A program made the position numbers and the translations under genes. From Candidatus Hodarchaeota archaeon (GTDB lineage Archaea > Asgardarchaeota > Heimdallarchaeia > Hodarchaeales > Hodarchaeaceae), in contig JAEOTM010000126.1 of NCBI GenBank assembly GCA_016839815.1, positions 1 through 11,633 of the forward strand: 11,633 nucleotides of DNA. The letters are read 5' to 3'. Below are positions 1 through 11,633 of the stretch, one piece after another (position 1 is the stretch's first letter; each line of letters starts with the position of its first letter). The notes under the pieces were generated by a model. That model searched no databases. It saw nothing but the letters and a program-made list of their open reading frames with translations, and had not been told where the DNA came from.

Positions 1-171
1 GAGATTCTTCTGGAGAGAAGAATAAGAAAACAAGGTCAAAACGGGATAGGCTTGGGAAAGAGCATCTCTAAGACCGAGAAGTTATGCTTGAAGGGCCGGG
101 GTCTTGAACACGATTGAGTTCGGCCAAACAAAAGTAGAGGTTACGACATTTGGTCCACTCCACTAATTTTT
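1..171 (+). ncRNA. Candidate RNase P RNA, 3' portion (5' part outside window)
   Basis: The segment is GC-richer than its neighbours. In RNase P order it shows: CAAGGTCAAAACGGG (31-45, cf. bacterial A-type CAAGGCCAAAUAGGG); P15-like GGTC/GACC (34-37/72-75); P16-like GGGAT/ATCTC (43-47/64-68); P17-like GCTT/GAGC; CR-IV-like GAGAAGTTATG; a P19-like hairpin GGCCGGG..TTCGGCC (94-125); CR-V-like ACAAAAGTAGAGGTTAC (128-144); and a T-run at 167-171. Spacing in CR-IV and CR-V is off-consensus. Confidence 0.4.
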
Positions 172-210
172 AGGAGGGAATGATACTGGTGGTATGACGT
201 GGGTATGACG

Positions 211-223
211 ACAACTTTATAAA
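211..223 (+). promoter_or_regulatory. Putative archaeal TATA box (TTTATAAA) for the wHTH gene
   Basis: TTTATAAA at 216-223, about 80 nt upstream of the ATG at 303, preceded by a GGTATGACG direct repeat. Confidence 0.4.
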
Positions 224-302
224 CACTATCACCAACAATATCAACAGAAACAACAGTTTTCTAAATCCTAGCAAAACCGAAAAAAGAGAGAAATAAACTT
301 TG

Positions 303-572
303 ATGGAAGCTCAAGAAATAAAAAATGAAATAAAAACCGAAACTTTACCCATAGATGCTTATGCGGTTCCAACAAGTGCAAAAAAGATATTCGAAATATT
401 GAACCGCGACGGACCCCTCACCTCGGGGGATATTGAAAAAAAGTGTAGTTATTCCGACCGAACGGTTAGGAACGCATTGAAAAAACTAATTAATATTGGC
501 TTGGTTCGCAAAGTTGCTAACTTTACAGATATGCGAACCTCGCTCTTTCATATTCGTGAGAGTGCAAACTAA
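303..572 (+). CDS. Small archaeal winged helix-turn-helix transcription regulator (MarR/ArsR/TrmB-like)
   Basis: PTSAKKIFEILNRDGPLTSGDIEKKCSYSDRTVRNALKKLINIGLVRKV-x-D-x-R is a typical wHTH with a DxR wing. ATG at 303 (the ORF track starts at TTG 300). Confidence 0.85.
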   Translation: MEAQEIKNEIKTETLPIDAYAVPTSAKKIFEILNRDGPLTSGDIEKKCSYSDRTVRNALKKLINIGLVRKVANFTDMRTSLFHIRESAN

Positions 573-575
573 CTC

Positions 576-1211
576 TCAATCATCCTTTTTTCCCACAGTC
601 TTCAGAAAAAGTTCTCCAAAAATATTTAGTAGCGTTTGCCATACCCAGTGTACTGGTAAACCTACCACATTATAATAGTCACCTTTGATTTCTTTAATCA
701 ATGAACTTCCAATACCCTGAATTGCGTAGGCTCCTGCCTTCCCAACCCATTCATTTTGACTCAAATAAAAATCGATCTCTTCTTTCAATAAATGTCTAAA
801 TTTAACTTCTGTAGTAATTATTGTCTGGTGGCTCTCCTGTGACGGATAGACAAGAATTGCACACCCCGTGAGTACGTGATGACATTTTCCAGAAAGAGAT
901 TCTAGCATCAGCTGGGCATGTTTTCTATCTCTTGCTTTTCCAATAATCTGATCTGATGGGTCAATAACGGTGGTATCACATCCGAGAACTACAAACCTTC
1001 TTTTTTTCGATTTAATTTTTTCACCTACGGTTTGGGCCTTTTTAAATGAAAGGTTTAATACATAAGATTCCGGAGACTCCATTAGTACTGATTCATCAAT
1101 TTTACTTGGTATAACTTCATATCCTAAGTTAATTTGAGAAAGAACACGCGCTCGTGCAGGTGAGTTACTTGCAAGTATAAATTGGGGAAAAGATTCAGGC
1201 ATGATAATCAA
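576..1211 (-). CDS. maf: Maf family nucleoside triphosphate pyrophosphatase (YhdE-like)
   Basis: Motifs ILASNSPAR, KKA, GCDT, LSGKCHHVLTG, GKAGAYAIQG and GDYYNVVGLP. The true start may be ATG at 1202. Confidence 0.95.
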   Translation of the reverse strand: MIIMPESFPQFILASNSPARARVLSQINLGYEVIPSKIDESVLMESPESYVLNLSFKKAQTVGEKIKSKKRRFVVLGCDTTVIDPSDQIIGKARDRKHAQLMLESLSGKCHHVLTGCAILVYPSQESHQTIITTEVKFRHLLKEEIDFYLSQNEWVGKAGAYAIQGIGSSLIKEIKGDYYNVVGLPVHWVWQTLLNIFGELFLKTVGKKDD

Positions 1212-1359
1212 ATGGGGATGAAACCTTGAACAGTCATAAATCCTTTAGTTTTGTATGCAATTACTTTTATATTCGCTTTGCATAATCTGCTTGTCATTCA
1301 TAAAACAAAGAAGAATATTCTAATTAATTCTGATATTAATTTCATAGGAAAGATATTCC

Positions 1360-2748
1360 ATGACTAACGCAAATGACACCCTCCCTCCACCTCCTTTCAA
1401 AATTAAAATGGTTGAACCAATTAAGCTAACAACATTAGAAGAGCGAAAGAATATCTTGAAAACTGCAGGATATAATATCTTCAATATCCCAGCTGAAAAA
1501 GTATACATCGACCTTCTAACCGACTCAGGTACATCAGCAATGTCCGACAATCAATGGTCTGGCTTAATTCTTGGGGATGAATCGTATGCTCAGTGTAAGA
1601 ATTTCTTTCATCTTCAATCAATCGTTCAAGAGATCACTGGTTTTGAGTTTGTCATTCCAACTCATCAAGGACGAAGTGCTGAAAACTTGGTATGTTTCGC
1701 CCTTAATTTAGATGAAACAAAAATAGCGGTGTCAAATCAATTTTTCGATACCACACGGGCTAATATAGAATCTATAGGAACGAAAGCTCATGATTTAGTG
1801 ATTCAGGAGGCATATAATACATCTATCTATCACGATTTCAAGGGAAACATGGATTCCAATGCTTTAGAGGATCTAATTAATCAAAACTCTAATGTGGCTG
1901 TGATAATCGTCACAGTAACAAATAATACAGGTGGAGGACAACCAGTTTCCTTACAAAATATAAAAACTGTTTCAAATATTGCTAAAAAACATAAAATTCC
2001 ATTCTTCTTGGATGCCGCTCGATTTGCAGAAAATGCTTACTTCATAAAACTCAGAGAAAAGGGATACTCAGATTTCTCCCCTCTACAAATTGCACAAAAG
2101 ATGTTTTCATATACAGATGGATGCATGATGAGCGCGAAAAAGGATGGTCTTGTTAACATTGGGGGATTTATTGCATTGAATGATACTAACCTTTACAATC
2201 GTATAAAGGAACGGATGGTTATTACCGAAGGATTTCCAACATATGGAGGTTTAGCAGGTCGAGATCTCGAGGCTTTAGCAAGAGGTTTGAATGAAGTACT
2301 TTCTGAAGATTATTTGAAGTACCGCTATCAGCAATTACAGTATTTGGGTAACAGATTAGATACAGCTAAAATTCCTATCTTATTACCTGTTGGAGGACAC
2401 TCAGTCAATCTTGATGCTCGAAGATATCTTCCTCACATATCACAGTCAGAATTTCCAGGATGGGCACTCACAATCGCATTATACGAGAATTATGGAATTA
2501 GAACTGTAGAATTGGGATCAGTGATGTTTGCTCATCAAAATGAATATCAAGAATGGGTATATCCTGATCTAGAATTAGTGAGATTGGCTATCCCACGTAG
2601 AGTGTACTCAAGAGAGCACCTTGATTATGTAGCTGATTCGATTATCAAACTGTACAAATCTAAAGATAGAATTAAAGGGTTGAAAATGACTTACGACCCG
2701 GGTCTCTTACGTCACTTTAATGCATTATTTGAACCAATTGGTGAGTAA
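1360..2748 (+). CDS. tnaA: Tryptophanase (PLP-dependent beta-eliminating lyase)
   Basis: IDLLTDSGT, PTHQGR, PLP lysine motif MSAKKD, GFPTYGGLAGRD and ELVRLAIPRRVY. FDTT and LRHF are TnaA-type; tyrosine phenol-lyase has FTTT and LRFF. Confidence 0.92.
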   Translation: MTNANDTLPPPPFKIKMVEPIKLTTLEERKNILKTAGYNIFNIPAEKVYIDLLTDSGTSAMSDNQWSGLILGDESYAQCKNFFHLQSIVQEITGFEFVIPTHQGRSAENLVCFALNLDETKIAVSNQFFDTTRANIESIGTKAHDLVIQEAYNTSIYHDFKGNMDSNALEDLINQNSNVAVIIVTVTNNTGGGQPVSLQNIKTVSNIAKKHKIPFFLDAARFAENAYFIKLREKGYSDFSPLQIAQKMFSYTDGCMMSAKKDGLVNIGGFIALNDTNLYNRIKERMVITEGFPTYGGLAGRDLEALARGLNEVLSEDYLKYRYQQLQYLGNRLDTAKIPILLPVGGHSVNLDARRYLPHISQSEFPGWALTIALYENYGIRTVELGSVMFAHQNEYQEWVYPDLELVRLAIPRRVYSREHLDYVADSIIKLYKSKDRIKGLKMTYDPGLLRHFNALFEPIGE

Positions 2749-2769
2749 AGATTATTAAGGACGCTAAAG

Positions 2770-2786
2770 GGGGAGAAAATCTCTCC
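2770..2786 (+). terminator. Short hairpin between convergent genes, possible terminator
   Basis: GGGGAGA-AAA-TCTCTCC forms a 7-bp stem about 20 nt after the tnaA stop, followed by T-rich sequence. Confidence 0.3.
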
Positions 2787-2848
2787 GAATGTTTTCCTAA
2801 GCGATCTTAATTCTTCCTTCCCGAAATGTTGTAATCTTTCCCTTATAT

Positions 2849-3061
2849 TTACGCAATCAGTCTTCTTGATATATAGTCAGATAGTTTCTTGTCTCGTGGA
2901 ATACGGGTGACGAATGCATCCATACCACATTCATTGCATTTGAGACGTAAGGTACTATGATTGACAATAGTATTAATACTGTTTGTGTGGCACCAGGGAC
3001 AAACCAATTCCATCTCGGCTTGATGGTGTAAATCTACATTTTCTTCGATTTCAATTGTCAT
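2849..3061 (-). CDS. Small zinc-ribbon protein (CPWC...CNEC), possibly Elf1-like
   Basis: Two CxxC pairs, and a strong GGAGG RBS (3069-3073, minus strand) 7 nt before the ATG. Confidence 0.8.
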   Translation of the reverse strand: MTIEIEENVDLHHQAEMELVCPWCHTNSINTIVNHSTLRLKCNECGMDAFVTRIPRDKKLSDYISRRLIA

Positions 3062-3073
3062 ATATTAACCTCC

Positions 3074-3178
3074 ATTCTTTGATTGAGGGGAAAACTTCCA
3101 ATCCTGGACTTGTTTTCCGATATAGCTAGGCTATACCACACTGAAATTTTCATTTCAGGATACTTTCCCTGTCAGAAT
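3074..3178 (-). ncRNA. Candidate structured 5' leader RNA (multi-branch, possible pseudoknot)
   Basis: Three consecutive hairpins of 7, 8 and 7+4 bp, one with a GAAA tetraloop on the minus strand. They sit inside an imperfect closing stem that ends directly at the GGAGG RBS. Confidence 0.45.
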
Positions 3179-3345
3179 CCATATGAATATCGATTGAGAC
3201 AAGGAATTATTTCTCAAATTTTTGAGTTTAAAAAATTATTGTAATTCTGTAATATATTACTAACATACCTTTTGTTAGCACTAAAAAAACTTGATAAATA
3301 GTCGGATTTATCTAGGTGGACATCAAGTCTATGAATTGATAAATC

Positions 3346-4059
3346 TTGTGTTCCAGAAGTAATCAGCAAAAACGTCCGAGAATAATATTATCTGCAGCAA
3401 TCACCCTAGATGGTCGAATTGCTTCAGTATCTGGAGATGTTACTCTATCTAATACTGAAGATTGGAAGAGAGTTCACCATCTAAGAGCTAGGAGTGATGC
3501 TATCATGGTGGGGAGTGGAACGATATTGTCAGATGATTCAAAATTAACCGTGAAGGCGGAATTTTTCGAAGAGGGGTATAATATTCAGGATCCCATACGG
3601 ATCGTTGTGAGTTCACGGGGAAAAATTCCACTGAACGCGCGAGTTATTACATATCGTCCAGATGTCCGTACCATTATCGCTATTACGACTCAATGTCCAA
3701 CCATTCAAAAAGAAAAACTCATCCAAAAAGGATGTAATCTAATTATCTGCGGTGAAGGGCCATTAGTTAATTTAAAATTCTTAATGGAGACTTTGTATAA
3801 AGAATTTAACATTAAAAGTCTATTACTAGAAGGAGGAAGCAAATTGAATGGTAATATGCTTACAGAGGAATTAATTGATGAAATACACTTAGCCATTGCT
3901 CCTGTTCTTGGAGGAGAAGGTACTCCCATCTTTACTCTTCCTACCCCAATCAAAGCTTTTACTCAGTCTCCATTCTTTGAAATAATGGAAAATCAAATCA
4001 TTGGAGATATGATCTGGCTTAAACTAAAGGTTCATTATAAATCTCGAAAAGCTCAATAG
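3346..4059 (+). CDS. arfC: 2,5-diamino-6-(ribosylamino)-4(3H)-pyrimidinone 5'-phosphate reductase (RibD C-terminal/Rib7/ArfC family)
   Basis: RPRIILSAAITLDGRIA, VHHLRARSDAIMVGSGTILSDD, LLLEGGSKLN and IDEIHLAIAPVLGG. It is a stand-alone reductase with no deaminase domain. The TTG start is uncertain. Confidence 0.88.
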   Translation: MCSRSNQQKRPRIILSAAITLDGRIASVSGDVTLSNTEDWKRVHHLRARSDAIMVGSGTILSDDSKLTVKAEFFEEGYNIQDPIRIVVSSRGKIPLNARVITYRPDVRTIIAITTQCPTIQKEKLIQKGCNLIICGEGPLVNLKFLMETLYKEFNIKSLLLEGGSKLNGNMLTEELIDEIHLAIAPVLGGEGTPIFTLPTPIKAFTQSPFFEIMENQIIGDMIWLKLKVHYKSRKAQ

Positions 4060-4074
4060 TAAGGGGCCTTTTTC

Positions 4075-4938
4075 CTAAATAACCGTTGGAAAAAGGATAA
4101 AGTACAAAATCCCATAAATCACACAAATTATCAGTGGATTAGATTTTACTGATCCAAGGGACTTGATAGCATAATATATCATCGCTACACTCCATATAAT
4201 GGCTACGATCATAATGATAGGAGAGAATACATCGAATGAGAGGCTAGTTATGATTTCTCTTTCCCAAAGGGAATTATAAACAACCTCTCCTCCTGGAGAG
4301 AATAAATAAAACAATCCTGCAATACTTTGGGTAAAAATCAAGGGAATTTGTGCCCATCCCACAATCGTAGCCATTTTTTTGAATTTACGCATATCTGAGG
4401 TGAGATCTGAGGCAAAAATCACATGCAAAATCCATAAAATGGCACTCATTAGGAACCAATTTAACAAAATTGCGAAAATTGAGGATATGGGTAACAAATA
4501 CTGATAAAAACCTTTGAATTCTTCTAGAGAAGCATCTTCAGCTCCCAGACCTAAAGGAATCGAATCAACGAACGATTCGGTGAATTGCATATCGAATTTG
4601 TTAAAAAAAATCAACAAAGCAACAGCAGTAATAAGGCCAATCACCAGATTAAGAATAAAAGGTTGAGAGAAATTTGGAGAGGAGGAAATTTGGGGCATTT
4701 CTTCTCTTGGGGCAGTTAAAGCACCACGAAAGTTTGTTAAAAATGCACGTCGTGGACTCTCTTCTACAGGTTCCGTAATTATATATGGTGCACCAACTTG
4801 GTGAGATGAAAAATCCTGAATTTTCGTTATTGGAGCTCCACAATAAGCACAAAATGCAGCATTTGATACCAATTCTTTACCACAATTACCACAGTATCTC
4901 ATAGTAGGGGAATTCTCGTTTTCCATACAATAAAGCAT
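4075..4938 (-). CDS. Zinc-ribbon + Yip1-like multi-pass membrane protein
   Basis: N-terminal YCGNCG..AAFCAYCG zinc ribbon. About five hydrophobic segments with Yip1-like patterns (ALTAPRE, FKKMATIVGWAQIP, IIWS..MIYYAIK). The start may be ATG at 4926. Confidence 0.75.
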   Translation of the reverse strand: MLYCMENENSPTMRYCGNCGKELVSNAAFCAYCGAPITKIQDFSSHQVGAPYIITEPVEESPRRAFLTNFRGALTAPREEMPQISSSPNFSQPFILNLVIGLITAVALLIFFNKFDMQFTESFVDSIPLGLGAEDASLEEFKGFYQYLLPISSIFAILLNWFLMSAILWILHVIFASDLTSDMRKFKKMATIVGWAQIPLIFTQSIAGLFYLFSPGGEVVYNSLWEREIITSLSFDVFSPIIMIVAIIWSVAMIYYAIKSLGSVKSNPLIICVIYGILYFILFPTVI

Positions 4939-5166
4939 CCTTATTGATCTATTGAAAACTTCTTCTTGTAATCTTCAATTTCCTAACATTAAGAAAAGGA
5001 TTGTTTTGTGGCAGTCAAAGAAGAATGAATATAGAGGATCATCACAATACAATATTCCTACTCGAATTATTTCTACAATATGAAATAGTTAGAATCTAGA
5101 TAAAAATTTCTAAGAAAGTAATTAACCAAATATTGAAAAAAGAAAAAATCTGACTATTTTCAACGT

Positions 5167-5484
5167 TTAATAGGATCTATCCTTTAGAACGACGATTGTG
5201 AATCCAGCAGCTTCGTCAGGGGTGATAATAATCTCTGATTGAGGCATTTCAACATAAACACTTTGTAATTTTCCATGATTCAAAGCATCGGAAACGCTCC
5301 GAACTTTCTTTACTAGGGATGCTACATGTGCTGAAACACGTTCCGCATCAGATTGTGGTAAATTACTTTGTAGGGGTAATCCGTCTTCATCGCAAACTAA
5401 AATACCTCGTACGCCTCGTCTTGCTGCCAGTCTTTTTATTGTATTTTGTAAAACTGAAGGAATGACATACTCTTCACCAGACAT
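5167..5484 (-). CDS. Roadblock/LC7 domain protein (dynein light chain roadblock-like)
   Basis: TIKRLAARRGVRGILVCDEDGLPLQS...EIIITPD matches the roadblock/LC7 pattern. An AGGTGA RBS lies in the 17-nt gap after the upstream paralog. Confidence 0.9.
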   Translation of the reverse strand: MSGEEYVIPSVLQNTIKRLAARRGVRGILVCDEDGLPLQSNLPQSDAERVSAHVASLVKKVRSVSDALNHGKLQSVYVEMPQSEIIITPDEAAGFTIVVLKDRSY

Positions 5485-5501
5485 TTTTCAATCACCTATT
5501 T

Positions 5502-5852
5502 TTACTTATCTTTTGAGGTGAGTGTCATTTGACTACTCTCTCGTTTTACTAATGCTATAATGATAATTTCAGAATCATAATCAGGTATTATCTCGACGTC
5601 ACCAACTTCTAATTCAAGTCGTATGCTTCGAGCAATCTCCTGGGAGATTTCTTTGGATATATATTTTACTTTCCCTACAAGTGAAGCAACATGTGCCGAA
5701 ACTCTCTCTGTATCTTCACCAGGAAGACTTGATTGTAATGGTAATCCATCAGTATCACTCAATACTGCTCCATACACTCCCTTATGTTTCCCGACGGATT
5801 CTATTACTTTTTCAAGAGCTTGATGTGATAAATAACCTGCACCTTGGGACAT
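5502..5852 (-). CDS. Roadblock/LC7 domain protein
   Basis: HKGVYGAVLSDTDGLPLQSSL...VEIIPD; clear paralog of 5167..5484. Confidence 0.9.
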   Translation of the reverse strand: MSQGAGYLSHQALEKVIESVGKHKGVYGAVLSDTDGLPLQSSLPGEDTERVSAHVASLVGKVKYISKEISQEIARSIRLELEVGDVEIIPDYDSEIIIIALVKRESSQMTLTSKDK

Positions 5853-6283
5853 TGTTAATCATTATCCAATCTACTAATCATTCCTTAAAACCTTTTGCTT
5901 TCAATCTCTTCTCAAATATATACTGTATTTTTAAATAAAAATGTGAGTTCACCTATTGCAACGATGATTGAAAATATATATTCTCACCAGCGACCGAGAA
6001 TAAGAATTACATCACCCTAATGGTTCAAAAAAATAATATATGATATTATAATCCTTCATATGATTATTTAAGTGTAGTATCGATGGATTATTCATGTTGG
6101 GTGAACCATATTTGTATCTGAAGTTCTCTAACAGTAGTAGACAACTTTTCACATCTGAAGCCAAGGAGGTATAGAATTTGTTTAAATATCCAAATAGCTT
6201 TCATAGGTGGATAATTTCCTCAGTTCCGGAAGCTCAATGCTTTTATTTGATCAATTTCAAAGCCGTCATAGGAGATTTATCTT

Positions 6284-6787
6284 TTGAATCCTTCACAAAA
6301 AAAAATTGATATCTTGGAAGAGATTAGTCTTCTTCTTGAGAAGAAATTAGGGGAAAAGCTAGACCCATTAGTGACTTCACTTAATCTAGTATGTGATCAA
6401 ATAAGTGCTATAGATCAAAGATTATCTCTTTTAGAAGGATCTACAGGTAAAGAACTTCCAACTGTGACATTTTCTGACCCAAAAAATCCGAGGCCAACCC
6501 CACAGGTCAATTTTGATAACAAGGATGATATGATGAAACGAGCCTATGACACTCTTTCGGAGTTTCCAATGTTGAGAAGAGCATACAATGTTCTTCTTGC
6601 TGAAGCCCCTCGGCCATTAACAACACAGGAAGTTGCCGATAAAATCGGTCGAAGTAGGAGTACAACCAGTCAATACCTGAATGAACTCCAAAAAATGAAA
6701 TTATTAGATAAAGAACATGGAGAAACACCTGATCAGTCTAGAAACATTGTTTTCAGACTTTCATATAGGAACCAGGTTGAGATTTAG
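6284..6787 (+). CDS. Coiled-coil + C-terminal winged HTH protein
   Basis: N-terminal heptad-like helix (LDPLVTSLNLVCDQISAIDQRLSLLE), a Pro-rich linker, then PLTTQEVADKIGRSRSTTSQYLNELQKMKLLDK HTH. GGAG precedes the TTG start. Confidence 0.8.
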   Translation: MNPSQKKIDILEEISLLLEKKLGEKLDPLVTSLNLVCDQISAIDQRLSLLEGSTGKELPTVTFSDPKNPRPTPQVNFDNKDDMMKRAYDTLSEFPMLRRAYNVLLAEAPRPLTTQEVADKIGRSRSTTSQYLNELQKMKLLDKEHGETPDQSRNIVFRLSYRNQVEI

Positions 6788-6813
6788 ACCGAGCTAAGAG
6801 AATATTGAGATTT

Positions 6814-7347
6814 TTAGCTAGTATATTCCAAGATATTATTGCCTAGTTTTTCGAAGGCTGTTTCGACTCCTTCTCCAGATTTTGCGCTAGTTTCAATAAA
6901 TGGAACACCAAGTCTCTCTGCTAGCTTCTTTCCTTCATCTGTTGAAACTGTTTCTGCACCTTCTTCACGTAAGTCTAATTTATTCGCCAGAAGGACAACT
7001 GGAACATTCTTTTCCCGTCCACAGTTTTTCCACATGTCATTGAGCCATTTTTCTACATTATCGAATGTTTGACGGCGTGTTACATCATAAACTACAATTC
7101 CACCGAAGATTTTGGTATAGTAAGCCTGTACGACATCTTTGAATAGTGGTTGGCCTGCTAAATCCCAGATTTGCCATCTAATTTGGGTTTCACCGATGGA
7201 TGTATCATGAAGGGCAAAATCTGCTCCCATTGTGCTCAAATAGTCAGTCTCAAATCCTTGACCTAAGTATCGTTTGCGAAGAGATGTCTTTCCTACAGCT
7301 CCATCGCCTGCCAAAACAATTTTCCATAAACGAACATCATCACTCAT
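6814..7347 (-). CDS. Rab-like small GTPase (Ras superfamily)
   Basis: G1 GDGAVGKTS, G2 YLSTMGADF, G3 WDLAGQ, G4 NKLD and G5 ETSAK. RabF-like QIW, YY and VYDVT are present. AGGTGA RBS. No C-terminal Cys. Confidence 0.95.
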   Translation of the reverse strand: MSDDVRLWKIVLAGDGAVGKTSLRKRYLGQGFETDYLSTMGADFALHDTSIGETQIRWQIWDLAGQPLFKDVVQAYYTKIFGGIVVYDVTRRQTFDNVEKWLNDMWKNCGREKNVPVVLLANKLDLREEGAETVSTDEGKKLAERLGVPFIETSAKSGEGVETAFEKLGNNILEYTS

Positions 7348-7374
7348 TTATTTCACCTTTTATCTTATTAAACT

Positions 7375-8121
7375 TTAACTAGGGATTTTTAATGTGATAC
7401 AGGTGTCACTTACCCATTGTGTGAAAGTAATTTCTCCTTTAAATATTCGATCAACATATATTCTATAATCTTCCGCTGCAACTTCGGTTGGGATAATCAA
7501 AAACGCATCCTTGTTTTCAATTGGTTGCAAACGAATCATAGGCTTCTCCACTCTAGAAGCATCATCAGCAGTGGCTAGTTCTAATTCTAAAAGAAATAAA
7601 AAGTCTCTTGCCTTGATATCATCAAATCCATATTTTATCATATTATTATCAGGTGCTAAATCAAGGAGTACTCTACTCCATTCACTGATCCAATATTCAT
7701 CAGTGAACCAATATTCTAAATACTCGTTTCGTTCAGCTCTGAGTTCACTTAATACAACCATATAGCGAATCATTCCTTCACGAACACGTTTCATCAGATC
7801 AAGCCCAGGCTTATCATAGAGTTCATTTAGCTTAGCCCTTTCCTTGCTTAGTATAACCATAACCTTGACTAATTCTTCTAATTGCTTATCTGAAGCGATA
7901 GGGACGTATTTTGATACTTTCTCAAGCCACTTGATGGTGGAATCGAGCTCTGGTTTACTCACTTCACTCCCACGAATTCTCCTTAGAATTTCTTGAACCA
8001 AACTCTTATTTTTAATAATTTTTTCGTAGTCCTGCGGAGGCACAACGCGACGCTCTCTAAGCATGTCTTCAACTTTCACGCTAGCGTAATCCGAGTGTTG
8101 TCTTTCCAACTCATTTTTCAC
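7375..8121 (-). CDS. Hypothetical, mostly alpha-helical soluble protein
   Basis: 248-codon ORF with protein-like composition, 27 nt upstream of the GTPase on the same strand. No family recognised. GTG start. Confidence 0.75.
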   Translation of the reverse strand: MKNELERQHSDYASVKVEDMLRERRVVPPQDYEKIIKNKSLVQEILRRIRGSEVSKPELDSTIKWLEKVSKYVPIASDKQLEELVKVMVILSKERAKLNELYDKPGLDLMKRVREGMIRYMVVLSELRAERNEYLEYWFTDEYWISEWSRVLLDLAPDNNMIKYGFDDIKARDFLFLLELELATADDASRVEKPMIRLQPIENKDAFLIIPTEVAAEDYRIYVDRIFKGEITFTQWVSDTCITLKIPS

Positions 8122-8264
8122 CTTATTTAAACACGTTTCAGAAAGTATGATTGTATTAAATCAGTTTAGACACTTCTTTCTTCTAGCACATATATATCCT
8201 CTGATGCCACTTGCATAAAGTACCCTCTTGAGCTTCAGAAGTGAAAAAAATACGCTTTCCCTTC

Positions 8265-9956
8265 TTATTCAATGTTCGGAGTGACTTTACGTACATATCC
8301 TCTTCTAGTTAATTCTTCCAGCACCTCTAACTCAACGTTTTGATCACGAAAAGTGAATTTTGACGCTGATTCGGGGGTAAGAGTTTTTGATGCAAAAAGT
8401 GCTCTAGCTGTTGGACGTAGCTTCTCAGGAAGGTCAAGTAAACCCAGAGCATCAAAACCTTGTATTTGTACATATTTTGGAGGTTCTGTACAAGAACAAA
8501 GAGATCTTCCTGTTTCTTCTTCTATAGCAAGTTTGTTAGATCTAGGATTTATTCCCAAATTCAAGAGGAATTCATGTCTCTGGTTATGAGAGGTGGTAAA
8601 TTCGTAATAAAGTAGATGATGAATGGATACATCTGCAATATTTTCTGTAACATAGTTTTGAAAAGTTTCCTCTGGATCTATTCTGAGTTGGTCGCTATTT
8701 TCACGAAAATTCAGTATATTTTCTCGTAATTGAGAATTCACTGTGTTTATTTCAAAGATCCAATCCTCAAAGACAGAATCCACCAAGTTTTTTGCGTCTG
8801 CAAATCCCCCGATTTGTCCAGTTTCATTAAAATCAATTAATGCTTTCTTAAATTCGGTCTCAAAGCGATTAGTAAAGTTCAGTAATAAGTTTGAAAGAGT
8901 CTCGTCTTCTTTAGTACTATAAAGAATCCCTATTATATTCTTTCCATACTGGAAATCAATATAGGAATTTCCATTATCTATTCCTAATAAATCTCCCCGT
9001 CTACCAGCCGTTTCAGAAATCATATGAGCAATACTACTCAAGGCAGCCGTAATCAAGGCAGGGTTCTTCATCTCATCCTCAGCTTTGCCAAAAAAGTGAT
9101 AATACATTGTTGTTCCAGAGTACCTATCAGTCATAAACAATGCTTGAGGAGAAATTACTGATTTAGGGTCCAATAAACCCAGATTTCGGATTTCGACCGC
9201 ATTAGTTAACTTCCTAATGAAATCATAAAATATATTATTCACTCGAGAGAGTGGATTCTCTAATCCAAACACTCCTTGGTCTGTAAAATTATGAATATCC
9301 TGAATCCAAGGGATTACATAAAAGATAGGCCCACGTACTTTATTCTCGAGCTTTTTCAAAAATACATCGATCTTTTCTAATATCATGGGAGGATTTACCA
9401 TGTTTACGATTAATAATGTTGGAACGGTAAGAAAGTGAAAGAAGTTTTGGATTGAGGACCTAGTTAAGCTAATAGAGGGGTGCTTATCTGTTGAGATAAA
9501 CCAGACCATTTCACTTTCCAGTAAGGTTGCCATTGTAATCGAATTTTCTTCTAATGTTGTTGGGATGATAAATATTAATATATCTATGATGTCTTTAAAA
9601 AATAAAGAGTTCACTCGATGTCTAATCTTTCCTGGTAAGCCACTTTCATTTATCTGACAACCTGCAGATGGCAGTACTCTAACAAAAGAGCCTTGTTGTT
9701 CTTCTTCATGCAATAGTAGAGATTCATTTACGAGAATATCATCTGAAATTTCTGTAATGAACTCTGAACTACTGAAATGTGACTTGCCATACTTTGAAAG
9801 ACTATACCGTAATTTTTCTGTTAACGAAAAATCAACAATTAGGATTCTAGTTCCGGGATTTGATTTTGCATATGATAAGAAAACATTTAAGGCGAGAGTT
9901 TGCTTCCCAACACTTGAAGTTCGTGAATAAATGCTAATTACTTTTGGAAATTCCAT
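8265..9956 (-). CDS. Multidomain protein: degenerate MinD/ParA-type NTPase fold + longin-like domain + C-terminal wHTH
   Basis: aa 5-250: KVISIYSRTSSVGKQT, ILIVDF, VLPS, NMV and VIPW, in ParA/MinD order. aa 270-397: LFMTDRYSG..NPALITAALSSI..FTNRFETEF..F, an Asgard-type longin pattern. aa 505-558: LT..R..LEELTRRGYVRK wHTH. Confidence 0.7.
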   Translation of the reverse strand: MEFPKVISIYSRTSSVGKQTLALNVFLSYAKSNPGTRILIVDFSLTEKLRYSLSKYGKSHFSSSEFITEISDDILVNESLLLHEEEQQGSFVRVLPSAGCQINESGLPGKIRHRVNSLFFKDIIDILIFIIPTTLEENSITMATLLESEMVWFISTDKHPSISLTRSSIQNFFHFLTVPTLLIVNMVNPPMILEKIDVFLKKLENKVRGPIFYVIPWIQDIHNFTDQGVFGLENPLSRVNNIFYDFIRKLTNAVEIRNLGLLDPKSVISPQALFMTDRYSGTTMYYHFFGKAEDEMKNPALITAALSSIAHMISETAGRRGDLLGIDNGNSYIDFQYGKNIIGILYSTKEDETLSNLLLNFTNRFETEFKKALIDFNETGQIGGFADAKNLVDSVFEDWIFEINTVNSQLRENILNFRENSDQLRIDPEETFQNYVTENIADVSIHHLLYYEFTTSHNQRHEFLLNLGINPRSNKLAIEEETGRSLCSCTEPPKYVQIQGFDALGLLDLPEKLRPTARALFASKTLTPESASKFTFRDQNVELEVLEELTRRGYVRKVTPNIE

Positions 9957-10089
9957 AGATATTCCCCTACACTGACATTACTGTAGTCACCTTAAAGAGT
10001 TTGATGGTTTTGGCTAGTTGTGATTCGGAATTTAAATAAAAAAATCTGAGGTGGAGGTTAAAACTCTCTCAATCTCTCAAGATTTTGAG

Positions 10090-10935
10090 TTAATATTTGT
10101 AGAATCCTTCTCCTGATTTGCGCCCAATTTTTCCAGCACGGACCATTTTCCTCAAAAGAGGAGCTGCTTGAAATTTTACTCCTAATTCGTCCTTAAGATA
10201 ATCTAAAATATGAAGTATGGTATCTAAGCCTATTAAATCAGCTAAAACCAATGGACCCATTGGGTGATCCAAACCAAACTTAATAGATTTATCAATTTCT
10301 TCAGGTGTTCCCAGACCATCTTGTAGCATATAAACCCCTTCATTTATAACAGCAGAAACAAGACGAGTTGTAGTAAAACAAGGTAAATCGTTAATTAAAA
10401 CAGTTTCTTTTCCAATTTTTTTGCAATAAGCCAAAGATTGATCACACGTCTCATCAGATATTCTCTCCCCTTTGATAACTTCTACAAGTTTCATCATTGA
10501 AACAGGATTAAAAAAATGCAAGCCAATAAATCTTTTTTGGCGTTTTTCTGGAAGTTCAGACGCTAAATCAGTGATACTAATAGCAGATGTATTCGAAGCG
10601 AAAATACATTCATTAGAGCAGATAGAATCTAATTTGCTATAAGTGGCCTTCTTAAGGGCGATATATTCAGGAATTGTTTCAATAATTAACTCACTTGGCT
10701 TAAAATCCTTTAAATCAAGAGAAGGAGAAATTCGACCCATGATCTGTGGAATTTCGTCATCAGATAATTTGTTTTTCTTAACCATACGCGTTAGGGATTT
10801 CTTAATTTCCTTCTAACCGTGATCTATAAATTTTTGATCAATATCGTATAAAATTATGTCGTAACCTGCAATTGCAGATACTTGAGCTATTCCATTCCCC
10901 ATTATTCCAGCACCTAATACTCCAATTGTCTTCAT
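10090..10935 (-). pseudogene. hbd: 3-hydroxybutyryl/3-hydroxyacyl-CoA dehydrogenase interrupted by an in-frame TAG at codon 41
   Basis: ATG at 10935 gives MKTIGVLGAGIMGNGIAQV...DHG*KEIKKSLTRMVKK, in frame with the 231-aa ORF (ASNTS, GLHFFNP, HPMGPL, GRKSGEGFY). The TAG is at 10813-10815. The full length would be 281 aa. Confidence 0.8.
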
Positions 10936-11110
10936 TATTAATAATCTCCGTTCATTACGCAAATAACCGCCAATTTATTAGCTTTTTTCTGACAACTAAA
11001 AATAGAAGTGATCTACCGTAAAATCACATAACTAGTAGATAATCATATGAACGAGTTAGTATCTGAAGGTAGTTAATCATCACATAACTTTTCTCCGAGG
11101 CTACTGCTTC

Positions 11111-11633
11111 ATGAATTTAGAAACACAAGACCAATTCCCCAATGTGCGTTTATCCTTAGATGAAGTAGGAATTACTGATTTTCGAACTCAAATTTCGATT
11201 ACAAGAGGAACTAAGATTTATCGCTATACAACCAAGATTACTGTGGTGATAAATCTCCCTCCTTCAAAAAAGGGAGTTCACATGTCTCGATTTATCGAAT
11301 CAATTTCAGAGATCTTATCAAGTAAAACTGACTCATTTTATTCTCTAGAGGAAATGTCAATCCAAGTTTTACAGGAATTAAACTCTCGGCACCCATTTGA
11401 CACAGGTATGATTTCTTTATCCTTCGATTTTTTTACTCCAAGGCTTACACCAGTATCGAAGCGAAATTCTATAGAAAATTATCAAGGATTACTAGTAACA
11501 AGCTGGAAGAAAGGATCTGTAATACATGAGCTCTCATTGGGTACATCTGGAAGTACTGCGTGCCCTCATGCCTTAGCAAACAATGAATTATATCGAACCC
11601 ATATTCAGAGAGCTTATGCTGAACTTACATTAA
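11111..11633 (+). CDS. mptA: GTP cyclohydrolase MptA/FolE2 (type IB/IV), 3'-truncated by the window edge
   Basis: Manual translation from ATG 11111 is open to the window end: ETQD..SLDEVGI, LPPSKKGVHMSRF, TPVS, GSTACPHA and THIQR. It is absent from the ORF track because there is no stop in the window. Confidence 0.88.
   Translation, partial: MNLETQDQFPNVRLSLDEVGITDFRTQISITRGTKIYRYTTKITVVINLPPSKKGVHMSRFIESISEILSSKTDSFYSLEEMSIQVLQELNSRHPFDTGMISLSFDFFTPRLTPVSKRNSIENYQGLLVTSWKKGSVIHELSLGTSGSTACPHALANNELYRTHIQRAYAELTL

Follow-up and report, generated by a model that had tools for sequence, protein, structure and literature searches.

A gene neighbourhood of a Rab-like GTPase, a roadblock pair and a predicted longin fusion conserved across one genus of Hodarchaeales

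Protein families of the kinds discussed here regulate small GTPases elsewhere, and several well-described systems invite comparison. MglA-MglB pairs a Ras-like GTPase of bacteria with a GAP formed by a roadblock dimer; in the Ragulator-Rag system, LAMTOR roadblock heterodimers scaffold GTPases, and FLCN-FNIP are longin proteins; the TRAPP core, Mon1-Ccz1 and Fuzzy-Inturned/CPLANE are longin-platform Rab exchange factors; and eukaryotic Yip1/YIPF membrane proteins are Rab/Ypt interactors, YknW being a prokaryotic Yip1-domain protein that works with an ABC exporter. We know of no N-terminal zinc ribbon as a feature of eukaryotic Yip1.

For Asgard archaea, the passages of Liu et al. (10.1101/2020.10.19.343400) drawn on here describe a putative operon of a LAMTOR1-like roadblock gene, a Rab-like GTPase gene and a gene for a DENN-domain protein, put forward as a module of GTPase regulators on the basis of its neighbourhood alone, and those of Tran et al. 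(2024) place the small GTPase genes of MK-D1 generally outside operons with roadblock or longin genes. The locus analyzed here (positions 4075..9956 of the window, a stretch of 11,633 nt from a Candidatus Hodarchaeota archaeon, GCA_016839815.1 JAEOTM010000126.1:1-11633) is a lineage-specific variant of the known Asgard GTPase/roadblock/longin neighbourhoods and supplies candidate Rab-like GTPase regulators for testing.

Seven genes and their products

An ORF check recovered all seven genes where an earlier note on this DNA had placed them, six on the - strand and only wHTH167 on the + strand, and the six domain calls of that note held as well: the GTPase, the two roadblocks, Yip1 and wHTH by Pfam, and P563 by a structural model. 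The gaps it had given, 143 nt between P563 and orph248 and 228 nt between RoblB and the Yip1 gene, were also reproduced; RoblB lies 17 nt downstream of RoblA, the Rab gene and wHTH167 converge with 26 nt between them, and wHTH167 and RoblA diverge across 431 nt. This layout implies at least three transcription units, in line with the view already taken that the stretch is not one operon. The clustering exceeds chance within the source genome, since there are 61 Ras-family, 11 roadblock and only 2 Yip1 matches in its 4.24 Mb, although the same 61 and 11 matches make the pairing of a particular GTPase with particular roadblocks by proximity uncertain.

The largest product, P563 (8265..9956, - strand; 563 aa), consists in its AlphaFold2 model (pLDDT 77.4) of a degenerate ParA/MinD fold (residues ~1-259), a longin domain (~269-400), a helical region, in which H457, H461, C487 and C489 are invariant, and a winged helix (~494-558). 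The fusion of MinD-like and longin domains that had been proposed is thereby recovered at the level of the model: residues 1-259 superpose on the ParA/MinD chain 8ray_A at VIA Z 20.6 (rmsd 3.5, 236 aligned) and on MinD 4v02_A at Z 20.1, with a Foldseek match of P563 to ParA 3ea0_A (E 3.1e-09), and residues 269-400 superpose on nine longin chains at VIA Z 11.1-12.7, including CPLANE 7q3d_C (Z 12.7, rmsd 3.2, 127 aligned), TRAPP 3cue_A (“TRAPP subassembly activating the Rab Ypt1p”; Z 12.7), and Sec22 and VAMP7 (Z 12.6). The modelled elements of the latter domain (E270-277, E283-288, H299-316, E325-327, E332-337, E341-347, H352-368 and H370-379) run beta-beta-alpha-beta-beta-beta-alpha-alpha, as predicted for a longin fold superposable on solved longins. 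Since SNARE and adaptor-sigma longins match equally well (Z 11.3-12.6), this fold is no pointer to exchange activity, and the atlas lead for the domain is to clusters named roadblock and adaptor small chain (0.86). A Pfam search of P563 detected neither the MinD-like nor the longin domain, giving only a sub-threshold CbiA match (0.015); a Sybindin match (0.0083) appeared in one of the 17 aligned relatives, the longin domain of the source genome having none in Pfam, and the PDB profile search with the longin domain returned no match below E 0.08.

The SIMIBI deviant Walker A ATPases have the consensus KGGxGK[ST], with its signature lysine, plus a Walker B aspartate. The P-loop of P563 reads SRTSSVGKQT in the source genome and xxxxxxGK[KQRS]T across the 18-sequence alignment, with neither the signature lysine nor the glycines, and its Walker B strand ends ..IFIIP (..FIIP across the alignment), with P132 invariant; P563 was accordingly rejected as a canonical member of that class, having its fold and not its Walker A/B motifs. 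P563 belongs to a narrow family, with 8 representatives at E<1e-30 in a set of 1.84 billion, and the homologue search found the ParA-longin-wHTH architecture only in Hodarchaeales-type sequences.

The next gene, orph248 (7375..8121, - strand; 248 aa), encodes a helical protein with a winged-helix-looking C-terminal half (model pLDDT 87.9, pTM 0.86), for which Pfam and NCBIfam gave no match, Foldseek nothing at E<=0.001, and VIA a best Z of 7.9 (winged-helix proteins), no better than noise. The gene is genuine, conserved and present in multiple copies, and it belongs to no known family; it has 114 homologue clusters, the named ones of which are labelled as Hodarchaeales/Heimdall-type MAGs, and to this extent its earlier description as an orphan stands. 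It is, however, more than a passive interruption, having the same orientation as the Rab gene and preceding it by 27 nt. It occupies its site in half of the 16 genus loci and is missing from the other 8, and none of its 9 paralogous copies, from three genomes, lies directly beside a GTPase gene (one has such a gene ~2.9 kb off, on the opposite strand).

The GTPase itself (6814..7347, - strand; 177 aa) is Rab-like (Pfam Ras 4.7e-47; 160 bits, cut-off 21.6), its best solved relative being the Thorarchaeota Rab 7ezb (1.2e-39), followed by Rab1A, Rab11A, Rab8A, Ypt and Sec4. The G1-G5 motifs are intact, with GDGAVGKT, T39, WDLAGQ, NKxD and ETSAK invariant in all 15 Rab-like orthologues, which also keep the catalytic Gln of DxxGQ. 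The C-terminal tail has no cysteine in any of these 15, as had been claimed of a GTPase devoid of a lipid anchor, and the assignment as a eukaryotic Rab proper, with a prenylation cysteine motif, fails for that reason; in the part of the Thor-Rab paper used here, the cysteine-containing extension of Rabs is considered a likely later addition.

On the opposite strand, wHTH167 (6284..6787, +) combines an N-terminal helical part with an IclR/MarR-type winged helix (Pfam HTH_IclR 5.2e-08, MarR_2 3.7e-06) and is found at the same position in 15 of the 16 genus loci, at 26-69% identity. The divergent spacer between it and RoblA (5853..6283) contains only short palindromes, and an alignment of four close genomes shows ~75 nt beside the RoblA start and a block beside wHTH167 to be nearly invariant. 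RoblA (5502..5852, - strand; 116 aa) and RoblB (5167..5484, - strand; 105 aa) are short roadblock/LC7 proteins (Pfam Robl_LC7 4.6e-17 for RoblB and 6.9e-13 for RoblA; 62.0 and 48.6 bits, cut-off 23) sharing 40% identity with each other and conserved at 82-100% across the genus. Their LAMTOR5 matches are sub-threshold (24.6 and 24.0 bits, cut-off 27; 4.2e-05 for RoblA), and their best solved relatives are 7f8f_A (4.2e-10 for RoblA, 3.2e-09 for RoblB) and then dynein light chain roadblock for RoblA and DYNLRB1 (4.2e-08) for RoblB. The residual distance correlation between the two is 0.69, by a weak method.

Conservation of the neighbourhood and its possible explanations

Within the genus, all 16 assessable loci have the Rab gene downstream of P563, RoblA is kept in 16 of 16 as well, and RoblB, and with it the roadblock pair, in 15 of 15; because the housekeeping flanks (GCH, RibD_C and Maf) are conserved across the genus too, this order amounts to block synteny that does not single out the cluster. 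The sister family, sampled as two genomes (G022 and G023) that are 80-85% complete and in short contigs, has the three units on different contigs with unrelated neighbours: a radical-SAM-like gene follows the P563 homologue, the Rab orthologue sits beside proteasome/exosome genes or a TPR gene, and a third contig carries the roadblock pair. Just two pairs stay together in this family, the RoblA-RoblB tandem in both genomes and the orphan-Rab pair in G022, where the orph248 homologue (E 2.4e-23) and the start of the reciprocal-best-hit Rab orthologue share 4 nt. A longin-like protein is encoded directly upstream of RoblA in G022; downstream of RoblB comes another gene within 357 nt in the same genome and, in G023, a gene for a 229-aa membrane protein that matches no Pfam family and for which a search of 83 genomes of the class gave no homologue. 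As the parts lie apart in the sister family, synteny falls short of demonstrating that they work together, and the earlier note's claim of a single Rab switch module, drawn from gene neighbourhood alone, is partly supported: its parts list stands, and the refuting outcome it had named, a neighbourhood not conserved among relatives, is half borne out, the order being kept in every assessable genus locus and the parts being scattered in the two genomes of the sister family.

The explanation we tentatively prefer, and to which we would give slightly less than an even chance, is that of a genus-wide conserved small-GTPase-signalling neighbourhood of three separately inherited units, in which the Rab is handled by platform partners from that neighbourhood. 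The first unit is P563, a ParA/MinD fold minus its ATP-hydrolysis residues with a longin domain, a 2His-2Cys helical part and a winged helix; the second is orph248 and the intact, anchor-less Rab-like GTPase, probably on one transcript; and the third is the wHTH regulator gene divergent from a RoblA-RoblB operon, and then the zinc-ribbon Yip1 gene. RoblA and RoblB, of the short LC7/LAMTOR4-5 type, would most probably pair as a heterodimer. The likeliest working link would be the handling of the Rab-like GTPase by platform-type partners of its own neighbourhood, with the P563 longin domain perhaps acting as in TRAPP, Mon1-Ccz1 or CPLANE, and the roadblock heterodimer as in MglB or Ragulator. 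The analysis shows folds, motifs and the gene order with its range; from these we infer the contacts among these proteins, which partner might activate and which inactivate the GTPase, and any role that Yip1 or the winged helices might play.

Historical juxtaposition, which we consider possible but rather doubtful, would explain the same gene order by three independent units from very large paralogous families that came to lie together by chance in the ancestor of one genus and were kept by ordinary block synteny, the Rab having its partners elsewhere and the roadblock pair scaffolding something else, like dynein LC7 or LAMTOR4/5. The dispersal in both sister-family genomes, the equally syntenic flanks and the sheer number of GTPase and roadblock matches in the genome agree with it, as do the lack of residual distance correlation of the Rab with P563, RoblA, RoblB and Yip1 (-0.05 to 0.10), the roadblocks being nearest the dynein-light-chain type, with no MglB-named chain at E<=0.01 in their solved-structure searches, and the statement, in the portion of Liu et al. 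considered here, that most Asgard ESP genes lie outside conserved neighbourhoods. A GTPase, two of the 11 roadblocks, one of the 2 Yip1 genes and a longin within 6 kb are, however, unlikely under independent placement, and the sister family again has orph248 next to Rab and a longin next to RoblA-RoblB.

The weakest link in the proposed module is Yip1. ZnR-Yip1 (4075..4938, - strand) has a zinc ribbon (residues 15-37; Zn_Ribbon_1 8.4e-08) before its multi-pass Yip1-domain membrane part (residues 72-282; Pfam Yip1 8.9e-16, 58.7 bits against a cut-off of 28.6), and a weak NCBIfam YknW_fam match (1.2e-05) far under its cut-off. Of the 14 genus loci that could be assessed, 13 carry it (28-54% identity), and one species (L023; G019) lacks it there; the gene evolves about five times as fast as the roadblocks do. 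The domain is widespread: of 14 control genomes, 7 have it, including those of E. coli and B. subtilis, and the family is placed in all three domains of life in the part of 10.64898/2026.10.28.762692 cited here. Outside the order, across Yip1-family loci of five other families of the class, a GTPase lay within 6 kb in 1 of 20 and a roadblock in none of the 20. Both Yip1-domain genes of the source genome are <2 kb from a Ras-family GTPase gene, the second ZnR-Yip1 gene being 1.4 kb from another GTPase, inside an ESCRT-ubiquitin cluster, and in G022 the homologues of that pair are 1.5 kb apart. The five-part Rab switch originally envisaged, with P563 as GEF, the roadblocks as GAP, Yip1 as receptor for the anchor-less Rab and a winged-helix transcriptional output, is very improbable, for although each of the five kinds of part is there and in the same orientation, the Rab has no lipid anchor and the second Yip1-GTPase pairing recurs in G022, Yip1 is fast-evolving and was lost from the locus in one species, other genes follow RoblB in G022 and G023, the Yip1-GTPase linkage does not extend outside the order, and at least three transcription units are involved.

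Comparison with known systems

Like the operon in the cited passages of Liu et al., the locus places a GTPase of Rab-like rather than Rag-like type next to genes of the roadblock superfamily and longin-related ones. It differs from that description in having two tandem short LC7-type roadblocks in place of one LAMTOR1-like gene, in the fusion of the longin domain to a degenerate ParA/MinD fold and a winged helix, in the extra Yip1 gene and orph248, and in its range (one genus, as opposed to “most Asgard”); none of the seven proteins has a DENN-family Pfam match at E<=0.1, and no DENN chain is among the structural matches listed for the P563 and orph248 models. As in MglA-MglB, roadblock genes are found close to that of a small GTPase, for which a dimer of roadblocks could plausibly serve as platform, whereas here the two roadblocks are different from each other, short and nearest dynein-type LC7, and the GTPase, a Rab-like one that retains the Gln of DxxGQ, is 0.96 kb away from them, with an opposite-strand wHTH gene between, and not co-transcribed.

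With Ragulator-Rag and FLCN-FNIP, the locus shares putatively heterodimeric short roadblocks, a longin protein and a membrane protein, but no LAMTOR1-like anchor was identified here, and Rag-style docking is impossible because the GTPase has no C-terminal roadblock domain. The P563 longin domain, as modelled, superposes on the TRAPP and CPLANE longin subunits of longin-platform Rab exchange factors (Z 12.7 for both); P563 differs from these systems in having one longin domain per chain. The likeness to Yip1/YIPF proteins and YknW, finally, lies in the Yip1 domain of ZnR-Yip1, which scores well over the Pfam cut-off.

Gene order and transcription units

All seven open reading frames that an earlier note on this DNA had placed within 4075-9956 are present there, only one of them, encoding the 167-aa winged-helix protein wHTH167 (6284-6787), being on the forward strand. 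The six on the reverse strand encode, in their own reading direction, a 563-aa ParA/MinD-fold, longin and winged-helix protein (P563, 8265-9956), a 248-aa protein (orph248, 7375-8121), a 177-aa Rab-like small GTPase (6814-7347), two roadblock/LC7 proteins of 116 and 105 aa (RoblA, 5502-5852, and RoblB, 5167-5484) and a membrane protein with a zinc ribbon and a Yip1 domain (ZnR-Yip1, 4075-4938). Housekeeping genes make up the flanks (Maf, beta-eliminating lyase, RibD_C, 3-hydroxyacyl-CoA dehydrogenase and GTP cyclohydrolase FolE2). The window makes up an entire contig (C89) of a genome that comprises 4.24 Mb in 206 contigs and is 89.5% complete. Where homologous proteins and loci have a named source, the organism is labelled Hodarchaeales, Hodarchaeota or Heimdallarchaeota, in line with an Asgard archaeon of the Heimdall group.

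The genes of orph248 and the GTPase are separated by 27 nt and those of RoblA and RoblB by 17 nt, the gaps from P563 to orph248 and from RoblB to ZnR-Yip1 amount to 143 and 228 nt, respectively, and the wHTH167 gene converges with the GTPase gene at a distance of 26 nt while diverging from RoblA across a 431-nt spacer. This spacing suggests at least three or four transcription units, and the view already expressed in the earlier note, that the two larger gaps and the opposing wHTH gene speak against a single operon, stands. Within the divergent spacer, the approximately 75 nt preceding the RoblA start (5853-5930) and a block at about 6200-6283 beside wHTH167 are nearly invariant in four genomes, with a variable middle, and probably represent promoter or leader sequence. 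The wHTH open reading frame reaches farther upstream in three relatives than it does in the window. On the other side of P563, the 3-hydroxyacyl-CoA dehydrogenase reading frame (10090-10785) begins at position 50 of the 3HCDH_N profile, the start of the NAD-binding domain thus being missing, and this gene, situated between P563 and the GTP cyclohydrolase gene, is full, partial or absent among the loci of the genus.

The encoded proteins

No usable Pfam match was obtained for P563, and its architecture was read from an AlphaFold2 model built from 18 sequences (pLDDT 77.4), which bears out both the MinD-like and the longin assignments made previously: residues 1-259 adopt a ParA/MinD fold (Z 20.6; Foldseek 3.1e-09), and residues 269-400 a longin fold (Z 12.7 both to a subunit of CPLANE and to one of TRAPP) that also matches the Sec22 and VAMP7 longins (Z 12.6) and the small chains of adaptor/COPI complexes (Z 11.1-11.6), followed by helices and then a small winged helix. 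ParA/MinD proteins are characterized by a P-loop with a signature lysine and glycines and by a Walker B aspartate. As the P563 alignment lacks that lysine and those glycines, and has the aspartate substituted, the ATPase is probably dead; H457, H461, C487 and C489 are, at the same time, invariant in the family alignment. With 8 representatives at E<1e-30 among 1.84 billion, the family is a very narrow one, and when one of its distant homologues (P0005, which, like P0006 and P0007, shows 28-29% identity) served as the query, only loci of the genus were retrieved from genome contigs and a single genus-like contig from metagenome contigs. The longin module (residues 262-400) recurs C-terminally in multi-pass membrane and CBS-domain proteins (P0010-P0018), both in the window genome (C101:39172-40863 and C149:55398-57968) and in metagenomic relatives; the other proteins of the window genome that share it were rejected as P563-like parts, being membrane proteins with no ParA part and no GTPase neighbours.

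The Rab-like GTPase (Pfam Ras, 4.7e-47) has a Thorarchaeota Rab (7ezb, 1.2e-39) as its nearest solved relative, with eukaryotic Rab1, Rab11 and Rab8 coming next; its nearest paralogues in the window genome (C66:53189, C20:15221 and C176:19515) are 46-48% identical to it. Its nucleotide-binding motifs, including the Gln of DxxGQ, are invariant in 15 orthologues, and a C-terminal cysteine is absent in all of them. RoblA and RoblB, which are 40% identical, both pass Pfam Robl_LC7, and their nearest solved relatives are 7f8f_A, which bears no label beyond that of a Robl_LC7 protein, and the dynein light chain roadblock, no MglB-named chain appearing at E<=0.01 among their solved-structure matches. 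Their shortness and these matches point to the type termed “RBLC7”, which lacks the C-terminal helix in the accessible text of Tran et al. 2024. A second roadblock, Ras-family GTPase and roadblock trio lies on one strand elsewhere in the genome (G000:C122:26307-28268, as seen in coordinate lists only), on a contig that carries three further GTPase matches.

The protein previously called an orphan does belong to no known family, but it is a real conserved gene with 114 homologue clusters, a confidently modelled product (pLDDT 87.9) and 67-90% identity where present. No clear fold match was found for it (Atlas best 0.81; Foldseek best E 0.18), the best VIA hits, to winged-helix proteins (Z 7.9), being within the noise according to the tool’s own notes. 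The family is multi-copy, with two members in the window genome (one of them at C162:31907-32653) and three in each of three genus genomes that have no orph248 at the Rab site; none of the nine copies in those three genomes is directly beside a GTPase gene, and one has such a gene about 2.9 kb off on the opposite strand. Four of five paralogue loci examined (C162:31907-32653, L142, L144, L146 and L148 among the paralogue loci) adjoin genes for Opp/Dpp-type peptide ABC transporters (SBP_bac_5, ABC_tran+oligo_HPY), the L148 copy following, in the same orientation, two genes for transporter ATPases. With paralogues residing away from GTPases and beside transporter genes, orph248 is not an obligate GTPase partner.

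Conservation within the genus and beyond

Full-length P563 is encoded in 19 of 21 genomes of the genus, the window’s own left out. The apparent absence of the cluster from two genomes was discounted: in G002 both flanking genes are missing too, so that the region is probably unassembled, and a junction interrupts the RoblA gene of G006. Seventeen genus loci and one from the sister family were fetched, and a gene was counted only where the contig reaches its position: the Rab gene follows P563 in 16/16 genus loci, with orph248 in between in 8/16, wHTH167 is present in 15/16, RoblA in 16/16 and RoblB in 15/15, and ZnR-Yip1 follows RoblB in 13/14, the exception being L023 of genome G019, in which RibD_C abuts RoblB. 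The GTP cyclohydrolase gene on one side and RibD_C, a 70-aa gene, Maf and a 90-aa HTH gene on the other are just as syntenic, and genus conservation, being block synteny, therefore cannot single out the cluster. Identity to the window ranges from 82-100% for the roadblocks, 76-89% for Rab and 55-88% for P563 to 26-69% for wHTH167 and 28-54% for ZnR-Yip1. When pairwise distances among 14 genus taxa were corrected by regression for the mean across five flanking genes, the residuals of RoblA and RoblB correlated at 0.69, in a set of related taxa where pairs are non-independent and slow genes intercorrelate, and those of Rab with every neighbour at about zero; the outcome of this weak method fits a roadblock heterodimer and lends no support to a Rab contact.

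The class sample encompassed 83 genomes of seven families, the sister family being represented by two genomes (80-85% complete, 760-860 contigs). Among the 83, the only roadblock orthologues beyond the genus (~54%) occur in the sister family, and the other families have one distant roadblock (32-38%), which in some genera lies beside a different GTPase. In G022, the Rab orthologue is a reciprocal best hit (206 vs 180 bits); an orph248 homologue of 196 aa (E 2.4e-23) lies upstream and overlaps it by 4 nt, and proteasome and exosome genes come after it. Upstream of RoblA-RoblB in G022 is a protein of 256 aa with an N-terminal part similar to the longin domain of P563 (hhalign E 5.6e-04, probability 30%), and downstream a further gene is present in the 357 nt covered. 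In G023, a radical-SAM-like gene comes after the P563 homologue (27% identity), the neighbours of the reciprocal-type Rab orthologue (55%) are a TPR protein and small ORFs, and RoblA-RoblB precede a 229-aa multi-pass membrane protein. This last could not be shown to resemble Yip1 (no Pfam match; hhalign probability 2% to the ZnR-Yip1 alignment), the W-x3-P spacing that it shares by eye being discounted as evidence of Yip1 kinship, and it has no homologue in the 83 class genomes.

As these layouts demonstrate, the RoblA-RoblB and orph248-Rab pairs recur in the sister family, the longin-roadblock pairing perhaps does as well, and the six-kilobase assembly is not kept beyond the genus. Of the adjacencies that involve the GTPase, the tight orph248-Rab coupling, seen in two families, has the best support. 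The synteny comparison called for in the earlier note has thus found the order kept across the genus but the cluster broken up in both sister-family genomes.

The Yip1 link and the reading of the locus

ZnR-Yip1 combines its zinc ribbon with a Yip1 domain recognized at 58.7 bits. Only two Yip1-domain genes exist in the window genome, both <=2 kb from a Ras-family gene; the second, also of the zinc-ribbon type (G000:C135:21999-37640, L171), is located inside an ESCRT-ubiquitin cluster (Snf7 x2, EAP30, Vps28, UEV/E2, ThiF-type E1, ubiquitin, E2 and an Arf-like GTPase), at a distance of 1.4 kb from a GTPase of 410 aa whose N-terminus is extended by 225 aa. Homologues of this Yip1 gene and this GTPase are 1.5 kb apart in G022 (L138), and the 5.9-kb contig carrying the G023 homologue of the Yip1 gene has no GTPase. 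Outside the order, 20 chosen Yip1-family loci (17 genomes, 11 genera, 5 other families) were scanned for <=6 kb on each side, using HMMs built from the window genome’s own GTPases and roadblocks, with which both were recovered in control loci: a GTPase was near one of the 20, and a roadblock near none. Of 14 control genomes without Rabs, 7 likewise carry the Yip1 domain, which is present, according to the accessible text of a preprint (10.64898/2026.10.28.762692), in each of life's three domains. The beyond-genus matches of a ZnR-Yip1 alignment search were rejected as bacterial zinc-ribbon proteins keyed on the ribbon (Yip1 domain in 0/5 checked).

The single Rab module proposed at the outset is partly supported: it keeps its gene set and its order within the genus, but its units lie apart in the sister family, and the Yip1 link is its weakest. 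The reading tentatively preferred, at somewhat short of even chances, is that three GTPase-signalling units, each inherited separately, form a lineage-specific neighbourhood in which the longin and roadblock platforms nearby would most plausibly serve the Rab-like protein; the pairs recurring in the sister family are consistent with it. That the units are merely neighbours is the main rival and not much less probable, a reading with which the equally syntenic housekeeping flanks and the flat Rab co-variation agree, and the orph248-Rab coupling in two families does not. A full five-part switch with Yip1 as the receptor, to which the proximity of both Yip1 genes of the window genome to Ras-family genes would be congenial, is unlikely given the scan outside the order. 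Least probable of all, and a long shot by any measure, is an archaeal counterpart of Ragulator/folliculin logic, in which a LAMTOR4/5-like heterodimer and a longin protein dimerised via its dead ParA part would set the nucleotide state of the soluble Rab-like protein at a Yip1-type membrane protein, readout would fall to winged-helix proteins (wHTH167, orph248 and the C-terminus of P563), and the switch would, judging by the orph248 paralogues beside peptide importers, be tied to peptide or amino-acid supply.

Asgard genomes encode dozens of small GTPases along with roadblock and longin proteins, almost none of which can be matched to each other, because their genes are rarely neighbours: in MK-D1, according to the accessible text of Tran et al. 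2024 (where structures of Thor-Rab and Asgard roadblocks were also solved), GTPase genes do not, in general, share operons with genes for roadblock, longin or TRAPPC3 proteins. Within 6 kb, the neighbourhood of separately inherited units preferred here brings together a Rab-like GTPase lacking an anchor and four defined candidates for its partners, among them two undescribed proteins, one of ParA-longin-winged-helix architecture and one of 248 aa that is probably transcribed together with the GTPase. Should even a single pair bind, one of the rare matches between a GTPase and its regulator would become available for the question of how Rab regulation began, in an order, Hodarchaeales, that Eme et al. 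2023 are said to have placed closest to eukaryotes; if no pair binds, the locus would caution against reading modules from ESP-rich neighbourhoods. No description of this gene combination was found in the accessible portions of the Asgard GTPase/roadblock/longin/Yip1/ParA literature, the supplements of which (e.g., the asCOG tables of Liu et al.) may list the families. In the accessible text of Liu et al. (10.1101/2020.10.19.343400), most ESP genes lie outside conserved neighbourhoods, and a putative operon that is conserved across most of the Asgard archaea combines genes for a roadblock protein of LAMTOR1-like type, for a Rab-like GTPase and for a protein with a DENN domain. The present locus is a variant of this known kind of Asgard neighbourhood, and its use is mainly that of a defined candidate set.

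Follow-up and report, generated by a model that had tools for sequence, protein, structure and literature searches.

A Hodarchaeales protein that joins a degenerate ParA/MinD fold to a longin domain and a winged helix, and its apparent origin from a two-gene ParA cassette

The stretch of DNA analysed here (11,633 nucleotides, hereafter the window), from Candidatus Hodarchaeota archaeon of the order Hodarchaeales, encodes on the minus strand at 8265-9956 a 563-aa protein, P0001. Since each of its domains is homologous to one part of a two-gene cassette, P0001 is, as far as such homology can tell, a fused, inactivated derivative of a ParA plus longin-wHTH gene pair. We think it probable that it serves as a non-enzymatic adaptor, which arose when a ParA/MinD gene fused to its longin-wHTH operon partner and the ATPase was then inactivated. 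The three-domain ORF is confirmed as real, far beyond chance, because P0001 has 65 homologues at 44-88% identity, each ~560 aa long, and whole-gene dN/dS against the closest orthologue is 0.05. The ORF and the motifs S11-RTSSVGKQ-T20, V41-DFS-44 and D125-ILIFIIP-132 were all found where a first-pass annotation of this DNA had placed them, and the parts of the gene and its flanks are as follows.

8265..9956, minus strand: whole ORF, with an ATG start and a TAA stop at 8265-8267
9171..9956, minus strand: ParA/MinD-fold domain with degenerate catalytic motifs (pseudo-ATPase), aa 1-262
9897..9926, minus strand: eroded deviant Walker A SRTSSVGKQT, aa 11-20, from alignment with orthologues and intact MinD/ParA
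9825..9836, minus strand: VDFS, switch I / Walker A', aa 41-44, from alignment
9561..9584, minus strand: DILIFIIP, Walker B strand, aa 125-132, from alignment
8757..9161, minus strand: longin domain, beta-beta-alpha-beta-beta-beta-alpha, aa 266-400
8472..8756, minus strand: helical linker, aa 401-495, modelled as helices at pLDDT 75-89
8574..8588, minus strand: H-N-Q-R-H (HxxxH), aa 457-461, invariant in 23 orthologues
8490..8498, minus strand: C-S-C (CxC), aa 487-489, invariant in 23 orthologues
8268..8471, minus strand: wHTH with a short wing and net charge 0, aa 496-563
8244..8250, minus strand: T7 run (oligo-T), 15-21 nt past the P0001 stop codon
9962-9968, minus strand: AGGGGAA, possible ribosome-binding site upstream of the P0001 ATG
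10031..10040, minus strand: TATA-box-like element TTTATTTAAA, ~80 nt upstream of the ATG

Among these flanking signals, the oligo-T run after the stop codon is likely an archaeal termination signal, whereas the TATA-box-like element is weak evidence because the DNA is AT-rich. Evaluating the gene by its parts showed that every domain is under strong purifying selection (dN/dS 0.037 for the pseudo-MinD, 0.059 for the longin domain, 0.086 for the linker and 0.027 for the wHTH). Among the genomes searched, the gene was shown to be single-copy and confined to Hodarchaeales, with one copy in 19 of the 21 genomes of the source family (Hodarchaeaceae) and in one of the two of the sister family, and it was not found in the 278 other Asgard genomes searched.

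Profile and structure searches agree on the N-terminal SIMIBI-type MinD/ParA fold that the first-pass annotation had proposed. Family profile A3 matched MinD 1g3q in the PDB (E 5e-7, residues 5-260), together with CapB (1.7e-9) and ParA PF-32 (6e-8), while in Foldseek the N-domain matched MinD 4v02 (E 1.3e-11, TM 0.71/0.76), with MinD, FlhG, Soj and ParA matches at E 1e-11 to 1e-9 and TM 0.65-0.78; over the whole domain, ~250 columns, TM was 0.70-0.78. Residues 1-262 have both a seven-stranded alpha/beta MinD-type fold and detectable sequence homology, such that the likeness to MinD/ParA/Soj/FlhG (Pfam CbiA PF01656, AAA_31 PF13614) is one of whole-domain fold and of profile homology. The broader profile A3 was needed because the orthologue-only profile A1 gave nothing in the PDB except acetylcholine-receptor matches (E >=0.03), spurious ones that came via the hydrophobic Walker B strand, and searches of Pfam/NCBIfam with the single P0001 sequence gave sub-threshold matches only (CbiA 0.015, AAA_31 0.078, BY-kinase family eps_fam 0.039). 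A first full-length AF2 model, for which the alignment was shallow (23 close orthologues) and the N-domain poor (mean pLDDT 65.6, pTM 0.41), had MinD at Foldseek rank 46 and was replaced for the N-domain by an AF2 model built on a deeper alignment (pLDDT 91.8). A DENN-like reading of this domain, for which an Asgard Roadblock-Rab-DENN operon (10.1101/2020.10.19.343400) was the prompt, was rejected, since sequence and structure both make the domain homologous to MinD/ParA and its place is before the longin domain, not after it.

Within this fold, P0001 lacks the KGGxGK[ST] with its signature Lys, the second Asp of DxD and the Walker B hhhhDxxP of MinD/ParA proteins, and it keeps the first Asp in switch I and, in the beta-strand 'NM/NR' motif, the Asn. 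Aligned with intact MinD/ParA encoded beside distant homologues (HSYKGGTGKT, DFD, IFDTSPG), its Walker A has Thr for the signature Lys, Arg/Ser/Ser for the three P-loop Gly before GK, and Gln (Lys in most orthologues) for the Mg-binding Thr after GK. The first-pass claim that the Lys and the glycines are gone thus stands for P0001 and its orthologues, but G17 of GK is kept. Its description of Walker A' as VDFS instead of DxD was half right: in D42-F-S44 the second, catalytic Asp has become Ser, where intact neighbour ParAs have DFD, but the first Asp, D42, is kept, leaving the motif D-F-S. The DILIFIIP Walker B was read correctly, the Asp two residues before the Pro being replaced by Ile (ILIFIIP vs IFDTSPG / IIIDTGPG in the intact neighbours). 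Surveying the Walker motifs in orthologues revealed the loss in 23/23, and it is also kept in distant 568-579-aa homologues and in 414-428-aa sister forms, even GK being lost in the latter, with the second switch-I Asp absent from all pseudo members. From the loss of four residues required for hydrolysis in the MinD/ParA family it follows that the N-domain of P0001 should be catalytically dead. Losing just the second Asp of switch I, as in the mutants MinD D40A and Soj D44A, is already enough to block hydrolysis.

The P-loop is nonetheless eroded rather than erased, because G17, K18 and T20 are invariant in the 23 orthologues, as are D42 and N185; D42 is invariant across live and dead members jointly, and S11, N24 and N185 are nearly so. 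That G17, K18, T20, D42 and N185 do not vary may reflect persisting nucleotide binding, or even slow turnover.

These residues are also what speaks for P0001 as a nucleotide-binding switch or sensor, in which ATP, ADP or some other phosphate ligand would be bound without Mg-dependent hydrolysis and its state would set dimerisation or the position of the longin domain and wHTH, a reading that we regard as possible if doubtful. Lys or Gln at the Mg-binding Thr position would suit such a sensor, as would a pseudo-ATPase dN/dS that is the second-lowest of the four parts, whereas bulky Arg, Thr, Ser or Pro in place of the three P-loop-shaping Gly and the loss of the signature Lys, which the nucleotide-sandwich dimer needs, would not. 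The 414-428-aa sister forms speak against it too, as they lack GK yet are retained, which argues that the fold is kept without its P-loop. The sensor overlaps with the adaptor explanation and does not exclude it.

The central domain was called longin-like by the first-pass annotation, and structure comparison bears this out: Foldseek matched AP sigma subunits, zeta-COP and Bet5 with probability 1.0, and VIA-align gave Z 12.2 to a VAMP7-type longin (rmsd 3.5, 127 aligned) and 12.1 to Sec22 and Trs23. SRX, which is longin-like, gave Z 8.7-10.8, and with MglB at 9.2 and Roadblock/LC7 at 7.4-7.5 the fold of aa 266-400 is closer to solved longin domains than to roadblock domains. By profile the top PDB match was BET5 (E 0.067); the P0001 longin domain itself had no match in Pfam, and among 30 longin relatives single members matched Pfam weakly (Sybindin 0.0032, Longin 0.12). 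The domain contains a strongly conserved stretch, SETAGRRGDL..IDNGN. An hhalign match between the pseudo-MinD and the N-termini of ~360-aa longin proteins proved to be an artefact of a truncated orthologue, P0063, in the set; the N-termini in question consist of 6-7 TM domains.

Domains of the longin and roadblock types serve as platforms for GTPases (PMC3747258), and the P0001 gene lies near genes for a small GTPase and for Roadblock proteins, as listed here from the nearest outward.

7375..8121, minus strand: 248-aa protein of no known family
6814..7347, minus strand: Ras/Rab-like small GTPase, the proposed partner (Pfam Ras 5e-47)
6284-6787, plus strand: conventional wHTH regulator gene in the same cluster
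5502-5852 and 5167-5484, minus strand: two tandem Roadblock/LC7 genes
4075..4938, minus strand: zinc-ribbon + Yip1 membrane protein

The GTPase has intact G1-G5 motifs (GDGAVGKT, DLAGQ, NKxD, SAK), and a Rab-like GTPase follows the P0001 gene in 17/17 Hodarchaeales loci with enough flank. The 248-aa neighbour is present in 9/17 such loci with enough downstream flank, and the Roadblock/LC7 neighbours are 82-100% identical across loci. This Hodarchaeales synteny is partly a matter of close kinship, because it also covers the housekeeping neighbours folE2 and RibD, so independent support comes only from the distant locus L003, where a 27%-identity homologue heads the arrangement [568 aa][196 aa][GTPase] and the 248-aa neighbour has a relative at 30% identity. 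Presence and absence of the P0001 gene and the GTPase orthologue match across genomes, a match of no independent weight because the genes are adjacent and one missing contig removes both. The T7 run and a 143-bp gap suggest that the P0001 gene is not co-transcribed with that of the GTPase. When P0001 was co-folded with the GTPase, the pairing drew weak support, scoring 0.32 with the best control at 0.00 and no interface reported. Of 80 solved complexes 58 passed this mark, as did 2 of 110 mismatched pairs; at scores <=0.60 only 7 of the 80 complexes did, together with both mismatches. A pass of this weak kind misleads more often than not, unless the pairing was already likely. The runs agree on at least 68% of contacts, and the GTPase partner had pLDDT of at least 73.

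We infer that P0001 could be a scaffold that links Rab state to positioning or transcription. The narrower proposal, that P0001 is a GEF, GAP or membrane-recruitment platform for the adjoining Rab-like GTPase, built from a prokaryotic ParA-partner module, appears unlikely on this evidence. P0001 resembles the eukaryotic longin regulators of GTPases (TRAPP Bet5/Trs23, Mon1-Ccz1, DENN, NPRL2/NPRL3) in its longin fold (Z 10-12) and in its neighbouring small GTPase and Roadblock genes, and a longin domain followed by a wHTH is also the layout of NPRL2/3 in GATOR1, where the winged helices are repeats (PMC3747258). It differs from them in that its Pfam matches are marginal and scattered and its N-terminal ParA fold has no counterpart there; no match to Pfam NPR2 or NPR3 was seen for P0001 or its relatives. 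Like the Rag GTPases (G domain plus C-terminal roadblock) and SR-alpha (SRX plus SIMIBI NG), P0001 unites in a single chain a fold of the P-loop NTPase kind and a domain of longin/roadblock type, and Rag chains were among its top whole-model Foldseek matches; unlike theirs, its NTPase is of the ParA/MinD class rather than Ras-like or SRP-type and is predicted to be inactive, and its domain order is the reverse of that in SR-alpha. The whole-model matches to Rag GTPases, GATOR1 and SEA-complex chains were set aside, as at an rmsd of about 20 A (18-22 A for the GATOR1 and SEA-complex chains) the domain order alone is similar.

Beyond the longin domain, a helical linker and then a wHTH follow, much as the first-pass annotation had it: the linker is helical in the model, and the wHTH is supported by VIA-align over residues 502-563 (TFE-alpha Z 8.2, rmsd 2.4, 62 aligned; TrmBL2 7.4) and by hhalign to the cassette wHTH (97.5%, E 6e-12). 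The linker is missing from the short longin-wHTH proteins of the cassettes, and BLASTP of each P0001 domain and the linker against the own genome found no close paralogue. Its HxxxH is retained in the distant homologues P0066, P0067, P0068 and P0071, and the pattern HxxxH...CxC suggests a candidate zinc site with one half in each motif. The C-terminal domain is a three-helix bundle with a beta wing, of the TrmB/MarR-like type named PwHTH1 in the preprint cited below, and is homologous to known wHTH domains, with stand-alone relatives P0157 and P0212 matching Pfam TrmB at 3e-5 and 6e-5. The wing is short, one strand being modelled, and appears truncated because the protein ends ~10 residues after helix 3. 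At net charge 0 on a protein of -17, versus +5 and +16 in two stand-alone helix-wHTH proteins checked in the own genome, this wHTH does not favour a DNA-binding role.

That charge bears directly on whether P0001 is a transcription factor, whose wHTH would sit on promoter DNA of the GTPase/Roadblock/Yip1 genes with the longin domain or pseudo-ATPase as sensors, which we hold to be very improbable. Such a factor would account for a winged helix that resembles TFE-alpha, TrmBL2 and MarR-type domains and for R537, invariant in the 23 orthologues at the start of the recognition helix. That helix is Glu-rich (ELEVLEEL), however, the domain has net charge 0, the wing is truncated, and the cluster already holds a conventional wHTH regulator gene.

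Against the cassette parts, the domain families of P0001 scored 96.6% (ParA/MinD), 94.3% (longin) and 97.5% (wHTH) in hhalign with orthologue-only domain profiles, with mismatched controls at <=0.4%. The same genome holds at least 8 intact MinD/ParA paralogues, with an intact MinD gene abutting a longin-wHTH gene at C21 and C205, an intact MinD plus a pseudo-MinD-longin gene at C151, and a wHTH gene plus MinD at C96. In 20 of the 24 loci fetched from the class, an intact MinD gene has a longin-wHTH gene immediately after it, and these cassettes are multi-copy and tandem, their paralogues being only 25-49% identical. The two-gene cassette is what an October 2026 preprint (bioRxiv 10.64898/2026.10.19.760177) names the 'ParA-wHTH system' of a ConB2 ParA assemblage; the system is mainly archaeal, its closest version being a profilin/longin-like domain fused to a wHTH, and no mention of the fused form or of Asgard archaea was found in the passages searched. 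Outside the close orthologues, the Thor-labelled homologue P0067 and the 414-428-aa forms adjoin an intact ParA, not a GTPase, which argues that the ancestral partner was a ParA; the 425-aa form P0167 and P0071, which lacks the N-domain, are also beside an intact ParA. In a tree, the pseudo-ATPase domains of the 560-aa form and those of the 420-aa form fall into a single clade (support 97/90); the tree did not resolve the intact ParA lineage ancestral to them, backbone support being 12/26 and branches long.

P0001 thus has the same three domain types as the ParA-wHTH system, and the preprint proposes for the split cassettes a role against selfish elements. We consider it quite unlikely that P0001 still belongs to such a defence system, its dead ParA pairing in trans with an intact ParA while its wHTH binds invading DNA. 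Homology of all three domains to cassette parts, the supply of intact paralogues in the genome, and the intact ParA beside P0067, P0167, P0071 and the C151 gene would all fit. The system, however, couples an active ParA gene to a wHTH gene described in the preprint as rapidly evolving and often multi-copy, whereas P0001 is one polypeptide that has lost its catalytic residues and gained a 95-residue HxxxH...CxC linker. Its gene is single-copy, slowly evolving (dN/dS 0.05 overall, and 0.027 in the wHTH itself) and fixed in one chromosomal site between housekeeping genes and next to the Rab-like GTPase, and no intact ParA gene is near it in any of the 17 Hodarchaeales loci. The neutral wHTH, against the positively charged stand-alone proteins, likewise does not suit the binding of invading DNA.

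Under the adaptor explanation, a ParA/MinD-type ATPase gene would have fused with the longin-wHTH gene that was its operon partner, and after fusion the ATPase domain would have lost its catalytic residues. Unable to run the ATP-dependent dimerise-and-hydrolyse cycle, the pseudo-ATPase would become a fixed structural or docking module, which may still hold nucleotide given its invariant G17, K18, T20, D42 and N185. By analogy with characterised longin/roadblock domains, the longin domain would serve a small GTPase as its platform, with the adjoining Rab-like one as the likeliest candidate, perhaps joined by the two Roadblock proteins. A zinc-binding HxxxH...CxC linker would hold the neutral winged helix, which presumably contacts protein more likely than DNA.

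Current placements make Hodarchaeales the nearest archaeal kin of eukaryotes, and the locus bears on the problem of matching their many small GTPases to regulators; PMC10933270 notes that Asgard GTPase genes seldom share an operon with longin or roadblock genes. The locus offers a defined, conserved candidate pairing in which a Rab-like GTPase meets a protein with a longin domain, along with the Roadblock pair and the Yip1 membrane protein. It indicates that the longin partner of ParA/MinD in split cassettes can be captured, its ATPase silenced, in a stable chromosomal gene, a capture relevant to the question of how different classes of NTPase came to be served by longin platforms. Were the platform reading true, P0001 would be a living intermediate and would show, in the archaeal lineage nearest to eukaryotes, how longin-wHTH adaptors of ParA-type NTPases were turned into regulators of small GTPases akin to NPRL2/3, Mon1-Ccz1 or SR-alpha, the dead ParA fold acting as a pseudo-NTPase partner within the chain itself. 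Should the GTPase link fail, P0001 would still be a clear natural pseudo-ATPase under strong selection.

The 563-aa protein P0001, encoded in AT-rich DNA (window GC about 0.35) by the reading frame listed here, is most likely a non-enzymatic adaptor, a reading with which its rivals are not all mutually exclusive.

8265..9956, minus strand: P0001 open reading frame, 563 aa

Its 65 homologues share 44-88% identity with it, and almost all have a length of about 560 aa; the majority are unnamed, and the names given are mostly 'hypothetical protein'. MAGs labelled on deposit as Hodarchaeales/Hodarchaeota, Heimdallarchaeota or other Asgard lineages are the source of the named homologues and of all 19 of 19 related loci. 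Searched alone against Pfam, P0001 gave sub-threshold matches only (CbiA, 0.015, residues 7-222; AAA_31, 0.078). A profile built from its N-terminal 262 residues and distant family members matched, among solved structures, CapB tyrosine kinases (E 1.7e-9), Borrelia ParA PF-32 (6e-8) and Pyrococcus furiosus MinD (1g3q; 5e-7, residues 5-260 aligned), with other MinD, Soj and ParA chains among the matches. The domain model from a 43-row alignment (pLDDT 91.8, pTM 0.91) retrieved MinD, FlhG, ParA, Soj and FleN in Foldseek (E 1e-11 to 1e-9, probability 1.00; TM 0.65-0.78 over ~250 columns). Because profile and structural matches agree, the MinD/ParA (SIMIBI) fold proposed in the first-pass annotation is established, and the Walker-type motifs quoted there are present where it placed them.

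Comparison with intact ParA/MinD proteins encoded beside distant P0001 homologues revealed YSRTSSVGKQT in place of HSYKGGTGKT at Walker A, DFS in place of DFD at switch I and IFIIPTT in place of IFDTSPG at Walker B, replacing five features: the signature Lys, three P-loop glycines, the Mg-binding Thr, the second switch-I Asp and the Walker B Asp. Change of the second switch-I Asp alone already blocks hydrolysis (MinD D40A, Soj D44A). The motif survey that the first-pass annotation had called for found the losses kept in 23 of 23 aligned orthologues, and also in 414-428-aa forms and in distant homologues of 568-579 aa (one annotated Thorarchaeota). P0001 is thus homologous to MinD/ParA but comes out negative when tested for four motifs of active members. 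Since G17, K18, T20, D42 and N185 are invariant among the orthologues, the domain may retain some nucleotide or phosphate binding, and this invariance favours a switch that binds nucleotide without hydrolysing it, a distinct though minor possibility that overlaps the adaptor reading.

The central domain, with secondary-structure order beta-beta-alpha-beta-beta-beta-alpha, matched AP sigma subunits, zeta-COP and Bet5 in Foldseek (probability 1.0), and an all-against-representatives structural search gave matches spanning residues 266-401.

Structural matches of the central domain
VAMP7-type longin: Z 12.2, rmsd 3.5, 127 aligned
Sec22, Trs23: Z 12.1
SRX: Z 10.8
Mon1/Ccz1: Z 10.5
Lokiarchaeota longin: Z 9.4
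MglB: Z 9.2
Roadblock/LC7: Z 7.4-7.5

This ranking of Z scores identifies the modelled domain as a longin and not a roadblock, which bears out the longin-like domain first proposed for this region. Sequence comparison points weakly in the same direction, with BET5 as the top PDB entry for the domain profile (E 0.067) and one relative matching Pfam Sybindin (0.0032); against curated longin families, P0001 has the true fold without sequence-family membership. The family profile is matched by 343 representative proteins, mostly via the longin domain, of which the window's own genome holds 29 copies (ORFs), and fusion partners include 6-7 TM domains, MFS transporters (L016, L017) and CBS domains, among others. 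In the commonest architecture a 6-7 TM membrane domain comes first and the longin is C-terminal (~360-390 aa), with these examples in the same genome:

L019:781-1878, plus strand: TM-longin
L023:1372-2547, minus strand: TM-longin
L025:760-1902, plus strand: TM-longin

Residues 401-495 are helical and carry two motifs, absent from the first-pass account, that do not vary among orthologues and that every distant full-length homologue retains, even at 22-30% identity.

8574-8588, minus strand: HxxxH (H457-x3-H461)
8490-8498, minus strand: CxC (C487-x-C489)

Their pattern suggests a candidate zinc site. The predicted C-terminal winged helix was recovered at residues 502-563, which resemble those of TFE-alpha (Z 8.2, rmsd 2.4, 62 aligned) and TrmBL2 (Z 7.4); the small stand-alone wHTH relatives P0157 and P0212 match Pfam TrmB (3e-5 and 6e-5). 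P0001 as a transcription factor would call on this domain, which has a short wing and a net charge of 0 (whole protein -17), and we hold that role to be very improbable. The longin-plus-wHTH layout is common to NPRL2/3 (PMC3747258), and the NTPase-plus-longin/roadblock layout to Rag GTPases and SR-alpha, the homology shown in both cases being that of the individual folds only.

Split versions of this architecture are present in the window's own genome. Contigs C21 and C205 each carry a longin-wHTH gene (211-213 aa) that an intact MinD gene overlaps or directly adjoins, C96 has a helix-wHTH gene immediately next to a MinD gene, and on C151 a gap of 2 bp separates an intact MinD gene (SYKGGTGKT) from the 414-aa pseudo-MinD-longin gene after it. 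The C151 pair stands in a tight same-strand run (C151:26757-36746, minus; L006, L021) of intact MinD (274 aa), pseudo-MinD-longin (414 aa), a 515-aa and a 2111-aa protein. At C154:9974-12096 (minus), the position directly upstream of a divergent MinD-like gene (269 aa) is taken by a 393-aa protein whose longin is C-terminal; in the tree, the MinD-like product falls on a long branch close to the clade of pseudo-ATPase domains. Of 83 genomes in the class, 34 have the longin-wHTH family, often as multiple copies, and the gene immediately follows an intact MinD gene in 20 of 24 fetched loci. Orthologue-only P0001 domain profiles were compared with the cassette parts.

Profile-profile comparison (hhalign)
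N-domain and cassette MinD: 96.6%, E 6e-10
P0001 longin and cassette longin: 94.3%, E 1e-7
P0001 wHTH and cassette wHTH: 97.5%, E 6e-12
Mismatched domain pairs (controls): 0.4% or less

In a maximum-likelihood tree, the 560-aa and 420-aa forms share one clade for their pseudo-ATPase domains (97/90), for which the tree gave no resolved sister lineage. The searched passages of an October 2026 preprint describe this cassette type computationally as the 'ParA-wHTH system', sometimes with an added profilin/longin-like domain and with a proposed role against selfish elements, and hold no mention of a fused inactive form or of Asgard archaea (bioRxiv 10.64898/2026.10.19.760177). P0001 derives from that kind but differs by fusion, inactivation, an added linker, slow evolution and its GTPase neighbourhood.

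Against the closest orthologue, dN/dS was 0.05 overall (pseudo-MinD 0.037, longin 0.059, linker 0.086, wHTH 0.027), values that are approximate because dS is ~1.6. One copy of the gene is carried by 19 of the 21 genomes in the window's family and by 1 of the 2 in the sister family; a search of 278 further Asgard genomes gave no match at E 1e-20 or better, and its own genome holds no close paralogue. Such a pattern marks a stable core gene specific to its lineage and not a rapidly evolving gene of defence, and it speaks against P0001 still partnering an unlinked intact ParA in defence, which we consider unlikely.

The same gene order recurs in 17 of 17 Hodarchaeales loci whose downstream flank is long enough.

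Shared gene order
1: P0001 gene
2: 7375-8121, minus strand, 248-aa orphan gene (9 of 17 loci)
3: Ras/Rab-like GTPase with intact G motifs
4: wHTH regulator, divergent orientation (BLASTP detection in 16 of 17)
5: 5167-5852, minus strand, two tandem Roadblock genes
6: zinc-ribbon-Yip1 gene, where the contig extends far enough

Because conservation extends to the housekeeping neighbours folE2 and RibD, this order is largely kinship. Independent support for the GTPase linkage comes from one 27%-identity homologue (locus L003), which retains [568 aa][196 aa][GTPase] although its surroundings otherwise differ; against the link, three other forms have an intact ParA gene beside them (the homologue labelled Thor, the 425-aa form, and the form without an N-domain). 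The gene is probably transcribed as its own unit, since a T7 run comes after its stop codon, and its ATG has a TATA-like element and a purine-rich site ahead of it. The orphan is absent from 8 of the 17 loci, where a ~250-340 bp gap is left, and has a 30%-identity relative at the same position in L003. The slowest-evolving genes of the cluster are the two Roadblock genes (proteins 82-100% identical across loci, against 55-88% for the 563-aa protein and 30-53% for Yip1). Two related genomes carry a second Rab-like GTPase copy (71-72% identity) outside the conserved locus (G060:C40:5545-6072; G061:C7:19416-19943). The 3-hydroxyacyl-CoA dehydrogenase gene (10090-10935, minus) has an in-frame TAG at 10813-10815 (codon 41, Leu in orthologues) with the remainder in one frame and 87% identity over all 281 residues, so the listed ORF 10090-10785 is an N-terminally cut remnant without the GxGxxG part; the TAG may reflect a nonsense mutation, an error in sequencing or a codon that is read through.

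Co-folding of full P0001 with the neighbouring GTPase scored 0.32 against 0.00 for the best of three controls, with at least 68% of contacts agreeing between runs and partner pLDDT of at least 73; no interface was reported. The mark it reached was one that 58 of 80 solved complexes also attained, as did 2 of 110 mismatched pairs; with scores of 0.60 or below, only 7 of the 80 and both mismatches did so. The model lends weak support to binding and raises its odds only a little.

As an adaptor, P0001 would retain its silenced ParA/MinD fold as a structural or docking module, and its longin would serve as a platform, most probably receiving the adjacent Rab-like GTPase. The linker, which would be stapled by zinc at the candidate site, would bear a neutral winged helix whose contacts would more likely be with protein than with DNA.
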